Shown here: piece after piece, positions 1 through 64,000 of the stretch | Numbering within the stretch: the stretch's first letter is position 1 | Layout of the letters: every line of letters starts with the position of its first letter | Source of the DNA: a virus | Taxonomy: Duplodnaviria > Caudoviricetes | Length of the DNA: 64,000 nucleotides | Virus record (IMG/VR): IMGVR_UViG_3300015608_005401 | Location: 1 to 64,000 of that record | Direction: 5' to 3' (one strand) | Made by a program: the position numbers and the translations under genes | Notes under the pieces: model-generated | The model's input: only the letters and a program-made list of their open reading frames with translations | What the model was told of the DNA's origin: nothing | The model's database searches: none

Positions 1-816
1 ATGCGAGAATTTTTTTTGCAAAAAGGATTCATTGAAGTCCCAACGCAATCAAGGCTGTCTATCTTAGCAGCATGTGAAAACCCTCACTCAATTACCACTT
101 TTAACTACAGTGGTGAAATCTGGCCTCTTCCTCAAACAGGACAAATGTGGTTAGAACACGAACTTTTAAGAAATCCAGAATGGCCCGGATGCTTCTGTAT
201 TTCAACTTCTTATCGCCAAGAAAAGAATCCTATTCCAGGAAGGCACGAATTAATTTTCCCAATGTTTGAATTTGAATCAAAGGGTGGAATGAAAGAACTA
301 CTTAAATTAGAGTCAGAACTTTTAGCTCACTTAGGATTTGATCAACCAGTTGAAGTAAATTATGATGATGTGTGTCAAGAATATGGTGGTGTTAAAATCT
401 TAGAAGACGAACATGAAAGTAAAATGTGGAAAGAAAAAGGTTCTGTAGTTTCTTTACAATATTTCCCAAGAAGAACGAATCCTTTCTGGAACATGAAAAA
501 CAAAGATGGTGAGATATTCAACAAAGTTGATGTTATTCTTTATGGTCAAGAAACAATTGGATCAGCTGAAAGAAGCTGTGATGTTGAAAAAATGAAAGAA
601 ATGTTCTACACTATTGAAGATGGTAAATATTCGGCTAAACTATTTGAACTTTTTGGAAAAGAAAGAGTTGAAGCTGAATTGGAAATTTTCTTAGCGTATG
701 ACTTCTTCCCAAGATTTGGCGGAGGTATTGGAATGACAAGATTAGCAAGAGCATATGAAATGATGCTACAAGAAAAAGGTGTAAATTCAGAAGTTGAAGC
801 TGAAACTTTAGCTTAA
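1..816 (+). CDS. Class II aminoacyl-tRNA synthetase catalytic-domain paralogue (AsnRS/AspRS-like, no anticodon domain seen); 5' end possibly cut by the window
   Basis: Motif 1 FFLQKGFIEVPT, motif 2 STSYRQE..GRH..IFPMFEFE, motif 3 RFGGGIGMTRL. Confidence 0.75.
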   Translation: MREFFLQKGFIEVPTQSRLSILAACENPHSITTFNYSGEIWPLPQTGQMWLEHELLRNPEWPGCFCISTSYRQEKNPIPGRHELIFPMFEFESKGGMKELLKLESELLAHLGFDQPVEVNYDDVCQEYGGVKILEDEHESKMWKEKGSVVSLQYFPRRTNPFWNMKNKDGEIFNKVDVILYGQETIGSAERSCDVEKMKEMFYTIEDGKYSAKLFELFGKERVEAELEIFLAYDFFPRFGGGIGMTRLARAYEMMLQEKGVNSEVEAETLA

Positions 817-834
817 TTTATATCACTTAATTAT

Positions 835-866
835 AAAAAAGAGAGTCAGTTACGACTCTCTTTTTT
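835..866. terminator. Bidirectional intrinsic terminator
   Basis: aaaaaaGAGAGTC-agttac-GACTCTCtttttt between convergent genes. Confidence 0.75.
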
Positions 867-1127
867 ATTTTTATACTTTTTGTAGTAATGTTTTATTTTA
901 TCTTCATAGATACTTAGAATAATATCTTTGACTGCTATTGCAGGATTGTTACCCGAAAAGTAGAAGTATAAGCCAAAACAAAATGCCGCAAGGCAATACA
1001 AAACTAAGTTGGCTCCTAAGTAAGAACCAGTTAATCTCATCAACATTATCTGAATAGCGTCGAATCCAAAGGGGTTGAAAAACATCCCCAACATTAGACA
1101 TAGTGTTGCTAATTTTTGTTTTGTCAT
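846..1127 (-). CDS. Small membrane protein
   Basis: Two hydrophobic segments and a basic tail. Confidence 0.55.
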   Translation of the reverse strand: MTKQKLATLCLMLGMFFNPFGFDAIQIMLMRLTGSYLGANLVLYCLAAFCFGLYFYFSGNNPAIAVKDIILSIYEDKIKHYYKKYKNKKESRN

Positions 1128-1295
1128 TTTCCGTTCGTACCTGCTTCAGAAAGTATTTGGGGTACGATTTTATACTGGGACCTGAATCCATATGATAAAT
1201 ATTTTTTGACTTACGCCTCCCAAACTCCTCATACAACTCACTTGAGACGCAGTTATGTACTATATATTAATACAAATATACGAAAAAAAAATTAT

Positions 1296-1490
1296 TTAAT
1301 TTAAACGCATTTTGTAAATTTCAATGACATCATTTTGATATCCTTCAAAAAGATCTTTTCTATCAAGTGTATATCGACTTACTCCCAATATACTATCTGA
1401 ATAAGATGAATATAACTTACCCAGGTTATTGAACAATTCAATACGACCCGTTAATTTCCATCTTATACAAATAATGGTAGAACTTCTCAT
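1296..1490 (-). CDS. Small hypothetical protein
   Basis: 64-aa ORF directly downstream of the phosphoesterase. Confidence 0.5.
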   Translation of the reverse strand: MRSSTIICIRWKLTGRIELFNNLGKLYSSYSDSILGVSRYTLDRKDLFEGYQNDVIEIYKMRLN

Positions 1491-1521
1491 ACTGTATTAT
1501 AAAAAAGAAAAGAGAGATTGT

Positions 1522-2310
1522 TTAATCTCTCTCTTCCCAAAGTTCACCAACTCCTAAAAGTCTATGCTTTATTCCAAACATTGTTAAATCATCGCTTCTA
1601 TGGAAGTGACCATAATAGTGATGTGTGATGCTATTATTTAATCTTAATATAGTAAATGCTTGAGTTAAAAGATTTCTTTCTACAAGCAAGTCGGTTCTTA
1701 AAGCCTCATCTCCGGTTTCTTTTATAATATTATTTACAAAGTAACCTAATCCCATTTTATTATCAGGTGTGCAATAATCCGGTGCTGTGTGAGTAACAAC
1801 AATATCAATATCTCTATACTGACCAAGTTTATCAGTATCCAAAACAAATGGCTCATCTGGAAACCAGCTTTCAACACCTAATGTTATATTTTCGAATATA
1901 CCTTGCTTTTGTTTTTTAGTATAACGCCATTCACGATCAACACTTACAGCACCACCAATACAAAGAATATTTTTTCCTTCTAAGTTAAGTACTGTATAAT
2001 CCTTTACTAAGTGAATATTAGTAAAACCAAATGGATCATTATCAAAGTGTGGTTTGTAATCATGATTACCACGAATAGCCCAAACATGAACATTGTTCTT
2101 AACAAGAAGAGGGTGATACATTTCAAGCATACGCTTTTCTTTTTCTATTGGGCTAAAACCAACACCAAAGTCACCTACTTGAATGATGTGCGCATCTTTA
2201 ACATCATACATCTTAACATATTGATGAATGAGATTAAAATTACCGTGTATGTCTCCTAAATATAAAATACGCATAATTACAAATATAATTAATGTTTTCG
2301 GGGTTTCCAA
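1522..2310 (-). CDS. Calcineurin-like metallophosphoesterase (true start probably MRILYLGDIHG)
   Basis: GDIHG, QVGDFG, IRGNHD, VTH, HYYGHFH motifs. Confidence 0.9.
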   Translation of the reverse strand: METPKTLIIFVIMRILYLGDIHGNFNLIHQYVKMYDVKDAHIIQVGDFGVGFSPIEKEKRMLEMYHPLLVKNNVHVWAIRGNHDYKPHFDNDPFGFTNIHLVKDYTVLNLEGKNILCIGGAVSVDREWRYTKKQKQGIFENITLGVESWFPDEPFVLDTDKLGQYRDIDIVVTHTAPDYCTPDNKMGLGYFVNNIIKETGDEALRTDLLVERNLLTQAFTILRLNNSITHHYYGHFHRSDDLTMFGIKHRLLGVGELWEERD

Positions 2311-2394
2311 ATTTATTATAGTGTTATCATCATGATGTTACATGATTTATAATAAAATTTATTATGATATATATGAATTAATATATAATTTGTT

Positions 2395-2553
2395 ATGAAA
2401 AAAATTAAAACTTTTGATACTTTTAATGAAGGAGTGTCAAAACTATCAACATATCTCACCAACATATTAAAAAAAGGTGGAAAGATAGCATCTGATACCT
2501 GGGAAGCCACAACCACTGAAGACCGAGTAATACATCTACTTTCATTTATTTGA
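2395..2553 (+). pseudogene. 5' fragment of an MKHLKKFNE-family protein, truncated at the junction near 2513
   Basis: Translates MKKIKTFDTFNEGVSKLSTYLTNILKKGG..., then runs into the antisense of the purA start. Confidence 0.55.
2513..2545 (-). pseudogene. purA: First 11 codons of adenylosuccinate synthetase, rest absent
   Basis: ATG follows the 2546 stop directly (TAAATG) and reads MKVDVLLGLQW, the PurA N-terminus normally followed by GDEGKGK; here it is followed by unrelated sequence. Confidence 0.65.
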
Positions 2554-2947
2554 TTATTTTTTCTAATTTGTGATTTCTATCCCATTGAGTCATTAAACTC
2601 ATAAGATGTTCTCCTATAAATTCATTATTCAGTGACATATCTTTGTTAAGATCAAATTCTTCAACTTCTATTTCTCTGAAGTCCATTATATCATTGTATT
2701 TACTAACACGACTTGAATACTCTTGTGATTCTTGCCAAGTACAATCTTTATCATATTCTAAATCTTCTGCTGTTGGTGTCCAACCTTTTGGTTCATTAAA
2801 AATACTATACTTTTTTTCTTCGTAGAAATCTTCCCACTTTTTGGCAATTTCATCTGCTACCTTTTTATCGGTATATAAACCAATAATCTGCCATCTTGAA
2901 GATTCGTAATCTTCAAAGTAAGACCTAACCATGTAGATTTTATCCAT
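2546..2947 (-). CDS. Hypothetical protein, C-terminal RxxK[IL]xx[IL][IL] motif
   Basis: Ends WDRNHKLEKIIK; member of a coupled minus-strand operon. Confidence 0.7.
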   Translation of the reverse strand: MDKIYMVRSYFEDYESSRWQIIGLYTDKKVADEIAKKWEDFYEEKKYSIFNEPKGWTPTAEDLEYDKDCTWQESQEYSSRVSKYNDIMDFREIEVEEFDLNKDMSLNNEFIGEHLMSLMTQWDRNHKLEKIIK

Positions 2948-3455
2948 TGAATATTTCGTTTAAGTTATTGTCTCTTAAAATTCCAGATTCTTTCATTAAA
3001 TCGGTCCAGATTTCATTAAAGTTTTCAGCGTTTATTTCTTTTAGCTTCTGAACAAGAATTGGTTTAAGTTCGTCAAATAGATTTTCATCCTTATAGTTAC
3101 TTCTAAGTCTATATCCATAATTAATGGTAAAGCCCATATTTTTAATTAAAGACATTTCAACATAGTTATCATCGCTATAAAGAGTATTTGAATTTCTTTT
3201 AATTGGTGTTTTAACTTTAGTTATATCACCAGTGCTTATAGAAACTCTATTATCATCAATGTTGATATTAATGTTATTTCTATAATTAGCTAAATTAAGA
3301 ACCATTTTCTTAAACTTCTCACTTACTTCATTATCATACTCTGACCAATCCCCATTTGAAATTTCTTCTTGAATTTTCATCTTTGAAGGTCTTTCGTAAT
3401 TTCTTACTTCTTCATGAATGAATTTAGCCAGTTTTTTTAATTTCTTAGACTTCAT
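2940..3455 (-). CDS. Hypothetical protein, C-terminal motif family
   Basis: Ends LRDNNLNEIFNG; overlaps neighbours. Confidence 0.7.
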   Translation of the reverse strand: MKSKKLKKLAKFIHEEVRNYERPSKMKIQEEISNGDWSEYDNEVSEKFKKMVLNLANYRNNININIDDNRVSISTGDITKVKTPIKRNSNTLYSDDNYVEMSLIKNMGFTINYGYRLRSNYKDENLFDELKPILVQKLKEINAENFNEIWTDLMKESGILRDNNLNEIFNG

Positions 3456-3810
3456 ATAGTGAATTAATTTTATAATCTCTTAGTTCTTTAGTTGACCATT
3501 CAATAAATTTTTGATCATAACCCATTATTTTATTCAATTCATTGTATAAAGTTTGAATTGTCATGTCTTTAAGTTTATGAACCGCATATAAATTAACACC
3601 ACCTATAGTAAAATCAACCCATTTTGTACCATCGCCATGTTTATTATAATAGATTTTTATTTCTATTTTACCTAACATAGGAATAAATGCCTTGTAATAA
3701 GATGGTACTCTATTGAATATTTTACCATCAATAGTCTCAACCATATAAACATTTTCATCTTTGAATATTTCACTACTCATTAGATATTTTTCTAATTCAA
3801 CACCTGTCAT
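3445..3810 (-). CDS. Hypothetical protein, C-terminal motif family
   Basis: Ends LRDYKINSLYEV. Confidence 0.7.
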   Translation of the reverse strand: MTGVELEKYLMSSEIFKDENVYMVETIDGKIFNRVPSYYKAFIPMLGKIEIKIYYNKHGDGTKWVDFTIGGVNLYAVHKLKDMTIQTLYNELNKIMGYDQKFIEWSTKELRDYKINSLYEV

Positions 3811-4109
3811 GACAAAACTTTATTCAATTTATAATCTCTTACAGCTGATTTAAGACCGTTATTTACTTTAGTGTGATGTGCCTCTGCGTCGTGATCACCT
3901 ATCATATTTTCAAAATGTAGTATTTGCCAATTAGGAATAAATAACTCCCAAGAGTTATATTCACATCTTAAACGAGGTTTATTACTAGTTACTATTTCTA
4001 TCATACCTTTACCGATATGTGGCATACTAACCATAGTTAAATCATATATCACACTATTAACAAATCCAACTGAACTTTTACCAATAAATTTTGCTTTTAT
4101 CTTAAACAT
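3807..4109 (-). CDS. Hypothetical protein, C-terminal motif family
   Basis: Ends VRDYKLNKVLS. Confidence 0.7.
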   Translation of the reverse strand: MFKIKAKFIGKSSVGFVNSVIYDLTMVSMPHIGKGMIEIVTSNKPRLRCEYNSWELFIPNWQILHFENMIGDHDAEAHHTKVNNGLKSAVRDYKLNKVLS

Positions 4110-4110
4110 A

Positions 4111-4680
4111 TCACAATTCTAAAATGTTATTTAATCTTTGACTACGATTTAGAGTTTTTAACTCAGCACTAATTCTACTAATACTACTTTTATAAGAATC
4201 TATGGATTCTTTATTTATATTCTCATAGTGTTCGATGATGTAATCCCACATAAACAAAATAATATCAGTTGCAATTTTATCTTCTTTTGATACAGATAAG
4301 CTTGTACCACCCGCTCTAATATTACAAGAAGATAAAAATATACCATCACCATAATCTCTTAATCTAACAGACATTGATGATTTTTCATCATGTGAAACTA
4401 AATTAACAACCCAACAAGAATCTCTATCTATTCTATGTGGATCCTCAGTTACTTCAGCCTTCCATCCTTCTAACTTTATATTTTCCATAAAGTCATAGAA
4501 CGTCTTCCAATCTGGTTCAACGTCCTTATAGTAAATTCGTGTGGGTATTTTAGCCAAAGTGGTAACACCTTTATATTTTTCAATAACGGCTTCACTTTTT
4601 TCTTTCAATTTACTAAAAGAGATAATTCTATACAAGTTATACGCTTGTAAGGCAAATAATATAATAATTAGTATTAACAT
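4111..4680 (-). CDS. Hypothetical membrane-anchored protein, C-terminal motif family
   Basis: N-terminal hydrophobic helix; ends NRSQRLNNILEL. Confidence 0.7.
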   Translation of the reverse strand: MLILIIILFALQAYNLYRIISFSKLKEKSEAVIEKYKGVTTLAKIPTRIYYKDVEPDWKTFYDFMENIKLEGWKAEVTEDPHRIDRDSCWVVNLVSHDEKSSMSVRLRDYGDGIFLSSCNIRAGGTSLSVSKEDKIATDIILFMWDYIIEHYENINKESIDSYKSSISRISAELKTLNRSQRLNNILEL

Positions 4681-4695
4681 TTAATATATAGATTT

Positions 4696-5769
4696 ATGAA
4701 TAAGATTAGCAAATATAATGATTTTCTTTTAGAAAAAGAATTTAATTCTATAGTTTCTGACTTTTTTAGAATAGTTGAAGATGTAAAAGGTGTTTGGACA
4801 AGTCCAACAACAATTGAATGGGACTATACTAAGAAAGAGGAAGAAGAACCTGAACAAGAAAATGATAGAGATGAGCTTACAGATTTAATAATTGGTTTTG
4901 GTGAGAAAGCTCTAAACAAACTTCGAGAGTTCTTAAAAAAATTACCTAAAGAAAAGATAAAAGAATATTATATTAAGCTAATTAACAAGTTTAAAAGCCT
5001 TCCAACTACACTTAGAAGAAAGCTTGTGGCGGGTGTTACAGCAGTATTCTTAACATTTGTTAGTTTAAGCTATTTAATATCACCATCTGATGCTCATTTA
5101 ATGAAATCTGGTTTCTTTACAAAAGACCAAACAGAAGAAATTATATCAGTCACAAAATCCGAAGATAAAGTAGAGAAACATGCTTCATTTGAAGAAGCTC
5201 AAAAGCTTGTAAAAACAGCAGAGGCTGGCTACTCAGATGATAAAGGTGATGTTGGTAACTGGATAGATGTACCAAGTGGTGGTAGAAGATTTATCGGAAC
5301 AAATCACGGTATATCAGCACCAATATTGGCAAAATATTTTAAGGAAAAAGGAATTACAAGGTTGCTTTCGAAAAATGACATGATCAAGCTATCATATAAA
5401 ACAGCACTTAAAATATTCAAAAATAATTATTGGGATCAACAAGAGCTTAGTACTTTGAAAGATCAAGATGTAGCTAATATAATTTATGATGGTTGTGTCA
5501 ATCAAGGTGTTGATGGGATGAGAAGTGTTTTGAGAGATGCTTTGGAAGAAAATGGTATTGAAATATCAGATAGTGATATTATATTCTCTAAAGAGATATT
5601 AAGCAAAGCAAACGAAGTTGATCAAGAAAAACTATTTGACTCCATTAAGAAGTTTAGAGAGGAAAGATATAGAGATTCTAAAACATTTAATAGACACGGT
5701 GAAGGTTGGTTGAATAGGCTTGATGCCATATCATATAAAGGTGATATTCCTGAACAAGATAGAGTATAA
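4696..5769 (+). CDS. Peptidoglycan hydrolase with C-terminal GH108-type lysozyme domain
   Basis: EAGYSDDKGDVGNW, GTNHGI, NNYWD, YDGCVNQG and GWLNRL match the GH108 plus PG-binding-3 pattern; central hydrophobic segment. Confidence 0.75.
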   Translation: MNKISKYNDFLLEKEFNSIVSDFFRIVEDVKGVWTSPTTIEWDYTKKEEEEPEQENDRDELTDLIIGFGEKALNKLREFLKKLPKEKIKEYYIKLINKFKSLPTTLRRKLVAGVTAVFLTFVSLSYLISPSDAHLMKSGFFTKDQTEEIISVTKSEDKVEKHASFEEAQKLVKTAEAGYSDDKGDVGNWIDVPSGGRRFIGTNHGISAPILAKYFKEKGITRLLSKNDMIKLSYKTALKIFKNNYWDQQELSTLKDQDVANIIYDGCVNQGVDGMRSVLRDALEENGIEISDSDIIFSKEILSKANEVDQEKLFDSIKKFREERYRDSKTFNRHGEGWLNRLDAISYKGDIPEQDRV

Positions 5770-5774
5770 AAATT

Positions 5775-6497
5775 ATGTATAAAATGAAACATTTAAAAAA
5801 ATTTAATGAAAATGTATCACTATTTGATCCAAATTGGGTAAAACTACTACCTAAAAAATTATCCATAATTACACAAAATGGCGACTTTACACTAAATGTA
5901 AAAAGCTTGGAGCCAGAAGATGATGGATATTCAGGTATCTATAATTTGATGACATCAGTTTCATTCTCATATGGTCAAAACACACTTGAGAAAGATAATA
6001 ATGACCCAACAGCCGATGGTGAGCCAGACAACCTACAATTTGATATTGCTGTTGTTAAAGATAACAAAGGTGATGAAGCAAACCCATCAAAGTCTCTAAG
6101 ATTAAATGTTGATTTAACATATGGTGATTCTATGATGTATGCATTCACAATCGATTATCCAAATAAAGTACATGTACATCATTATAATGGTAAAGATTCT
6201 TTATACGATCCTGATACATACTTTGGGTTCTCTGATGAGTCTCTTCAGGAGTTGGTTACTTTTTTTAACAGATTTGGATTTACTACCACACCAGAAGACT
6301 ATAAGTTCATTGATAGCGACTTAGATAGTTATGACTACAAAAGACCTAATGAAGAAATATTGAAAGATGTTAAAACAAAAGGAAATAAGCTAGAACCTAT
6401 GATAATGGATGATGAAATGAAATCTGAAGTTGATGCCATGAAAGGTGGTGATAAAATTATAAGATACAATGAGTTTAAAGCATCTAAAAAGTCTTAA
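5775..6497 (+). CDS. MKHLKKFNE-family hypothetical protein
   Basis: MKHLKKFNE at residue 4. Confidence 0.7.
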   Translation: MYKMKHLKKFNENVSLFDPNWVKLLPKKLSIITQNGDFTLNVKSLEPEDDGYSGIYNLMTSVSFSYGQNTLEKDNNDPTADGEPDNLQFDIAVVKDNKGDEANPSKSLRLNVDLTYGDSMMYAFTIDYPNKVHVHHYNGKDSLYDPDTYFGFSDESLQELVTFFNRFGFTTTPEDYKFIDSDLDSYDYKRPNEEILKDVKTKGNKLEPMIMDDEMKSEVDAMKGGDKIIRYNEFKASKKS

Positions 6498-7068
6498 TGA
6501 GGTAATCAAAGTACCTATCAAAGTTGGTGATACGGTATTGGGTGGTCGTTTCAAAAATAAGAAGATAGTAGTTAAGAAAATTGGCAAGAATACCAAAGGT
6601 GATATTACTACTAACGACAAGCCTTTGCTTAAATTTAGAGTTATTAAAGAGTCTTTCAGAGAAGATGTCGAAATTAATTTAGCTCATCTTATCGATGATG
6701 GTTTTATAGTTAATATTGAGAAAACTTATAGTACCTTAGATGATGAAACTTCTGATGATCCAAACTTCGATTATATGATAAGAATTTGGCTACCGGTTGA
6801 TAAATCAGACTTAGAATACTCATATGAAAATTCAGCAGCATTCAATTGGTCTAAAATCGAAGATGAAGTTATTAGAGCAATTGGATATATATCAGAACAT
6901 CACGAAATTGAGTATCTATATACTATTGCTGCAAAAGGTCAAGATGGTTATGGATTTAAGAGAACACAGTGGAGTGTTAATCAGTTGATTGATAATAATA
7001 TGAATCTAGGTTCAATAAAGTGTTTAATAATTTCAGTTAAATCACATCCAAAATTAACTTCACTATAA
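6469..7068 (+). CDS. MKHLKKFNE-family hypothetical protein
   Basis: KHLKSLNE near the N-terminus; start uncertain. Confidence 0.6.
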   Translation: MSLKHLKSLNEVIKVPIKVGDTVLGGRFKNKKIVVKKIGKNTKGDITTNDKPLLKFRVIKESFREDVEINLAHLIDDGFIVNIEKTYSTLDDETSDDPNFDYMIRIWLPVDKSDLEYSYENSAAFNWSKIEDEVIRAIGYISEHHEIEYLYTIAAKGQDGYGFKRTQWSVNQLIDNNMNLGSIKCLIISVKSHPKLTSL

Positions 7069-7113
7069 ACTTTACCACACATTATCATATAATTACAAAA
7101 TTGTAATTTTAAT

Positions 7114-7563
7114 ATGAGAATATCTATTGGTAGTGACCATGCTGGTTATGAATTAAAAGAAAAAGTTAAACAATATCTTAATTCTAAAAAAGGTATTGAA
7201 TTAAATGATTGGGGTTGCTACTCAGAAGAAAGATGTGATTACCCAGACTTTGGACACGCAGTCGCTGAAGATGTTAATAATCAAAAGTGTGACTTTGGTA
7301 TTCTTATTTGTGGCTCAGGTAACGGTATTAATATGACCGCTAATAAGTGGTCAGGTGTCAGATCAGCTCTTTGTTGGAGTTCAGAGATTGCTAATATGGC
7401 AAGATTACACAATGATGCAAATATTCTAACAATGCCTGGTAGATATATTTCAGAAGAAGAAGCTTTTAAGTGTGTTGATGAATTTATGAATACCGGATTC
7501 GAAGGTGGTCGTCATGAAGATAGAGTTGCTAAAATTTCTAATAGAAATTTGAAAAATGTTTAA
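7114..7563 (+). CDS. rpiB: Ribose-5-phosphate isomerase B
   Basis: GSDHAG, DYPD, CGSGNG, ARLHNDAN and FEGGRH motifs. Confidence 0.95.
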   Translation: MRISIGSDHAGYELKEKVKQYLNSKKGIELNDWGCYSEERCDYPDFGHAVAEDVNNQKCDFGILICGSGNGINMTANKWSGVRSALCWSSEIANMARLHNDANILTMPGRYISEEEAFKCVDEFMNTGFEGGRHEDRVAKISNRNLKNV

Positions 7564-7694
7564 TTATTTTATATATTTGTAGTTATAAAAGAATCCCTTA
7601 TAGAATAAGGGATTCTTTTATTTTTTTATATAAATCACAAACTATTTTGATAATTCAAACTTAATAAATAATTTACAAAAATATAATACACCAA

Positions 7695-7916
7695 ATGAAA
7701 ACATCCCTCAGAGAAAGTGTTATCTCTTATTTAAGAGAACAAAAATTGTTCGGAGATAAAGATATTGTTTTTGAATTTATTAAATATTTAGATGCTTATT
7801 GTGCTGAGTTAAATCATACCGAATGGGATGTTCTATCAAATGACGAACACTATGATTTAGTATATCATTTATTTGAAAGTATTATATTAAAGAGTAAGCC
7901 AGAGTTAGTCCTTTGA
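7695..7916 (+). CDS. Hypothetical protein
   Basis: 73-aa ORF with an A-rich start context. Confidence 0.5.
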   Translation: MKTSLRESVISYLREQKLFGDKDIVFEFIKYLDAYCAELNHTEWDVLSNDEHYDLVYHLFESIILKSKPELVL

Positions 7917-8090
7917 CTTATAAGCACCACCCTTGCGCTTTCTTTTGCAGTATTGCTTTTGACTAAATCCTTTTGGATTTGAGCAGTTAATAGACTTTTT
8001 ATATTTAACAGACCAACGTTTTTTACCACCGGCTCTTGGTTTATTATAAGACTCATTGATAAAGTCTTCAAATGTTAAAATATTTTCCAT
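7905..8090 (-). CDS. Small basic protein (KKSINCSNPKGFSQKQYC type)
   Basis: N-terminal ILTFEDFINES resembles the capsid-targeting-like motif; two Cys. Confidence 0.6.
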   Translation of the reverse strand: MENILTFEDFINESYNKPRAGGKKRWSVKYKKSINCSNPKGFSQKQYCKRKRKGGAYKSKD

Positions 8091-8748
8091 AATGTATATA
8101 TTTTTTTCTATATTTGTGAAAATGTTTATTATGGGATATTTAAAATTTACACTTGTATTACTTTTAGAATTGGTGAGAACTAATATAGTTAAGATGTTAT
8201 ATTTGATTTTTGCTATTATAACCTTTATGTATGCCGGCTCATTTAAAGATGATGTTTCGGAATATAATGTGATTTCAACAGTAAAAGTAGATAATCAATA
8301 TATTTATATTTGTAAAACAATATCTGATAATTCAATTAAATATGAAAATGTATGGGATGAAAAAGAAATACCCATCAAGAATGGTAAAATCTATATAAGT
8401 TCATATGCTTTTTTGAACGGTTTAATGTGGTTTCTTTTTGTTGTATTATCAATATTATTAATCGTCGCTACTATAATAGGTCGAAATGATGATGATATAG
8501 GTTGGAATTTAGAGGATTGTTGGTCTGAAGCATTCGGTACTTTAATTTATTGTGAAGAAGAAAATGGCTATTTTTATTACTTTGCATTAGGTCGATTAAT
8601 ATCTAAAAAAGATAGACAAGTTAGTAGAAGTTATAGAATAACACGAGAGTTGAGTATAGATGGATTTAGAGATCTTTATCGTTGTCCAAAATATCAAACC
8701 AAAACTCAAAGACGTGAATCACTTTTAAACAAAATTGGAATAAATTAA
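8056..8748 (+). CDS. Membrane protein, C-terminal motif family (true start probably near 8122-8131)
   Basis: Several hydrophobic segments; ends RRESLLNKIGIN; TATATTTG promoter near 8110. Confidence 0.65.
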   Translation: MIKSSNVKIFSIMYIFFSIFVKMFIMGYLKFTLVLLLELVRTNIVKMLYLIFAIITFMYAGSFKDDVSEYNVISTVKVDNQYIYICKTISDNSIKYENVWDEKEIPIKNGKIYISSYAFLNGLMWFLFVVLSILLIVATIIGRNDDDIGWNLEDCWSEAFGTLIYCEEENGYFYYFALGRLISKKDRQVSRSYRITRELSIDGFRDLYRCPKYQTKTQRRESLLNKIGIN

Positions 8749-8759
8749 TATAATTAAAT

Positions 8760-9014
8760 ATGGCTAACAGTAATAAATCAGGTAGTGGGTTAAGTTTAAC
8801 CGCAGTATTATTCATCGTTTTTTTAGTTTTAAAACTAACTAATAATATTGATTGGTCTTGGTGGTGGGTTACCTCGCCTCTTTGGATGCCAATTGCTTTA
8901 ATTTTTTGTATAGTTTTTATAGCCATATTAATAGTTATAACGGCACTTACCTTTAGTGCTTCTATTGAGGATATTAAAACTAAATCCGAGAAAATCAAAA
9001 ATAAGTTGAAATAA
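8760..9014 (+). CDS. Small two-TM membrane protein
   Basis: LFIVFLVLKLT..IDWSWWWVTSPLW pattern common in phage membrane proteins. Confidence 0.75.
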   Translation: MANSNKSGSGLSLTAVLFIVFLVLKLTNNIDWSWWWVTSPLWMPIALIFCIVFIAILIVITALTFSASIEDIKTKSEKIKNKLK

Positions 9015-9016
9015 AA

Positions 9017-9047
9017 TTTGTTGTTTTAATTATTTGTTGTATATTTG
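9017..9047 (+). promoter_or_regulatory. Bacteroidota housekeeping-type promoter
   Basis: TTTG (9017-9020), 19 nt, TATATTTG (9040-9047). Confidence 0.7.
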
Positions 9048-9053
9048 TATTAA

Positions 9054-9322
9054 GGTTATTAAGTTAACCGAAACCCAAAACAACAAATATTCCGTAATAA
9101 GTCACGGACGGCAATCTAGACGAATAACGGAGTAACCTTTGCCGAGGTTACGGGATGAAAAATCTGTTGGTCCCGCAGTAGGCTTAACACCAGTCACACC
9201 GGTGTGGTTGAATTAAAAGGAGTGTGGCGGAAAGAATGAAGATGTGAACTTCTGAACTTCACAAGAAAAAAGACTGGCTAAGAGTCGATTCACACGATTC
9301 TAAACCAGTCTTTCTTGTTTTA
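9054..9322 (+). ncRNA. Unassigned structured ncRNA candidate (about 270 nt)
   Basis: GC-enriched, ORF-free, own promoter, multiple helices, loop-receptor complementarity, terminal long hairpin plus U-tract. Confidence 0.6.
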
Positions 9323-9341
9323 AACAGTTAATATATACCTT

Positions 9342-9611
9342 ATGAAACATTTAAAAAAGTTCAATGAAATGGGTATATCTGGCGATGAATATCAACAATC
9401 TTGGGCAGGATCATCTTGGGCATATAATAATCCTGAGATACCTATAGATCCTAAAGTAGAACCAATCCCTCTTAAACAGGCAAATCCATATAAATGTTTA
9501 GATTGTAACTCAGAATTCTTCTTTATTAAAGAAGATGGTGATCCTACTTGTCCTGTCTGTAGGTCAAAAAATGCAGAAAATATTAATATATACTTTAATG
9601 AAATACCTTAA
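9342..9611 (+). CDS. MKHLKKFNE-family protein with zinc ribbon
   Basis: MKHLKKFNE start; CLDC...CPVC. Confidence 0.7.
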   Translation: MKHLKKFNEMGISGDEYQQSWAGSSWAYNNPEIPIDPKVEPIPLKQANPYKCLDCNSEFFFIKEDGDPTCPVCRSKNAENINIYFNEIP

Positions 9612-10581
9612 AAAATATAAAGATTACTTTGAAGATGGAACAGCCGCTGCAACTGCTACAACTGCTGGTATGGGTGCTGTAACATCAGCTCAACCAGGTT
9701 CTGTCCCAGGTATGTCAGGAACTACAGGTTCAGGTGATATTTCATTTTATTTACTTGATAAGAAAGGTAAAAAGATTAAAAAAGGAAATCCAAGTCAGGT
9801 TTCTGATATGAGATTTTTAGAACCTGCCAAAGGAATAACCAAGTTAAAGGAATCATATTGGTTAGAAGATGATGATGCTAAAATAGTTGAAGAATGCTTA
9901 CAAGAATTATATGATATGGGATTTGAAATCAACGAATATAAAGTTGATAGTAATGATGAAGAGTATGACTTAGATGATGATAATCAAGGAACATTTAAAT
10001 CTCAAGAGATAAGAATATCTTTATTTAAACAAGTTCAAAAAATCTGGAGAGGAAATCTTAGTTTAAGATATAACTTTGATAAAAATGAAGTTTATAGAAG
10101 ACACACATCAACTCTTAGACCAGATGGTAGTAAATTAGGAGAGTATGAATCCGAAATAGTTGAGGCTTCAGAAGATACTTGTCATAAATTAATTAACCAC
10201 CTAGAATACACATCAGGTATATTGACAATTTATTTTGAAGCACCCGGTCTAGGAGTAGATTGGAATAAAGAAAGAAATATTAATGTTAATATACACATAG
10301 TTCTTAATAGAAATGTTTATCCAACGAATGAGTCTTATTCAGATATTGATGAGTACATTCAAGACATTAGAACTATGTTATCTAGTTATAATATAAGACC
10401 TGTAGTTTTAAATCAGTTAATTGACCAATATGAAGATATTATTAAAAGATATTATGATGAAGGTAAATATGCTAAATTCTTTGTAGATGAAGTAGTTAAA
10501 GACTTAGAACTTGATTCTGGTGGATTCTTAGCACAGAGAATGGGTGCAAGCTCCTACAACCAAACAATTAAATATTTATAA
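9598..10581 (+). CDS. MKYLKKY-type hypothetical protein (start re-called at 9598)
   Basis: MKYLKKYKDYFE start; Gly/Thr/Ala-rich N-terminal segment. Confidence 0.7.
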   Translation: MKYLKKYKDYFEDGTAAATATTAGMGAVTSAQPGSVPGMSGTTGSGDISFYLLDKKGKKIKKGNPSQVSDMRFLEPAKGITKLKESYWLEDDDAKIVEECLQELYDMGFEINEYKVDSNDEEYDLDDDNQGTFKSQEIRISLFKQVQKIWRGNLSLRYNFDKNEVYRRHTSTLRPDGSKLGEYESEIVEASEDTCHKLINHLEYTSGILTIYFEAPGLGVDWNKERNINVNIHIVLNRNVYPTNESYSDIDEYIQDIRTMLSSYNIRPVVLNQLIDQYEDIIKRYYDEGKYAKFFVDEVVKDLELDSGGFLAQRMGASSYNQTIKYL

Positions 10582-10799
10582 TGAAACTCGACTTACATGG
10601 AATAAGACATCATGAGGTGCCAAGAAAATTAGATGTTTTCTTTTGGGAAATGATGCAAAAGAATGTAGGTCATGTAGAAGTAGTGACTGGTATAAGTTCT
10701 ACAATGAAAGATATTGTTATAGAGAGTTGTAAGGACTATGGATTTGAAGTAAGTGAGATGTATTTTAATCCAGGGAGTTTAGTAATTAATATAAATTAA
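10581..10799 (+). CDS. Small Smr-domain protein
   Basis: Starts KLDLHG; VVTG; ends NPGSLVI. Confidence 0.7.
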   Translation: MKLDLHGIRHHEVPRKLDVFFWEMMQKNVGHVEVVTGISSTMKDIVIESCKDYGFEVSEMYFNPGSLVININ

Positions 10800-10849
10800 T
10801 TTGGAAGAATAAAACTTTTGATATATATTTGTAGTATAATAATTAAAAT

Positions 10850-11032
10850 GAATTTGAGTTAGAAAGACTCTATGAAAAGTTCAAAGACTTAACACCAACT
10901 GTTATCTTCTATGAGCCTGATGTAGATGAAAGGACTTCTATTTGCCTTTATGGTACGCCAGAAATTAGAAAAAAGTTAAGAAGTTTGCCACTTCTATTAA
11001 AAAACAAAACCAAAGAAAATGAAACTATTTAA
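10850..11032 (+). pseudogene. C-terminal fragment resembling a peptidyl-tRNA hydrolase-2-like phage protein; out of frame with the ATG at 10848
   Basis: EFELERLYEKF..IFYEPDVDERTSICLYG..RKKLRSLPLLLK; no in-frame start. Confidence 0.4.
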
Positions 11033-11714
11033 TTTATTCAAAAAGAAAAAGGCCACACCAGTGGCTCCGGCTAAAAATCACTTTAATAGCGAGACTATGA
11101 CTTATACCGTTAATAACAAAGAGTATGCTATTGCTGATAGTCAATTAGTTAAAGTCCAGGCAGTTGCTGATGATGTACATCTATATGGATGGTCACTTGA
11201 GGTTAGATGGAAAGATACAAAAGGAGAGTGGTATAATTGGATGACTTATTGGAATCATCGAATATATGTTAGTAGAAGTGCCACTTTGGATGCTGCTACT
11301 AAAATATACCCAAGTTACCATAATGGATATGAATGGAGAATTGTACCTATTTATAAAATGACTGAACCAGAATATAGAGATTATAAAATTGATCAGTTAT
11401 TGCGACCAAATACAGTAAAAAGAGAACCAAAAGTATATGAAATCAAAGCCTGGAAAGTAAAAGAAGATTGTGAAATTTTTTACGAAAGAACAAATAAAAC
11501 ATTCAAATACAAAAAAGGAACTTTGTTTATTCAAATGGAAGATGGTAATATTAGACTAATTAAAGATCAAACAACACCATTAGATTATAATAGCAGACAT
11601 CAATTATTTAATGATCTAATTGAAAATAAACAGGTTGAAGAAGTAAATATTCAAAATGAAAAGTGGGCTCACCCACACTTATGTAAAGAATTAAAAACAA
11701 AAATTAAAAAATAA
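11019..11714 (+). CDS. Hypothetical protein
   Basis: 231-aa ORF; internal YRDYKIDQLL motif. Confidence 0.7.
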   Translation: MKLFNLFKKKKATPVAPAKNHFNSETMTYTVNNKEYAIADSQLVKVQAVADDVHLYGWSLEVRWKDTKGEWYNWMTYWNHRIYVSRSATLDAATKIYPSYHNGYEWRIVPIYKMTEPEYRDYKIDQLLRPNTVKREPKVYEIKAWKVKEDCEIFYERTNKTFKYKKGTLFIQMEDGNIRLIKDQTTPLDYNSRHQLFNDLIENKQVEEVNIQNEKWAHPHLCKELKTKIKK

Positions 11715-11742
11715 AACTATGTTGTAGATTACAAAACAAGAG

Positions 11743-13320
11743 TTAATTCAGAAAATGTCTGAATGCGAATCTTGTTGTATAAAGTGGAGATTGACCCCAT
11801 TGATCTTTTGGTGTTTTTGCTACAAACAATAAAGTAAATACTGTTTCACCATCGATAAATAAATTTTGACCATTTGTTCTGTCAAAACCACCCCATTCAA
11901 CAATAGAGTCCATTGGATTAACAAAACTCATCCAATTCATAGCTTTTTCGCTATTAATAACTTGTTTGAATTCTAATAATTGACTGTCAAATTTAAGACC
12001 CAATTGAAGAGCTCCTATTTTTTGATTACCTGTGAATACCTTAACTGGTAATTTAACTAAGTTACCTTCATCTACTGTAAGACTTGGAACATTAATTTCA
12101 ACTGTAGGTGCGACAAAATCATATTCAACAGATTCATCAATTAAATGATTAGGTGCATTTGTTGGATTAATAATTTCAATTGGTGTTAAACGAGCCATGT
12201 GATAACCGGTGTTGTTAGCATCACCTGGTACTAATACATAGAAATTAACTGAGTCAGGCTGACCAGGTAAAATGCTATGATAGAAGTTTGTTACACCAGA
12301 TATTGAGCTTGTCATATTTGTTGTAGGAGAGCCTGTAATTGAATTATATTCAGATTGTGTAAAGAATTTTACATCTTTAACTGAGTTAGGCCAGACTGAA
12401 AAACGACCAGCTATTCTACCAAAGACGCCATAAGCATCTGAAATAGTTATGTTATTATCACCATTGACATCAGCTGTGTAAAAATCCCAAGATGATGGTG
12501 TAATAGAACCAAGTACCCATTGATTTACTTTTTGAGCATCAGCGGTTGATATTACGTTACCAACACCCATTGTGTCACCTTTTATAGCCAATCTTACATC
12601 AAAATAAGTTGTGTCTAATATCTCATTAAACGCAAAGTGACCAGCAGTGTCAGTTGAGTAAGTATTTACTTGTGACCGAACTGAACCTGTCTTAGGCTTC
12701 TTTTCTAATGCCAAAGTTAAGTTTTTAGCACCTGACCCTGTTACATTTTTAAATGTGCCGTGATAAGCAAGATGTGGTAAATAAAATATACCACCATAGC
12801 TGTGTAAAGAAAGAGCGATATCATTACCTGGTTGCTCAGCCGCAACTTGAGAGTATGAATAAGCACCCGACCAAGATAAAGGTGATATAGATGTTAATGT
12901 TTGGAATGTTGTTGCAGTAACGTGTGTGAATGTTATCTCAAACGTCTCGCCATTAGCAAGTGAGTAGGTATTACTTGAACCCGTATAAACTAAAGTAATA
13001 GTAACATAACCATTTGCGTTATTATCTACTGATTGTAGATAAAGGTTTGTTGATGATCCAACTAGAGCAACAGAGGCAGAAGCAAAAGCATTCTTGTCAT
13101 AGAACACTCTAAATTGAACACCCGTAATTTTACTAGTAGTAGTGTTTTGAAGAGTCAGTTTTGCTTTAGTTACACCTAAAGTATTTGTACCGACTGTGTA
13201 ATTGGTATCAATGATTGCCCAGATACCAGAAGCAGGAGCTGGAGGACCGGTCTGTGAGAAGGCCGGTAAAGCCAGAGTTAAAAATAGCATTAAGCTACCT
13301 AACATTTTAAGTAATTTCAT
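11743..13320 (-). CDS. Secreted cohesin/dockerin-like Bacteroidota-type surface protein, 3'-truncated at the junction near 11763
   Basis: Signal peptide ending FSQ; two cohesin-like beta domains; EF-hand/dockerin-like ADVNGDNNITISDA; abrupt end SPLYTTRFA|FRHFLN. Confidence 0.7.
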   Translation of the reverse strand: MKLLKMLGSLMLFLTLALPAFSQTGPPAPASGIWAIIDTNYTVGTNTLGVTKAKLTLQNTTTSKITGVQFRVFYDKNAFASASVALVGSSTNLYLQSVDNNANGYVTITLVYTGSSNTYSLANGETFEITFTHVTATTFQTLTSISPLSWSGAYSYSQVAAEQPGNDIALSLHSYGGIFYLPHLAYHGTFKNVTGSGAKNLTLALEKKPKTGSVRSQVNTYSTDTAGHFAFNEILDTTYFDVRLAIKGDTMGVGNVISTADAQKVNQWVLGSITPSSWDFYTADVNGDNNITISDAYGVFGRIAGRFSVWPNSVKDVKFFTQSEYNSITGSPTTNMTSSISGVTNFYHSILPGQPDSVNFYVLVPGDANNTGYHMARLTPIEIINPTNAPNHLIDESVEYDFVAPTVEINVPSLTVDEGNLVKLPVKVFTGNQKIGALQLGLKFDSQLLEFKQVINSEKAMNWMSFVNPMDSIVEWGGFDRTNGQNLFIDGETVFTLLFVAKTPKDQWGQSPLYTTRFAFRHFLN

Positions 13321-13420
13321 AGTGGTTAAATCTTAATTTTGATTTATATATTAACTTTAAAAGTTAAAAATCTGTCAAGTAAAGAAAAAAATCCTTTATA
13401 TCTCTTTATTTACAAGGATT

Positions 13421-14320
13421 TTAAGATTCTTTATTTTTCTTTTTCTTGTTGTAAAACCAAACAATTAATGGTATGATTATCGTAGTCATTATCCATTGCC
13501 AATATTGGTTAATAAATCCTTTAATAGTAAATATAGCATTAGACTTAACACTTATAATCTCATCATAAACTGGAATATCTTTTTTAATAGTTCCTTCTTC
13601 GGATTTTACTATAACACTAACCATTATTTTTAAAAATATATCACCTCCTTTTATAGGTGTTAGTCTCCACTCCCATTCTGTAAATCCTTCTTTCTCAATA
13701 TCTTGAATTGGAGTAGATGTTGGTTGTATTAACATCTTTGAACTGTCCGAGATAAGTCTAGCACTCATCACTGGTTCAACTCTTATAGATGCTATAGTTA
13801 TTTTAGAGTCAATATTTTCATCGGCTATTGAAACACCGTTACCATTTATTAATTGTATTTTATTATTTTCCTTAGATATTCTTAGCTTAATAGTGTATGT
13901 TTTACCAACTTGCATTTTTTCTGGAACAGAATGAGCGACTAAACCTATATTTGGATTGTCATTTACTACTGAAGTTTTATCAATAACTTTAATAACTCTT
14001 TTAGGCTTGATTGGTTCCTCTTTTACTATTTCAATGCCACCTTCACTCGATGGTTTTCTATCTGTATTATCAAATTTTTCAAGAGCCAACACTTCAGGAC
14101 ATCCATTATTATTAACTGATCCCGGTACATTAGGACATTCATCATCTTTATCAATAACACCATCATCATCACTATCAGAATCAATTGACATAGTATCTAT
14201 CTTAATGTTTTCTAATTTAACAATAGAATCATTTTTAATGCCTTTATTCTCTACAACATTTTTAGTTGTACCGCAAGAAAAAATAACAAATGATATAAGT
14301 ATGTAAATAATAAACCTCAT
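13421..14320 (-). CDS. Lipoprotein with TSP3-like Ca-binding repeat and C-terminal TM helix
   Basis: Lipobox IFSC; DSDDDGVIDKDDECPNVPGSVNNNGCP; WQWIMTTIIIPLIVWF. Confidence 0.75.
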   Translation of the reverse strand: MRFIIYILISFVIFSCGTTKNVVENKGIKNDSIVKLENIKIDTMSIDSDSDDDGVIDKDDECPNVPGSVNNNGCPEVLALEKFDNTDRKPSSEGGIEIVKEEPIKPKRVIKVIDKTSVVNDNPNIGLVAHSVPEKMQVGKTYTIKLRISKENNKIQLINGNGVSIADENIDSKITIASIRVEPVMSARLISDSSKMLIQPTSTPIQDIEKEGFTEWEWRLTPIKGGDIFLKIMVSVIVKSEEGTIKKDIPVYDEIISVKSNAIFTIKGFINQYWQWIMTTIIIPLIVWFYNKKKKNKES

Positions 14321-14398
14321 AAATTAGTTCCATTGTTTTTGATAATATTTTAAACTTATTGTATATATTAAAGTAAAAACCTCATAAATTAATTTATT

Positions 14399-14806
14399 AT
14401 GAATATAGCAGTAATTGCACACGATAACAAAAAGGCAGATATGGTTGCCTTTATTATGAAAAGAATGGACTTCTTTAAACAAAAAGGAGTTGTGATATAT
14501 GCGACTGGAACTACAGGTAAGCATATTGAAAATGCTGGTCTTGATGTGGAATGCCTACTTTCAGGTCCGATGGGAGGTGATGCACAAATTGCCGCTAAAT
14601 TAGTAGTTGGTGAAATTGATGCTGTTCTCTTTTTTATAGATCCACTTTACTCACATCCACATGAAGTTGATGTTCAAATGTTAATGAGATTGTGTAATGT
14701 ACATGATATACCATTAGCTACAAATTATTCTTCAGCAAAATGTGTTGTTAGTTATTTAAAGAGACACGGTGATACAAAAGTATCTGAGTTTAATCAATCT
14801 CACTAA
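14399..14806 (+). CDS. mgsA: Methylglyoxal synthase
   Basis: IAHDNKK, ATGTTG, SGPMGGDAQI, PHEVDV, CNVHDIPLATN. Confidence 0.95.
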   Translation: MNIAVIAHDNKKADMVAFIMKRMDFFKQKGVVIYATGTTGKHIENAGLDVECLLSGPMGGDAQIAAKLVVGEIDAVLFFIDPLYSHPHEVDVQMLMRLCNVHDIPLATNYSSAKCVVSYLKRHGDTKVSEFNQSH

Positions 14807-15710
14807 GCCTTTTTATTATAGTATCTTTATTCATTCTGATATATCTCAGAACATCTGGTCTGATTTTATAACCCATATCACCAAAAACAGAAGGAGCCCA
14901 ATTTTCAGAATTAGCTTCTTTATACTCACTTTTTAGTTCTTCTAATGTAACCTTTGGTATTCTAATTACACTTTTAATATACTTACTTAGTGATATGTAT
15001 CTTGAGCTTAAAGCAAGTGAATAGATATCGTTATAGCCACCCTTTGGTGCAACAACATAACCAGCATTTATTATCTTAAACATCTCAGATTTATCTAAAA
15101 CATTGACAGCTATATTTGTCGGATTATTTATATCATCTGGATAAGCAAGAATCCATCCATCTATTTCTGGTGTTATTGCATTCCATATTTTTCTTTTTAG
15201 ACTATTGTTATCAGACTTAAAGACTCTAGTTAATCCACCCGCCTCTATAACTTCTTCATTTAGTCTAGGTCTTCCGGTTATAATACTTTTAAATCTTCCA
15301 ATTTCTGGGGCTTTATTTTTATGATCAACAAACTTGACACTATATCTTTTACCATCTATTGTTAAGTCATATTTAGAACCTCTTGTAGATAAAACACCTC
15401 CAAATAATCCAGCAATTAAACCCTCAAAGTTATGACCTCTGACATCCTTATCTTCTAATAAAGAATCAAAATAGTCACTAAATCTTATTTGATCATGTGG
15501 TTTATAAAAATTTAACTTCACATCCTGACCTAAATCAAAAAACTTTCTTTCGTTAGATGATAAAATGATTTTACTAATTACATATGCTGCTTTGTCTTTA
15601 GGGACTGGTATAGAACCATAAAGGTGAAGTAATTTACCCATCAAACTATTATATTCCTCTGATTGGTCATGAACCGATTCAAAAATTTTGTATGATTTTA
15701 TAAACTTCAT
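14790..15710 (-). CDS. Putative PD-(D/E)XK nuclease with MKFIKSYKIFES N-terminus
   Basis: FEGLIAG...KYDL...YSVK arrangement typical of restriction-like nucleases. Confidence 0.45.
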   Translation of the reverse strand: MKFIKSYKIFESVHDQSEEYNSLMGKLLHLYGSIPVPKDKAAYVISKIILSSNERKFFDLGQDVKLNFYKPHDQIRFSDYFDSLLEDKDVRGHNFEGLIAGLFGGVLSTRGSKYDLTIDGKRYSVKFVDHKNKAPEIGRFKSIITGRPRLNEEVIEAGGLTRVFKSDNNSLKRKIWNAITPEIDGWILAYPDDINNPTNIAVNVLDKSEMFKIINAGYVVAPKGGYNDIYSLALSSRYISLSKYIKSVIRIPKVTLEELKSEYKEANSENWAPSVFGDMGYKIRPDVLRYIRMNKDTIIKRLSEID

Positions 15711-15742
15711 AAACTATATATAAAATTTTAATTATAAAATAT

Positions 15743-15824
15743 ATGAGAACAACCCCCGAAAATATTTCTAAATTAGAACAAGGTTATATATTTGTTTTTG
15801 GATCCAACCTATCCGGCAGACATG
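15743..15824 (+). pseudogene. 5' fragment of an A1S_2505-like phage protein
   Basis: MRTTPENISKLEQGYIFVFGSNLSGRH, then fused to the antisense of the glycosyltransferase at CATG (15821-15824). Confidence 0.6.
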
Positions 15825-16546
15825 TTTCTAGATGTGTAAAAATCATCAGAAAAAATTAATTTTTCATCTGACTCTTCATTCCAAATAAATGAACAACCAC
15901 CATCAAATCTATGATTTTGATACTTTATTTTTTCTTTTGTTCTAGGATCATTTTCTAACCAAGAATAGTGTTTTATCCATGCTATATTTCTAGGTATGCT
16001 ATAATTTGGTTTATAATCAAATGCTTCCCCATTATTGTATATAATATGGTTATCAAAATAAAAATGGCTAATACCACTATATCTATCCGTTCTGAATATT
16101 CTAGGAGGACAGTATCCATCAGTCCATAGATTTTTAGTAATTGTATAGTTTTTGAAATTGATAGAATACCAATCATATTGAGGTGTCTCTGATATTACTT
16201 TTAATATATTTCTTATATCATCCTCTTTGTAAAACTCATCAGAGTCTAAAATCCAAATTAAATCACAGTCATTTTTCATTGTATTCAATACCGTGTTTCT
16301 ACTAGTATCCTCATCCAATAAAATTTTAGAGCCTGTCGCGACTAGGAAATCCAAGTCTTTTTTGACCAACTTAGATAGTGTTTTTTTATTATTAGGTTTA
16401 AAACCTAAGTTTAAGTAATCCTTAAACATTCCACTATTACAACCAATGAATATATCAAGCTCATTTTTTAGATTTAACCAAGGTTCTAAACACTCATCTA
16501 TGTAGCTTTCTGAATTATAAGCGGTTAGTAAAACTCCAATTTTCAT
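15809..16546 (-). CDS. GT2-like glycosyltransferase, last codons derived from the junction
   Basis: GVLLTAYN start; WILDSDEFY DXD motif. Confidence 0.8.
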   Translation of the reverse strand: MKIGVLLTAYNSESYIDECLEPWLNLKNELDIFIGCNSGMFKDYLNLGFKPNNKKTLSKLVKKDLDFLVATGSKILLDEDTSRNTVLNTMKNDCDLIWILDSDEFYKEDDIRNILKVISETPQYDWYSINFKNYTITKNLWTDGYCPPRIFRTDRYSGISHFYFDNHIIYNNGEAFDYKPNYSIPRNIAWIKHYSWLENDPRTKEKIKYQNHRFDGGCSFIWNEESDEKLIFSDDFYTSRNMSAG

Positions 16547-16554
16547 AAATTAAT

Positions 16555-18450
16555 TTAAATGTTATAATTTTTTTCTATCATTTGCATAACAGTTTCAGGT
16601 GTTATTGCCTTTGTGCAAATAAACCTTCTCATATCATCATTTCTATAAACAGGACACCAAAGCCAATCACCTGCGTTAAATGGATAAGTATCAGGTTTAT
16701 TGAAACAACCGTGACAAACAGTTTCGTCTGATATTCTTATTGTATTTTCGTTTATGTACTCGTGATCTTTAGATGTTGCATTCGAAATGATTACAGTTGG
16801 TTTTCCTACTGCTTGAGCCAACCAAGTTAAACCACTACTTAACCCTATAAAGAACTCACAATGATATAAATAGTTAATAGTGTCTTCTAATGACATACCT
16901 GTTTTTTTAACAGATTTACTTGGTGCCTCATTGAAGTTACCTTTTATACCAAAGGATGAATCTCTATCTATACAAACCGGAGTTAATCCTTTTTTTCTCA
17001 ACATTCTACAAATCTCATCCCAGCCACCTGGGTAGTTCCAGTATTTACACTGTGCTGTACTTTGAACAGCTATACAAACATATTTACTTTGTATTGGTCT
17101 TTCTTTTATAACTAAATCAACTTTTGGCTCAACACCACTAGCATCCATATTGAAATCTTTTGCAAAACCTTCAAGTAGTGGCATATCAAATTTATATTCA
17201 GTCAATATTCTCTCGTCAAATATTTTACCATTCAATAACCAAGCATTCTTCTCTGCTATATACCTATAATCGTTTGTTGAGTCTATGAAATTTATTTCAG
17301 GGTATGACTTTCTAAATAGGTTTGAGAACTTACATATAACTGATACATTTCTACCAGATGTTTTTCTGTACTTATCAATAACTGCAACCGAACCAATAGT
17401 ATCACCAAGTGCTTTACTACCAACCTCCACAAGTACATCATTACTAACCTCAACATCATTAACAACGGATTCTACAGTAGTCTCAGTCTTCGATTTTTCT
17501 GTAAATAAGTTTTTAACAGATTCAAAAACCTTATTAAATGACGGATTACATTCAAAACTTGGTTTTTTCTCTAAGCAACCCCCAATAAGTGTAACCGATT
17601 GTATGTGACCCCAATCTCTTAATGAATAACTTAAATCAGATGCACAATGTAAATTACATGTCCCACCAACATATTCATACTTATAGCTTTGAGAGCCTTT
17701 TCTATAAGGTGCTCTGTACTCAGGTTTTATAGAGCTACCAAGTTGAATAATGTGAGTATCTGTTGTTCCTGCTAAATGCAACACACCAGAGTCCATCGTT
17801 ACTACACACTTTGCATTATTCAATATGTGCCAAGTCTGGTCTAATGTTGTTTTATTAGATAAGTCTATTCCATTCCTAATATCTAACTTGAAAACTGGTT
17901 TAGTCATTGTTCCATTAACTGAATGCTCTATTGAATCTTTTCCAATGGAGACTACAGGAACATTTATCTCTTCAAGTAGAATACAAAGTGTTTGCCAGTT
18001 ATATTTACTCCAAGTTCTAGATGACCATGATTGAGCAGGGTGTATAACTACATATTCTTTTGGTAAATTAAGACCAGATAGACAACTTTCATTTTCTTTT
18101 GGAAAATAGTCACAAGACATCTCAGATGGAGTTAGCATAAAACCCAAATCCTTAGCATGAAATTGTCTTATGTCGCAAATTGCATGTTTGAATTCAATGC
18201 CTCTTGAATCTTGCTTCCCTAACAAGAAAAAAGATTTATGTAGATCATAGATTTGTGATAGTTCTTCTTCGGAATACTTATCAAATGCGATACTCTCACT
18301 AACATATGGTAGATTATCAAATAGATAAGGATGTGTTGATATTACGGTAATTTGTGATTTATAAATTTCAGCAAGTTTTTTAATTGTCGGAGTGGCTGAT
18401 ATAAGGTCTCCAATTGCTGAGGCGGATGAATAAAAAGCTTGTTTCTTCAT
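16555..18450 (-). CDS. Tandem GT9 heptosyltransferase-like protein (second half Aah/TibC-like)
   Basis: IGDLI, VVIHP, MDSGVLHLA; second LGDTI, STAQCKYWN, GLSSGLTWLA, CHGC...WCP. Confidence 0.85.
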   Translation of the reverse strand: MKKQAFYSSASAIGDLISATPTIKKLAEIYKSQITVISTHPYLFDNLPYVSESIAFDKYSEEELSQIYDLHKSFFLLGKQDSRGIEFKHAICDIRQFHAKDLGFMLTPSEMSCDYFPKENESCLSGLNLPKEYVVIHPAQSWSSRTWSKYNWQTLCILLEEINVPVVSIGKDSIEHSVNGTMTKPVFKLDIRNGIDLSNKTTLDQTWHILNNAKCVVTMDSGVLHLAGTTDTHIIQLGSSIKPEYRAPYRKGSQSYKYEYVGGTCNLHCASDLSYSLRDWGHIQSVTLIGGCLEKKPSFECNPSFNKVFESVKNLFTEKSKTETTVESVVNDVEVSNDVLVEVGSKALGDTIGSVAVIDKYRKTSGRNVSVICKFSNLFRKSYPEINFIDSTNDYRYIAEKNAWLLNGKIFDERILTEYKFDMPLLEGFAKDFNMDASGVEPKVDLVIKERPIQSKYVCIAVQSTAQCKYWNYPGGWDEICRMLRKKGLTPVCIDRDSSFGIKGNFNEAPSKSVKKTGMSLEDTINYLYHCEFFIGLSSGLTWLAQAVGKPTVIISNATSKDHEYINENTIRISDETVCHGCFNKPDTYPFNAGDWLWCPVYRNDDMRRFICTKAITPETVMQMIEKNYNI

Positions 18451-18496
18451 TAAAAATTTTATAATTTATATCTTATATGTAATTAGTGAGTAAATG

Positions 18497-19258
18497 TTAG
18501 TGAATAATTTGAAAATTATCTCTATCGTTTAGAAATGGTAACTGCTTTCTTATTTTAAGAAGTTCATTTTTATCCAACGTTGTAGTAAAAACATCCTCAC
18601 TATGAGACCTAATATAGAGTGTCTCACCTAATGCATTAATTAAAGATGTTTCACCACTATAGAAATTTCCGTTGTTATCAAATCCAATCCTATTAACTCC
18701 AATAACATAAGATTGATTCTCTACAGCTCTTGCTACTAATAAAATTTTCCAAGCTTGTTTTCTTTTAACGGGCCAGTTTGCAACGTATATTAAGATGTCA
18801 TAATCTTCAATATTTCTTGACCAAACCGGAAATCTTAAATCGTAGCATACCATTGGACATATTCTCCAACCTTTATATTCAATTATTAATTTTGAATTAC
18901 CAGGTGTATAGTTCTCATTCTCACCAGCAAATGAAAAAAGGTGTTTTTTATCATAGTAATATAGGCTACCACTCGGCTCAACCCATATAAATCTATTATA
19001 ATAATTATTATTTTCTTTTATTACTAAAGAACCACAAATTGCTGAATTAATCTTCGATGAGTTTTTTTTCATCCAATTTACAGTATATCCATCCATTTCT
19101 TCTGCCACTTTTTTAGGATCCATTGTGAATCCAGTTGAAAACATTTCAGGTAGAATAATAATATCAGATTTGATATCTTTTATTTTATTCTGATAGATTC
19201 TTAAATTTTCAGATATATTTTCCCAAACTATATCAGATTGAATTGTTGTAATGATCAT
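18497..19258 (-). CDS. Carbon-nitrogen hydrolase (omega-amidase YafV-like)
   Basis: LPEMFSTGF, YDKKHLF, VCYDLRFP (E-K-C triad). Confidence 0.9.
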   Translation of the reverse strand: MIITTIQSDIVWENISENLRIYQNKIKDIKSDIIILPEMFSTGFTMDPKKVAEEMDGYTVNWMKKNSSKINSAICGSLVIKENNNYYNRFIWVEPSGSLYYYDKKHLFSFAGENENYTPGNSKLIIEYKGWRICPMVCYDLRFPVWSRNIEDYDILIYVANWPVKRKQAWKILLVARAVENQSYVIGVNRIGFDNNGNFYSGETSLINALGETLYIRSHSEDVFTTTLDKNELLKIRKQLPFLNDRDNFQIIH

Positions 19259-19638
19259 TTATATTCTTTGTAGTCTTTTTGCTCTTTGATTTCAGAATTA
19301 GTTAGAGTGTTTATTTTATCTTTCAATCTGAATCTTTCATCATTTGTATAATAGACAGCTCTTGCTAGCTCTATAAAGTGACTACCAAAATCTTTTGTAT
19401 TTTCTATTACTCTTAATTCATCTTCTATATTCCAAAGTTTAAGATTTACATCTATTAACTCTTTGAATGTTAATAATATATCAGCATCTTGAAAATACTC
19501 AATACACATATCATATAAAAGATCGTACTCTTTTTCTATGAATTTTAATTTATCAGGATTTTTAACTTTACCTTTTTTAACTTGAAGTATTGATAACTTA
19601 TCAATAAGTTCTCCTACACTAACTGGAACTGTGACCAT
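19255..19638 (-). CDS. DUF6165-like protein
   Basis: VPVSVGELIDKLSILQVK...LWNIEDELR...RAVYYTNDER. Confidence 0.7.
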   Translation of the reverse strand: MVTVPVSVGELIDKLSILQVKKGKVKNPDKLKFIEKEYDLLYDMCIEYFQDADILLTFKELIDVNLKLWNIEDELRVIENTKDFGSHFIELARAVYYTNDERFRLKDKINTLTNSEIKEQKDYKEYK

Positions 19639-19680
19639 TATAGATTTTTTTATTATTATATCTATAATATGTGAAAATGT

Positions 19681-20004
19681 TTATATCGCAAATGACTCAC
19701 CACACCCACAAGTTCTGGATGCATTTGGATTATTAAATGTAAATCCTTTACCATTTAGACCACCTGAGTAGTCAAGTTCGGTACCAAATAAATAAAGAAA
19801 GCTTTTTTTATCACAAACAATCTTAACGCCCTTATCTTCAAATTCTTGGTCACCTTCACTTATTTTATTATCAAATGACAAATCATAGGAAAGACCTGAA
19901 CATCCACCACCTTTGACACCTACTCTGATAAATGAGTTAGATAGACCTTCTTCTTGCATTAATTTTACGGCTTGATTCTTAGCCGCCTCAGTAACTGTTA
20001 TCAT
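19681..20004 (-). CDS. iscA: A-type Fe-S cluster carrier (IscA/HesB)
   Basis: GGGCSGLSY and CGCGESF. Confidence 0.95.
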   Translation of the reverse strand: MITVTEAAKNQAVKLMQEEGLSNSFIRVGVKGGGCSGLSYDLSFDNKISEGDQEFEDKGVKIVCDKKSFLYLFGTELDYSGGLNGKGFTFNNPNASRTCGCGESFAI

Positions 20005-20071
20005 AATATGTTATAATAAAAAAACCTCAAAAAGATTTTGAGGTTTTATATTTTTAGTAATATTTTTAATA

Positions 20072-20389
20072 TTAAAGCGGAGCACCACCACCAACTCTAT
20101 AATGTGGTCCTTTAGATGCTTCTTTTTCCATCTCAGATGCTACTTCATTTGCAATTACCTTAGGATCGGCATCAGGATTTTCTTGAACTTTTTGAGCAAT
20201 TCTCTTATTAAGCTCATCTTTTTGTTCTTTTCTGTGTTTTCTATAAGCCGCTATAAATGGAAAGTTTAATGCCAAAGCACCAAGCACACCTGCTACAGCT
20301 TCCCAGTTAGCTACTAGCTCACCAGTACCGTCAAATCTACTTGATTGTAACCAATTTACAAACCCGTTATAGATATCTGTTAAAGCCAT
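20072..20389 (-). CDS. Hypothetical single-TM protein
   Basis: One hydrophobic helix followed by a charged tail. Confidence 0.55.
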   Translation of the reverse strand: MALTDIYNGFVNWLQSSRFDGTGELVANWEAVAGVLGALALNFPFIAAYRKHRKEQKDELNKRIAQKVQENPDADPKVIANEVASEMEKEASKGPHYRVGGGAPL

Positions 20390-20478
20390 GGATATGATAA
20401 TGATTCTATATGGTACTATAATTCGAATGGTTCCAAATTAACATTATTGTCACCATATAATGTATATAAGATAAAGTG

Positions 20479-20634
20479 ATGTGGATATTATATTACATAA
20501 TTATAAATATAACCATTGCTATTATTTTATTTTTAGGATTGAGGTTTTGTGACTTTATTCTAAGAAAATACCCTAAAAGTAAATTTTCTGAATTTTGTAG
20601 AAAAAATATAATTTCTGATGTTTATGATGAATAG
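20479..20634 (+). CDS. Small membrane protein (51 aa, not in the ORF track)
   Basis: MWILYYIIINITIAIILFLGLRFCDFILRKYPKSKFSEFCRKNIISDVYDE*. Confidence 0.45.
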   Translation: MWILYYIIINITIAIILFLGLRFCDFILRKYPKSKFSEFCRKNIISDVYDE

Positions 20635-21094
20635 GCTTGCTATATTAATATTTTTTTGTTATATTTGTATAACAAATCACTACGTCATGGCACAAACTCA
20701 CATTTACAAAGGTCGGTACAAAAACACATCAGATATTCTATACACCTGGGATGGTAAGCACCTTTACAGAGGTCGATTCACAAACACAAATGATATTCTT
20801 TATACATTTGATGGTAAGTATTTGTATAGAGGTCGATTCACAAACACAAATGATGTTCTTTATTCTGTATATGGTAATAATGTTTATCGTGGTAGGTATA
20901 ATGATTTATCATGCTTAGTTATCAACTTTGATAGAAATAATATATATGAGGGTAGATACAATAATCTATCTGATATTAAATTGACCCAAAAAAATAATTA
21001 TATTTATCCAAATAGATACAACAATCTATCAGAGATTATGTATAATACTGACGGTAATGTTCCTTTGTTCTTCTTTGGAACAATTATCAAATAA
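20618..21094 (+). CDS. Secreted 20-aa repeat protein
   Basis: Signal-like N-terminus ending VMA|Q; repeats YxGR[YF]xNxxD[IV]LY[TS]xDG. Confidence 0.75.
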   Translation: MFMMNRLAILIFFCYICITNHYVMAQTHIYKGRYKNTSDILYTWDGKHLYRGRFTNTNDILYTFDGKYLYRGRFTNTNDVLYSVYGNNVYRGRYNDLSCLVINFDRNNIYEGRYNNLSDIKLTQKNNYIYPNRYNNLSEIMYNTDGNVPLFFFGTIIK

Positions 21095-21184
21095 GGAGGT
21101 TTGGCAGAGCGGTCGAATGCGGCAGTCTTGAAAACTGCTTTACTCGTGAGGGTAACCGGGGTTCGAATCCCTGAGCCTCCGCCA
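21095..21184 (+). tRNA. tRNA-Ser(UGA)
   Basis: GGAGGTT/AGCCTCC acceptor, GCAGT-CTTGAAA-ACTGC arm, long variable arm, GGTTCGAATCC, CCA end. Confidence 0.92.
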
Positions 21185-21186
21185 AT

Positions 21187-21302
21187 ACAAGAGTGGCGGA
21201 AACAAACATTTTGCTAGTGAAGTGTTAATAGTAGACGTGACCTGATTAAAGGGTTGATTGATAGGTAACTAAATCGTGTTGGTGCGAGTCCAGCCTCTTG
21301 TA
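21187..21302 (+). tRNA. Atypical tRNA-Leu-like RNA with a D-loop insertion and an aberrant anticodon loop
   Basis: ACAAGAG/CTCTTGT acceptor, TGGCGGAA...GTAGACG Leu-type D arm, long variable arm, GTTGG-TGCGAGT-CCAGC T arm, discriminator A. Confidence 0.6.
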
Positions 21303-21303
21303 C

Positions 21304-21335
21304 AAAAAAACCCACTCAATGAGTGGGTTTTTTTA
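21304..21335. terminator. Bidirectional intrinsic terminator
   Basis: aaaaaaaCCCACTC-aat-GAGTGGGttttttt; near-identical to the one at 60578. Confidence 0.85.
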
Positions 21336-22592
21336 TTAATATGGTTCTATTGTATTCATATTATAAAGTACATTTGTAGAGGAACCTGCAAAAACATTCC
21401 ATGCTGAGAATCCAACAGTTTGTCCGCTAGGTCTATTACCTTTTGATATAACATCAAGTCCTAAAAATAGATTATCACTAACAGTGGATGAATAAGCATT
21501 CCAAAGTGTTTCAACCGCACTTCCTGCACCTGTGTGGAGATATAACCCATCTAATAATATAGAACCACTCCAATCACCTACTTCAAGTAATGGATCTGTG
21601 AGTATAAAATGAGCATGTCTATCACTTTTTTCTAAGTTAAGAGAAGTTCTATGTATTCTCATTCTAGCTGAGTCATTTATTGATAAGCTGTCAAAGATTA
21701 AGAACGACTCATCACCAATATTAACAGTTGGATTAGGATTCCAAGTATTAGTCATTGATAAATAGCTGTTTGTCATGAACAATCTACAAGATGACATTTT
21801 AATCATTAGTTGTCTATAATCCTGACAGTTATTAATGAATGATATAGTAGAGTTATTTATAGTAAGTTTTGTATTTATAATATCTATTATACTAAGAACA
21901 TTAGGACCTTCTTGTTGTTGAGGTTGAGTCTGAGTACTGTTTATTTTTACATTATCTATATTAATATTATGTGCCTCGGAAATAATAGACTTTATAAATG
22001 TGAAATTTGTAACTATTAGTGATGATTCTTTACCTGTGCTGGATAATCTAAAAGTAGAGTTATTATTCATCGTTATTATAGGAGTATCATTAGTTGATGA
22101 AATTCTCCATTCTACTCCATTCTCAAGATGTAATGAAACTTTTGATGCTGCGCCAGACACTCCCAGCGTTATAGTGGTTCCATAAATATTTTCATCATAA
22201 TAACCAGACCAAACATGAACTGTGTAGCGTGTACCATCAACACTGGATAAATTTGCAGCATCTTGTAATGCGTTTTTAATATTACGCCAAGGCTTAAATA
22301 AATTACCAAGCTCAGCTGTAGTATCATTACCCTTTATATCAACAAATAGTGTTTGTGAGTAAGTTAGACCTACACCACCGCCTCCACCACCACTAATAGT
22401 TACATCAGCTGTTGTACCAGAAGCAACAACAGTTGCTCCAGATACAAAATTAATATTACTAACACCAGTTACAACTACAGAGCCTGATGTTGAAACATCT
22501 ACAGAGTAACCTGATGTTCCACTTGATCCAGAAGATCCTGATGTTCCACTTGATCCAGAAGATCCTGATGTTCCACTTGATCCAGAAGTCAT
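21336..22592 (-). CDS. Tail-fibre-like protein with SSGTSG linker and beta-helix-like domain; 5' end missing
   Basis: Begins inside GSSGTS repeats; LFVD..GNDTTA.LGN.FKPW..I..AL parallel beta-helix start. Confidence 0.65.
   Translation of the reverse strand: MTSGSSGTSGSSGSSGTSGSSGSSGTSGYSVDVSTSGSVVVTGVSNINFVSGATVVASGTTADVTISGGGGGGVGLTYSQTLFVDIKGNDTTAELGNLFKPWRNIKNALQDAANLSSVDGTRYTVHVWSGYYDENIYGTTITLGVSGAASKVSLHLENGVEWRISSTNDTPIITMNNNSTFRLSSTGKESSLIVTNFTFIKSIISEAHNINIDNVKINSTQTQPQQQEGPNVLSIIDIINTKLTINNSTISFINNCQDYRQLMIKMSSCRLFMTNSYLSMTNTWNPNPTVNIGDESFLIFDSLSINDSARMRIHRTSLNLEKSDRHAHFILTDPLLEVGDWSGSILLDGLYLHTGAGSAVETLWNAYSSTVSDNLFLGLDVISKGNRPSGQTVGFSAWNVFAGSSTNVLYNMNTIEPY
22505..22590 (-). repeat. 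27-bp tandem coding repeat (Ser/Gly/Thr)
   Basis: cctgatgttccacttgatccagaagat occurs about three times. Confidence 0.85.
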
Positions 22593-22978
22593 TTGATAGT
22601 ATTAGAAAAAGATGGGATGGCGTTTTGATATTTTTACATATTGAAGAGTGTACTCAAGAAGGTCTTTTCTTTTTAGCAAGATGTATGGATAAAAGATATT
22701 GGGAACACGGTAATAAATGGAGAATTGAATTATCAGTTGGTGATGTAGAACACATGAACGGTGATAGACCAATAAATTATAATTTATTTAGAGCATTTCA
22801 AGAAGGTGATAATGAACAAGTTATTATGGATGAGTTTAAATCATTATTTGATAATATGATGCACCATTTTAATCATGATAACTTTATGACGCACTACAAT
22901 ATGAATAGAAAAGAATATCATCTTGTTGATGAAACAGCATTTGATAGAAGAGTTAAATTAGAAAAATTAGGATTATGA
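22590..22978 (+). pseudogene. 3' portion of a C-terminal-motif family gene lacking its start
   Basis: Plausible sequence only from SFDSIRKRW; the upstream part of track ORF 22487 is the antisense shadow of the repeat; ends RRVKLEKLGL. Confidence 0.6.
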
Positions 22979-23138
22979 GAAACTTTATTACAGCCCTTAT
23001 TTTAATTGTTGTTGGACAATCATTGGCTTACTTACAACTACAAAGTCAATTCTTTTGGACGTGGGCTAAGAACCATCCTTTATTAATGTCGATGTACCTG
23101 TTGAAGACGTTTCTGTCCAAAAGAAAGGTAAGAAGTAA
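22975..23138 (+). pseudogene. Chimera: membrane-protein 5' end fused near 23090 to the 3' end of another gene
   Basis: MRNFITALILIVVGQSLAYLQLQSQFFWTWAKNHPLLMS, then out-of-frame DVPVEDVSVQKKGKK* followed by a terminator. Confidence 0.5.
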
Positions 23139-23151
23139 TCACACTTCTATT

Positions 23152-23190
23152 AAAAGAAACCCTTTGATTAATTTCAAAGGGTTTTTTGTT
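23152..23190 (+). terminator. Intrinsic terminator
   Basis: AAACCCTTTGA-ttaatt-TCAAAGGGTTTtttgtt. Confidence 0.75.
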
Positions 23191-23217
23191 TTAAAAATAT
23201 TTGTGTATATTTGTGAA

Positions 23218-23441
23218 ATGAAAACTACTAAAGGAGATATTTTAATTTGTTCAACCGGTTAGAACAAAATCTTATAGTAGGTGATAAGTATAAAGTATTA
23301 GATGTAATTGAAATGGCTGAGAAAGTTATTTTAGATTTAATACACATAGATACTAATTGTAGAGTTGGTTTATTTGATGATAAGTGCTTTATACCATTAG
23401 ATGTTTATCGTGAATTTCAACTAAGAAAGATATTAGAATAA
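23218..23441 (+). CDS. Hypothetical protein with an apparent 1-nt deletion near 23260
   Basis: MKTTKGDILICSTG joins LEQNLIVGDKY if ggttag is read as ggtttag; ends REFQLRKILE. Confidence 0.55.
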
Positions 23442-23977
23442 TGTTAAAAGGAAAAGACATATTTACATTTGTAAGATTTGGTGGTCTTGACTTGAAGAAC
23501 CAAAAAGGTTTTTCTCAAGATCCTGAGACTTATCATCAACCACCAGCTTCTCGTGGCTTTTATGCTATGCCTAAAATTGCTCAAGAGTTCTTTTTAGTTG
23601 GTTCTTTGAGTTCCACTCAACCAGGAGTTTTTGCAAAAGCCGGTGATAATGTAAAAAATAAAAAAGTAGAAGATCCAAACTATTGGAGAAATAAACTTCG
23701 TCAAATCCGTAAAGAATTTAGAAAAACTGATGGTGAAATCTGGCATCATCTTGAAGAATATACTGATATCAAAGATATTCTACAAAGACACGGCTCTTGG
23801 GTAAAAACTGATATTAAAGTTTGGGCCAAAGCCTTTTCTAAAATGTCTACTATCATGAGATATGGTAGAGCCAAATATGATTTAGATAGTGGCATTGATA
23901 AACCAGGTGATGGTAAAGGTGTTGTTGGTTGGTATTCTAAAGACCACTGTGAAGTATTTTTTGATGAAAAAGTTTAA
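23441..23977 (+). CDS. Hypothetical phage protein
   Basis: 178-aa coupled ORF. Confidence 0.7.
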   Translation: MLKGKDIFTFVRFGGLDLKNQKGFSQDPETYHQPPASRGFYAMPKIAQEFFLVGSLSSTQPGVFAKAGDNVKNKKVEDPNYWRNKLRQIRKEFRKTDGEIWHHLEEYTDIKDILQRHGSWVKTDIKVWAKAFSKMSTIMRYGRAKYDLDSGIDKPGDGKGVVGWYSKDHCEVFFDEKV

Positions 23978-23979
23978 TT

Positions 23980-24726
23980 ATGTTGTACGATAAAATATAT
24001 GACTTCTGTAAAGTAAGAAACTTTGGTAGTGTTTATTCAAATTCAGATAAACCAACACCGCGAGTTCAATTTCTTATGCAACTTTTAGAATCAGAAAGTA
24101 TTGATTATGAACTTGATACTTATCAATCAAGAGGTACAACTTGTTTTAATCTTATATTAAAAGGTACATCTAATAGAATGGTTGTTGCACATCACGATAT
24201 TAGTAATCCACATATTGATAATGCTAATGACAACTCAGCATCTGTTATTAATGCTATTTCTATTAAGAAATTAATGCCTGAAATGAATATTGTTCTTTTA
24301 GATGGTGAAGAATGTGGTGGTTTAGGCTCTCAAAGAGTCTCAGATCAAATTAATAATGGTTATTTTGGTAAAATTGACTGGGTTCTTAATTTAGAATTAA
24401 CTGGTCGTGGTGGAAAGTATTTCTTTATTGGTAACTATCCTGGTAAATTATCAGACCATATCAAATCAATCTTTGATTGTCCTATTACAAATACTCCTTA
24501 TAATGATTCCATTACCTTTAGAAAGAACGGAATTGATTCTTGTGTTATTAATCCTATTCCACCTTTGAATGAAGGTAAAAAGTCTCAAGTTAAATGGGAT
24601 GATAATACCTACTTAGATTATTCCATGTTATATAACTGTCACTCTTCTAAAGATACTATTGAGACTATTAGTGTGAGTGATATGAAAGAGTTTGTTGAAG
24701 ATGTTGTGTTGAAAATACTGGCATAA
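23980..24726 (+). CDS. M28-family metallopeptidase
   Basis: VVAHHD, ANDNSAS, DGEE, LNLELTG and C-terminal HSSKD. Confidence 0.8.
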   Translation: MLYDKIYDFCKVRNFGSVYSNSDKPTPRVQFLMQLLESESIDYELDTYQSRGTTCFNLILKGTSNRMVVAHHDISNPHIDNANDNSASVINAISIKKLMPEMNIVLLDGEECGGLGSQRVSDQINNGYFGKIDWVLNLELTGRGGKYFFIGNYPGKLSDHIKSIFDCPITNTPYNDSITFRKNGIDSCVINPIPPLNEGKKSQVKWDDNTYLDYSMLYNCHSSKDTIETISVSDMKEFVEDVVLKILA

Positions 24727-24764
24727 AAAATTAATATATACTGATATAAAATTCAGTTGTATTA

Positions 24765-25238
24765 ATGAAACATTTACAAACATTCGAGGGATATAATATT
24801 AGAAATCCTTACATAGATAAGAGAGTTCAATCTAGTAGAGCTCCTCAAGAAATCGCCTATCTTAAAGAACCTGTTGAAATTAGAATTGATGTTGAGAAGG
24901 TAACACATGCTGGTGATAGACAATTCAGACACGGTCTTGATGAAAAAATAACAAATGATGATATTGTTGAAACAGTTGAGTTAGCAATTGAAGAATTGAC
25001 TATTGCTTTAATGCAAGATAAATTTAATATTTATCAAGAAGAAGATAACTATCCTACAAAAGGTGTAAGAGCCGGTGAGCCAAATAGATTTGTAATTAAG
25101 AATAAAACAAATGATTTGAATGTTGTTTGTCAATTAACACCAGGTGATAATGAGTTCAAATTAACCGTTATTACTGTTATGAAAAAGGCAGACTTTAGAG
25201 CTTATCAAGGGCAATATGTAATTGAAGTTCAATCGTAA
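24765..25238 (+). CDS. MKHLQTFE-type protein, possible small RNase-like fold
   Basis: N-terminal motif; THAGDRQFRHG and LTVITVM. Confidence 0.6.
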   Translation: MKHLQTFEGYNIRNPYIDKRVQSSRAPQEIAYLKEPVEIRIDVEKVTHAGDRQFRHGLDEKITNDDIVETVELAIEELTIALMQDKFNIYQEEDNYPTKGVRAGEPNRFVIKNKTNDLNVVCQLTPGDNEFKLTVITVMKKADFRAYQGQYVIEVQS

Positions 25239-25609
25239 TGAAACATTTAAGAAAGTTTAATGAGTCTAAGGAAGAGATAAACGAGCAGATTATTAAAGAC
25301 TGTTTTTCTCACACCTTTGATTTATCCGAATCATTTGATATAAGTGATGCCTATTTTAATGTTATGAGAAAGAGAGATTGGGCAAGTAATGATTTTAGCA
25401 ATGACCACACTGCATGTGATTTAGGATTTGATATTTCTATAGATCATAAATTTTATGATAAAACAGATATGTCTGACTTTGAAAAATATGTTGAAATGAT
25501 AAATCAATTATTAGAAGATGTTAAAAGATTTACCGAGTTATACTCACCTAAGGATATTTTCTTTGAAGAAGGTGGTAATTCAGAAATACATATATTAATA
25601 CAACCATGA
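25238..25609 (+). CDS. MKHLRKFNES-type hypothetical protein
   Basis: N-terminal motif; coupled ORF. Confidence 0.7.
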   Translation: MKHLRKFNESKEEINEQIIKDCFSHTFDLSESFDISDAYFNVMRKRDWASNDFSNDHTACDLGFDISIDHKFYDKTDMSDFEKYVEMINQLLEDVKRFTELYSPKDIFFEEGGNSEIHILIQP

Positions 25610-26082
25610 AACACTTAAATAGATTTAACGAAAACTGGGTTCCAGATGAAAGCAGATTACAAAAAGATTTCACAGAAGATGACAAGAAATTCTTTGATAG
25701 TGTATTTGCTGAATTCATAGATATGGGTGCTACTTCTGAACTATATGATAGTGAGGTAACACATTTTCAAGGTGGTGGATCTAACGCAAGCTATAAACAA
25801 AAAGTCAAAAGGTACAGAATATTTCTTAATTTGGCTAATATGACTTCTAAAAAACATAGTCCTTCACGAATAATAGATTTAGTTAAATATACAACTGAAT
25901 TAAATGAATTGGTATTAGAAGTTCAATCATGTTTTAATAAGATAAAAGAAGAAGAAGATTATAAATATATTGGTAGTCATACACATACTAATAAAGAATC
26001 AAAAGTTCGTTTGCACTATGGTGGATATGATGAAGGTGACGTACCTGATAGATTTAATATAGTATTAGAATTATATAGATAA
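25606..26082 (+). CDS. MKHLNRFNEN-type hypothetical protein
   Basis: N-terminal motif; coupled ORF. Confidence 0.7.
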   Translation: MKHLNRFNENWVPDESRLQKDFTEDDKKFFDSVFAEFIDMGATSELYDSEVTHFQGGGSNASYKQKVKRYRIFLNLANMTSKKHSPSRIIDLVKYTTELNELVLEVQSCFNKIKEEEDYKYIGSHTHTNKESKVRLHYGGYDEGDVPDRFNIVLELYR

Positions 26083-26119
26083 AAAAAGCCTCAGATTAAT
26101 CTGAGGCTTTTCTTTTTTT
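26083..26119. terminator. Bidirectional intrinsic terminator
   Basis: aaaaaAGCCTCAGA-ttaa-TCTGAGGCTtttcttttt. Confidence 0.8.
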
Positions 26120-26134
26120 CTGGTAGAATCAATC

Positions 26135-27262
26135 TTAACCAACCGTTAAGAAGATTTTACGAGACATTCTATCCACTGATAAAACCTTCACTTTAATTGC
26201 CTGACCAGCACTGAATTTTTTACCAAGTTTCTCCATTTCTGAAGTGTGGATAAGACCAACAGTTTCATCATCAAGATTAACTAATGTTCCGAATGCTTTC
26301 ACATCCTTAACAGTACCTTCGATAATTTGACCGTTTTTGATTGTGTCCCAAAGAGTCTCACGAAGGATTTGAGTCAAGATAATTTTATCTTTAATCACAT
26401 CCTTAATGTAGAACTCGATTTGGAATCCTGGTGAAATTGTTGTCAATTTCTCAGCCCACTCAGGATTAACGTTTGCTTTGTGAATCATTCCAGTCAAGCA
26501 TTCGTTGAACTCCACGAACACACCAAATGGTGTAGTTCCTGTAACGTGACCGCTGTAGATTTTTCCATACTCTAATTCCTTAATTGCTTCAGGGATAAGA
26601 GTTTGAAGATATTTACGGCGAGAAACGATGTAGGTTCCTTCTTGTTGAGCATAAGATTCAATCATAACATTGAATGTTTGTCCAACAATAGAATTTGGAT
26701 CGTGTAGTTTGTTGATACCGGCAAGTGTGTTAGGCATAAATCCTGGTAAAGTAACTCCACCGTGACTCAATTCAACATCATAACCAGCTGGGTTAAGACT
26801 CTTAACTGTAACCATAACTGGTAGAGAAGTGCGTTTGCCTTTCTTATCACATTCACCTTCAACAAGTGCTTTAAGTTTGGCATGTGCTCTTGATTCGTAA
26901 AGAGAAGAAACACTTCCTTTAATCATAAAAGCATCTTGATTTACTTCAGTGATTAGCACATCAATCATATCACCCATGTTTAGGTTCTTGAAGTACTTTG
27001 ATTCACTAACTCTATCATCTACACGAACATCGTCTTTATATCCTGGAACACTAAATATAAATTGGCCTGCTGACTTACCAACATATTTAGCTGAGATAAC
27101 TTGTCCTTCTTCAGGGATAGCAATTTCTTCAAGTCTATAAAGTTTTAACATTTCTTGGTACTCTTTACTGTTCTTGTTTCGAGAACCTTTTCGAGAAAAC
27201 TCGACTTCGCTAAAGATGTCAATTAGTTCCTCATTTCCGATTGTGTTTTTTATCATATTCAT
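26135..27262 (-). CDS. rpsA: Ribosomal protein S1-like multi-S1-domain protein
   Basis: Repeated S1 motifs: GKIYSGHVTGTTPFGVFVEF..GMIH and GQIIEGTVKDVKAFGTLVNL..GLIHTSE. Confidence 0.8.
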   Translation of the reverse strand: MNMIKNTIGNEELIDIFSEVEFSRKGSRNKNSKEYQEMLKLYRLEEIAIPEEGQVISAKYVGKSAGQFIFSVPGYKDDVRVDDRVSESKYFKNLNMGDMIDVLITEVNQDAFMIKGSVSSLYESRAHAKLKALVEGECDKKGKRTSLPVMVTVKSLNPAGYDVELSHGGVTLPGFMPNTLAGINKLHDPNSIVGQTFNVMIESYAQQEGTYIVSRRKYLQTLIPEAIKELEYGKIYSGHVTGTTPFGVFVEFNECLTGMIHKANVNPEWAEKLTTISPGFQIEFYIKDVIKDKIILTQILRETLWDTIKNGQIIEGTVKDVKAFGTLVNLDDETVGLIHTSEMEKLGKKFSAGQAIKVKVLSVDRMSRKIFLTVG

Positions 27263-27319
27263 ATTTTTTAATAGTTACAAAGTAATATATTCTTTCCGAG
27301 TTTAATTGTTTAGTTCAAA

Positions 27320-27727
27320 TTAAAAATTTCTTTTAATGTTATTTCTATTCATATAATCACGAACTCTTGCCGCTTCTTCATACTTTTCTTTTTTGATTAA
27401 GTCGTCAAGTTTTATATTTAATTCTTTTGTGATTTCTTCTATACTTTTTTCTTTAGAAAGTTGTTTTATATCATCAATAAAAGAATTATAAAAATTCTCC
27501 ATTTGAGATATATCTAAGAAATACACAGGTACAGGAACGGGAAGTAATTTCTGTTCAGATTTTTCTCCCTCATTTAATTCCTTTAGTCTATCACTATGTT
27601 TTAGTTTTTTTATAAACTCATCAGTTAGTGCTGAGTTTTCAACTAAGTATTTTGCCAAATGGTAAGGTCGATTTTTAAACATCTTTAACAGTATCACTAA
27701 ACTGCGATATAGCTCTTCGTTTTCCAT
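27320..27727 (-). CDS. Protein with C-terminal UVR (UvrB/C) domain
   Basis: ELNIKLDDLIKKEKYEEAARVRD. Confidence 0.75.
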   Translation of the reverse strand: MENEELYRSLVILLKMFKNRPYHLAKYLVENSALTDEFIKKLKHSDRLKELNEGEKSEQKLLPVPVPVYFLDISQMENFYNSFIDDIKQLSKEKSIEEITKELNIKLDDLIKKEKYEEAARVRDYMNRNNIKRNF

Positions 27728-27757
27728 AAGTATTTTATTTAATATTAGATAAGTTGT

Positions 27758-28447
27758 TTAGATTTTCTCAAACAAAATATTAAAATAGTAGTCAAAGTTA
27801 TATTGACTTGTAGGTTTTTCTTGTGTAAATAATAATTTAACTTTAGAATCATCAAATGATAAATCAACTTGTTTTTTCTTAAAAAGATTAATATCTGATA
27901 CTATATTAGGATTCCAAGTATTTTTGTATCTTAATACATTTTGACTTCTTAGGTCTTTATAAGATATATAAAGGTCTAATCTGCTGAATTTATATCTATT
28001 AATAACATTACTATCAATATATCTTCTGATAGCGGTGTCAATATCATTTGTTTTTGTCATAGGATTTAAAATCCCTTCAAATGTTCTATATCTTTTTAGT
28101 ACTGCAAAAAGATAATCACTTAATATACTCTTTAGATCTACATCTATTATCCATTTGGCGTTAGATTCTTTTTGATAGTTTAATTGAGACTCATCTAAAT
28201 ATAACTTTTGATAACCATTTAGACTATCTGATGAAGAATATACCTTTGTCGGTAGTGATGACTCAATAGCCAAATCTACTTGTTCGCCCGTAGCTCTTTG
28301 ATAGTATATTATATTTTGATTAGATATGTATATGCTATCCTCAATTTCAAGCATTTTAGCACTGAAGAAATTACTTTCCTCGACCATATTAAATGTGCCG
28401 TATATAGGTGTGTTGTTATACTCTGGTGACATGTAACTTCTTCTCAT
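27758..28447 (-). CDS. Hypothetical, probably structural, protein
   Basis: Co-transcribed with two giant ORFs. Confidence 0.65.
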   Translation of the reverse strand: MRRSYMSPEYNNTPIYGTFNMVEESNFFSAKMLEIEDSIYISNQNIIYYQRATGEQVDLAIESSLPTKVYSSSDSLNGYQKLYLDESQLNYQKESNAKWIIDVDLKSILSDYLFAVLKRYRTFEGILNPMTKTNDIDTAIRRYIDSNVINRYKFSRLDLYISYKDLRSQNVLRYKNTWNPNIVSDINLFKKKQVDLSFDDSKVKLLFTQEKPTSQYNFDYYFNILFEKI

Positions 28448-28448
28448 A

Positions 28449-31400
28449 TTATAAACTTATATTTTTATTAGCCGTTTGAACTCCTAAGAAATTAGCATTT
28501 TTAACTAATGTTTTATTAGACTCTTCTTTTTTCTTTATTTCTAAATTGTTTGATGTTATGTAGTGATAGTTATAATCCCACGTTGATTTAAATATAAATG
28601 AATCAACAACAGTATAGCCAAATTCATCTAACATTGGATAAATTGATTTTTGATTTTTAACATTATAAAGCTTTAGTATATCTTCTTTGTGATTAATTTT
28701 TCTAATTTTTCTTTCCTTCATTATACCAAATGATGTTAATGTTGTATCAAATTTGTAATTTTCTTCTATTAGAGTGTTGGAATCTAACTTTGGAGATTCA
28801 AATAAGTCTATAGAGTAGAATATTGGCATATAAAATCCACTAAACCTGTATATAACATCACTAGTAATATTAATAGAACCACTGTAGTTTATAGTTGGCT
28901 TTGGAACATTCTTATTAGAGTTTATTTCAACCGCCACTGCTGTTTTATTATAATAATTTAAGTTTGATAAATCAGGATTTATAGATGATAAAACTTTTGT
29001 AGGTTTTAATTCTTTAGGTGAATCAACTATTTTAAACTCTAAAGAGTGAGCTTTCATTACAACTTCATCCGGTACTTCACATTTTATAAAATATGGTAGT
29101 CCTGCAATATTATCATGATTATATCTCTGAATACTATTATCTTCATTTATTATTATGTAATTTACATAATCTGTAAATCCATATTTATTTGAAATATCGT
29201 TAATACATTCTATGAAATTATGAGCTGTTAATTTTGTATTTAACTCATTATACATATTATCTCTTTCATTCTCAGATATTCCAGGTATTGTATTGTCAGC
29301 TATATCAATGTTTATAAGAACATTTTTCCACTTTTTATTTATGTAGATATTAATACCATTCTCTAATGTAGAATTAGAAGCATTACTATTAATCATATAG
29401 TAAGAATTATTCATCTCTATTATAGGATTTAATGATGAGCTGTAAGCTAAGCTTGTATCTGGCACCAGTGAATATATTCTTAACCAATCAGATGAAATGC
29501 CTGGTTCATTACCAGACATAACAGATGTTAGTGATTTATAGACTATACTATTGTGTATTGTGTATTGATTTATATTATAAGATATACTTGGGTTCCACAA
29601 TTGAACTACTGACCATTTTGGATTTGATGATTGAGTAGCAACCCAATAGTATCTACCAACAGTTTCATAGACACTATAACCATCCAAAAGACTTCTTTTT
29701 GAGCTATAAACATTTGAAAAAGCATAAGGTTCTTTGTAATCTGGTCTGTGATGATTAGATGATGTCATAGACATATAATATTGACCTTTAAATAAAACAA
29801 CCTCACTCTGTGTATAACCATTAACTGAGTCTGACTTTATAGGATTCCAAAAGTCATCACCCGTAGAAGAATTACATATATAGTAGTCTCCGCTATTATA
29901 AACAATAACGCCACCGGTTCCTACGCCCGCTCCAGGATAGGTCAATGATGGATTCCAAAATATTGAACTAAAGGTAGGAGAATATACTGACCAACCTGAT
30001 TGATTATAAGGTGCAGAAATTGCTTTTTTAATATTAACATATTCTTTAACAGGGTTTGTGACGATATTACTACTTGTTGATGATATGTATAATATATCAT
30101 CTTTTAAAACTATATCACCGTTATTATAAGTTTTATCCATTTTCCAATCATCAAAAATTGTCCAATTCATTAAATTTTGAGATTGTGTTAAAACGCCTAT
30201 ATTATTACCAACCGGAGAGTCAATAACTGACCAATCATTATCTGATAGTAGGATTGAGAATTTATATCCATCAAATGTGTTTGATGTTTTTAAATTAAAT
30301 ACTTCTATTTTACCAGTCTCATCTTTTTTAACATCTTCAACATCATAGATTAAAAATTTCAGTCCTTTGAATAAAGTAATGTTTGGTATTGATTTATCAG
30401 CTCTGTTAAATAAAGAGTATTTTTTTGAATTTTTATTAATTTTATAATTATCAAATCTTGCATTTTTTTCAAAAAAGTGTGAAAAATAGTCAAAACTATA
30501 AGTTGCTGAATATGTCCCATTTGAATATGTCGCCATATTAAGATATTTATCTAATTCAAATTTGAATGATGTATCAATACCATTTACATTTTGACTCTCA
30601 ACGTGTAGTGTATGATGTATGTATGAGAATGTGGATGAATTTATTGTATAGAAGTAGTCTAAATTTCTTTCAATTCTTTTAGGATTTGGATCAAAAGGAT
30701 TAACACTTCTATTATAGTCTTCAAATATCAATGAGTTATTCAATAGATATGGTACATCATTAGCAGATAAAGAGTTTTGAAATCCCCATCTACAATATGT
30801 GCTATTTTTTCTCCATATTTCAGAAAGATCACCATTATCTATTTTAAATGTTTCATGATTTGCAGTATATTCAGATGAGACGGGTATATTAGAAACCACC
30901 TCTTTGAATATAAAGTCATCATAATGTTTAGGTATTGATTTACTTCTTAAATCAACTAAGTATAATTTAGTCTCATCTGTTTCTGTTAAATCATATTTAT
31001 TTTCATATTCAAATTTTGAATATTCAGTATCTACAATTCTTGTATCAAAATCTTTAATATCTGTAAATTTTAATTTATAGATATTAAATTTCTTAGGCGG
31101 ATTATCAGCATCTACCACAAAGCTAACTTTTTTAGTATAACTTGGATCATTCTTATTAATCCAGTACTCGTAGTCATTTTCATTTATTCTGAATGAATAG
31201 TCACTATTAATTCTTACTTTTGTAGTAGTGGTTAGTATTCCATTTACTAACTCAGGACTAGTTTCTCTTACTAAATTATGAAACACTCCATCAATTTCAA
31301 TTAACCAAACATCAGCTGTGTCCCATTCTGGAATTTGATAATTTGTATTATCATAGTTTAATATTCTATTAGGGTAAGCAGAATTATCACTTATCAAAGC

Positions 31401-32561
31401 TGTATTTTTATTTAGCATTGATTGCTTTCCTGATAAATCAACATCTGATATAATTCTATACTTTGTAATATTTGCATTAGTATATTGTTGAGTTACTACA
31501 TTACCGGTTACAACTGATTGTAAGGTTGCATTAGATTGAGTTTCTTGATACTTTTCAACTTTATAGTATTCACCATTATACTCAACATAATATACTTTAT
31601 GGTCTAAAAATCCTTCAACAAATGGATCGCCACTTGGAGAGTATAGTAAATTACCATTTTGTATAACAGCATCAGTTTTAATAAATGGAGTTATATATGG
31701 TGATATGGACCTTACTTTAACCATATCATCTAAATAAAATCCATAATATCTATTTATAGACCATTTTCTTAGTGATTCTGAATTAGCTGGAGTATCATCA
31801 AAAAGAAAAGTCATATTAATTATATTTGGAAATACAACTTTATTATTTTTGTACCCATCAAATACATACTTTTCAAATTCGAATATCTCTTTTTCTTCCT
31901 CATATACAGGCTCTAAAAACATAGACTTACTTGTATATCCACCATTCTCATAATCAATTCCATTCCACTTAGAAAACTCTAAGTTGTCAAAGCTCATTTC
32001 AAATGGTGTTAATGGGAAAAAAACATTTGTGTTAAAGTTTGATTCTAGCCATTCACCAAGTGGTGTTTTTTTAGTTAAATCAAATATCTTAACTGTTTTA
32101 AAGTTGTTTAATATAAGAGATTTGAAGTTCTCTCTTTTTACAGTCTCAATACCAGGCCCATCTACCCTAAATATTATAAAGTTTTTTGGTAGATTATTTG
32201 GTGAGATGTAAAGAGGTGCAAAATACTCAAACTCTTCTTTATAGTCTTTATTGTTTATTATATTTCTAGCACCATATTGATAAATCTCATCAAATTGAGA
32301 TGCATAATCTTTGCTAGCTGAATCTACATCATTTTCATATTTTATATAGTATGCTGTATCAGCTGGCAAACCATCATAAAAATATGTAATTAACTCATCA
32401 TAGTAGTTTTGTTTTATAAAAGAAACTTTTTTATACTTTGAATTTGAAAGTTCTTCTTTTGATTCAATACTACTTAATGAAAGGCTATAATTACTATCCA
32501 CCACTACTTTGATGTTAGTTGTTAGTCCGACATTGGTTCTTAATATAGCAAAGCTCTTCAC
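28449..32561 (-). CDS. Large putative virion protein (1370 aa) with repeated carbohydrate-binding-like W..Y..G modules
   Basis: WKMDKTYNNGDIVLKDDILY, WNPSLTYPG, WNPSISYNINQYTIHNSIVY. Confidence 0.7.
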   Translation of the reverse strand: MKSFAILRTNVGLTTNIKVVVDSNYSLSLSSIESKEELSNSKYKKVSFIKQNYYDELITYFYDGLPADTAYYIKYENDVDSASKDYASQFDEIYQYGARNIINNKDYKEEFEYFAPLYISPNNLPKNFIIFRVDGPGIETVKRENFKSLILNNFKTVKIFDLTKKTPLGEWLESNFNTNVFFPLTPFEMSFDNLEFSKWNGIDYENGGYTSKSMFLEPVYEEEKEIFEFEKYVFDGYKNNKVVFPNIINMTFLFDDTPANSESLRKWSINRYYGFYLDDMVKVRSISPYITPFIKTDAVIQNGNLLYSPSGDPFVEGFLDHKVYYVEYNGEYYKVEKYQETQSNATLQSVVTGNVVTQQYTNANITKYRIISDVDLSGKQSMLNKNTALISDNSAYPNRILNYDNTNYQIPEWDTADVWLIEIDGVFHNLVRETSPELVNGILTTTTKVRINSDYSFRINENDYEYWINKNDPSYTKKVSFVVDADNPPKKFNIYKLKFTDIKDFDTRIVDTEYSKFEYENKYDLTETDETKLYLVDLRSKSIPKHYDDFIFKEVVSNIPVSSEYTANHETFKIDNGDLSEIWRKNSTYCRWGFQNSLSANDVPYLLNNSLIFEDYNRSVNPFDPNPKRIERNLDYFYTINSSTFSYIHHTLHVESQNVNGIDTSFKFELDKYLNMATYSNGTYSATYSFDYFSHFFEKNARFDNYKINKNSKKYSLFNRADKSIPNITLFKGLKFLIYDVEDVKKDETGKIEVFNLKTSNTFDGYKFSILLSDNDWSVIDSPVGNNIGVLTQSQNLMNWTIFDDWKMDKTYNNGDIVLKDDILYISSTSSNIVTNPVKEYVNIKKAISAPYNQSGWSVYSPTFSSIFWNPSLTYPGAGVGTGGVIVYNSGDYYICNSSTGDDFWNPIKSDSVNGYTQSEVVLFKGQYYMSMTSSNHHRPDYKEPYAFSNVYSSKRSLLDGYSVYETVGRYYWVATQSSNPKWSVVQLWNPSISYNINQYTIHNSIVYKSLTSVMSGNEPGISSDWLRIYSLVPDTSLAYSSSLNPIIEMNNSYYMINSNASNSTLENGINIYINKKWKNVLINIDIADNTIPGISENERDNMYNELNTKLTAHNFIECINDISNKYGFTDYVNYIIINEDNSIQRYNHDNIAGLPYFIKCEVPDEVVMKAHSLEFKIVDSPKELKPTKVLSSINPDLSNLNYYNKTAVAVEINSNKNVPKPTINYSGSINITSDVIYRFSGFYMPIFYSIDLFESPKLDSNTLIEENYKFDTTLTSFGIMKERKIRKINHKEDILKLYNVKNQKSIYPMLDEFGYTVVDSFIFKSTWDYNYHYITSNNLEIKKKEESNKTLVKNANFLGVQTANKNISL

Positions 32562-32578
32562 TTAATAATGTTAATTTT

Positions 32579-35500
32579 TTATCCTGCTGATCTTACAGCT
32601 ATGTTATACCCAGCATTAGCATTTACTGCTTGTGTAGCCTTTTTCACAATTACTTTATTTCTGTTTATAACAAATTTTATACTAAATGTAAATGGTCTAT
32701 TTTCAGCCTCATTCTCTAAGAAGAATTTAACCTTCTTAACGTGTGTAACAGTTTGTCTTATAGCATTTAAATTAATATACTTATAGTTTAATCCATTTTG
32801 ATTAGTATCTAATGAGTTCATCTTAAAGTAAATGTTTATTGGAAGAATTGTTGCATTATTATCACCAGTATTAACTGTTTTTACTTTTTCTGAGTTAGTT
32901 TCAACTATTGATTCTAAGTTAGGAACAACTGGGTGTATAGTTGTCAATAGTTTTGTAGTTGAAGATACTGATACTGTACTATCTATCCACTTAGATGGAT
33001 CTAATAATGACTTATTATTACCAACAAAAGATAAAATAGATGACTCATTAAATCCAACATTATACTCATTAGAGCCTAATACACTTGTTATCGAGTTTGA
33101 TACATTTGTAGCAAATAGATTTCCTATATTTTCTGATAGTTTAGTAACACTTGAATCTATAATTGAGTCATAATTGACCATCCAAATATATTGGTTATTT
33201 AATTGTGTTCTGGTTTGACCAGATGTATCCGATGTGATTAACTCATCATGATCATTTACCCAGAATGTCTGAGGAGCACCAGTGTTATAGTAACTTGGAT
33301 TTTGTAAGTAAGTTCTATTTGAAAGCAATCCTAATGGAGAACTTGTAGATTTATTTCTAATTTTTACCACGAAGTCTTTAATAACATAGATATTATTAGC
33401 ATAAACTCTACCAGTTGGAATACCTGATCCAGTAAATGGATCTAAGTAGTCCTCACAATCAATATTAAATGTTGTTTCACTTCCATTAGCAGCAATAAAC
33501 TCTTGGTTATTTCTAAGAATAACGACTTCAAGCTCGCCTTTAACTCTTTTAATTTTCTCTTCAAGTGAAGATATTCTCTCTTGTAAAGATTTTAGATAGT
33601 TATATAAATCAAGTGCTACACCATTTTCGTCTTTAAAGCCAGACAATATCTTATTACTTTCATGATGAAATGTTAAATTATTAACAACTATTGTATCTGA
33701 TAAGTGATCATCAAGACCTTTTGCAGATAATTCCTGACTAACTTTAATTTTCAGATCTTCTGAAGTTGCCGCTTTTAAAATGAAATCGTTTTCATTTAAT
33801 ACGTTATTTAAGTCATCTGGAAACTCAATTGTTAATACATCTGACCAATCAGACTCAGTTGGCAAATCGGGCCAGCCAACTTCAGATATAGATTTAACTC
33901 TTATCTCAATTTTTTCATTTGATTGAATACTCAAATCTAATTGGTTAATGTTTGGTGTGTCAGCACTTGTAACATCTTCTATTTCCCATTTATACTCACC
34001 AGTGGCTGGGTTATAAGTTCTTTTTCTTGCATCTGTTTTGAATTCATTCCAGTTAGAAAAAGCCGCCTTTGTTTGAGTATTATCCACTTTGAATGTCTCA
34101 ACTGGTGGTTCAGAGCCATCTTTTGATAAGTATCTATATTGTACTCTAAATTGAACAACCTCTTGGGGTCTTGTTCCTCTAGTAACAACAGCAGATGGTA
34201 TAGTCCAAAAACCTCTAACTCTAAACTTAGGATCAACCTTTGTTTTAGGGTTATTTGATAGTGATATAATCTCTTGAGTAGTGGTTGATAGTAATTTAGA
34301 CTTAGCATCTTTCTTTCTACTTAACTCTTCAATCTCAAGTTGAACTTGTTTCTTTTCAGCCTCTGATTTATATTTAACAAATTTAGATTTAGCGTTTTTA
34401 TCAATAATAGCGTCTTGAATTTGTTGAACTTCAGACTTTAATGTGAGCTGATAGTTATGTTTTTGTTTAATTACATTAGAGTCTGGTGTATCAGTTAAAT
34501 GTTTGTTTATTTGAACAACTTTAAAGTTACCGGAGTTTAAAGTTGGTGCAACTGGAGTACCCGCTAAAGAATTAGGTGTCTTTTTAGCAACTAAGTCTTT
34601 TAATACTGTTCCATAATCATATACATAATCTGTATAGAATTGTTCCATAGTAAGACCATTTTGAGGAGCAGTTGAATCCAATGTTAAGTCATTAGTCCAG
34701 AAACCTGTACCTAAACTCCAGTTTCTTGCTAATAAGTGATTATCCGCATTTAGTGGCTTAATGAATATAACATTTCTCTCATCGTAGCCAACGCTAATTT
34801 TAACAACTTTACTATAAACTACAGGTGAGTATATTTTTAGTGTTCCTATTCCAACTGGAACTGGTTCAACGCCTTCGACTCTTTCCAATCTAACTCTTGG
34901 ATTAGATTCAGCAGTTGAAACCTCAATTACTTTATATCTTGTTGATGTTTGAGCAGAATTTATAATAACTTCACTACCAATAGAAAGTTTTGCTGTTTCA
35001 TTGGTTGCTCTTACTAAGTATGTTAGTGTATCCAATACATACCAAAGTTTTCTATTAATTCTATCTTCTTGTATTCTTAAAACACTGAACTGACCATCGT
35101 ATAGTAATTCGTGTGGATCTAAGTCAAAAACTTGTTCATCAAACTGTGGGTTTGTAGGATCAACTAAACCAGGTGTAGTTGTGTGCCAATTTTCAAAATC
35201 AGATATTAAAATAGATGAGTTCCCTCTAAATAGTGTATTAAAACTATTTAATGCAGATTGTCCTAAGTTTGTAAGAGCACCTGTAGCGTCTTTTGCAAAA
35301 TTAATAATATATCTTCTACTTTGAATTTTTCTAACATTATTTTCTACTTTACCAGTTAAATCTAACTCAACAGAAACTATTGGACTCATTAACCCATCAA
35401 AAAACCAGTTATTAAGTGCTTTGAATTTATTAATAGAACCAATTGCTCCGACAGCATTAGGTTCTCTATTTAAATCAACTGTGATTATTTTTTTATATTT

Positions 35501-35773
35501 ATTTTGATTTGAGGTAGCAATCATTGCACCTGCTGCATCTATACTATAAAGTGAATTGATATTGTTATTTAATCTATCAATCTCACCTTTAAGTGAGTTA
35601 AATGATGGTACAGCAAAAGTTCTTAGAACTCCATTTTCATCATATATTTTTATATTTACTGTACTATCTTGTGTAGTAACTAGTGAGTTTATTTGACCTA
35701 ATATTTCTATAATATTCTTATTAGATGAAATAACCTGGTCAGCTACTGTCGGAAATGAACTTTGAATAGGCAT
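32579..35773 (-). CDS. Large putative virion protein (1064 aa) with coiled coils and an FN3-like segment
   Basis: Long intact ORF preceded by a TTAATATATA motif at 35799-35808. Confidence 0.7.
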   Translation of the reverse strand: MPIQSSFPTVADQVISSNKNIIEILGQINSLVTTQDSTVNIKIYDENGVLRTFAVPSFNSLKGEIDRLNNNINSLYSIDAAGAMIATSNQNKYKKIITVDLNREPNAVGAIGSINKFKALNNWFFDGLMSPIVSVELDLTGKVENNVRKIQSRRYIINFAKDATGALTNLGQSALNSFNTLFRGNSSILISDFENWHTTTPGLVDPTNPQFDEQVFDLDPHELLYDGQFSVLRIQEDRINRKLWYVLDTLTYLVRATNETAKLSIGSEVIINSAQTSTRYKVIEVSTAESNPRVRLERVEGVEPVPVGIGTLKIYSPVVYSKVVKISVGYDERNVIFIKPLNADNHLLARNWSLGTGFWTNDLTLDSTAPQNGLTMEQFYTDYVYDYGTVLKDLVAKKTPNSLAGTPVAPTLNSGNFKVVQINKHLTDTPDSNVIKQKHNYQLTLKSEVQQIQDAIIDKNAKSKFVKYKSEAEKKQVQLEIEELSRKKDAKSKLLSTTTQEIISLSNNPKTKVDPKFRVRGFWTIPSAVVTRGTRPQEVVQFRVQYRYLSKDGSEPPVETFKVDNTQTKAAFSNWNEFKTDARKRTYNPATGEYKWEIEDVTSADTPNINQLDLSIQSNEKIEIRVKSISEVGWPDLPTESDWSDVLTIEFPDDLNNVLNENDFILKAATSEDLKIKVSQELSAKGLDDHLSDTIVVNNLTFHHESNKILSGFKDENGVALDLYNYLKSLQERISSLEEKIKRVKGELEVVILRNNQEFIAANGSETTFNIDCEDYLDPFTGSGIPTGRVYANNIYVIKDFVVKIRNKSTSSPLGLLSNRTYLQNPSYYNTGAPQTFWVNDHDELITSDTSGQTRTQLNNQYIWMVNYDSIIDSSVTKLSENIGNLFATNVSNSITSVLGSNEYNVGFNESSILSFVGNNKSLLDPSKWIDSTVSVSSTTKLLTTIHPVVPNLESIVETNSEKVKTVNTGDNNATILPINIYFKMNSLDTNQNGLNYKYINLNAIRQTVTHVKKVKFFLENEAENRPFTFSIKFVINRNKVIVKKATQAVNANAGYNIAVRSAG

Positions 35774-35864
35774 ATTTTTAATCTGTTGATTTTTTTATTA
35801 TATATTAAATTCTACTCATTTCTTTGGTATTTGTTTTTGTTAAAAAATTTACTTAAATTTGTAA

Positions 35865-36098
35865 ATGATGAAGATTTATACAGTTACATTTAATGATGGT
35901 GGTTGGCATAGCTCACTACCAAGCTATCAAGTAGTTGCATCTTCAAAAGAAGAAGCTATTGATAAAGTAAAGTCAGAACACACTTATTATAAAAGTTGGG
36001 ATTGTTGGGCAACAGAGTTCAAAATGGAAGGTTATGTAATTGAAGTATATGATGAAAAAACATATAACCGTAATAAAAATTTAGAAAATTTATTGTAA
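35865..36098 (+). CDS. Hypothetical protein, C-terminal motif family
   Basis: Ends NRNKNLENLL; TAAATTTG promoter upstream. Confidence 0.65.
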   Translation: MMKIYTVTFNDGGWHSSLPSYQVVASSKEEAIDKVKSEHTYYKSWDCWATEFKMEGYVIEVYDEKTYNRNKNLENLL

Positions 36099-36125
36099 GT
36101 AAAAAAAATTAACTATCTTTGTAAA

Positions 36126-37952
36126 ATGATTGAACAATTAAGAGAGCAAATTATTAAAGCAAATGAGTCTTATCGTCTTGGTAAGCCTGTTATATCCGAT
36201 GCTAAATACGATCAATTAGTTGAGGAACTTCAAATGTTATCACCGGATGATGAACTACTAAATAAGGTAGGTCATACAATTGCCGATGAATCTCGTAAAA
36301 GTAAATTACCTATTGAAATGGCTTCGATGAATAAAATCAAGTCAATAGATGATATCAATGATTGGTGTCGTCTAAAAGGTATTTCAAAATCAGAATATGT
36401 TATTATCACTCCTAAGTTTGATGGTTTATCACTTTGTGTAAATGAAGCCACATCAGAGGCTTGGACTCGTGGTGATGGTGAATTTGGTCAAAAATCAAAT
36501 GAACACTACTCTTTAATTCAAAATCACTTAAACTTAGAAGAAGATTCATTTAGCTTTACATATGGTGAAGTTATGATGCCTAAGCAAGTATTTGTTGATA
36601 AATACTCCGCTGATTTTGCCAACCCTCGTAATCTTGTTGCTGGTTTGTTAAACTCAAAAGAACCAGGTGACATTCTTAAAGATTGTCAGTATATTAAGTA
36701 TGGTGCTATCTGTAAAAGAAACTTCTCAACTAAACAAGAAGTTATCAATGAACTTAATAAAGGACAACAAACAAAAGTTCAATATTACATTTGTCAAATC
36801 TCTGACCTTGATGAAGATTTACTAATTGAATTATTCCACAAATTCTCTACTGAGTTTGAAATTGATGGATTGATTATAGAGTTAAATCGTCTTGACTTAC
36901 AATCTCAATTGGGTCGTGAAACATCATCTAATAATCCAGTATGGGCTCGTGCCTTCAAACATCCAAGTTTTGAACAATCTGCTGAAACAGATATTATCGG
37001 TATTTCTTGGAATATTTCTAAACAAGGTTTATTAAAACCAACTTTACATATCTCACCTGTTAAACTTGATGGTGTAACAGTATCTAACGTGACTGGTAAC
37101 AACGCCAGATTCGTAAAAGACTTAGGGCTTGGTGTAGGTGCTAAAGTAGTCGTAAAACGTTCTGGAATGGTTATTCCAATCATTGCGGATGTTGTCATTC
37201 CAGTTGAATTTCAAATGCCTGATGTTCCAAACATTGATTGGAATGAGAATGGCGTTGAATTAGTAACACTTTTTGAAACTGATGAACAACAACTTAAAAA
37301 GATTGTTGCTTTCTTTGAAATCTTAGAAGCAGACAATGTGTCAGAAGGTGTTATTACTCAATTGTGGGAAGCTGGTTACAGAACAATTAAAGATATTCTT
37401 AATCTTAAAAAACAAGATTTAGAAAAGATTGACCGTTTTGGAAAACGTAAAGCCGAAATTGTTTATAACTCAATTCAAAAGTCTATTACAGGTGTTCAAT
37501 TGTCTAAACTACAACATGCGACTGGTATCTTCAAAGGATTGGGATCACTTAGATTGGTGAAGTTAGAACATTTTAAAACAAAACCATCGGTTGATGATGT
37601 TATGATGATTGATGGGTTTGCGGAATCTTCCGCTAAATCGTATGTTGATAGTTATGATGAATTTTTTGATTTTATCAAAGGTCTTCCAATTACTATAATA
37701 GAAAAAGTTGAATCTGTTAAAGTTTCTAATGATTTAGAAGGTATGTCTTTTATCTTCACTGGGGTTAGAAGACCCGATCTTGTTAAGATTATAGAATCCA
37801 GAGGTGGGAAAGAATGCTCGTCTGTTTCTAAAAACACAACACATTTAGTTTGCGCCGATAAAGGTTCAAGTTCGTCTAAAATGAAGAAGGCAATTGATTT
37901 AGGAATACAAATTTTAGATGTAAAAGATTTAGAAAATCTTTTGTCATTATAA
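36126..37952 (+). CDS. ligA: NAD-dependent DNA ligase
   Basis: YRLG.P.ISDAKYD, KFDG, TRGDG, NPRN, EIDGL, OB fold, HhH repeats, C-terminal BRCT. Confidence 0.95.
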   Translation: MIEQLREQIIKANESYRLGKPVISDAKYDQLVEELQMLSPDDELLNKVGHTIADESRKSKLPIEMASMNKIKSIDDINDWCRLKGISKSEYVIITPKFDGLSLCVNEATSEAWTRGDGEFGQKSNEHYSLIQNHLNLEEDSFSFTYGEVMMPKQVFVDKYSADFANPRNLVAGLLNSKEPGDILKDCQYIKYGAICKRNFSTKQEVINELNKGQQTKVQYYICQISDLDEDLLIELFHKFSTEFEIDGLIIELNRLDLQSQLGRETSSNNPVWARAFKHPSFEQSAETDIIGISWNISKQGLLKPTLHISPVKLDGVTVSNVTGNNARFVKDLGLGVGAKVVVKRSGMVIPIIADVVIPVEFQMPDVPNIDWNENGVELVTLFETDEQQLKKIVAFFEILEADNVSEGVITQLWEAGYRTIKDILNLKKQDLEKIDRFGKRKAEIVYNSIQKSITGVQLSKLQHATGIFKGLGSLRLVKLEHFKTKPSVDDVMMIDGFAESSAKSYVDSYDEFFDFIKGLPITIIEKVESVKVSNDLEGMSFIFTGVRRPDLVKIIESRGGKECSSVSKNTTHLVCADKGSSSSKMKKAIDLGIQILDVKDLENLLSL

Positions 37953-37989
37953 GAAAAATCATTATATTTGTATAGCAAAATAAGAGAAA

Positions 37990-38610
37990 GTGAAAATAGA
38001 TTATCAATTAGAATATAGAAAACAATTACAAATAAATATCTCACTTGTAAGAAATGAGATAGATAATCCGGATTTTGTATTAAAAATTACAAATCATGCT
38101 GAAAAGTTTGGTAGAGAATATGATGAAGTGAAATCAAAAATCATGACTGATGATATGTATGCCGAGTGGTTCGCTAAAGATCCGGCTAAACAAAATATCT
38201 ATGAAAAATTAGCGGCTTCATATATATCCGGAATTGAAGATGTTGTTGATTTCAGAAATCTTCCAAATAGTGCTAAAATGTTTATTGTTGAAGGTAAAGT
38301 TACATCAGAAAGATTAAATGATGTTAAATCTATTGACTTTCACTTTAAAGTTGGTGATAATAACATTTATGCTTCACATAAATATATCAAAGCCACTTAT
38401 GGTGGTGCTCAAGATAATCAATATAATGATATCAGAAACTTTTTGAGAAATTGTAATAAAATTTCATCAGGTAATGATTATTATATAGCAATTTGTGATG
38501 GTCCATATTTTGATACGAAAATTCAAGTTCTAAATGACGACTTTGGATCAACAAATGTTTTAGCAATGACTATTGATGAATTAGAAGATTTTATAAATAA
38601 GATAAAATAA
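37990..38610 (+). CDS. Putative type II restriction endonuclease
   Basis: KSIDF...YASHKYIK..GGAQDNQYND nuclease-like pattern; convergent with the MTase. Confidence 0.55.
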   Translation: MKIDYQLEYRKQLQINISLVRNEIDNPDFVLKITNHAEKFGREYDEVKSKIMTDDMYAEWFAKDPAKQNIYEKLAASYISGIEDVVDFRNLPNSAKMFIVEGKVTSERLNDVKSIDFHFKVGDNNIYASHKYIKATYGGAQDNQYNDIRNFLRNCNKISSGNDYYIAICDGPYFDTKIQVLNDDFGSTNVLAMTIDELEDFINKIK

Positions 38611-38641
38611 AAAAAAGAGGGATTAAAATCCCTCTTTTTTT
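38611..38641. terminator. Bidirectional terminator between the endonuclease and MTase genes
   Basis: aaaaaaGAGGGAT-taaa-ATCCCTCtttttt. Confidence 0.8.
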
Positions 38642-39627
38642 ATAATATAACTTATAATTTTATAAGCAACATCAAATGATATTCTTTTTCTAGCATATGA
38701 TGATGTTGAGTTTCTAAAATTTGTTAGAAACATAGAATTATACTTTTCTCTATTTGATTCTAAAATTCTATTAAACTCATCACATATTTTAATCTCTTGT
38801 TCTTCTGTATATACTTTATCCATTACTAAAGTAGCAAAAGATCTATCACTTTCTTTACCATAGAAATGTTCTCTTTTGATACTTAAAGCAATTCTTCCCT
38901 CATTTGTCCCAGTATCAATTGCTCGTAAATATAGATTTGAGTTTGGTGTTCCATCTATTCTTAACCTTTTTATTCCAGTATTTTCTACACTATTTAGTAT
39001 ATCTAAAAAGTCAGATCCAATTCTCCAACCTGTTGATTTTTTCAAGTCATAATATTTGATTTCTTTATTGGGAAAAAAACAACACTCAATTGTATCATAC
39101 TCATCATTTCTATCCTCTTTTAACTTAAAAGAGAAAGAACATATAGTATATGTAGTATCATCAAATACCGTCTCCTCAAAAATATTTAATCTAATTATAT
39201 CAAACTTACTAAAAAACAAATCTCTTATTTTATTATCCTCATCACAAAAGAAATTTAAGGGAATTATTAATATACCACCACTACAATCAATTATGCTTTT
39301 TATAGCAGCTTTATATAAATCACTTACTTCATATAAATCATATAAAGATTTATCTTTATTTTTATTCCTGGCTAAGAATGGTGGATTAGTTACAACTAGT
39401 TTATTTTTATAATCTGGTTTATTTGATAGTGTATCTCTTTTCTCACAACCTTCAATTTTTGGATCTATATCATATATCTCATATTCATTATCAAATATTA
39501 ATAAATCTCCTTCTCCGCAAAATGGTTCTACAACTGTTAGATTTTTATCTAAATCCTCTAAAAGATTTCCTATGATATACTTGGACCTCTTTGTATAGAA
39601 TTGTCCTAATTTTACTTTATTTTCCAT
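38623..39627 (-). CDS. N6-adenine DNA methyltransferase
   Basis: LGQFYT, motif I EPFCGEGDL, motif IV VTNPPF. Confidence 0.9.
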   Translation of the reverse strand: MENKVKLGQFYTKRSKYIIGNLLEDLDKNLTVVEPFCGEGDLLIFDNEYEIYDIDPKIEGCEKRDTLSNKPDYKNKLVVTNPPFLARNKNKDKSLYDLYEVSDLYKAAIKSIIDCSGGILIIPLNFFCDEDNKIRDLFFSKFDIIRLNIFEETVFDDTTYTICSFSFKLKEDRNDEYDTIECCFFPNKEIKYYDLKKSTGWRIGSDFLDILNSVENTGIKRLRIDGTPNSNLYLRAIDTGTNEGRIALSIKREHFYGKESDRSFATLVMDKVYTEEQEIKICDEFNRILESNREKYNSMFLTNFRNSTSSYARKRISFDVAYKIISYIIKKEGF

Positions 39628-39652
39628 ATTTTTTATATTATTTTTTCATGTT

Positions 39653-40345
39653 TTAGTTTGTATAAACCCATTTATACCCACCACATTGTTTATAAACACC
39701 ACTACAAGCTCTTGATATACCTGATCTGTCTATATTTAATTCTCTAGCTGCTTCCATAATAGATTTCCATTCTTTAATAAAAGAACCGTCCATTGATAGT
39801 TGTTTTATTTTAATACTTTGGTCTATTTTGATTTTCTTTTCTTTCTCAGGTTTGTTGTATTTAAGACCTCTATGACCGTCAGCTAATTTTCTTATATGTT
39901 CATCTGTTAGTTTTCTACCTTTTAATTTATTTTTAATTTTTTCTTTGGTTTCATCTGAGTGATTTTTATCTTGAAAAGGATGACCATATTCACTTAGGTA
40001 TTTACTAACAGACTCGCTTATTTTTTTCTTAGTCTCATTAGACATATTTCCAATTTTTCTACCATATTTAGAATTACCACCAATTGTTAAATTATAACCA
40101 ATTTCTAAATTATTAGAATTATAAAATTTTATCCAGTATATTTCTCTTTCCTCTAAAAACTCATTATCAACTTCCTCCAATATCTCTCTGTTGAAACTAT
40201 CTAATCCATATTTATTTATAGCATCTTTTAATAATTTACCACTACCATAGTATTTATTTCTAAGGAATTTATCCTTGGTGAATATTCTTTTACCAATATA
40301 AATTTTGTTGTTTATTAAATTAGTTGTTTTATATATCACTCCCAT
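39653..40345 (-). CDS. GIY-YIG homing endonuclease with NUMOD3/NUMOD1 domains (start re-called at MGVIYK)
   Basis: GVIYKTTNLINNKIYIGK, EREIYWI, GYNLTIGG, HSDETKEKI, WKSIMEAARELNI. Confidence 0.88.
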   Translation of the reverse strand: MGVIYKTTNLINNKIYIGKRIFTKDKFLRNKYYGSGKLLKDAINKYGLDSFNREILEEVDNEFLEEREIYWIKFYNSNNLEIGYNLTIGGNSKYGRKIGNMSNETKKKISESVSKYLSEYGHPFQDKNHSDETKEKIKNKLKGRKLTDEHIRKLADGHRGLKYNKPEKEKKIKIDQSIKIKQLSMDGSFIKEWKSIMEAARELNIDRSGISRACSGVYKQCGGYKWVYTN

Positions 40346-40347
40346 AA

Positions 40348-40509
40348 TTAGATAATTATTTTTTCTAAGTCTACTCCATTCTTCAATAAATCTTGTTCTA
40401 TCAACCATTCAATATATGCGGACTTATTATCAAACATTTCTTCCATATAATTATCTAACTTTTTATCTATTGAAATGGAGACAGATACTTTTTCTTTTAT
40501 AGCTTTCAT
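40348..40509 (-). CDS. Ribbon-helix-helix protein (53 aa, not in the ORF track)
   Basis: MKAIKEKVSVSISIDKKLDNYMEEMFDNKSAYIEWLIEQDLLKNGVDLEKIII*. Confidence 0.65.
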   Translation of the reverse strand: MKAIKEKVSVSISIDKKLDNYMEEMFDNKSAYIEWLIEQDLLKNGVDLEKIII

Positions 40510-40616
40510 AACTTTTATTATTTTTTCTTATAATATATATTAAGTTCCAAAAGTCAAAAAGTAGTATTTTTAGATTATTTTTGGATTATTTAATAAAAAA
40601 TTAGTATATTTGTAAA

Positions 40617-40799
40617 ATGAATAAGAAATCAGAGGAGAAAAAGAAAAGAAAAATATCATTTTCTATGAATAAGAAATTATTATCAAAATTAGATGAACAT
40701 CTTGAAAATGAAGACTTGGGTAAAAGATCTAAGTATATTGAGAAACTCATAAGAGAAGACATGGAAAAAAGAGGTAAAGACACAACTAAAGATTTTTAA
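40617..40799 (+). CDS. Ribbon-helix-helix (CopG/MetJ-like) protein
   Basis: RKISFSMNKKLLSKLDE..GKRSKYIEKLIREDM. Confidence 0.75.
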   Translation: MNKKSEEKKKRKISFSMNKKLLSKLDEHLENEDLGKRSKYIEKLIREDMEKRGKDTTKDF

Positions 40800-40800
40800 T

Positions 40801-40935
40801 ATGAGTTGTGTTAGTAAAAACACTACTTACCTTGTAATGAAGGCAATTGGTTCTGGCTCTTCTAAAGAAAAGAAAGCAATTGAGTTAGGTGTTGAAGTTA
40901 TTACAGTTGAACAATTAGAAAATTTACTAAAATGA
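40801..40935 (+). pseudogene. Second, diverged copy of the ligase BRCT C-terminus
   Basis: MSCVSKNTTYLVMKAIGSGSSKEKKAIELGVEVITVEQLENLLK* versus ligA SSVSKNTTHLVCADKGSSSSKMKKAIDLGIQILDVKDLENLLSL*. Confidence 0.85.
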
Positions 40936-41195
40936 AAATAACAATATTTCAATTAAAATCAAATCCTGAGATAGGGTTTTCAATACATGAGGACTTTGAA
41001 AACAAGTATAACCCGAAAACTAAGAAATTAGAAAGGGCAAAAGATAAAACCTATCAACTATGGATGGATCCATATGAAGGCGGTGAAGCATATGAAACTG
41101 ATTGGGACTATGTTGATGGTTTCAAATCATTTGATGATGCGATGAATTATATTTTAGAAAACCATGGTGAGGTGGAAAAATTAGCCGTTTATTAA
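40932..41195 (+). CDS. Hypothetical protein
   Basis: ATGA overlap with the ligase-tail remnant. Confidence 0.7.
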   Translation: MKITIFQLKSNPEIGFSIHEDFENKYNPKTKKLERAKDKTYQLWMDPYEGGEAYETDWDYVDGFKSFDDAMNYILENHGEVEKLAVY

Positions 41196-41196
41196 T

Positions 41197-41535
41197 ATGT
41201 CATTAATTTATAATTTAGGTAGAGCCGAAATTGACCAATATGGTGTCTCTGAGCTTGTTAAAGACTTAGAAAGATGTGTTAATACATTAGAAGGCTTGAA
41301 TAAAATTTTAGACAAAAAGGAGAAAGGTAAATTTCCAGAGGCTGAAACATACAAAAGAATAGAAGATGGTATATTAGACTCTATTCATAAAGCAAATAAT
41401 CATCAACTTACATATATGTTGAATGGTGGCTATAAGTTTAGATTTTATACCGAGTTCAATGATAATAATGAGTTATTAAGAGCTGAAATACAAAAAAGAT
41501 TAAGAAATAACAAAATAGAAGAAATACTAAAATGA
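41197..41535 (+). CDS. Hypothetical protein, C-terminal motif family
   Basis: Ends RLRNNKIEEILK. Confidence 0.7.
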   Translation: MSLIYNLGRAEIDQYGVSELVKDLERCVNTLEGLNKILDKKEKGKFPEAETYKRIEDGILDSIHKANNHQLTYMLNGGYKFRFYTEFNDNNELLRAEIQKRLRNNKIEEILK

Positions 41536-41881
41536 CAGAATTTAACTACACTCCAAATTTGGGTAGCTTGATACCTGGTCCTCAGGGTCCAAGAATTATC
41601 AGAACAAAGGAAGAGATACAAACCAAATCTGAAGAAGAAAGAACTCTTTACTATCTAGGTGGTGAGCCTGATGAAAATAACAGTAGATTAACTATTGGGA
41701 AAAATATATTGTTAGAACTGCTGCATACTCTGAGACTGCTGATGTTGCAAGAGTTAGTGTATGGGTATGCTCTGATGATGAAAATAAAGGTAAATTGTGT
41801 AGGATAAACTTAGATAATTTCTGTACCTTTGCAGAACTGCGTAATAAAAAAATCGACCAAATAATAAAATCAGACCTATAA
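41532..41881 (+). CDS. Hypothetical protein with an apparent 1-nt deletion near 41687
   Basis: DENNSR joins INYWEKYIVRT...LRNKKIDQIIKSDL* in the adjacent frame. Confidence 0.55.
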
Positions 41882-41885
41882 AAAT

Positions 41886-42665
41886 ATGAAAAAAAACAAA
41901 CCCGAAGTACTAGAACAAAATGAAAAAAACTTTGAAACAGAGCCAACTTTTGCTGATATATATAATATAAATTATTCTGATGCGCAAGCATCATTAACGG
42001 CAAAAAATGGCAATACTATTGAGGATGAATTAATGACTCCTCAAACAAAAAATGAACGGCAAATTATGGAATCGAAGGCGATTTTATTCAGCGAACAAGA
42101 AAAAATCTTTAGAGAAAGAACGGGTAAGGATTTCTCTACACTCTACACAAAGTACTACCCAAAATTAGTTTATTTTACATCTAAAATTACTAATGACCCT
42201 CAAAAAGCCGAGGATATCTCAACAGACTCATTTATGGCGGCTTTTGAAAAAATTGAGAAATATGAAAAAGAAAAATCTCAATTCTCTACCTGGCTATTTA
42301 CTATAGCAAAAAACTTAGCACTTCAAGACCTTAAAAGCGAAAAGAAAACAATGTCATTAGATATTGAGTTTGACGATGAAGGTACAACAATGAAGGATTT
42401 TATTCAAGAAGACGAGAACGACAATCACATTCATGAAATTCACGCAAAGAAAGCTGAAATTATGAAAAGACACATTTCAATGTTGAAAAGTCCATATCGT
42501 GATGTTATTGAAATGAGAGAGCTTAAAAAGATGTCATATAAAGATATATCTGATAAACTTAATCTCAACTTATCAACAGTGAAATCTCAAATTAGAAATG
42601 GCAGAGCTATCTTAGTTCGCGAGACTAAGAAAGAGTTTGATGCTATCGATGAAATGCTAGGTTAA
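41886..42665 (+). CDS. ECF-like sigma-70 factor
   Basis: Region 2 AEDISTDSFM..FSTWLFTIAKN; region 4 MSYKDISDKLNLNLSTVKSQIRNGR. Confidence 0.9.
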   Translation: MKKNKPEVLEQNEKNFETEPTFADIYNINYSDAQASLTAKNGNTIEDELMTPQTKNERQIMESKAILFSEQEKIFRERTGKDFSTLYTKYYPKLVYFTSKITNDPQKAEDISTDSFMAAFEKIEKYEKEKSQFSTWLFTIAKNLALQDLKSEKKTMSLDIEFDDEGTTMKDFIQEDENDNHIHEIHAKKAEIMKRHISMLKSPYRDVIEMRELKKMSYKDISDKLNLNLSTVKSQIRNGRAILVRETKKEFDAIDEMLG

Positions 42666-42666
42666 T

Positions 42667-43971
42667 ATGAACATAGAATCTTTAGGAAGACAGGCTATAG
42701 ATAGAATCAAATCTGAGTGGGGATTGCCATTACACGGCTTTGTAGCCGGTGGTTCCATTGCAAACATTGTTTGGGAAATGGTATCTGGTAACAAAGCTAT
42801 TGTCAATGATATTGACATCTTTGTTTTTGATGGTATTGAAGAAGAGTTAGATAATGATTCTCATTCTCTTTTTAAGTACCAAGAAAAAGAAACAAAGTAC
42901 TACGAAGATTATAATGGTATGAATTTTAATAATTATACCAAAGACTTCTACTCTATAGTTGAATCCGAAAGAGACGAAATGTTCAATACTATTAAGTATA
43001 AATCAAATACGTCTGATCCATCTTTAATTATTAAATCATTTGATATCAACGCTACTCGTATTGGTTATGATATTGACAATGATAAATTATACTGGACTTC
43101 TGAATTTGAAGACTTCTTAAAAACTGGTGAGTTAAAAGTTTCAAATTTAATGACTCCTTCACACACAGCACTTCGTATAGCTAAGAAATCAAAAGAATTA
43201 AATGCCAAACTTGATGAATTTGAATTCAAATTACTTCAATATGCTCTCTCATATAGATTTATTGATAGAATTAAATTGAGATTTAGAGAACGATATTTAG
43301 AAATGTGTAAGGAGTATAAACATATCCTTTCTAATTATTTTCAAATGTCGAGAGATTTAGAGGCAGAAGATTTTGTTTTCACAAAAACTGGTGAGAAAGT
43401 AGAACTTTACTATTTAGTTGCTAGAGATATAACAACTGAAGTAAAAGAGTTGGATGACTTTGAGAAAATTGTTTATAGCAATCTCCCTAAGATATTTGAA
43501 GATGATAATCTTAGTAGAATATTTAAATCAACTGATTTCTTATTTTATATGAGAAATATTTATGGTAAAGACCAAACTCTTAAAGACATGTGGTCTAAGC
43601 TATATTACTTTTTTAATGATGTTCATTATGTTGATAGAGAGATAAGTAAAGAAGATATGGATTTATTGGAAAGATTTGGCAAGTATGCACCTGGTTCAAT
43701 TGAAAATCTAAAAGGGTTGAAGATATCTGAACAAATTGAGATCATCAAAAAGTTCTTAGAAACATTCAAAGAAGATCCACTTATTGCTATTTCTATATTA
43801 GAAAGTGTTAAAGTAGATAAAAATATAGTTTTAGATGAACAAACCATGTTATTATTAGAACTTTCTGTTAGAAAAAAAATAATTAATGATACTCGTGGTA
43901 AAGTCAATAAAATACTTAATATTGAACAAGTAGTAGATAAGAATAATAATAGTGATATTTGGATGTTTTAA
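42667..43971 (+). CDS. Nucleotidyltransferase with a CCA/poly(A)-polymerase-like head
   Basis: FVAGGSIAN...NDIDIF and SFDINAT. Confidence 0.65.
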   Translation: MNIESLGRQAIDRIKSEWGLPLHGFVAGGSIANIVWEMVSGNKAIVNDIDIFVFDGIEEELDNDSHSLFKYQEKETKYYEDYNGMNFNNYTKDFYSIVESERDEMFNTIKYKSNTSDPSLIIKSFDINATRIGYDIDNDKLYWTSEFEDFLKTGELKVSNLMTPSHTALRIAKKSKELNAKLDEFEFKLLQYALSYRFIDRIKLRFRERYLEMCKEYKHILSNYFQMSRDLEAEDFVFTKTGEKVELYYLVARDITTEVKELDDFEKIVYSNLPKIFEDDNLSRIFKSTDFLFYMRNIYGKDQTLKDMWSKLYYFFNDVHYVDREISKEDMDLLERFGKYAPGSIENLKGLKISEQIEIIKKFLETFKEDPLIAISILESVKVDKNIVLDEQTMLLLELSVRKKIINDTRGKVNKILNIEQVVDKNNNSDIWMF

Positions 43972-44016
43972 ACTTTCCTAATATATCCAATATAAAATAA
44001 AAAATAATAGAAAATT

Positions 44017-44340
44017 ATGGTAGCATATATTACTGAATTAAACGAGACCAACTATGATGACTTTGTAAGTGAAGGAGTTGTTCTTGTTGATGTTTGGGCG
44101 GCTTGGTGTGGTCCTTGTAAAGCAATTTCACCAATTATTGATCAAATCTCAGAAGAATATAAAGACAAGATTAAAGTAGGTAAATGTGACGCTGATGCTA
44201 ATAGAGATAAAGTAATGTCATTAGGTGTTAGAAATATACCAACATTATTTCTTTATAAAGACGGTCAAATCATTGATCAAATGAGCGGTGGAGGTAGTAA
44301 GAGTAAATTTACTGATTTTATCGATAAGCATTTATCATAA
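44017..44340 (+). CDS. trxA: Thioredoxin
   Basis: WAAWCGPCK; GVRNIPTL. Confidence 0.95.
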   Translation: MVAYITELNETNYDDFVSEGVVLVDVWAAWCGPCKAISPIIDQISEEYKDKIKVGKCDADANRDKVMSLGVRNIPTLFLYKDGQIIDQMSGGGSKSKFTDFIDKHLS

Positions 44341-44461
44341 TGATTGATATTAAAGAATTGTTTGACTTAGTTAGGCAATCCGATATTACACTTATTGGTT
44401 ACACTTTCAGAAATGAAAGAATTAAAGACAAGTTTATTTCCAATTTTAATTTATTTGCAGA

Positions 44462-44896
44462 ATGAAAATTACAACAAATAGAAAAGCTTATTATGAATAC
44501 TTTGTGTTGGAAGACTTCGACGCAGGTATGGTTCTATTGGGCAATGAAGTTAAATCAATTCGTGAGGGTAATGTAACCATCACTGATTGTTTTGCTTATA
44601 TAGCAAGTGGTGAAATATTCTTAAAGAATATGAAGGTAGCCAGATATAAACAAACTCATATGGCAGAAAAACATGATGAAAATCGTGATAAGAAACTATT
44701 GCTAAATAGAAAAGAAATAGACAGAATTGAAAAGTTGCTTCAAGATAAAGGAACAACTATGGTTCCTCTTGAGATATTCACAGCACACAATAGAATTAAA
44801 GTTAAAATTGGAGTAGTAAAGGGTAAAAAACTTTACGACAAAAGAGAAACTATTAAAAAAAGAGATATGGATCGTGAGATCCGTCGTAGTATGTAA
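44462..44896 (+). CDS. smpB: SsrA-binding protein
   Basis: NRKAYYEY, AGMVLLGNEVKSIR, RDKKLLLNRKEI, GKKLYDKRETIK. Confidence 0.95.
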   Translation: MKITTNRKAYYEYFVLEDFDAGMVLLGNEVKSIREGNVTITDCFAYIASGEIFLKNMKVARYKQTHMAEKHDENRDKKLLLNRKEIDRIEKLLQDKGTTMVPLEIFTAHNRIKVKIGVVKGKKLYDKRETIKKRDMDREIRRSM

Positions 44897-44897
44897 C

Positions 44898-45266
44898 ATG
44901 GCTCGTAAGACAAAGAACGATGAAAAGGTTTTAGAAGACCTTAGAAACTCAAATACAGAAGAGGATATACTTAAAAACCTCGTAAAAATAGTAAAGGGTT
45001 TTGACCAAGAAAAATATAAAGAGATTATATATTCTAATCCTTTTTATAAATCACTTATTCCTGATATTCAAAAAGAAGTTATTAACGATCTTGAAACGAT
45101 TGCTAAATCAATTCACGAAGAAATACTAACAATTGAGTCAGATTTAAAGAAAATTGGAAGTAAGGATTCTGAAAAACAGTTAAAGTCTTTAAAGAAAGAT
45201 TGTTTATCATTGATTTATGAGATAGATGCTCGTAAAAAAGAGGTAAGTATGTTATCTCAATATTGA
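44898..45266 (+). CDS. Coiled-coil hypothetical protein (start re-called at MARKTK)
   Basis: ATG two bases after the smpB stop. Confidence 0.6.
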   Translation: MARKTKNDEKVLEDLRNSNTEEDILKNLVKIVKGFDQEKYKEIIYSNPFYKSLIPDIQKEVINDLETIAKSIHEEILTIESDLKKIGSKDSEKQLKSLKKDCLSLIYEIDARKKEVSMLSQY

Positions 45267-45840
45267 TTGAACATATCTTTCAATCTGTTTAGTTTTTTTA
45301 ATATCTTCTAAAATATCATTATTTCTTCTTTCGGAGTAATCGTTTATCCAATACTGAACATCACTTGTATAATGAAAATCATTTAAGACACTTCTAGTGT
45401 ATCCGCTAAATTGAAATTCTTTTTCACCAACTAAACTTCTGATAGATTTCAATTTAGTAACTATCATTTTTAAATCTTCAATAGTTTGAACATTTTGTGA
45501 AAGTAGATAATCTTTAATCTTTTTACCAATTTCTATAAATAGATTGAATAGTTCTATAACCAATTCCAATCCACTATTATTTATATATCTAAGACATTCT
45601 GTATATGTCTTTCTATAGTCTTCGGAGTAATCATTTAATGATTTAAATGAACTGACTATTCTTGATAAGTAATGCTCTTTATCTTCTTTCAATTCTGTTC
45701 TTATCATATCATAAAGATAACCAGATATGTTTTCTAAATAGTCAAAACTTGGTCTGCTTTTGTATATAGATATAAATCCAAATTCATTACATATAGACTT
45801 TAGTATTAACTTTTGAAGATTTTTTAGTTCTTCAATGTCT
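45252..45840 (-). pseudogene. 3' part of a hypothetical gene, 5' end lost at the junction near 45840
   Basis: Plausible helical sequence from DIEELKNL; upstream codons are antisense to an unrelated fragment. Confidence 0.45.
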
Positions 45841-46090
45841 GTCGTGATTCCCATTTTACCTACTACTGCAAACAATATGGATAATACACTATCCCGTATA
45901 GTATATACCAGTTGTAATGTTTCTTCTATACCAAGCTCAACATTACAAACACCACTACCTGTAGAATATTCTACTCCGGGATTATATAATATTTATTTAG
46001 CCATTGATGAAGGCTTACCAACAATGAAAGTTGATTGTAAGTTAGTACGTGTCTTACCAAAACCTTACATTGAAATTAATAATGATACCC
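45841..46090 (+). pseudogene. Internal fragment of a PKD/Ig-like secreted protein
   Basis: VEYSTPGLYNIYLAIDEGLPT..CKLVRVLPKP; no start context, both ends abut truncated genes. Confidence 0.45.
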
Positions 46091-47125
46091 TAAAGCAGTT
46101 AAATACCTTTCAATATTCATTCTTCTAATTGTATCATCAGATAAAAATTTACTAGCTCCTTCTTTTGACTCTTTTCTTTCTTTATTTATTGATGAAACTG
46201 TTTTTAATTTAAATAGGTCTTCCAATATTAAAACAACAGCAAAGTCAGCTCTTTTCAAATCCTCATAACTATTAATGGACCAATCATAATTAAACCAGTT
46301 ACCAACTTGAAATCTTGAATTTGTTGGTAAATTATAATCTAATGGGTTTTCCTCACCTTCTTCTTTAATTGTTTTTTGATATCCTTCTACAGTAAGAGGT
46401 TCTTCTGATGGTGTGTAAATATATAGTTTATGATGATCATCTCCGGGAGAATGTACGCTATTCAATGACCAAGAATCTGAAAATCTACGAGGTCCAAAAG
46501 ATTCATCATTTCTCCAGTCTGTCCAGTTTTCACCATCTATGTCATTATCAGATGATCCACCTGAGGCAACATTTTGTATGGCATATGCATAATCACCATC
46601 TCTCCATATTTTAGCTAAGCCTAATCTTGATAAATCTTCCCCATCATCAGAGAAAACACCTATAACAAATGAACCATGTTTCAAATCTGTATCATAGTTT
46701 TTAACAGGTGTTAAATTTCCAGTTTTTATTCCTAGATTATTCTTGATATAATCAACTTCTTCATCACTATATTTCTCGCCATAACTTCCTCTTCTTTTAC
46801 GTTCCTCAAACTTATACACTTGGTTACCGGTTGATGTAAATCCAATGTAACCTTCATTTAATGAAAACCAAAATTTAAGACAATAAATTCCTCTTGGATT
46901 TTCAGAATCTTTATCACTTCTTAATTTTAAGGCTTGATTTCTATTTAAGTATTTAATGTCCTTATCACTGATTTTGCTGATAGGAATATCTAGTTGTTCT
47001 TGTAATTTCAATAATCTGCTACGAAATCTATTAACAGAATCTTTATCTACTTTATTACTAAGATACTTAATCGCTTTAGATAGTGCTGTTGATTCAAATG
47101 CTTCGTATAACTTTAAATACTTCAT
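46076..47125 (-). CDS. MKYLKLYEAFES-type protein, 3'-truncated near 46090
   Basis: N-terminal motif; TTAATATATA at 47130-47139. Confidence 0.7.
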   Translation of the reverse strand: MKYLKLYEAFESTALSKAIKYLSNKVDKDSVNRFRSRLLKLQEQLDIPISKISDKDIKYLNRNQALKLRSDKDSENPRGIYCLKFWFSLNEGYIGFTSTGNQVYKFEERKRRGSYGEKYSDEEVDYIKNNLGIKTGNLTPVKNYDTDLKHGSFVIGVFSDDGEDLSRLGLAKIWRDGDYAYAIQNVASGGSSDNDIDGENWTDWRNDESFGPRRFSDSWSLNSVHSPGDDHHKLYIYTPSEEPLTVEGYQKTIKEEGEENPLDYNLPTNSRFQVGNWFNYDWSINSYEDLKRADFAVVLILEDLFKLKTVSSINKERKESKEGASKFLSDDTIRRMNIERYLTALGYHY

Positions 47126-47145
47126 AAACTATATATTAAAAATTA

Positions 47146-47177
47146 TTTGGCAAATTAAAACTTTGTTACTATCTTTG
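47146..47177 (+). promoter_or_regulatory. Bacteroidota housekeeping-type promoter
   Basis: TTTG (47146-47149), 20 nt, TATCTTTG (47170-47177). Confidence 0.7.
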
Positions 47178-47183
47178 TATAAG

Positions 47184-47570
47184 AATTAACCAAGTCATTG
47201 AGACAACAGTCCTAAAAGGATAAGTCGAAAGACCTCACAAAATATGATAAGAAAAAAGTGTGAGTCTCAATGAAATTATGGTAGTAAGTAACTGTCAAAT
47301 AATTTAACACCCTTGTTAAAAAACAGTGAACTACCTTGTATAATATATTAATAATGATATAGTAAGGGTGTAGATATCAAAATTGTGTTGGTGATAGATA
47401 TCTCAAATAACTAATGATTAAATCCAACTCAAAGAAGATATTACCCGAGCAGAATGGTAACACTGCTCAACCAAGGCGATGAGCCATTAAAAGGTAATCC
47501 TAAGTGATGAGGTCACTAAAAGTCAAGTTCCAGAGGTTCTCGGATTCCAACCATACTTGACAGGCGTTCC
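47184..47570 (+). ncRNA. Large multi-domain structured ncRNA candidate (about 390 nt)
   Basis: No ORF; at least 10 helices, GAAA tetraloop and two loop-receptor complementarities (see findings). Confidence 0.7.
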
Positions 47571-47611
47571 AAAGTCTTCTTTTTATTTAGAAATTATTAA
47601 AAACAAAGTAT

Positions 47612-48016
47612 ATGACACTGAAAGAAAAAATTAATGCAGACTTTATAACAGCTCTTAAATCAAAGAACGCTGTTGCTAAAAGCATACTTTCCGTTGTGAA
47701 AGGTGAAATTCAAACCGTTGAAAAGAATGTAGGTTCTGATAATCTTTCAGACGTTGAAGTAACTAAGATTTTAACAAAAACTGTTAAGTCTCTTAAAGAA
47801 ACTATTTCAATGGCTAATGACGAAAAGTCTAAACTTGAATTGGCTATTGTTGAAGTATATCTTCCAAAGCAAATGTCTAAAGAAGAAGTTACTGCTAAAG
47901 TAACTGAACTTGTAAATTCTGGTATCACACAAATTGGTGCTATAATGAAAGAGTTTGCAACACTTCCAGCTGATAAAAAAATGGTTTCAGAAACTATTAA
48001 AGAAGTTGTCAAATAA
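47612..48016 (+). CDS. GatB/YqeY domain protein
   Basis: LKEKINADFITALKSK..LSVVKGEI..ELAIVEVYLPKQMS.EE..IGAIMK. Confidence 0.9.
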   Translation: MTLKEKINADFITALKSKNAVAKSILSVVKGEIQTVEKNVGSDNLSDVEVTKILTKTVKSLKETISMANDEKSKLELAIVEVYLPKQMSKEEVTAKVTELVNSGITQIGAIMKEFATLPADKKMVSETIKEVVK

Positions 48017-48052
48017 TTTGGCAACTTCTAATTTTCTCCTTATCTTTGTTTT

Positions 48053-48304
48053 ATGGAAGAGAAAAAAATTAGAAACATTTTATTTGCAATCTGTATAGTA
48101 TTTTCAGCTTTTGCATTTTATAATTTATATTCAAGTAAAAATTATAAACTAACTGTTTGTAACGGCTCTGGATTAAATTATATGGAAACATTTATCTACT
48201 GTGATTCATTTGAAATGATATCTACTAAGGAAGTTAAATTCTGGGTTGATGGTAAAGAACAAACAGTATTAGCAACAGACTGTATAAGAGTAGAAACAAA
48301 CTAA
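48053..48304 (+). CDS. Small membrane-anchored protein
   Basis: N-terminal TM helix. Confidence 0.6.
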   Translation: MEEKKIRNILFAICIVFSAFAFYNLYSSKNYKLTVCNGSGLNYMETFIYCDSFEMISTKEVKFWVDGKEQTVLATDCIRVETN

Positions 48305-48414
48305 AAATAAAAAAATAAAAAAAAATTAGGTAGATTTAAAACTTCTTTCTATATTTGTATAAAATAATACAGAAAATAACAAAAGGAACAAAAACTTTTT
48401 AATATATAATAACA

Positions 48415-48513
48415 ATGAGAACAAATCGCACACATAAACATTTTAGTAAATCGAATAAGTGGTTTAGAAACCAGTTCGGTACTGAAAGTGTATTGCTCTC
48501 AAATAAGATGTAA
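48415..48513 (+). CDS. Putative leader peptide (His/Phe/Trp) of a tRNA operon
   Basis: MRTNRTHKHFSKSNKWFRNQFGTESVLLSNKM*; TATATTTG at 48350 and TTAATATATA at 48399; terminator follows. Confidence 0.65.
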   Translation: MRTNRTHKHFSKSNKWFRNQFGTESVLLSNKM

Positions 48514-48542
48514 CAAATCTATATTTATACAAGACAATATTC

Positions 48543-48580
48543 AAAGTCCGAACTTAAAAAAAGTTCGGACTTTTTTGTTT
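48543..48580 (+). terminator. Intrinsic terminator (putative attenuator) before tRNA-His
   Basis: AAAGTCCGAACTT-aaaaa-AAGTTCGGACTTT-tttgttt. Confidence 0.85.
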
Positions 48581-48585
48581 TATAT

Positions 48586-48671
48586 GGTGTCGTTAGTGTC
48601 AGCGGTGAGTCTTCGGACGAGCATATGGCTCTGTGAAAGCCAAGGGACGGGTTCAAATCCCGTACGACACC
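48586..48671 (+). tRNA. tRNA-His(GUG) with an extra UUCG hairpin in the D-loop
   Basis: G-1 8-bp acceptor GGTGTCGT/ACGACACC; TGGCT-CTGTGAA-AGCCA; GGGTTCAAATCCC. Confidence 0.85.
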
Positions 48672-48729
48672 CCTTGATTTTTTTTGACTTTTGATTTTAA
48701 TATATAAAGAAATCAAAAGTCAAAAAAAA

Positions 48730-49371
48730 ATGAAAAAAGAAAAAGTAAGGTATTACTTCTTATATAAGACTACCAATAAAATGAATGGTAAATTTTATAT
48801 AGGAGTACATAGTACAATAAAAATGAATGATGGGTATTTAGGATCCGGTAAAAGACTTAGATACTCGATGAGAAAATATGGAAAGGAGAATTTTGAAATA
48901 GATATATTAGAATTTTTCAATAGTAGAGAACTTATGTTTGAAGCTGAGAGAAACCTTGTTAATACTGATTTAATTAAAAATGAATTATGTATGAATTTAA
49001 AAGAAGGTGGTATTGGTGGGTGGACAAAAGAACAACAAATAGAGAATGCTAATAGATCTAATATTAAAAAGAAAGAATTGAGAGATAATAATCCAGAATG
49101 GAGAGGGCTTGAAAAGATAAGAAATTCAGAAAATATGAGAAAATCATATGAGAGAGGAGATAGAGAAAAAAAGCAACCTATGGATTGGACTGGTAAAAGA
49201 CATAAAAGGGAGACTATTCAGAAAATGAAAAAATCCAAAAATGTTGGTAAATTAAACTCTCAATATGGTACAAAGTGGATTAATAAAGATGGTATTATTA
49301 AAAAAATAAAAGAAAATGAACTTGAATATTATCTGAACAATGGATGGATTCAAGGTAGAAAAGGAACCTAA
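48730..49371 (+). CDS. GIY-YIG (Seg-like) homing endonuclease with NUMOD3; stop codon lies inside tRNA-Phe
   Basis: FLYKTTNKMNGKFYIGVH, DGYLGSG, MNLKEGG, GKRHKRETIQKM. Confidence 0.88.
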   Translation: MKKEKVRYYFLYKTTNKMNGKFYIGVHSTIKMNDGYLGSGKRLRYSMRKYGKENFEIDILEFFNSRELMFEAERNLVNTDLIKNELCMNLKEGGIGGWTKEQQIENANRSNIKKKELRDNNPEWRGLEKIRNSENMRKSYERGDREKKQPMDWTGKRHKRETIQKMKKSKNVGKLNSQYGTKWINKDGIIKKIKENELEYYLNNGWIQGRKGT

Positions 49372-49438
49372 GCTAATCAGGTGAAAGCACTGGACTGAAA
49401 ATCCAGGGAGCCCGGATCGTTACCGGGAGGTTCCACCA
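49363..49438 (+). tRNA. tRNA-Phe(GAA)
   Basis: GGAACCT/AGGTTCC acceptor, CTGGA-CTGAAAA-TCCAG, encoded CCA; atypical T-loop ATCGTTA. Confidence 0.85.
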
Positions 49439-49447
49439 AAAAAAAAT

Positions 49448-49523
49448 GGTGATTGTAGCTCAATCGGTAGAGCGCAGGTTTGTGGAGCCGAGGGTCGGGA
49501 TTTCGAAATTCCTCGTTCACCCA
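49448..49523 (+). tRNA. tRNA-His(GUG)
   Basis: G-1, TAGCTCAATCGGTAGAGCG D arm, TTGTGGA loop, weak anticodon stem. Confidence 0.75.
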
Positions 49524-49528
49524 AAAAA

Positions 49529-49598
49529 GAGGGGATAACATAATGGTAGTGTACCGGGCGGAAAACCGGTAGTGTTAGTTCGATTCTAGCTCCCTTCA
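49529..49598 (+). tRNA. Atypical tRNA, probably Phe(GAA)
   Basis: GAGGGGA/TCCCTTC acceptor, TACCGG-GCGGAAAA-CCGGTA with a non-canonical 8-nt loop, GTTAG-TTCGATT-CTAGC. Confidence 0.55.
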
Positions 49599-49606
49599 CT
49601 ACAAAT

Positions 49607-49690
49607 GTGGCAGTAGCTGAGACGGTGGCGTAAGCCTGTAGCGCTTGGTTTGAAAAACCAGAGACATCGGTTCGAATCCGATCTGTCACA
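49607..49690 (+). tRNA. tRNA-Phe(GAA) with an extra GNRA hairpin in the D-loop
   Basis: GTGGCAG/CTGTCAC, TTGGT-TTGAAAA-ACCAG, ATCGG-TTCGAAT-CCGAT. Confidence 0.8.
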
Positions 49691-49696
49691 CAAAAT

Positions 49697-49778
49697 ACAG
49701 GTACTCATTGGTGTGACCAGCCGGCTCCAACCCGGTAATTCGTAAGAGTGGCTAAGAGTTCGAGTCTCTTTACCTGTG
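49697..49778 (+). tRNA. tRNA-Trp(CCA), short D arm and long variable arm
   Basis: ACAGGTA/TACCTGT, GCCGG-CTCCAAC-CCGGT, AAGAG-TTCGAGT-CTCTT. Confidence 0.72.
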
Positions 49779-49786
49779 CTAAAAAT

Positions 49787-49857
49787 ACATCTGTGGTGAA
49801 ATGGTATCATTTTTGTCTCCAAAACAAAAGTTCTTGGTTCGAGCCCAGGCAGGTGTG
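49787..49857 (+). tRNA. tRNA-Trp(CCA)
   Basis: ACATCTG/CAGGTGT, TTTGT-CTCCAAA-ACAAA, CTTGG-TTCGAGC-CCAGG. Confidence 0.88.
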
Positions 49858-49911
49858 CTAAAAAGGTATGGAGAGGTTCAACTTTTTAATATATAAAATA
49901 AAAACTTATAT

Positions 49912-50580
49912 ATGAAAATTTTAGATAACCTTGATATATCTGATATTCAGAGAAAACTGAATGAGTCTAAATCATTTAGAGAGTTTCTATTAAAAATAGG
50001 ATCTTCATCTAATGGGTCTGGTTCATACAAATCTATTAAGAATCAATTAATTAAATTAGGAGTTATAATTCCTGAGTTTAATTATGAGAATAAAAATAAA
50101 ATTAGTAAAAAAATTGATGATGTTGATGTTTTTATAAAAGGTTCTTTTTATAGTAGACAAAGATTAAAAGAAAGAATTATTAAAAATAAACTAATTGATT
50201 ACAGATGTGAGGAATGTGGAAATGATGGCGATTGGAATGGTAAAAATCTAAGCTTACATCTTGAACACAAAAATGGAGTTAATGATGATAATAGATTAGA
50301 AAATCTAACATTCTTATGTCCAAATTGTCACTCACAGACCGAAACTTATAGTGGTAAAAATAGGAAGAAAAAAGAAAAAAGAAAGTGTGAGTGTGGTAGA
50401 GAAATATTCAAAACAAGTAAAATGTGTTTAGATTGTAACTCTATAAAAAATAGAAAAGTTGAAAGACCGTCAATTGAAAAACTAAAAGAAGAAGTTGTTG
50501 AGTTTGGATATAAAGCTATTGGTAGAAAGTATGGTGTTAGTGATAACACAATTAGAAAATGGATTAAAATAAAAAAGTAA
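49912..50580 (+). CDS. HNH homing endonuclease with C-terminal HTH
   Basis: CEEC...LHLEHKNGVNDDNRLENLTFLCPNCHSQT; GRKYGVSDNTIRKW. Confidence 0.92.
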   Translation: MKILDNLDISDIQRKLNESKSFREFLLKIGSSSNGSGSYKSIKNQLIKLGVIIPEFNYENKNKISKKIDDVDVFIKGSFYSRQRLKERIIKNKLIDYRCEECGNDGDWNGKNLSLHLEHKNGVNDDNRLENLTFLCPNCHSQTETYSGKNRKKKEKRKCECGREIFKTSKMCLDCNSIKNRKVERPSIEKLKEEVVEFGYKAIGRKYGVSDNTIRKWIKIKK

Positions 50581-50596
50581 AAATTAGATTAAGAAA

Positions 50597-50626
50597 ATGA
50601 AAAGTAAGTTGAAATATAAACGCTAG
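50597..50626 (+). CDS. Possible Lys-rich leader peptide before three tRNA-Lys
   Basis: MKSKLKYKR*, immediately followed by GGCAACGACC/GGTCGTTGCC 10-bp hairpin (50626-50655). Confidence 0.4.
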   Translation: MKSKLKYKR

Positions 50627-50667
50627 GCAACGACCAATTGAGAGGGGTCGTTGCCATTAAAAACAAT

Positions 50668-50740
50668 GATTCCGTAGCTCAATTGGTGGAGCTTCCGGCT
50701 TTTAACCGGAAGGATGTGGGTTCAAGTCCCACCGGGATCA
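50668..50740 (+). tRNA. tRNA-Lys(UUU)
   Basis: TCCGG-CTTTTAA-CCGGA; GTGGGTTCAAGTCCCAC. Confidence 0.92.
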
Positions 50741-50753
50741 CTAAAATAAAAAC

Positions 50754-50825
50754 GATCTTGTAGCTCAATTGGTGGAGCTTCCGACTCTTAATCGGAAGGT
50801 TGTGGGTTCGAGTCCCCCAGGATCA
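50754..50825 (+). tRNA. tRNA-Lys(CUU)
   Basis: TCCGA-CTCTTAA-TCGGA; GTGGGTTCGAGTCCC. Confidence 0.88.
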
Positions 50826-50829
50826 CAAA

Positions 50830-50901
50830 GGATTCATGACGTAATTGGTAGCGTCCCAGACTTTTAATCTGGTAGTCCGAGTTCGAGTCTCGGTGGATCC
50901 A
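50830..50901 (+). tRNA. tRNA-Lys(UUU)
   Basis: CCAGA-CTTTTAA-TCTGG; CCGAG-TTCGAGT-CTCGG. Confidence 0.9.
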
Positions 50902-50982
50902 CTAAATACGTCTGTCGTAGTAATCTTACTTTTTTAAAACGTAGGTTCGATATTTTAATATATAAAATAAATTATATTAAAT

Positions 50983-51966
50983 ATGTGTAAATGTGAATTT
51001 TGTAATAAAGAGTTTAGTGGATCTTCTTATTCACAAAATAGAAGCTTGAAAAGACATCTAATACACTGTAGACACAATCCTGATAGATTAGAATATTCAT
51101 GTAAATATTGTGGTAGGATAGAAGAGACTTGTAGTAAAATCGCAGTGCATACTTCAAATTGTAAAGATAACCCAAACTACGAATCTATTAGATTATCTAA
51201 AGTAAATAGTGGTAAAAAACCAAGAAAACATACAGAAGAGACTAAAAAGAAAATAAGTGAGATACGAAAGAAGTATTTATCTGAAAATCCAGATAAAGTT
51301 CCTTATAAACTCAATCACAGTAGTAAAGAATCTTATCCAGAAAAATACTTCACTGAAGTATTTAAAAATGAGGGAATCGATGTTGTTAAGTCCTTTTATA
51401 TGGGACTTTATGAACTAGATTTTTGTATACCTGATAAGAAGATAGATATAGAAATTGATGGTAGTCAACACTACTATGATGAAAAGATAGTTGAAAGTGA
51501 CAAAAGAAGAAATAAATTCTTAGAAGATAACGGTTGGGTTATTATCAGAATAAATTGGTCTGAATATCAAAAACTGAATTTTGATAAAAAGAGTGAATAT
51601 GTTACAAATTTGAAAAACTATATTAATAATTTAATAGATGTTAAACCATTTTTTGAAATTACTATTGAAGAGAAAAAAGTTAAAGAAAGAAAACATCAAG
51701 TTAGTAGAAAAAATACCAAGAGAAATAAAAAGGAATATTTATGTAAACAATGTGGTGTTAAATGCACTTGGTCTAAAGATAGATGTGAACCATGTTATAG
51801 ATTAGATAGTAGGAAAGTGGAAAGACCATCTTTAGAACAATTAGAAGAAGATATTAAAAGTCTAGGATATTCCGGAACAGGTAGAAAATATGGTGTTAGT
51901 GACAATTCTATTAGAAAATGGATAAAAAAATCGAGTACCCCGCAAAAATTAATATATAGTTCATGA
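50983..51966 (+). CDS. Vsr/DUF559-like (EDxHD-type) endonuclease with Zn fingers and C-terminal HTH
   Basis: ESYPEKYF, YELDFCIPDKKIDIEIDGSQHY, DKRRNKFLEDNGWVIIRI; GRKYGVSDNSIRKW. Confidence 0.85.
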   Translation: MCKCEFCNKEFSGSSYSQNRSLKRHLIHCRHNPDRLEYSCKYCGRIEETCSKIAVHTSNCKDNPNYESIRLSKVNSGKKPRKHTEETKKKISEIRKKYLSENPDKVPYKLNHSSKESYPEKYFTEVFKNEGIDVVKSFYMGLYELDFCIPDKKIDIEIDGSQHYYDEKIVESDKRRNKFLEDNGWVIIRINWSEYQKLNFDKKSEYVTNLKNYINNLIDVKPFFEITIEEKKVKERKHQVSRKNTKRNKKEYLCKQCGVKCTWSKDRCEPCYRLDSRKVERPSLEQLEEDIKSLGYSGTGRKYGVSDNSIRKWIKKSSTPQKLIYSS

Positions 51967-52709
51967 GGTACTTAAAAGAGTATAAGAACTTTGAAGATTT
52001 TAAGTTTTATCTATTTGGATCAGAGGACTCAAGTGACTATGATGTTTTAGTTGCAGTTGATGATATACCACAAGATATAGATAAGGCACATAATATCTGC
52101 AAATACTATAATGATTTGCTATCAAAGGTATTAACTGATAAAGATTTGAATTGTAACTTAGGTATTTTCAAAGATGGGCATCTTGTTAAAGTATTTAAGG
52201 GAACTATTGATGAATTAAATAATGTTATTTTTTATACATATGATAATCATAAACAATTTTTTCCAAACCCAATAACCTCACCTGTAGTGAGAGATGTTGA
52301 TGAAAAAATATTAAGAGTTGCTAGATTTATTATAACATTTTATTCTAGAACTCAATTAAGACCTCAGATAAAATCAGCACTTAGAGGTGATTTGAAAGAA
52401 AAACTAGAAGTTTTAAAGAAAATTGACTTTGTTAAAATGGTTGATTTTCCAGGGAAAAAAGAAAGATTAGAAGACATTTATAAGGTTTTAGCCTTTCAAT
52501 TTGGTCAAGTATTCTCTCTGATTGATGGACATGAAGAGGACTCTTATACTAAGAATGGTATTATAAAGAATTATATGGATCTATCTAACCTATTGAAAAG
52601 AGGTAAGGTATCTAATATAGATTTAGAAGTATTAAATAAATATTTAGATAGATTTACTAAATTAGTAGAAACTAGAATAAAAGAAGGAATAAAACTTGTA
52701 GAGAATTAA
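51963..52709 (+). CDS. Pol-beta-like nucleotidyltransferase with MRYLKEYKNFE N-terminus
   Basis: LFGSEDSSDYDVLV (GS-x-D-x-D) motif. Confidence 0.65.
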   Translation: MRYLKEYKNFEDFKFYLFGSEDSSDYDVLVAVDDIPQDIDKAHNICKYYNDLLSKVLTDKDLNCNLGIFKDGHLVKVFKGTIDELNNVIFYTYDNHKQFFPNPITSPVVRDVDEKILRVARFIITFYSRTQLRPQIKSALRGDLKEKLEVLKKIDFVKMVDFPGKKERLEDIYKVLAFQFGQVFSLIDGHEEDSYTKNGIIKNYMDLSNLLKRGKVSNIDLEVLNKYLDRFTKLVETRIKEGIKLVEN

Positions 52710-52779
52710 AAGATATTTTTTGATTTTAATATATAAATAAAAGATGTTAAAAGATGCTGAGGATTTAGTATAAAAAAAA

Positions 52780-52811
52780 TTTGGCAAATTAAATAAAAGT
52801 ACCTAAATTTG
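52780..52811 (+). promoter_or_regulatory. Bacteroidota-type promoter of the Arg/Ser tRNA operon
   Basis: TTTG (52780-52783), 20 nt, TAAATTTG (52804-52811); TTAATATATA also at 52832. Confidence 0.7.
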
Positions 52812-52846
52812 TAGAAACAAAGAGAAAAAAATTAATATATAAAGAT

Positions 52847-52921
52847 ATGAAAACTATTAAGATTACATCGTCAAGTTCAAGTCGCTCGTCAAAAACGAGT
52901 GAGGTTCGATCGTATTCATAA
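52847..52921 (+). CDS. Putative Ser/Arg leader peptide of a tRNA operon
   Basis: MKTIKITSSSSSRSSKTSEVRSYS*; 10 of 24 residues Ser. Confidence 0.75.
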   Translation: MKTIKITSSSSSRSSKTSEVRSYS

Positions 52922-52945
52922 TAGTCGTATAATAAGATATTTGTG

Positions 52946-52984
52946 AAACCCTCGAACTTCAAGTTTGAGGGTTTTTTGTTTTAA
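52946..52984 (+). terminator. Intrinsic terminator (putative attenuator) before tRNA-Arg
   Basis: AAACCCTCGAAC-ttcaa-GTTTGAGGGTTT-tttgtttt. Confidence 0.85.
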
Positions 52985-52987
52985 TAT

Positions 52988-53060
52988 GGTTCCATCGTTC
53001 AACTGGACAGGACACTCCGCTACGAACGGAGAAATGAGGGTTCGAATCCTTCTGGAACTA
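52988..53060 (+). tRNA. tRNA-Arg(ACG)
   Basis: GGTTCCA/TGGAACT; CTCCG-CTACGAA-CGGAG; GAGGGTTCGAATCCTTC. Confidence 0.92.
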
Positions 53061-53065
53061 CAAAT

Positions 53066-53149
53066 GGAGAAGTAACTTAGCCGGCGCTAAGCACAGTCTT
53101 GAAAACTGCTGGTACCTTCGGGTATGGGGATCGACACCTCACTTCTCCG
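53066..53149 (+). tRNA. tRNA-Ser(UGA)
   Basis: GGAGAAG/CTTCTCC; CAGT-CTTGAAA-ACTG; variable arm TACC-TTCG-GGTA. Confidence 0.85.
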
Positions 53150-53154
53150 CAACT

Positions 53155-53237
53155 GGAAGTGGCCCGAATGGACGAGGAACTTGTCTTGAAAACAAGCGGC
53201 TGTAAAAGGTTTGGGGGTTCGATTCCCTTCGCTTCCG
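53155..53237 (+). tRNA. tRNA-Ser(UGA)
   Basis: GGAAG/CTTCC acceptor; CTTGT-CTTGAAA-ACAAG; GGGGGTTCGATTCCC. Confidence 0.88.
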
Positions 53238-53335
53238 CAAAATAGAATACTGGCAAAGTCCTGGCTGGACTGGTTCGAATCCATAAGCCATCAGCTAACC
53301 ACTGATAAAGATTGGTAATCTTTGTATTCTTATTT

Positions 53336-53421
53336 GGAGAGTAAAGTAGCCAGGGTGCTACCACCGCCTGCTAAGCGAGTGGCACGGTAAAACGTGTGAG
53401 TTTCGAATACTCTGCTCTCCG
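53336..53421 (+). tRNA. tRNA-Ser(GCU)
   Basis: GGAGAG/CTCTCC; CGC-CTGCTAA-GCG; variable arm CACG-GTAAAA-CGTG. Confidence 0.85.
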
Positions 53422-53427
53422 CTAATT

Positions 53428-53513
53428 GGAGAGTAATCTAATCGGGGTATTAGCCACGCCTGGAAAGCGTTGGGTGCGTTCATTCGCATGTGGTTCGAGT
53501 CCACTGCTCTCCG
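53428..53513 (+). tRNA. tRNA-Ser(GGA)
   Basis: GGAGAG/CTCTCC; ACGC-CTGGAAA-GCGT; GTGGTTCGAGTCCAC. Confidence 0.88.
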
Positions 53514-53529
53514 CAAAAAGAATAAAAAT

Positions 53530-53841
53530 ATGGAAGCAATTTATACAAGATTCTCAAGAAGAGAAACTACATTTGAAAACACTTTAGCTCTGTTACAAGA
53601 ACTATTGAATGAAAGACTATTACCTGGTTATAGAAGAATTTGGGTACAAGCTTCTAATTCTGGTAGAACAAGATTTTGTTTTACTGTTTTTCCAGAAAGA
53701 GGTCAATATATTATGAGATTTTATGATTCTGGTTCATTTAGACAATTTAGAACCAATGGTGATTTAGATGTCGAAATCGATTTAATTGAGAGATTTATTG
53801 ATACTTTATCAGACGATATTTTATCTGAATACATTGTTTAA
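53530..53841 (+). CDS. Hypothetical protein (start re-called at MEAIYTRF)
   Basis: The longer track ORF begins inside tRNA-Ser. Confidence 0.65.
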   Translation: MEAIYTRFSRRETTFENTLALLQELLNERLLPGYRRIWVQASNSGRTRFCFTVFPERGQYIMRFYDSGSFRQFRTNGDLDVEIDLIERFIDTLSDDILSEYIV

Positions 53842-53950
53842 AAAGAGCTAAAGGCTTTATTATATATAGACTTATGAAAATTTTGTCTATTATAATAAAG
53901 CCTTTAAAAATGTATGTAGATTGGAGAATAAATTCCAGACTAAATAACTA

Positions 53951-55438
53951 TTAATGAACTTTTGAGATTATAAACCAAGATCCAGCACCGTTCTTTATAA
54001 GAGTAATAGAAACCCAACTAACATTTAACTCCAATGGACTACTAGATGTGTAATCATCAATTGTTTCACCTAAGTGAGGATAGATTGTTATAGAATGGCT
54101 TCCAGCATTACCCGCTTCATCTTTAATTATTATCATTTTACCATCCATTAGTGGTGCGGCAGATGATAATGTTATACTAATTGATGATAATGATGTATCA
54201 ACCGCATAATATTCAGGGTTAAGATTTCCTGGTGTCGGTGTTATTATCATAGGAGATGTCGATATAGGAGGATTAACAAATATCTCACCTGAATGTCCTG
54301 ATGTTCCTGAACTACCAGATGATCCGGATGTTCCTGAACTACCAGATGACCCAGATGTACCACTTGAACCAGTATCACCAAATAATGTGAAGTTAATAGA
54401 GTAGGTGTCACCTGGATTAAAAGATGATGTAGCCTTACCACTTACATTTGATACTGTCAATTCAAAATAGTCACCTGTGATTGTATAATCTATTGAAGAG
54501 CTAACAGAGTATATACCAAATTCTGAGTTATCATTAGTATTTGTTATTTGTATATAAGCTTTGTTTGGATGATCATTTACATAATCATTTAGTGATAGTA
54601 ACCAACTAGTTACATCATTTCCTTGTTTATTAGTTTTATTTATGTAGATTTTAGTTACAGCTGTTATAATTTGAGGTGGAATATCAATATCAAATGATCC
54701 AGATAAAGTACCACCTGAGCCAGACTCATGTGTCCATTGTATGCTATTTGAACCATCGATACCACTAGCACCTTTAGCACCATTGGTTCCTGATGTTCCG
54801 CTTGAACCCGAACTCCCTGATGTTCCGCTTGAACCTGGTTCGCCAGCAAAGCCTAAAGTTACCCAACTAATTGTATAGCTTGAGCCAGGCATAGAACCAC
54901 CATTAGATGAAATTAAGTTACAAGTAAATGACCAATAAGTGCCACCATCTGTTGCATTAGATACTTGATAAAGAAGAAAGTTTCCTGTATTATCAGATTG
55001 AGTTATTTGTAGATAAGCTTGATTTGGATTAACTGATAGATATGTTCCAAGAGTAGATAACCAACTCTGCGCACTAAATGAATTAGATGTTTGATAGTTT
55101 ATGCTTACTAAGTTTCCAGTTGAAGACCAAGGATCACTTAATTCAAACTCACCAGGTATTCCTCTAGAACCAAACATCCATCTAAAACTATTTGCAGCAT
55201 CTATACCTTGTGGTCCTATATTACCTGATGTTCCACTTGTGCCACTAGTACCTGATGTTCCAGATGTACCTGATGTTCCAGTTCCGCCACCTCCACCTGT
55301 TCCAACTTCAGTGATAATACCGGAAGAGTCTTTTTGTTTAAGTTTTCCGTCTAAGGTGTCTAAACCCATTATAATACCTGATGATGGAGTTGCTGCTCCA
55401 GACATATCAACATAGGTTGAAAGTGAAATTATACTCAT
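53951..55438 (-). CDS. Tail-fibre-like protein with SGTSG linkers and two homologous internal modules
   Basis: GTSGTSG runs; GIDAANSFRW and GIDGSNSIQW modules; C-terminal VDTS..ITL..GKMIIIKDEAGNA domain. Confidence 0.7.
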   Translation of the reverse strand: MSIISLSTYVDMSGAATPSSGIIMGLDTLDGKLKQKDSSGIITEVGTGGGGGTGTSGTSGTSGTSGTSGTSGNIGPQGIDAANSFRWMFGSRGIPGEFELSDPWSSTGNLVSINYQTSNSFSAQSWLSTLGTYLSVNPNQAYLQITQSDNTGNFLLYQVSNATDGGTYWSFTCNLISSNGGSMPGSSYTISWVTLGFAGEPGSSGTSGSSGSSGTSGTNGAKGASGIDGSNSIQWTHESGSGGTLSGSFDIDIPPQIITAVTKIYINKTNKQGNDVTSWLLSLNDYVNDHPNKAYIQITNTNDNSEFGIYSVSSSIDYTITGDYFELTVSNVSGKATSSFNPGDTYSINFTLFGDTGSSGTSGSSGSSGTSGSSGSSGTSGHSGEIFVNPPISTSPMIITPTPGNLNPEYYAVDTSLSSISITLSSAAPLMDGKMIIIKDEAGNAGSHSITIYPHLGETIDDYTSSSPLELNVSWVSITLIKNGAGSWFIISKVH

Positions 55439-55511
55439 CTATAACAATTTTTTTTATTACTCTATATATTTATTTTGCCAAATGCCATTTATTATTTATT
55501 TTTGTATTTAT

Positions 55512-55910
55512 ATGGGACATTGTATATCAGTATATCTAATGAGTAAGTCAGAGTTAAGAGATGAGAAAATAAACTCTGTATTAGATAATAAAGAAAAATC
55601 TAAAGAGATAAAATGGACTGAACTACCAAAAGGTATTTTAGCCACTACTCATATTCCTAATATTAGAGACTTTGGTAAAGACAAAACAATTGCTAAAATA
55701 TCAACTGATTATTTTGGTGGATGGGGTATTCAAGAAGCTAAACTTTTTGTGAATAACAAAAAAGAGTATAGTAAGTCAAGTGAGCAAGATATGAAATTGG
55801 CTCCAATCAATGATGTCTTAAAAATGATGGGCGTAGTCGCTGATGTTGGAAAGGATGAATTTGATACAATTAATTTAAGTAATTATAGAAGCAACCAAGA
55901 TTTCAAATGA
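55512..55910 (+). CDS. Hypothetical protein (start re-called at MGHCISVYL)
   Basis: Internal LRDEKINSVL; ISTDYFGGWGIQEAKL. Confidence 0.65.
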   Translation: MGHCISVYLMSKSELRDEKINSVLDNKEKSKEIKWTELPKGILATTHIPNIRDFGKDKTIAKISTDYFGGWGIQEAKLFVNNKKEYSKSSEQDMKLAPINDVLKMMGVVADVGKDEFDTINLSNYRSNQDFK

Positions 55911-56083
55911 GAGAAACATTAGTAATAAAATACTTTCTAATAGTAGTCATGATTCTAATGGCTTTTTTTTCATTCTATGAAATGAATGCCTTCAATGATG
56001 ATATGTATAAACTCATTATGTTTTTGGCTGGTTGTTTCTTCGTTTATGAAGCAATTTGGATATACACATTAAAGGCAAAATAA
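55907..56083 (+). CDS. Small two-TM protein (58 aa, not in the track)
   Basis: MRETLVIKYFLIVVMILMAFFSFYE...; ATGA and TAATG coupling on both sides. Confidence 0.55.
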   Translation: MRETLVIKYFLIVVMILMAFFSFYEMNAFNDDMYKLIMFLAGCFFVYEAIWIYTLKAK

Positions 56084-56673
56084 TGACAAAAGAAGAAATC
56101 ATAAAGAGTAAAAATAAGTCAATCTATATACTTGAAAAAGATGAATTGATTCTTAATTCTGATAGAATTGGTGAATCAAATTTACAAATTGTAAATAAAG
56201 ATTTATTTACCAAACATTATAAAAAGTACGATTTTATTTCTAATTTACATCCTAATAAAATAGGTCAATTCTTTTTATATGAGAAAATTTTAGATGGTAG
56301 GTACCGTTCAAATATACCACACGATCATGAATTATTTTATCCAAAGTTGGGTATGTATATAAATGCTTTACCATGTGACCAAACTATTGAAGTCGAATGG
56401 GTTGATGTTAGAAGAACTTGGGAGTGGAATTTAGAATACGATTATGAAGTAAAAGATAAAGATGGTGTGTCAAAAACTTATCAGAATTACTTTGGTGAAA
56501 TTGAAACCGAGATTCAAAGATTACCACTTTGGGCTGATGATTTACTTGTTTATGGTGTTTGGGATTCAATGCCTAATTGGAAACAATTAAGACAAGCTTA
56601 TGAAAGAACTTGGTGGTTTCATAGAACAACTGATGAATTGAGAAATATTCAATTAAATAGATTATTATCATAA
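56083..56673 (+). CDS. Hypothetical protein, C-terminal motif family
   Basis: Start MTKEEII; ends LRNIQLNRLLS. Confidence 0.7.
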   Translation: MTKEEIIKSKNKSIYILEKDELILNSDRIGESNLQIVNKDLFTKHYKKYDFISNLHPNKIGQFFLYEKILDGRYRSNIPHDHELFYPKLGMYINALPCDQTIEVEWVDVRRTWEWNLEYDYEVKDKDGVSKTYQNYFGEIETEIQRLPLWADDLLVYGVWDSMPNWKQLRQAYERTWWFHRTTDELRNIQLNRLLS

Positions 56674-56966
56674 TGCTTAAAGATTATAATTATATAAAAT
56701 ATCCAGAGGATCGACTTTATTTAAGAGTTGGCAACTTACTTAGAGAGTTAAAGTATTTTGCCTCTAAAGTTGGTAACTTAGAAGCATATGGATATTTAAG
56801 AACTATTGATTTACAAGTAAAACCAGACTCACCTGTTGAAAGTATTATTAAAACTGAAAAGCATTTAATTTCACCAGATTTTCTAAATCAGAAATGTTTT
56901 AGAGATTTAGATAGAGAAAATATGAAACCAATTATTAGAGAGTATAAATTAAGAATGATATTATGA
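56673..56966 (+). CDS. Hypothetical protein, C-terminal motif family
   Basis: Ends IREYKLRMIL. Confidence 0.7.
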   Translation: MLKDYNYIKYPEDRLYLRVGNLLRELKYFASKVGNLEAYGYLRTIDLQVKPDSPVESIIKTEKHLISPDFLNQKCFRDLDRENMKPIIREYKLRMIL

Positions 56967-57229
56967 GTTGGGATGGTGTATATGCTCAAGATAGGTACTA
57001 CCCTCAGTTTGAACCAGGTGATGAAGTTTTTACAACTAAAAAAACTTGGAAGGCAATTACTGCTAATAAACCATATACTGTTATTAAGTGTAAAAATACA
57101 CATCATAATTGTGTTTATGTTATTACTGTAATATGTGATGGTGGTTATGAGAGTGAATATGCAACTTATCATTTTAAGAAAACTGAAAGACAACTAAGAG
57201 AAGATAAAATTAAATCTATATTAATATGA
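56963..57229 (+). CDS. Hypothetical SH3-like protein, C-terminal motif family
   Basis: FEPGDEV...KPYTV; ends LREDKIKSILI. Confidence 0.7.
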   Translation: MSWDGVYAQDRYYPQFEPGDEVFTTKKTWKAITANKPYTVIKCKNTHHNCVYVITVICDGGYESEYATYHFKKTERQLREDKIKSILI

Positions 57230-57630
57230 TAATGGATTATATACCTGGCCAAGTTCATGAAAAATTACAAAAAGAACACTTCTTTTTGATTAATTATGAT
57301 TTTACTTGGTTAAATTGCGGACCAAGAAGGTACTCTGAAATGAGTGATTCTAGTCACTGGGATGAAACAGAGACTATAGATCTATTAAAAGGTGATATTA
57401 TTGTAGTCAGATTCTTTAAGGGAAGACCTACTTCAGAGACTTACTCATATCTTGAAAAGGTTATCTATAACAATGGTGATATAACTGAATATAAAACAGA
57501 AAGTATTATATCACTTGCTTTAATTGAGAAAAACCTAGATCCTGGGAAGTTTGAAAACAAAAGTTGGTTATTTACCAATGTAACCAAATCATTTGAACGA
57601 GACAAAAAAATAGAAAGCGTACTATGTTAG
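57226..57630 (+). CDS. Hypothetical protein, C-terminal motif family
   Basis: Ends ERDKKIESVLC. Confidence 0.7.
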   Translation: MIMDYIPGQVHEKLQKEHFFLINYDFTWLNCGPRRYSEMSDSSHWDETETIDLLKGDIIVVRFFKGRPTSETYSYLEKVIYNNGDITEYKTESIISLALIEKNLDPGKFENKSWLFTNVTKSFERDKKIESVLC

Positions 57631-57956
57631 AAAAACTTTGGAACGATATTAGACTTATCTATGAAGGTCTTAATTTTAGTAGTAAGTTACTGATAGATGA
57701 TTTAATGATTATCTCTCAGGATAATCACTATTTACTATATTATAAACAAAATGAAATCTCTACTCAAATAAGAATTGAAAAGAATTATAGTTTAGTTAAT
57801 ATGTGGTCTGATAATAAAGAAGTTGATATAACATATTACAATATTCACGTTGAAGTAGGCGACCAAGTTTATACATCTGAAAACTCAATGATTGAATTAA
57901 CATATAAGATAATAACTCCTTTTTTAAGAGAAACTAAATTAAATAAAATAATATGA
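57624..57956 (+). CDS. Hypothetical protein, C-terminal motif family
   Basis: Ends LRETKLNKII. Confidence 0.7.
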   Translation: MLEKLWNDIRLIYEGLNFSSKLLIDDLMIISQDNHYLLYYKQNEISTQIRIEKNYSLVNMWSDNKEVDITYYNIHVEVGDQVYTSENSMIELTYKIITPFLRETKLNKII

Positions 57957-59020
57957 AGTTAAACGAAAAATTCCTTGAAAGCTATTTGAATAGCAATTCA
58001 CCAACCGGTTTTGAATATGAGCTTGGTGGTCAGAAAGTTTGGATGGACTATATCTCCAAATTTGTAAATAAAGTAGATATTGACAACTACGGAACAGCTT
58101 ATGGCGTTATGGGTAATATGAACTCTGACTTCAAAGTTGTAATTGAAGCTCACTCAGATGAGATTTCTTGGTTTGTAAATCACATTGATTCAAATGGTTA
58201 TATCAAAGTAATTAAGAATGGTGGATCTGATGCCCAAATTGCACCATCTATGAGAGTTACTTTGTGGGGAGACAAAGGTCCAGTTGATGGTATCTTTGGT
58301 CATCCAGCAATTCACATTCACTATCGTAAAGATAAAGTAGATTTAGATTCTATCTTTATTGATGTTGGTGCTGCTAACAAAGATGAAGTAAATGAAATGG
58401 GTATCAAAGTTGGTACAGTTGTTACTTTCAAAGATGGTTTCATGAAGTTAAACAAAAACTACTATACAGGTCGTGCTTTAGATAATCGTATCGGTGGTTT
58501 TATGATTGCTGAGGTAGCAAGAAGATTAAAAGAGAAAGGCAGAGAATTACCTTATCAATTGTACATTGTTAATTCAGTTCAAGAAGAAATTGGTCTTCGT
58601 GGTGCTGAAATGATTGCTCAAACAATTAAACCTAATGTGGCTATCATAACTGATGTTTGCCACGAAACATCTGCTCCTTGTTACACTGCTTCAAAAGAAG
58701 GTGAGGTAAATGCTGGTCAGGGTGGTGTTATCACAAGAGCTCCAGCGGTTCATAATAAGTTAAGAAAGTTGGTACTTGATGTAGCCAACGATAAAGAAAT
58801 TCCTTTTCAATTGGCGGCTTCTTCTCGTTCAACCGGAACAGATACAGAATCATTTGCTTATAGAGTAAGTGCGGTATCGGCTCTTATATCACTTCCTTTG
58901 AAATACATGCACACTACAGTGGAAACTTGTCATAAAGACGATGTTGAGAATGTTATTAAGTTAATCTATCACACACTTCTAAATATAGAAGAAAATCACA
59001 ATTTTAAGTATAACTCGTAG
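57953..59020 (+). CDS. M42 family (TET) aminopeptidase
   Basis: SPTGFE, EAHSDEI, RALDNRIG, VQEEIGLRGA, TGTD, LKYMHT. Confidence 0.93.
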   Translation: MKLNEKFLESYLNSNSPTGFEYELGGQKVWMDYISKFVNKVDIDNYGTAYGVMGNMNSDFKVVIEAHSDEISWFVNHIDSNGYIKVIKNGGSDAQIAPSMRVTLWGDKGPVDGIFGHPAIHIHYRKDKVDLDSIFIDVGAANKDEVNEMGIKVGTVVTFKDGFMKLNKNYYTGRALDNRIGGFMIAEVARRLKEKGRELPYQLYIVNSVQEEIGLRGAEMIAQTIKPNVAIITDVCHETSAPCYTASKEGEVNAGQGGVITRAPAVHNKLRKLVLDVANDKEIPFQLAASSRSTGTDTESFAYRVSAVSALISLPLKYMHTTVETCHKDDVENVIKLIYHTLLNIEENHNFKYNS

Positions 59021-59894
59021 TTAAATATTTATCTAGTTTATACTTGACATCTTCCAAGTAGGATATCCTTAATAGGGATATCCTATTTTTTTCACAGTAT
59101 TTATTTTTAATACTATCACATTCCTTTCTTATTTTAAGACCTTTTTCACCACCAAATAAGTCAACTGACTCAAAGTGTTGCTTTCCATCATATTCTATTA
59201 ATGTGTTTAACTTAGGTAGATAAAAGTCAAAGGGCAATGGAAGAATATTTCTACAATCTACAAACCAGTGTTGCTTAATAAAATCTATTCTATGTTCTAT
59301 TAGATATTTTTCTATATTTAATTCACCCTTACTTACGTTTCTATTCTCTGTGCCTCTTGGGGATTTCCCCGATAGATGATTATATGGTTTTTGTTTATAT
59401 ACTACATTGTTATATATTATTTCAACTTCGGTATGGCTATCAACATACTCAACTAGTGAATAATCATATTTATCCCCGTGTATTTCTCGTGACTTTTTTA
59501 TAAAAATTTCACTACTGAGTCTATTAGACTTCTTTTCTGGACATTGACCAATCAAATGATTTTGAGGTTTTTGTCTATATGTGGCTCCTCTGTATATTAT
59601 CTCTACACACTTATTAATACCTAAATATTTAACTTTTGAGTAGTCATATTTATCACCATGTATTTCCTTTGATCTTTTAATAAATTCCTCAGTTGTTAAC
59701 TTCTTCTTTGTAATATCATCACATCTTCTACCAGTTAAGTGTGAGTCAGGTCTTTGCTCATATACAAATCCGTTATGAATTATCTTAACACGTGTTTTAT
59801 TATCTATATAATTAACAAGTGAATAATCATATTTATCACCATGTATTTTTTTAGCCTTTTCTATAAACTCTTCTGTTGTTAGTTTTTTACTCAT
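59004..59894 (-). CDS. Free-standing endonuclease: DUF723-like repeats plus a PD-(D/E)XK/Vsr-like domain
   Basis: Three KLTTEEFI.KAK.IHGDKYDYS repeats; SKGE..I, LPFDFYLP..IEYDGKQHF. Confidence 0.85.
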   Translation of the reverse strand: MSKKLTTEEFIEKAKKIHGDKYDYSLVNYIDNKTRVKIIHNGFVYEQRPDSHLTGRRCDDITKKKLTTEEFIKRSKEIHGDKYDYSKVKYLGINKCVEIIYRGATYRQKPQNHLIGQCPEKKSNRLSSEIFIKKSREIHGDKYDYSLVEYVDSHTEVEIIYNNVVYKQKPYNHLSGKSPRGTENRNVSKGELNIEKYLIEHRIDFIKQHWFVDCRNILPLPFDFYLPKLNTLIEYDGKQHFESVDLFGGEKGLKIRKECDSIKNKYCEKNRISLLRISYLEDVKYKLDKYLTTSYT

Positions 59895-59947
59895 AACTTT
59901 TTATTTATTTTTATTATAATGTATATATAAAAAAATTATATTCCCCT

Positions 59948-60127
59948 ATGAAGGAAAAAATAAAAAAGAGTCAATATGAGTCTACAAAGGCTTACACTAA
60001 AGAGTATAATAAGCTAAATATAAATGTTCAGTTAGATAGGGACCTTATTAAAAAAGTTAAAGATATCTTAGATGATAAGGAGACAATTAAATCTTATATT
60101 GAGGATTTAATAAGAAGGTCTCTTTGA
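59948..60127 (+). CDS. Ribbon-helix-helix-like protein divergent from the endonuclease (59 aa, not in the track)
   Basis: MKEKIKKSQYESTKAYTKEYNKLNINVQLDRDLIKKVKDILDDKETIKSYIEDLIRRSL*. Confidence 0.6.
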   Translation: MKEKIKKSQYESTKAYTKEYNKLNINVQLDRDLIKKVKDILDDKETIKSYIEDLIRRSL

Positions 60128-60178
60128 ATAAGGAAGTTTCCACTTTGGATAAGGTTCTTTTTTACAATTATATTTATT

Positions 60179-60416
60179 TTATTTTCTCTTCCAATTTAAA
60201 GTTAATAATAGAACAGATTTATTTTCTTTTAAGTCTTTTAATTTTAAAATTCTTTTACCTTCAAATCCAGCAACATGTATTTTATGCAAAACCCATCCTT
60301 GTTCATTCATATATTCTATACTTCTTAATATATCATCATAAACTTCATCAGTATTAAATCTATGCACATTAGATGTTCCAGCAGGATTTATATTAGTTCT
60401 TTTACTAATTCCAGTT
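60179..60416 (-). pseudogene. 3' fragment of a hypothetical gene, fused head-to-head with the M42 remnant
   Basis: Open frame GISKRTNINPAGTSNVHRFNTDEVYDDILRSIEYMNEQGW without a convincing start. Confidence 0.45.
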
Positions 60417-60572
60417 GGTGGTGTACCTTCAGTATTGATTTCACTTCCCTTGAAGTATATGCACAGTACAGTAGAAACCGCACATCGTTTAGATATTGAA
60501 AATATTATTAAACTGATTTATAACACACTCTTGAATATCCAAGAGAATCATAACTTTAAGTATAATGCTTAA
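60417..60572 (+). pseudogene. Second, diverged copy of the M42 peptidase C-terminus
   Basis: GGVPSVLISLPLKYMHSTVETAHRLDIENIIKLIYNTLLNIQENHNFKYNA* versus ALISLPLKYMHTTVETCHKDDVENVIKLIYHTLLNIEENHNFKYNS*. Confidence 0.88.
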
Positions 60573-60577
60573 AAAAG

Positions 60578-60604
60578 AAAACCCACTCAAATGAGTGGGT
60601 TTTT
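60578..60604 (+). terminator. Intrinsic terminator
   Basis: AAAACCCACTC-aaat-GAGTGGGTTTTT. Confidence 0.8.
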
Positions 60605-60610
60605 ATATAG

Positions 60611-60873
60611 GCCACCAAAGAAAACACAGAAGTCTTTAGCTTCTGTGATGAATTTGACTTAACTTTTTATAAGGAAGGTAACAATTTTTAATATATAAAT
60701 TATGTTAAAATCCTATAAATATAGAATATATCCAACTGACGATCGGGACATAAATGCTGCTTTAAATATAAGAAACTTCGGGTTGAGGAACCAACCCAGC
60801 GTCACTCAACGTAAATCATTGGATTATGAGTGTGGCGTAGAAACACAAAAGTCTTTAGCTTTTGTGTAGTTCA
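60611..60873 (+). mobile_element. tnpB: Non-autonomous IS200/IS605-family mini-element with internally deleted tnpB
   Basis: End hairpins CACAGAAG-tctttag-CTTCTGTG (60625-60647) and CACAAAAG-tctttag-CTTTTGTG-tagttca (60844-60873); ORF 60702-60869 MLKSYKYRIYPT|DDRDINAALNI joins TnpB N- and C-terminal signatures. Confidence 0.85.
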
Positions 60874-61263
60874 TTAAATGCTAAATACAATTCTATAATC
60901 TGAGATATTTATCTTTCCTTCTTTCCAATCATCATAGCGATTATCATAGTCATCACCAAATGCGGTTTGCATAATCAATCTAAGACCTATTGATTTTAGA
61001 TAATCACTTACTCTAATAATATAATCTTCTATATCTTTATATTTAATTTTCTCAAGCCCAGAAAAAATTATTTTAATCTTAGCAGGTCTCTTACCGAAAT
61101 CATGATACCCTATTGAAACTCTTGAAGCCCATTCATAATCTAAACTATATTCTATATCAGGATGTTCTTCAGGTAGTTCAAGTAGTATTTCATTTAGTGT
61201 TTTAAAAATTTCATCTTTTTCACTAAATGTTGGATCAAATTCTCTATAATATTTAATTCTCAT
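60874..61263 (-). CDS. Hypothetical protein
   Basis: 129-aa coupled ORF; stop abuts the right end of the IS. Confidence 0.65.
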   Translation of the reverse strand: MRIKYYREFDPTFSEKDEIFKTLNEILLELPEEHPDIEYSLDYEWASRVSIGYHDFGKRPAKIKIIFSGLEKIKYKDIEDYIIRVSDYLKSIGLRLIMQTAFGDDYDNRYDDWKEGKINISDYRIVFSI

Positions 61264-61639
61264 ACTTATTAATATTTTTTGGTAATTTCATATCAGTTGT
61301 TATTTCAATCTTAAAGTTAAAACCAGTATCTTCATCTGTGCCATATTTAACTTCTGCATCATAGCCTCTATTACCACTAAATGTTGTTGGTTTTGGTCCT
61401 TGCATTCTTGCTATTCTTCTTTGTTCTTCTTCTTTTAATTTGGCTTCATGTTGAGCGACCATTTCCTCAAAAGTTAAATCCATACTAGGATTGTGAACAG
61501 GTTGTTCTTCTCTAGTTGTGAATTGTTGTGGTTGATGTCCGTATTTACGAAGAAGTTGTTCCGCCTCCCAACTGTCAATATTAGCCGGTTGTGTTGTTTC
61601 TTCTTGATTTTGTATAATTCTTACTTCTGGTCTATTCAT
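61253..61639 (-). CDS. Hypothetical protein
   Basis: 128-aa low-complexity charged ORF. Confidence 0.65.
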   Translation of the reverse strand: MNRPEVRIIQNQEETTQPANIDSWEAEQLLRKYGHQPQQFTTREEQPVHNPSMDLTFEEMVAQHEAKLKEEEQRRIARMQGPKPTTFSGNRGYDAEVKYGTDEDTGFNFKIEITTDMKLPKNINKYEN

Positions 61640-61643
61640 AATG

Positions 61644-62075
61644 TTAAATTATTTTATCTAAGTATATTTCATTACCATATTTATCTAATTCCCATCCTTC
61701 TATTGGATTGTTTTTTAGATATCTATAATATACTTTTGTTCTTTGATGTATTGGTTCCTTTTCAGTTCCTTTTCCTAAACCTTTAATTGTTATCATTTGA
61801 CACCAATCATTTTTACTTATAAAGTCTGGTATTATCTCACCGAATATAGTTTTTAAAATTCTATAAATATTTGTAGAAACCAACTTGAATGTCCATTCAT
61901 CACCATCTTTAACACGATAAAGTATCTCAACCTCACCTTCTGGTTTTCTATCAATCTCTACTCTAAAATCATTTACACTATCAGAAAAGTAATAGTAGTA
62001 AGTTGCACCTTTATGATCGCCATATTCAAATGTATAAGGCTCAACAAATTCAAATATAGGTTTTAAGTACTTCAC
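61644..62075 (-). CDS. MKYLKPIFE-type hypothetical protein
   Basis: N-terminal motif; TTAATATATA at 62081-62090. Confidence 0.7.
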   Translation of the reverse strand: MKYLKPIFEFVEPYTFEYGDHKGATYYYYFSDSVNDFRVEIDRKPEGEVEILYRVKDGDEWTFKLVSTNIYRILKTIFGEIIPDFISKNDWCQMITIKGLGKGTEKEPIHQRTKVYYRYLKNNPIEGWELDKYGNEIYLDKII

Positions 62076-62142
62076 TTATTTATATATTAAAACTTTTAAA
62101 CAACATTGGTATATAAAATATAATTAAAAAATAAAAAATTAA

Positions 62143-62772
62143 ATGGCTAATGGCGTTTATAAGATAACAGAAGACTTTGAAAAAGCACTAGCTGATTATA
62201 CAGGTGCTCCCTATGTAATAACAGTTGATAATCAAAGTAACGCACTTTTTCTTGCAATGATGTATGAAAAAGTAGCAGGTATGGAAATTACTATACCATC
62301 AAGAACTTATCCTTCAGTTCCTTGTGAAATTATTCATGCTGGTGCTAAAGTAAAATTTAGACCAGTAGAAGGAAAAACAATTAAAGGAGCATATCAATTA
62401 GAGCCAACTAATGTTTGGGATTCTGCTTTAAGTTTTACAGCGGATATGTACAAACCAGGAACACATATGTGTATATCTTTTACAGGTCCTTATAAGCATT
62501 TCAAACTAAGCAAAGGTGGTGCTATTTTAACTGATAGTTTGGAAGCTTATCATTGGTTTAAAAGAGCTAGATACTCTGGTAGAAGAGAGTGTTCTTATCA
62601 TGATGATAATTTTGATATGTTAGGTTGGAATTTTTATATGATGCCTGAATTAGCAACAAGGGGATTACTTTTAATGGGTCAGTTCTATAATATGGATGGT
62701 ACTAAAAAACATAATGCTGATTTAGAATTACCTTATCCAGATTTATCAAAATTTGAAATTTATACAAAATGA
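62143..62772 (+). CDS. Short DegT/DnrJ/EryC1-like aminotransferase
   Basis: FEKALADYTGAPYVITVDNQSNAL, VPCEIIHAG, SFTGPYKHF..KGGAILTD, GWNFYM. Confidence 0.8.
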   Translation: MANGVYKITEDFEKALADYTGAPYVITVDNQSNALFLAMMYEKVAGMEITIPSRTYPSVPCEIIHAGAKVKFRPVEGKTIKGAYQLEPTNVWDSALSFTADMYKPGTHMCISFTGPYKHFKLSKGGAILTDSLEAYHWFKRARYSGRRECSYHDDNFDMLGWNFYMMPELATRGLLLMGQFYNMDGTKKHNADLELPYPDLSKFEIYTK

Positions 62773-63353
62773 GATATGACTTTATAGAAATAGGAACATC
62801 AGATTTTGATACACTTTTACAAGAAAGTACAAATGAAATAGGTTTGTCAATTGAGCCTCTTAAAGTATATTTAGATAATCTACCAGACAAGAACAATGTT
62901 ATTAAACTAAATTGTGCAATAACTGATAAAGATGGTATGGTGGATGTCTATTGGATAGACCCGGAAGATATAGATAGATATGGCTTACCTGATTGGCTAA
63001 AGGGATGTAATTCAATAATAGAACCTCACCCATCAACAGTTAAGGAATTAAAAGATAGAAATCTTGAACATATTTATAAAAAATCAGAATGTAAATGTCT
63101 AACTTGGAGTAGCATTGTTAATATTTATGATATAAAACATGTAGAGTATTTAAAAATTGACACAGAAGGACATGATTGTGTCATCATTAACAATATTTTA
63201 GACTCTAATGTTTTATTGCCAAAAAAAATATTATTTGAAAATAATATACTTTCTGATGAAAAATATGTAAATGAAACGTTAGAAAAATTAAAAAAATATG
63301 GATACAATATCATAAATCGTAGAGATTTTGATATTTTAGTTGAAAGATTATGA
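62769..63353 (+). CDS. FkbM-like methyltransferase
   Basis: FIEIGT, IEP, LNCAI, YLKIDTEGHD. Confidence 0.8.
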   Translation: MRYDFIEIGTSDFDTLLQESTNEIGLSIEPLKVYLDNLPDKNNVIKLNCAITDKDGMVDVYWIDPEDIDRYGLPDWLKGCNSIIEPHPSTVKELKDRNLEHIYKKSECKCLTWSSIVNIYDIKHVEYLKIDTEGHDCVIINNILDSNVLLPKKILFENNILSDEKYVNETLEKLKKYGYNIINRRDFDILVERL

Positions 63354-64000
63354 AAGTAAATAAAATAATATTTTCCTCAGATGATTCACATTATTTGGAT
63401 TTTTGGAAAATAAACTCAGAGATAACATTAAAAAAATTAGGAATAACTCCTGTTTTATTTCATATAACAGATGAGGATAGTGATTTTTTTGAAGATGATT
63501 TTGGTTTGGTAAAAAAAATTAAAAGACTATCAAATCACTCAGATAAAGTACAAGCTCAAATTGTAAGAATGTATGCTACAAAGTATTTTCCTGATGAAGT
63601 TTGTCTAACAAATGATATAGATATGTTTTTATTTAATAAAGATTATCTTATTAACAATCTTCAAGATATAAGTGATGATGATATGGTTATATTAAATTCC
63701 GATGCATACGATCCAGATAGACCGGAATGTATAAATGAATATGCGGGGCCGGATAGATATCCTATTTGTTACATAGCGGCTAAAGGAACTACATTTAATA
63801 AGCTACTAAACACTGATGTATCATTTCAGGAATATGTAGATAGAGTAGAATCGGTTGGCCTTGAAGGACATAATGATGAAATATATTTTGGTAGAATGGT
63901 AAATAATCAAAGTGAAATAAATATTCACAAGGTTAAAAGAGGTTACTGTTCTAATTTTTATGTACCTCAGAGAATTGAAAAGTATATGTTTAATTCAAAT
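63350..64000 (+). CDS. Probable glycosyltransferase, runs off the window end
   Basis: MKVNKIIFSSDDSHYLDFW...CLTNDIDMF DXD motif, YPICYIAA. Confidence 0.65.
   Translation, partial: MKVNKIIFSSDDSHYLDFWKINSEITLKKLGITPVLFHITDEDSDFFEDDFGLVKKIKRLSNHSDKVQAQIVRMYATKYFPDEVCLTNDIDMFLFNKDYLINNLQDISDDDMVILNSDAYDPDRPECINEYAGPDRYPICYIAAKGTTFNKLLNTDVSFQEYVDRVESVGLEGHNDEIYFGRMVNNQSEINIHKVKRGYCSNFYVPQRIEKYMFNSN

Follow-up and report, generated by a model that had tools for sequence, protein, structure and literature searches.

The window, a 64,000-nt stretch of viral DNA, carries at 47146-47590 on the + strand an RNA gene that contains no ORF, has a Bacteroidota-type promoter and specifies a structured RNA of ~400 nt. 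This is a real RNA with a conserved fold, read from the + strand and present as a single copy in a conserved neighbourhood. It is not a tmRNA, belongs to no other catalogued family and apparently represents an undescribed class of large pseudoknotted RNA. The original prediction had offered a functional, possibly new, class of large ncRNA or, failing that, a structured leader for the YqeY gene. The first of these is upheld by strong covariation, by the lack of any Rfam match and by a literature search that found no published description of the RNA.

The locus and its conserved fold

The RNA occupies a 486-nt gap (47126-47611) between a leftward gene, whose reading ends at 47125, and the rightward yqeY gene. 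No ORF is open in this gap on either strand under table 11, as had been predicted, and TAA, TAG and TGA stops are found in all six frames. Since every frame contains all three stops, no single stop reassignment would open an ORF. The predicted promoter of its own is also present, in the form of the pattern TTTG-N18-22-TAnnTTTG, of which the window has 14 instances where 3.9 would be expected (no shuffle out of 100 has as many) and which is kept in relatives. The same extended motif also precedes neighbouring small transcription units (48017, 52780). Transcription probably starts near 47181-47185, although both ends of the RNA are inferred positions and the start has not been mapped. The span originally proposed, 47146-47570 (~390 nt), describes a real unit but stops short at its 3' side: with the addition of the closing helix H5 and of pseudoknot 3 (Table 1), both absent from the prediction and identified in this analysis, the RNA reaches ~47590. 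The conserved core is ~310 nt long, the greater length here being due to an accessory 5' domain.

Folding of the region gives a z-score of -4.46 for the + strand, with none of 100 shuffles as stable, and of -2.39 for the - strand; the comparative evidence is considerably stronger than this. The structure model was derived from a mutual-information scan and inspection of the alignment, followed by pair counting on the alignment; the scan independently recovers the same helices. In the 81-sequence core alignment, the 66 proposed pairs, which make up 11 helices, are 90.0% paired, and this falls to 36-43% in a control where the 3' partners are slid by 1-3 columns. Changes on both sides are seen at 43 pairs and in 494 cells, compared with 33.9 and 161 in shuffles, and none of 500 shuffles reaches the observed values. 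G-U combinations outnumber A-C combinations in the helices by 379 to 97, an excess that identifies the + strand as the RNA strand. The window sequence itself is able to form all 11 helices. Covariation, the check that the prediction had proposed for itself, is thus strong both in the core and, across 33 sequences, in the accessory domain 1. The mark of a new family, a covarying core, is present as H1/H2/PK1, H4/PK2 and H5(H6, H7, PK3/H8, H9), where PK stands for pseudoknot.

The suspicion that the region is no RNA gene at all, but a protein in an alternative code or a non-functional spacer with chance AT-rich stems, is not an idle one: some related huge phages use alternative genetic codes, and in a window of 30% G+C short AU stems are common. 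It can nevertheless be dismissed almost with certainty, because the stops of all three kinds are several in each of the six frames, because the window already has a coding density of 87% under table 11, and because conservation tracks base pairs, with compensatory changes and with indels that are not multiples of three.

Table 1. Positions in the window of the RNA's promoter and structural elements and of two neighbouring genes; 'both-side' refers to pairs at which both partners have changed in the alignment
Feature	Position	Strand	Sequence or match	Support
Promoter, Bacteroidota type	47146-47177	+	-33 TTTG 47146-49; -7 TAtcTTTG 47170-77	
Domain 1, accessory four-way junction	47196-47272	+		RNAalifold, 33 subfamily sequences
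Domain 1 closing helix P1	47196-204/47264-272	+	CATTGAGAC/GTCTCAATG	both-side at 7/10 pairs
Domain 1 hairpin a	47209-13/47217-21	+		covaries (RNAalifold, 33 sequences)
Domain 1 hairpin b	47224-33	+	GTC-GAAA-GAC	covaries (RNAalifold, 33 sequences)
Domain 1 hairpin c	47235-39/47259-63	+	TCACA/TGTGA	found in window sequence only
H1	47280-85/47330-35	+	GGTAGT/ACTACC	97% paired, both-side at 3 pairs
H2	47291-95/47323-27	+	ACTGT/ACAGT	91% paired, both-side at 4 pairs
Pseudoknot 1	47307-14/47364-71	+	ACACCCTT/AAGGGTGT (RNA: ACACCCUU/AAGGGUGU)	96% paired, both-side at 6/8 pairs
H4 hairpin	47372-78/47397-403	+	AGATATC/GATATCT	85% paired, both-side at 6/7 pairs
Pseudoknot 2	47387-91/47424-28	+	GUUGG/CCAAC	83% paired, both-side at 4/5 pairs
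H5, long-range closing helix	47431-39/47574-82	+	AAAGAAGAU/GUCUUCUUU	78% paired, both-side at 9/9 pairs
H6 hairpin	47447-52/47463-68	+	GAGCAG/CUGCUC	99% paired, both-side at 2 pairs
H7, small hairpin	47475-47485	+	GGC/GCC here	63% paired, weak support
Pseudoknot 3	47496-500/47542-46	+	AAUCC/GGAUU	99.5% paired, both-side at 3/5 pairs
H8 hairpin	47503-07/47513-17	+	AGUGA-UGAGG-UCACU	invariant since search key
H9	47522-28/47555-61	+	GTCAAGT/ACTTGAC	88.5% paired, both-side at 4/7 pairs
H10	47535-38/47549-52	+		97% paired, essentially invariant
Conserved single-stranded tail	47562-47573	+	AGnnGUUCCAAA	GUUCC >90% conserved
smpB, ribosome-rescue factor	44462-44896	+	Pfam PF01668, E 1.2e-52	2.3 kb upstream of the RNA
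yqeY, GatB/YqeY-type tRNA-binding domain	47612-48016	+	Pfam PF09424, E 1.1e-15	

In this model the RNA has two conserved halves: the 5' half consists of two consecutive pseudoknots (H1/H2/PK1 and H4/PK2) and the 3' half is a five-way junction closed by H5, with the third pseudoknot and several invariant loops. Domain 1, which precedes this core, is missing or cannot be aligned in clade C and two further loci (L053, L095), and it is thus an accessory element. The motifs quoted in the prediction are all present where it placed them. Within domain 1, its closing helix and hairpins a and b are borne out in the subfamily of 33, whereas hairpin c has no support beyond the window sequence.

The 5' half was largely anticipated: H1, H2, the H4 hairpin and pseudoknots 1 and 2 had all been proposed, and each is supported by covariation (Table 1). 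H1 and H2 supply some of the top mutual-information pairs. At their junction (within a region spanning 47280-47335) lies a conserved AAGUA/GA internal loop, which we take to resemble the S-turn of the sarcin-ricin loop or loop E (AGUA/GAA). The loop of H2 holds the 5' strand of pseudoknot 1, which spans an AU-rich variable linker (47336-63) and whose compensated forms include ACATCTTT/AAAGATGT and ATATCCTT/AAGGATAT. A local hairpin, TTTAAC/GTTAAA, had been proposed as well, but it is not conserved, being only 61% paired, and it competes with pseudoknot 1. The conserved H4 loop, UUGUGUUGGUGAUA, holds the 5' strand of pseudoknot 2, for which register variants (GTGTTG/CAACAC, GGTGT/ACACC) are found in A3.

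In the 3' half, H5 has a compensated variant in L036 (ATGAGAGAC/GTCTCTCAT) and is followed directly by a U-rich run (47583-89); 55 of 79 copies have at least four consecutive T after H5. It may be inferred from this arrangement that H5 and the U run form a leaky 3' end or a terminator. The H6 hairpin, correctly foreseen, carries a nearly invariant 10-nt loop (AAUGGUAACA), of which the segment UGG.AAC (47455-61) is 96.7% compatible with GUUCCA in the tail (47566-71). Both sides are almost invariant, which leaves no covariation test, so that this can only be called a possible fourth tertiary pairing. In the L036 clade, the tail and the H6 loop both change. The predicted GGC/GCC stem, H7, survives as a weakly supported hairpin whose length varies from 9 to ~40 nt among relatives, and an enclosing ATTACC/GGTAAT helix (57% paired) is not conserved.

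Pseudoknot 3 crosses H8 and the 5' strand of H9, and has the variants AAGCC/GGCTT, AAGTC/GACTT, AACCC/GGGTT and AAATGA/TCATTT in A3. The invariance of H8, another of the predicted stems, is a product of its use as a search key; one member found with a different key (L232) retains the stem as GUGAU/AUCAU. H8 is followed by an invariant UAAAAGU. H9, likewise predicted, encloses the conserved segment GGUUCUnGGnUUyCGACC, and in one subclade a hairpin of ~20 nt is inserted within its region. By eye, H8 could be read as a hammerhead or C/D-box motif and the H9 region as a likeness of the 16S rRNA 3' end; both readings were rejected, the matching bases not being conserved across the family.

Distribution and gene neighbourhood

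The homologues that the prediction called for do exist. After removal of duplicates, there are 81 distinct copies of the core and 80 full-length sequences, which are 43-87% identical to the window and come from viral (huge-phage) and metagenome contigs, the largest of 476-634 kb. BLAST finds the same intergenic region in LR745206, a 634,780-bp uncultured phage. Further copies were recruited from IMG/VR by way of the flanking yqeY plus invariant RNA words, and a scan of metagenome contigs gave 91 stretches before duplicate removal, with the H8 stem AGTGA/TCACT serving as search key for homologues. When a looser pattern for the pseudoknot 1 domain was applied to viral contigs, nearly all matches were random and an nhmmer profile rescued only L232. 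Three candidates (L037, L038 and L119) proved to be false positives, and a mini-variant behind smpB in L005, alike by eye but undetected by the profile, is kept only as a lead. The key word gave no match in 185,579 prokaryotic species genomes; a second scan of cellular genomes gave one, in Nocardia, attributable to chance.

The family appears to be restricted to huge phages. Exactly one copy of the RNA is present in each of five related phage records; three of the records count as complete or nearly complete, and completeness estimates of 95-97% apply to two of the five. Their host is probably one of the Bacteroidota, an inference for which the promoter type is among the grounds. Al-Shayeb et al. 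assigned phage genomes of >634 kb to the Bacteroidetes-infecting 'Mahaphages' (PMC7162821).

The RNA lies among translation genes of the phage. yqeY lies directly downstream in 72 of the 81 unique copies, its start ~30 nt after the RNA, and domains of the YqeY (GatB-tail) type bind tRNA (PMC1865053, PMC2811023). Upstream, on the same strand and within 3.3 kb, there is a canonical smpB in 24 of the 30 unique copies that have enough upstream sequence for the count. The phage SmpB aligns with solved SmpB proteins over the core and into the C-terminal tail. In the remaining six copies (clade C and L095), no smpB is found within 4.5-10 kb upstream; the upstream genes differ there, and in clade C yqeY nonetheless follows the RNA. 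The smpB/yqeY linkage holds down to ~51% SmpB identity and through rearrangements. Arrays of tRNA genes lie 1-2.5 kb downstream of the RNA, and a bS21 gene is found elsewhere in the phage genome. Across this phage group gene order is conserved as a whole, and the neighbourhood may reflect shared ancestry, not function.

Between smpB and the RNA there is usually a divergent gene, a single ORF of 510-575 aa in relatives and two of 349 and 207 aa here. Its protein has no sequence match in Pfam, PHROG or the PDB; a Foldseek search with its AlphaFold model (pLDDT 82) gives nothing at E<=0.001, and the best VIA-align Z of 5.6 is to generic helical bundles and uninformative. For an upstream gene of 434 aa, the only match is a weak one to a nucleotidyltransferase.

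Comparison with known RNAs

A cmscan of the whole window against Rfam 15 (4227 families) at the gathering threshold reports only tRNAs. At E<=10, the whole region and each of its halves give only chance matches to microRNAs, snoRNAs and viral elements. The novelty that a confident hit would have removed therefore stands. The covariance models of OLE, raiA, HEARO and the other ornate RNAs in Rfam give no match, whether the cut-off is the gathering threshold or E<=10. Bacterial RNase P RNA has a similar length, has pseudoknots and could plausibly be tied to tRNA arrays, but its models do not match the phage RNA at E<=10 and regions of the conserved P4 type are not recognisable in it.

A close comparison is with tmRNA (SsrA; RF00023 and permuted forms), which is also ~300-400 nt long, contains several H-type pseudoknots and lies downstream of a same-strand smpB. 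Many bacteria keep ssrA downstream of smpB, and one clade here (L058/L069/L126) has the order smpB, one small gene, RNA. One mark of a tmRNA, co-occurrence with SmpB, is met, as there is one canonical smpB per genome, and the five phage records that have it have no tmRNA above the Rfam cut-off. The remaining marks are missing. ARAGORN, applied to the window and to 106 related loci, detects no tmRNA, and RF00023 does not match the region at E<=10, whole or by domain; in the five phage records its matches are to tRNAs only, below the cut-off. Sub-threshold RF00023 matches of 115-131 nt, considered as mini-tmRNAs, are actually tRNA-like genes with inserted hairpins. Nor does the RNA contain a tRNA-like domain: a T-arm, a G3-U70 pair and an acceptor stem with a terminal NCCA are all missing. 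H9 is the only 7-bp stem followed by single strand, but its third pair is C-G or U-A. After this stem come AGnnGUUCCA and then the H5 strand; the L036 clade lacks the CCA, and the family as a whole does not conserve CCA-like motifs. No tag reading frame is conserved, since stops occur in all frames and indels shift the frame, and the candidate tag segment covaries as helix H5. The lack of a tRNA-like domain and of a tag frame together mean that the RNA is not a tmRNA.

It might still be a highly derived tmRNA, or a mimic or decoy of one, acting alongside the phage SmpB in trans-translation or blocking that process. To the resemblance in length, pseudoknot number and position behind smpB can be added the segment GGnUUyCGAC, which presumably echoes the tmRNA D-loop. 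tmRNA-like RNAs without a CDS are also known in phages (PMC11915505). The candidate 'D-loop', however, is paired, as a strand of pseudoknot 3; the supposed tag is conserved as an RNA helix and not as a reading frame; neither ARAGORN nor RF00023 calls a tmRNA here or in the related loci; and the order of the helices fits neither the standard nor the permuted tmRNA layout. Such a derivation is therefore improbable.

The setting of the RNA had also been compared with that of ROOL and GOLLD, large ornate RNAs known from phages and prophages, which occur in phage genomes next to tRNA arrays (bioRxiv 10.1101/2024.12.08.627333). The comparison holds for context and not for homology. All three are highly structured orphan RNAs of phages, near tRNA genes and with no known partner protein. 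In contrast to ROOL and GOLLD, to which it has no similarity at E<=10 in Rfam, the present RNA is about half as long, occurs in huge phages (probably of Bacteroidota) and is consistently linked to smpB and yqeY.

Gene, leader and possible function

The relatives bear on whether the RNA is a gene in its own right or a cis-acting 5' leader of yqeY, in which a ligand, tRNA or YqeY itself would stabilise or break H5 and so set read-through or translation. A leader should not be separated from its gene by a promoter or a terminator. This is so in the window, where neither a promoter motif nor a clear hairpin terminator lies between the RNA and yqeY; co-transcription of the two is thus probable here, and a cis role is not excluded. 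The close spacing to yqeY, maintained even in clade C behind other upstream genes, and the U run after the 3' strand of H5 suit such a role. The UGGN of the H6 loop and the internal UUCCA presumably recall the pairing of a T-box with the tRNA 3' end. Structured leaders and riboswitches (T-box, r-protein leaders) can likewise lie directly 5' of a translation-related gene, and read-through could be gated by a closing helix with a U run after it. The 5' UTR of the Francisella rpsU-yqeY operon mediates control of that operon (PMC13374519).

Elsewhere in the family, however, the RNA and yqeY come apart. In L095 a strong terminator (-16.3 kcal/mol, z = -6.5) stands straight after H5 and a different gene comes next; a full promoter motif separates the RNA from yqeY in clade C and in L232; in L110 most of yqeY has been deleted and the RNA kept; and the RNA is followed by another small gene in L054 and L058 and by a tRNA in L068. 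No conserved expression platform was recognised. In several lineages the 3' strand of H5 takes part in local hairpins, but over 69 copies the 3' flank is not significantly structured overall (mean z = -0.48) and shows no alternative hairpin that is conserved. With a ~310-nt core and three pseudoknots, the RNA is, moreover, far larger and more knotted than typical expression-control elements. The terminators, promoters and loss or replacement of yqeY in relatives argue that the RNA is a gene of its own and not merely a leader, so that the leader originally proposed remains as a probable co-transcription in this subclade, and a purely cis-acting role is unlikely. An independent, trans-acting RNA gene is ranked above it, with trans action and stability inferred in the absence of expression data.

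A gene of this kind need not have anything to do with SmpB or YqeY. It could specify an RNA-only particle like those of ROOL and GOLLD, or a ribozyme, and owe its neighbourhood to conserved gene order only. The phage setting beside tRNA arrays would fit, as would the many invariant unpaired nucleotides, which suggest tertiary contacts or an active site, and the copies without smpB nearby. Against an unrelated function, the RNA resembles no ribozyme or ornate RNA in Rfam, has half the size of ROOL and GOLLD, and keeps its linkage to smpB and yqeY over the divergence and the rearrangements noted above; this explanation is accordingly held to be quite unlikely.

The most likely interpretation, in which we place about even confidence, is that this stand-alone gene makes a stable trans-acting RNA of a new family that serves as an RNA component or scaffold of a phage translation module. 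That module would comprise smpB, yqeY, the tRNA arrays and the bS21 gene. The RNA would be transcribed from the phage or host-type promoter at 47146-77, H5 and the U run would probably set a leaky 3' end, and yqeY in this subclade would be expressed by read-through past the RNA. By binding a tRNA-elbow-binding protein encoded nearby, SmpB and/or YqeY, the RNA may alter how tRNAs or stalled ribosomes are dealt with in the infected cell. Its stability, its action in trans, its protein partner and its role in translation are all inferred; there are no expression or binding data.

SmpB normally binds the tRNA-like domain of tmRNA. The related phages have smpB but no tmRNA of their own, so that the phage SmpB either relies on the tmRNA of the host or acts together with this RNA. 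As the protein looks fully canonical, it could simply use the host molecule; this, and the absence of a nearby upstream smpB from the copies in clade C and L095, weigh against the translation-module interpretation. A more specific proposal, which must be regarded as doubtful, is that the RNA is the dedicated partner of the phage SmpB, a tmRNA-like rescue or anti-rescue RNA whose tRNA-like domain was lost or never existed, with YqeY as a second binder of the tRNA-elbow type within one particle. If it were true, huge phages could reprogram or block trans-translation with a wholly new RNA architecture.

As far as we are aware, natural RNAs of large size with multiple pseudoknots and numerous invariant unpaired bases have nearly always proved to be ribozymes, RNP scaffolds or self-assembling machines, and new RNA classes of this size are rare. 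The new class is real and well supported; its function is not known, but its association with smpB and yqeY is testable. The 81 distinct natural sequences are enough for structure determination and for a covariance model. Specific to huge phages that carry translation genes of their own, the RNA offers, through this linkage, a testable route to phage takeover of ribosome rescue or tRNA handling, and also to the role of the poorly understood YqeY protein.

Variation within the RNA and a similar element behind smpB

In one subclade of relatives (loci L041, L060, L064, L065, L066, L078, L080, L088, L120 and L125), helix H9 of the RNA contains an additional hairpin, about 20 nt long (AACGCGAGTAATACATAGCGG; columns 405-427 of A3, the alignment of RNA homologues), which lies between the 5' strand of H9 and the conserved GGUUCUAGG segment. 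The site is thereby marked as one where an insertion is tolerated.

An element found directly after the smpB stop codon in L005, from a phage more distant from the window phage (61% YqeY identity), resembles the RNA by eye in helix H1, the AGUA loop and pseudoknot PK1 (UCUCCUU ... AAGGAGA). Homology remains unproven, because the element was missed in a search with an nhmmer profile built on the PK1 domain.

Coordinates of features at the RNA locus and in related phages
Feature	Location	Strand	Remarks
smpB-linked element	L005:2523-2660	+	about 115 nt; directly after smpB stop codon; ends in clean terminator
tRNA-His-like gene	window 48586-48675	+	features of acceptor stem, T-arm and anticodon loop
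tRNA-like gene	L026:1501-1631 (G001)		acceptor and T arms intact; insertion of about 70 nt in anticodon region
tRNA-like gene	L131:148-237 (G000:67447-67536)		acceptor and T arms intact; hairpin insertion in D region
Split gene divergent from RNA	window 45252-47125	-	349 aa (46076-47125) and 207 aa (45252-45875)
sigma-70 family gene	window 41886-42665
bS21 gene	G001:171243-171386		related huge phage
bS21 gene	G003:117782-117934		related huge phage
bS21 gene	LR745206:296654-296806		related huge phage

Other genes around the locus

The tRNA-His-like gene has an 8-bp acceptor stem, G-1:C73 included, a normal T-arm and the anticodon loop CTGTGAA (GTG), with a GTC-TTCG-GAC hairpin interrupting its D region. 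Both ARAGORN and the Rfam tRNA model missed it, and its sole detection was a partial match of the T-arm to the Rfam tmRNA model, RF00023. The tRNA-like genes of L026 and L131 scored under the cut-off with the tmRNA model and were likewise not called as tRNAs.

The two pieces of the divergent gene lie in different frames, and in at least 30 relatives the gene is a single ORF of 510-575 aa (e.g. L002:870-2513, minus strand), which indicates that the split in the window is due to a frameshift, a stop or an assembly error. The gene has no match in Pfam, PHROG or PDB, and the structure matches to an AlphaFold model of its product included none that was informative. In the related huge phages, about 40 kb separates the gene for ribosomal protein bS21 from the RNA locus; the 74.7-kb record containing the window has no bS21 gene.

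Promoter motif and the 3' flank of the RNA

The extended promoter motif TTTGGCAA...TAnnTTTG has 14 matches in the window against 3.9 expected, and recurs ahead of small transcription units (47146, 48017, 52780 and 11 other sites). Given the sigma-70 family gene, a phage sigma factor may recognise part of these sites. In clade C (L039, L044, L052, L097 and L114), a subgroup with a promoter motif between the RNA and yqeY, a hairpin, GGTGGATT-AAAA-AATCCTCC, followed by TTATATTT, lies 10-45 nt 3' of the RNA, exactly inside the spacer of that motif. The hairpin could both terminate the RNA and form part of the promoter that follows.

Follow-up and report, generated by a model that had tools for sequence, protein, structure and literature searches.

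The trpL and hisL leaders are leader-peptide attenuators of the pheL kind, and in the multivalent attenuators thrL (Thr/Ile) and the ilvGMEDA leader (Ile/Leu/Val) one leader serves several amino acids. In E. coli pheM-pheST, attenuation by charged tRNA controls a synthetase, and T-boxes contact tRNA themselves, independently of translation. The phage locus described here is very probably a ribosome-mediated transcription attenuator, one that adjusts a tRNA operon to how much of its own encoded tRNAs is available. It resembles E. coli pheL-pheA in its short leader ORF with cognate codons, in its 1:2, 2:3 and 3:4 pairings and U tract, and in the predicted freeing of segment 2 by stalling; its control would also be kinetic, as in pheL (PMC3082878). 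However, its targets are tRNAs and not biosynthetic enzymes, it is borne by a phage, and each amino acid has one or two codons in its leader where pheL, trpL and hisL have runs. As in thrL and ilvGMEDA, several amino acids would be sampled by one leader, but here they number at least four, are set by the tRNA content of the operon, and are represented by codons chosen at the isoacceptor level. The likeness to pheM-pheST is that a component of the translation machinery would be under charged-tRNA attenuation; pheM-pheST is a single operon with a synthetase as its target, whereas the phage target is tRNA and the set is genome-wide. The T-box riboswitch is similar in that tRNA charging sets the choice between terminator and antiterminator. 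A search of the window with Rfam gave no T-box match, and neither a His, Trp or Phe leader nor any other leader or riboswitch family was matched at the gathering and E-value thresholds; a Thr_leader match on the terminator hairpin was sub-threshold (18.8 bits, cut-off 55).

What phages gain from their tRNAs has been debated for about 50 years, and the work on phage tRNAs and host tRNA depletion supplies a likely purpose, with no regulatory element described (PMC10264068). We found no attenuators on tRNA operons in the literature covered, which included PMC7162821, PMC10264068 and PMC10914365 and took in few subscription journals. What is new is the target of the attenuator, phage tRNA operons in a set spanning most of the code; the mechanism itself is known.

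The window, the whole stretch of 64 kb that was analysed, is the first part of a 74.7-kb virus record. It is part of an uncultured, Mahaphage-like huge phage of freshwater type with a Bacteroidota host. The closest relative of its contig is a 476-kb record, 97% complete, with a Gp23 capsid gene; no capsid gene was found on the window contig itself, and one is present in the close relative G001. The sigma factor and M42 peptidase are 72–82% identical to those of LR745206 (634 kb) and LR756502 (642 kb), and nearly all of the best 80 bacterial relatives of the M42 peptidase belong to Bacteroidota. Genomes of these two sizes are assigned to the Mahaphage clade, for which Bacteroidetes hosts are predicted (PMC7162821).

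The operon and its parts, described below, lie on the + strand. The leader ORF, of 32 codons, occupies 48415–48513 and contains, as the earlier note had described, two His, three Phe and one Trp (His7, His9, Phe10, Trp16, Phe17 and Phe21). It also holds Lys8, Lys12 and Lys15, so that the sensed set becomes His, Lys, Phe and Trp, and the sensing tract is made up of these residues with Ser at codons 7–17. Upstream, at 48326–48357, is a putative promoter with a −33 TTAG, which reads TTTG in relatives, and a −7 TATATTTG at 48350–48357; we take it to be of the Bacteroidota housekeeping type from the known consensus. The same −7 motif was found 5′ of 59 of 92 comparable leader–terminator–tRNA units. 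A second motif, TAATATATA, lies at 48400–48408, 6 nt 5′ of the leader ATG. There are 21 + strand copies of it against 3 expected, and an AATATA-type motif precedes 57 of the 92 leaders; judged by this distribution it is a probable phage promoter. The phage sigma-70-family factor, encoded together with SmpB within 41886–44896, is a candidate reader of it. An A is present at −3 in 70 of the 92 leaders.

The terminator hairpin begins 29 nt after the leader ORF. It has the 13 pairs and T tract previously noted (hairpin 48543–48573; 48543–48581 with the U tract; −17.6 kcal/mol), and tRNA-His starts at 48586, 5 nt beyond it. Also as previously noted, leader nucleotides 48473–48483 copy the terminator 3′ arm (48562–48571) with one additional T, and can therefore pair with the 5′ arm (48545–48554); this is segment 2, the antiterminator strand. 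Two elements are added to that picture: a 1:2 hairpin (48438–48491, −15.6 kcal/mol), predicted to mask the antiterminator in the absence of a ribosome (P = 0.94), and an inner extension of the 2:3 stem (48490–48495 : 48535–48540), which brings the whole 2:3 structure (48473–48554) to −18.6 kcal/mol. The region 48400–48590 folds far more stably than shuffled sequence (z = −6.5), and in the computed folds 1:2, 2:3 and 3:4 are mutually exclusive and have similar energies.

The effect of a stalled ribosome was modelled by folding the transcript up to the point just before segment 4 emerges, with ribosome-covered bases masked (footprints of +9, +12 and +15). With the +12 footprint, the probability of 2:3 was 0.02 without a ribosome and 0.93–0.98 with the A site at any codon from His7 to Trp16. 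It was 0.05 at Arg18, and 0.00 at Asn19 and beyond. The note had suggested that stalls at Trp16 and Phe17 may partly cover the antiterminator. This does not apply to Trp16, where P(2:3) was 0.98 for footprints of +9 and +12 and 0.56 for +15, while Phe17 is borderline in this leader (0.98, 0.56 and 0.05 for +9, +12 and +15) and works across the family. P(2:3) thus stays high through Trp16/Phe17 and is then lost, so that the predicted sensing window and the cognate tract have the same end point. Phe21 is within the antiterminator and so cannot act as a sensor; this position is Leu in many relatives. When the full transcript was folded at equilibrium, the terminator won whatever the state of the ribosome, which means that control must be kinetic, with 2:3 forming ahead of the emergence of segment 4.

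The leader ORF lies between promoter and genes, its cognate codons precede segment 2, and the terminator precedes the first tRNA; the computed folds and covariation give exclusive 1:2 and 2:3 pairings and a stall geometry that would free segment 2. By every feature testable here in sequence and in model, the phage unit is a ribosome-mediated attenuator. The proposed mechanism is as follows. The leader would be transcribed by RNA polymerase and translated by a ribosome. With decoding of the His, Lys, Phe and Trp codons at its usual rate, the ribosome would pass codon 19 and cover segment 2, and 3:4 with its U tract would terminate transcription; an untranslated leader would form 1:2, with termination likewise. 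If any of the four charged tRNAs is scarce, the ribosome would wait at codons 7–17 with segment 1 blocked, and segment 2, now freed, would capture the terminator 5′ arm, allowing the tRNA block to be transcribed. The tRNA output would restore decoding, making the circuit one of negative feedback. The phage probably makes these tRNAs only if ribosomes are short of them, and the purpose may be the replacement of tRNA lost in infection, for example to host anticodon nucleases.

Conservation of the leader was assessed in orthologues found by neighbour genes and tRNA positions alone (L001, L002, L003, L032 and a 735-kb phage), in two further orthologues from BLAST of the region, and in the products of pattern scans of viral and metagenome contigs, for a total of 70 distinct leader variants, counts of which are phylogenetically non-independent. 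For most of the 70, the search pattern was itself derived from the sensing tract, which makes tract conservation among them circular. The Lys-Trp-Phe triplet is nevertheless retained in all five relatives found without the leader pattern. The 70 variants have an ATG and an open frame, and a terminator was found in 69 of them. In 68 of 69 variants, the spacer between Phe17 and segment 2, a region outside the search pattern, measures 6, 9, 12 or 15 nt; since these lengths are multiples of three, the frame is preserved, which lends indirect support to translation of the leader. Of 51 leaders folded, 96% form the 1:2 hairpin, and the stall profile does not differ among the 51, with a median P(2:3) at Phe17 of 0.99 at +12. 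The tRNA runs behind the leader vary freely in order among relatives. His, Phe, Trp and Lys are represented together in 56 of 68 runs, and in 50 runs no other tRNA occurs. The leader pattern gave no matches in GTDB genomes, and no cultured phage carrying the system was among the best 60 BLAST rows.

Compensatory changes were seen at 5 of the 7 core 2:3 pairs. In a large subgroup, concerted changes in segment 2 and both terminator arms (5′, then 3′) turn TTCGG/CCGAA/TTCGG into CTTGG/CCAAG/CTTGG, and flanking pairs are also swapped. The core swaps are C-G/T-A, T-A/C-G, G-C/A-T and A-T/G-C, and are mirrored in the 3′ arm. Counted on anchored segments, the core was paired in 92% of cases against 84% when shuffled, a level reached in 5 of 20,000 shuffles; the anchor of one leader (L042) is off by one register, which lowers this score. 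The residues encoded over segment 2 vary along with segment 2, indicating that it is the pairing and not the peptide that is conserved there.

A peptide-based alternative is a nascent-chain arrest of the TnaC/SecM type, brought about by a ligand or a phage protein, in which the codon match would be secondary. Conservation of the His-Phe-Ser...Lys-Trp-Phe core even in the 735-kb phage fits such an arrest. However, the nucleotides of the tract double as the 1:2 hairpin, and the leaders of sister units have no motif in common, each mirroring its own tRNA set; Gln-only operons, for instance, have Gln runs in the leader, one of them before three tRNA-Gln genes. We therefore regard arrest by the peptide as very improbable.

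The sister units form a genome-wide set. The contig holds five units (His/Lys/Phe/Trp, Ser/Arg, Tyr/Glu, Ile/Gly/Ala and Asn/Ile); the Ser/Arg unit (52847–53514, + strand), for example, has a leader at 52847–52921 and a terminator at 52945–52975, followed by tRNA-Arg(ACG) and Ser genes. The tRNA genes of the phage are divided into about four to seven operons with such leaders, which jointly cover most amino acids. A survey of leader composition against downstream anticodons, as the earlier note had proposed, was run with one fixed rule on the tRNA clusters of relatives and gave 92 distinct units on 25 phage contigs. On average 41% of leader residues matched the downstream tRNA set, with 19% expected. 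When leader/tRNA pairings were permuted within genomes, none of 20,000 permutations reached the observed score; these 92 units included two likely false ones, dropped from the later composition, antiterminator and codon tests. In every one of the 16 genomes that have at least three units, no pairing scored above the true one, which came first of 5,040 in three of them. With one leader taken per sequence cluster (17 clusters), none of 5,000 permutations reached the observed score in each of 20 draws. The permutation tests rule out a chance match between leader and tRNAs. Together with the switch folding and the covariation, they strongly support the original reading of the locus as an attenuator whose leader composition is matched to its tRNAs.

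The match is concentrated where it would be sensed. Cognate residues make up 51% of positions before the antiterminator and 23% from the antiterminator onward, and for all 20 amino acids the frequency before the antiterminator is higher if the cognate tRNA lies downstream. For Trp, the frequency in the sensing part is 0.063 with and 0.001 without a downstream tRNA, and for His 0.125 and 0.008. Where operons are regrouped, leaders differ accordingly: fused Tyr/Glu and Ile/Gly/Ala blocks have a single leader with all five residues (G007, L038 and L044), and one genome (G005) groups its tRNAs as Phe/Glu/Asp/Ala and Cys/Val/Leu, each group with a matching leader. In a 636-kb phage, His and Phe tRNAs are preceded by a separate leader rich in Phe, Trp and His, and LR756500 has one unit, His/Glu/Val/Trp/Leu. 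In G006 and G008, the His/Lys/Phe/Trp leader is followed immediately by Ser/Arg tRNAs, a possible reason for the Ser and Arg codons in this leader. No convincing unit was found in Lak-A1, nor was a codon-matched leader found in a small sample of 40 tRNA loci from two Bacteroidota genomes, Flavobacterium resistens and a Pontibacter. Leaders pair more strongly with the arm of their own terminator than with the arms of other operon types (−9.4 versus −6.2 kcal/mol), and the antiterminator is better than synonymous recoding (p ≤ 0.05) in only 49 of 90 units.

These results also bear on the idea that the terminator is constitutive and ends a small RNA or peptide gene, with the tRNAs made from other promoters or through antitermination by a phage protein and the match being historical or accidental. 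In its favour, the terminator dominates at equilibrium, and the operon of the window genome has internal promoter-like motifs. Against this stand the covarying antiterminator, the permutation tests, the changed leaders of regrouped operons, and the position of most terminators only 5–30 nt from the first tRNA. We consider a constitutive terminator highly unlikely.

The internal motifs just mentioned belong to the layout of the operon behind the terminator. The order His, Phe, His, Phe-like, Phe, Trp, Trp given in the note was recovered with ARAGORN and Rfam; its His/Phe/Trp set was correct, and the three Lys genes at the operon end and the Lys codons of the leader had been missed. The first gene, tRNA-His(GTG) (48586–48673), has a G-1 and an extra D loop hairpin, and homologues in 23 loci. 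It is followed by tRNA-Phe(GAA) (49363–49438), a second tRNA-His(GTG) with a weak anticodon stem (about 49448–49522), a Phe-like tRNA whose anticodon loop has 8 nt (49529–49599), a second tRNA-Phe(GAA) with an extra hairpin in its D loop (49607–49691), and two tRNA-Trp(CCA) genes, the first with a long variable arm (49697–49779) and the second at 49787–49858. The Lys genes (TTT, CTT and TTT) lie at 50668–50902. The odd tRNAs (the first His, the second Phe, the first Trp and the Phe-like one) are possibly nuclease-resistant or decoy forms.

Two endonuclease genes are inserted in this operon and are outside the core system: a GIY-YIG homing endonuclease gene (48730–49371; weak GIY-YIG match in Pfam, and T4 Seg-like matches) between the first His and first Phe genes, which is missing from most relatives, and an HNH endonuclease gene (49912–50580) after the second Trp gene. 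They carried in the TAATATATA motifs at 48698 and 49887, which may drive the downstream tRNAs and bypass the attenuator in the window genome; in 49 of 56 relatives the operon has no internal TAATATATA motif. Apart from a T run after the acceptor stem of the first tRNA-His, no intrinsic terminator was found between the His-to-Trp block and the Lys tRNAs, and in compact relatives the Lys tRNAs come directly next in the operon.

The sensed quantity can be narrowed by codon choice. Before tRNAs reading CGN, 21 of 27 leader Arg codons are CGN, although CGN makes up only 12% of the Arg codons of the phage; before AGR readers none of 11 is CGN and all 11 are AGA. Ile codons are ATA in 26 of 34 cases before Ile(TAT) and in 2 of 20 before Ile(GAT), where 18 of 20 are ATT or ATC. 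Lys and Glu codons show no isoacceptor tracking, and the Arg and Ile counts are not independent. Within these leaders, the codon pattern points to the tRNA species and not the amino acid as the sensed quantity. The same switch could instead be a general sensor of amino-acid starvation or slow translation, with tRNA synthesis as part of a translation-rescue response, and we regard this as possible, though doubtful. To a stall, a missing and an uncharged tRNA are indistinguishable, as established for pheL (PMC3082878), tRNA synthetases are often encoded by huge phages (PMC7162821), and in the stall model read-through was partly favoured at codons 2–6 too (P about 0.6). However, sensing an amino acid would not need a codon choice that follows the downstream isoacceptor even against phage codon usage, and more tRNA would presumably not cure a lack of amino acid. 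Since additional tRNA would bring no such relief, the likeliest purpose of the attenuator is feedback on tRNA supply.

Extending this reading to the whole set, we incline, with some reserve, to the view that the tRNA operons of huge Bacteroidota phages act together as a genome-wide homeostat, in which codon-matched attenuators, one for each operon, detect tRNAs cleaved or exhausted by the host and only those are made. If so, these phages would have a counter-defence against tRNA-targeting immunity that is both inducible and self-tuning, and the leaders could be read as a record of the tRNAs that are depleted. tRNA genes switched on by stalls at their own codons would amount to a demand-driven supplement, and codon compensation and replacement of depleted tRNA become separately testable with simple reporters. 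The textbook attenuator would be extended to a new class of target, in which the product is the sensor molecule. The largest phage genomes published (634–735 kb) contain the system, which had gone unremarked there. Its leaders aid the assignment of odd tRNAs missed by standard tools, and offer compact multi-input tRNA biosensors.

Several further elements were noted in and around these operons. A perfect 21-bp inverted repeat (48678–48729), common to four loci, has TAATATATA at its loop and ends at the GIY-YIG start codon. In T4, homing endonuclease genes are silenced on early transcripts by hairpins, and the repeat resembles these by analogy. A conserved element with a strong hairpin (50587–50660), present in 31 loci just 5′ of the Lys tRNAs, is probably either a tRNA that has diverged or a signal for processing. 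In one relative (L003:7625–8900), a short ORF, a tRNA-Glu and a GIY-YIG-type insertion lie between the His/Lys/Phe/Trp attenuator and a Phe/His/Trp/Lys block. Some tRNA genes have neither leader nor terminator in front, namely tRNA-Ser(TGA) and a tRNA-like neighbour (21095–21303) and a tRNA-Met(CAT) at contig positions 66389–66461. In relatives, too, Met(CAT) genes frequently lie apart from attenuated units. Several relatives have tRNAs with the CTA anticodon, which read amber (L052:1131, L064:833, L083:1086–1164 and L027), and these are outside attenuated units. Finally, an ORF-free conserved RNA of about 400 nt (47180–47580, + strand) has its own Bacteroidota-type promoter and lies 5′ of yqeY. 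It is 84–86% identical in at least 40 related loci, with two-sided changes at 14 of 96 predicted pairs (9 sequences), and has no Rfam match. No tmRNA was found in the window and smpB lies 2.3 kb upstream, which makes this RNA a candidate for a divergent tmRNA or a new large ncRNA.

Follow-up and report, generated by a model that had tools for sequence, protein, structure and literature searches.

A candidate leader-peptide attenuator in front of the arginine and serine tRNA genes of a phage contig

The Ser/Arg leader unit of the phage contig analysed here (52847..53514, plus strand), which lies before Arg and Ser tRNA genes, appears to be a transcription attenuator of the ribosome-mediated, leader-peptide type, and the genes it would regulate are the very tRNAs by which the codons of the leader are read; judged from sequence and comparison, this reading is given a probability of about 0.75. 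The anatomy of the unit, its conservation, its covariation and the match between leader codons and downstream tRNAs are direct observations, and from them we infer that the ORF is translated, that the hairpin terminates transcription, that the switch responds to stalling and what the physiological signal is. The phage probably makes its Arg and Ser tRNAs only when ribosomes read the corresponding codons slowly. A sequence-only reading of the same DNA had already proposed an attenuator at this place, and comparison supports that interpretation: the ORF and its Ser bias recur in 44 of 44 homologous units, the alternative pairing covaries, and other tRNA arrays have codon-matched leaders of their own.

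The window, meaning the whole stretch of 64,000 nucleotides to which the coordinates refer, covers the first 64 kb of a phage contig that is 74,685 bp long (30% G+C), and its closest records in the phage collection are two unannotated genomes of uncultured phages, LR745206.1 (634,780 bp) and LR756502.1 (642,428 bp). The huge-phage paper (PMC7162821) lists genomes of 634 and 642 kb among the largest of phages and places them in the Mahaphage clade, for which Bacteroidetes hosts are predicted. The TAnnTTTG promoter-like boxes in the window are consistent with a Bacteroidetes host. Three ORFs with homing-endonuclease-type domains lie between tRNA genes of the window (48730-49371, 49912-50580 and 50983-51966), their domains being GIY-YIG (weak, 20.5 bits), HNH and REase_MTES_1575/DUF559; they interrupt an array that is unbroken in relatives, where His, Phe, Trp and Lys tRNAs lead directly into the Ser/Arg leader.

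The leader ORF (52847..52924, plus strand) consists of 24 codons followed by the tandem stops TAA TAG, the ORF itself spanning 52847-52921 and the second in-frame stop 52922-52924. Its composition is as the sequence-only reading had described it: ten Ser codons (TCG three times, TCA four times and AGT three times) and two Arg codons (CGC and CGA), which together make up 12 of 23 leader codons, where the long ORFs of the same phage would predict 2.7 (binomial p ~10^-5.6). The putative regulatory run, assigned by codon reading, occupies codons 8-15 (52868..52891, plus strand) and contains five Ser codons, Arg (CGC) and two further Ser codons. In the long ORFs of the phage, AGA accounts for 81%, CGC for 0.9% and CGA for 3.5% of Arg codons, and TCG for 3.2% of Ser codons. 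Both CGC and CGA can be read by tRNA-Arg(ACG) after editing of A34 to inosine. Because these two codons lie inside the P1 hairpin and the antiterminator described below, their match to tRNA-Arg(ACG) is inseparable from structural constraint, and little weight is given to it. The T-loop-like sequence GGTTCGA in segment 2 (see below) was considered as a trace of a pseudo-tRNA; this idea was rejected, as the reading frame is conserved and neither ARAGORN nor Rfam supports a tRNA there, with the exception of one overlapping call among many spurious ones at relaxed ARAGORN settings.

All five tRNA genes that had been read downstream of the terminator, one for tRNA-Arg(ACG), two for Ser(UGA) and one each for Ser(GCU) and Ser(GGA), were located on the plus strand with ARAGORN at default or relaxed settings and with Rfam. 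The gene for tRNA-Arg(ACG) (52988..53061; ARAGORN, and 55.1 bits in Rfam) starts 3 nt after the terminator T-run, which leaves no room between hairpin and tRNA for a promoter of the kind that would count against attenuation. The next gene, for a non-canonical tRNA-Ser(UGA) (53066..53150), was found by relaxed ARAGORN and by the Rfam tRNA-Sec model at 43.8 bits with a cut-off of 47, and sequence homologous to it is visible in two of the homologous loci (L001 and L002). It is followed by a second tRNA-Ser(UGA) (53154..53238; default ARAGORN, 31.4 bits in Rfam), by tRNA-Ser(GCU) (53336..53422; relaxed ARAGORN only), whose homologue is a default-threshold call in L003 and scores at or near the default threshold in 12 other homologous units, and by tRNA-Ser(GGA) (53428..53514; default ARAGORN, 42.1 bits with the tRNA-Sec model). 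Default ARAGORN thus calls two of the four tRNA-Ser genes, and the other two need relaxed settings or the Rfam tRNA-Sec model. Between two of the tRNA-Ser genes lies a structured element (53245-53331) that is closed by a 7-bp stem (AGAATAC/GTATTCT) and contains a T-loop-like GGTTCGAATCC; it is not called as a tRNA by ARAGORN or by Rfam, and L002 carries a different hairpin element at a similar place (1724-1795).

Transcription of the unit may start from either of two kinds of upstream site. A promoter had been proposed before the ORF, and a promoter-like site is present there by consensus match only: a Bacteroidota-type site (TTTG, 20 nt, TAAATTTG) can be read from the sequence at 52780..52811 (plus strand), and a sigma-70 scan of the same interval gives TTGGCA-17-TAAATT with 9 of 12 positions matching. 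The TAnnTTTG box is common to the upstream regions of other leaders on the contig. The motif TAATATATAA at 52833..52842 (plus strand), absent from the sequence-only reading, lies 14 nt before the leader ATG and may act as a promoter or in translation start. In the contig-wide motif search, (TTT)TAATATATAA occurs in 15 copies (for example, at window positions 2379, 48400, 48698, 49887, 50956, 52727, 52833 and 60689), 14 of which have an ATG 12-34 nt downstream; some of these ATGs are the starts of long ORFs, and two copies precede leaders A and B. The motif is probably a phage-specific promoter, and at leaders the host-type TAnnTTTG box sits about 30 nt further upstream of it. Another copy (52727) is followed at a distance of 17 nt by a 9-codon ORF (52743-52772), shortly before the host-type promoter box that precedes the Ser/Arg leader. 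A promoter within the conserved GATATTTGTG before the hairpin was also considered and was rejected, since its TTTG varies among homologues and the stretch is the outer part of the antiterminator.

The ORF is followed by a predicted intrinsic terminator (52945..52984, plus strand), in which a 14-pair hairpin (52945-52975) leads into a T-run that extends to 52984; this matches the strong terminator that had been placed at 52946-52984. Four further elements were delimited on the same strand. A hairpin within the ORF, P1 (CGCTCGT, loop CAAAA, ACGAGTG; 52883..52901), possibly serves as a pause hairpin. Segment 1 (52853..52870) is a predicted anti-antiterminator, which in RNAfold of the leader alone forms a long-range helix with 52907-52925 around P1. 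Segment 2 (52901..52921), which comprises codons 19-25 including the stop codon, is the 5′ strand of the antiterminator. Segment 3 (52941..52960), delimited by RNAfold and covariation, contains the 5′ arm and loop of the terminator and is common to antiterminator and terminator. Folding of the leader alternatives, which the sequence-only reading had suggested as a check, yields P1 plus an extended antiterminator (52901-52921 with 52941-52960) when the transcript is cut at 52961, and the terminator when the transcript is complete. The three RNAfold states, that of the leader alone included, are mutually exclusive, as in classical attenuators. The 9-bp pairing that had been noticed between leader and terminator, GAGGTTCGA (52901-52909) with TCGAACTTC (52952-52960) and one G-U pair, is present in the structure cut at 52961, and only its extent needs revision, because the predicted antiterminator is longer. 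The duplex of leader and terminator arm has an energy of -13.8 kcal/mol, compared with -7.4 +/- 1.8 for shuffled leaders, none of 300 of which reach this value (z = -3.5), and the leader as a whole folds with z = -4.9. The upstream helix 52853-52870/52907-52925 would complete the 1:2, 2:3, 3:4 set of pairings; across homologues it is 79% paired, with zero compensatory changes and thus without covariation support.

The effect of a ribosome on these structures was simulated by masking 27 nt around each A-site codon and folding at equilibrium, in 19 units of five classes. As long as the A site of the stalled ribosome is no further along than about codon 16, the terminator arm is left paired to the leader and the antiterminator can form; when the ribosome is beyond about codon 16 or at the stop codon, this pairing is reduced or blocked in most units. 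The run of cognate codons ends at the codon-16 boundary in this set. In the unit of the window itself, some terminator-arm pairing (7 nt) persists with the ribosome simulated at the stop codon. Equilibrium folding favours the antiterminator (2:3) even without a ribosome; therefore, unlike in trp, the untranslated state may read through, unless the 1:2 helix is kinetically trapped.

The Ser/Arg class is widespread, with 44 distinct copies in viral and metagenome contig collections, ocean-survey contigs among them. These homologous units were collected by pattern scans of both kinds of collection, and the final pattern placed no constraint on the antiterminator strand or on the 5′ half of the ORF; of the 30 loci given by a first, looser DNA pattern, 21 were recognised on inspection as chance matches and removed. 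Homologous regions lacking the ORF or its Ser bias would argue against attenuation, and both features are present in all 44 units. The frame from ATG to TAA is kept in 44 of 44, at lengths of 24, 25, 26 or 34 codons and with indels of whole codons, and the other two frames are open in none of them. Ser makes up 38% of the leader codons of the 44 units, and the Ser run varies in sequence and length among homologues yet remains Ser; codon 15 even changes between the Ser boxes TCN and AGY (TCA to AGT) with its P1 base pair kept. The 34-codon leaders, found in the metagenome contigs L044, L064 and L094, arose by an in-frame internal duplication of the Ser-rich part.

Conservation extends to the RNA helices, so that start and stop, Ser content and covarying terminator and antiterminator, which had been named as features to look for in related phages, are found together. 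Across nine homologues P1 is 95% paired, and two of its seven pairs change on both sides. In the core of the antiterminator, a GC pair changes to AU in three of nine sequences; among 42 units, an A at this leader position is always matched by T in the terminator arm (six leaders), and G is found opposite either C or T, which makes the pairing a GC/GU/AU series. The terminator is present in 42 of 44 units, the remaining two being one unit that is cut off and one with an interrupted T-run. The peptide itself has a conserved core, S-R-S-S, and a conserved tail, K/R-x-S-E-V/I-R-x-Y/C-S. Because this tail overlaps the RNA helices and the third codon positions are invariant there, constraint at the RNA level is indicated. 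In 39 of the 40 units with enough downstream DNA, tRNAs follow within 700 nt, with calls for Arg(ACG) (39), Ser (54), Arg(TCG) (one) and two of uncertain identity; tRNA-Arg(ACG) is the first tRNA past the terminator in 37 of the 40. The units of L004 and L006 are embedded in longer arrays, with tRNA genes before them, and that of L004 has no promoter-like box before its ATG; a unit in such a position can act as an internal gate.

The Ser/Arg unit is one of a family. A scan was made for tRNAs with a terminator within the 200 nt ahead of them and a short ORF whose end lies close before that terminator. Together with unit A, which was added because default ARAGORN misses its first tRNA, it gives five leader units on the contig; the 634-kb relative LR745206.1 has seven. 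Sister unit A (48415..48584, plus strand) has a 32-codon His/Lys/Phe/Trp leader (48415-48513) and a terminator (48543-48573 plus T-run), which are followed by His, Phe, Trp and Lys tRNAs; its homologues are found in L034 and L035. Three more units complete the set on the contig: Glu and Tyr tRNAs are headed by a Tyr/Glu leader, Ile(UAU), Ala and Gly tRNAs by an Ile/Gly/Ala leader, and Asn and Ile tRNAs by a leader rich in Asn. For an out-of-sample test, additional regions of the two large relatives (LR745206.1 and LR756502.1) were examined. There the Asn/Thr/Met/Leu/Val/Ile leader heads an array of 20 tRNAs (Asn, Arg, Leu, Val, Ile, Thr and Met), a Pro/Gln/Asp leader precedes Pro and Asp tRNAs, and three or four tRNA-Gln genes stand behind a leader that contains a run of Gln codons. 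When every leader was scored against every array by binomial enrichment, the true pairing was the single best of 120 permutations on the contig, of 5040 in LR745206.1 and of 720 in LR756502.1. The geometry is shared as well: the pairing segment had been noticed just downstream of the Ser run, and in every one of 19 units, drawn from five classes, the terminator 5′ arm finds its best partner within leader codons 17-26, just after the run of cognate codons. Where the terminator differs between genomes, the leader segment differs along with it (for example, in class A, between L035 and the window).

At 50598-50656, directly before three tRNA-Lys genes, a 9-codon ORF that includes four Lys codons leads into a G+C-rich hairpin of 10 bp; the mini-ORF (50598-50627) was rejected as an attenuator, because its hairpin has no T-run and the Lys tRNAs of relatives simply continue array A. 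This locus could be a degenerate or different kind of gate that arose after endonuclease insertion. Between Phe and His tRNAs lies a tRNA (49529-49599; 48.5 bits in Rfam) in which ARAGORN reads a four-base anticodon (ggaa), and which may be a degenerate Phe tRNA or a frameshift-type tRNA. Several genes right behind terminators are over-long or odd tRNAs (window 48586-48673; L033 2693-2786 and 3446-3535, that is, contig 66693-66786 and 67446-67535), including a His(GUG) of about 86 nt, a probable 90-nt Ile(UAU) containing a long insertion, and a 94-nt element that has an acceptor-like stem and was identified by none of the tools used.

In the proposed mechanism, transcription would start upstream of 52847, from the host-type promoter, the phage-specific promoter or both, and a ribosome would translate the 24-codon leader while the polymerase advances. 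With ample charged tRNA-Ser and tRNA-Arg(ACG), the ribosome would reach the tandem stops and cover segment 2 (52901-52921); segment 3 would then pair with segment 4, the 14-bp terminator would form, and transcription would end 3 nt before tRNA-Arg. If Ser or CGN codons were decoded slowly, the ribosome would stall in codons 8-15 and leave segment 2 free to pair with segment 3 (52941-52960), the terminator would not form, and the polymerase would read through into tRNA-Arg and the four tRNA-Ser genes. Such output would raise exactly the limiting tRNAs and constitute a negative feedback on tRNA supply, although extra tRNA would be of no help if the amino acid, and not the tRNA, were short. The Ser/Arg unit would then be one module of a set (at least five on the contig and seven in the 634-kb relative), each tuned to its own array.

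It is conceivable, but unlikely, that the same switch responds to another signal, such as general translation capacity, amino-acid starvation or the stage of infection (e.g., through ribosome-polymerase coupling), and not to shortage of specific tRNAs. In equilibrium folding the antiterminator forms whenever segment 2 is uncovered, so a general loss of translation would also open the gate, and the two types of promoter upstream suggest control by infection stage. A signal of this kind leaves unexplained, however, why five to seven leaders match their own arrays in codon content (the true pairing being the best of 5040) and why the tRNAs after the leader are essentially Arg and Ser only in 39 of 40 units. 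The match of composition across classes also remains unexplained if the hairpin is a constitutive terminator or insulator that ends upstream transcription, the tRNAs being made by fixed leakage and the peptide, encoded by a conserved small gene, having a function of its own. Terminators ahead of tRNA genes need not be regulated, and both core and tail of the peptide are conserved. The tail coincides with RNA helices and invariant third positions, however, the antiterminator pairing is conserved and covaries, and the L004 and L006 units stand inside longer tRNA arrays, that of L004 without a promoter-like box before its ATG, all of which makes this explanation quite improbable.

A switch that works without ribosomes, in which the leader RNA binds uncharged tRNA in the manner of a T-box, or a protein, and in which the codon run is an untranslated binding site, appears highly improbable. 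The leader does fold well (z = -4.9) and possesses a conserved hairpin. Against this stand the features of a translated frame, namely the ATG, the in-frame stop, the whole-codon indels and the switches from Ser box to Ser box kept in the 44 units, as well as the many different cognate codons, which in class E represent up to seven amino acids, unlike a single specifier; a search of Rfam returned zero T-box matches even at E <= 10. All three of these explanations fail to cover both the conserved frame and the codon match that is seen in class after class.

Why phages carry tRNA genes and how these are used is an open question, and to our knowledge there is essentially no account of how phage tRNA arrays are regulated. 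The literature searched, a limited set that includes the huge-phage paper (PMC7162821), yielded no report of tRNA genes under the control of a leader peptide. If the attenuator reading is true, the Ser/Arg unit extends a known attenuation mechanism to a new class of regulated gene, with direct feedback by the product. Such a phage would gauge decoding speed for each codon family and top up only those tRNAs that limit translation. With somewhat better than an even chance, the giant phages of Mahaphage type run a genome-wide tRNA homeostat, in which nearly every array is gated by its own codon-matched leader and made on demand, and which would be the first leader-peptide attenuation system where the sensed tRNA is the regulated product. 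In such a homeostat, decoding might slow once the phage has degraded host tRNAs, under attack by host anticodon nucleases, or where the AT-rich codon usage of the phage and the host tRNA pool do not match. A codon-matched attenuator offers a testable link between phage tRNAs, codon usage and host defences that target tRNA, and, if the reading holds, the leaders would provide synthetic biology with compact, modular sensors of individual tRNA pools.

The unit was compared with known regulatory leaders. In Rfam, no family reaches its threshold on the leader; the nearest is His_leader (RF00514), which aligns along the entire model (positions 1-126) with 26 bits and E = 0.066, the cut-off being 49 bits, a below-threshold score that reflects resemblance of architecture only, and PyrR, rnk and Phe_leader score below it. 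T-box riboswitches need no ribosome: with a specifier codon and the T-box bulge they bind uncharged tRNA themselves. The phage unit resembles them in that genes of the translation apparatus would be placed under a choice between terminator and antiterminator set by the state of the cognate tRNA, and differs from them in having a conserved ORF and no T-box match, Rfam giving none at E <= 10 within 52700-53600 and none at the gathering score in the window as a whole. The upstream motif of this ORF is identical to that before some long ORFs of the phage.

The leaders trpL, hisL, pheL and leuL are leader-peptide attenuators of amino-acid operons, and thrL and the ilv leaders are multivalent. The phage unit shares with trp, his, thr and ilv leaders a short leader ORF, a regulatory codon run and an intrinsic terminator whose 5′ arm can pair instead with the 3′ part of the ORF; as in leaders of the trp and his type, its stop codon lies within segment 2, and, like thrL, which senses Thr and Ile, it would sense several amino acids, here Ser and Arg, with a single leader. 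The pheM leader of the E. coli pheST operon, where leader-peptide attenuation governs phenylalanyl-tRNA synthetase, is similar in that attenuation acts on the translation apparatus and not on a biosynthetic pathway; there, however, the charging enzyme is regulated, whereas here it would be the tRNA arrays themselves, in a phage. Unlike the attenuators of amino-acid operons, the phage units are carried by a virus, number five to seven modules per genome and precede tRNA genes instead of genes for biosynthetic enzymes, and because tRNA genes would be the regulated genes, the sensed molecule and the product would be the same species.
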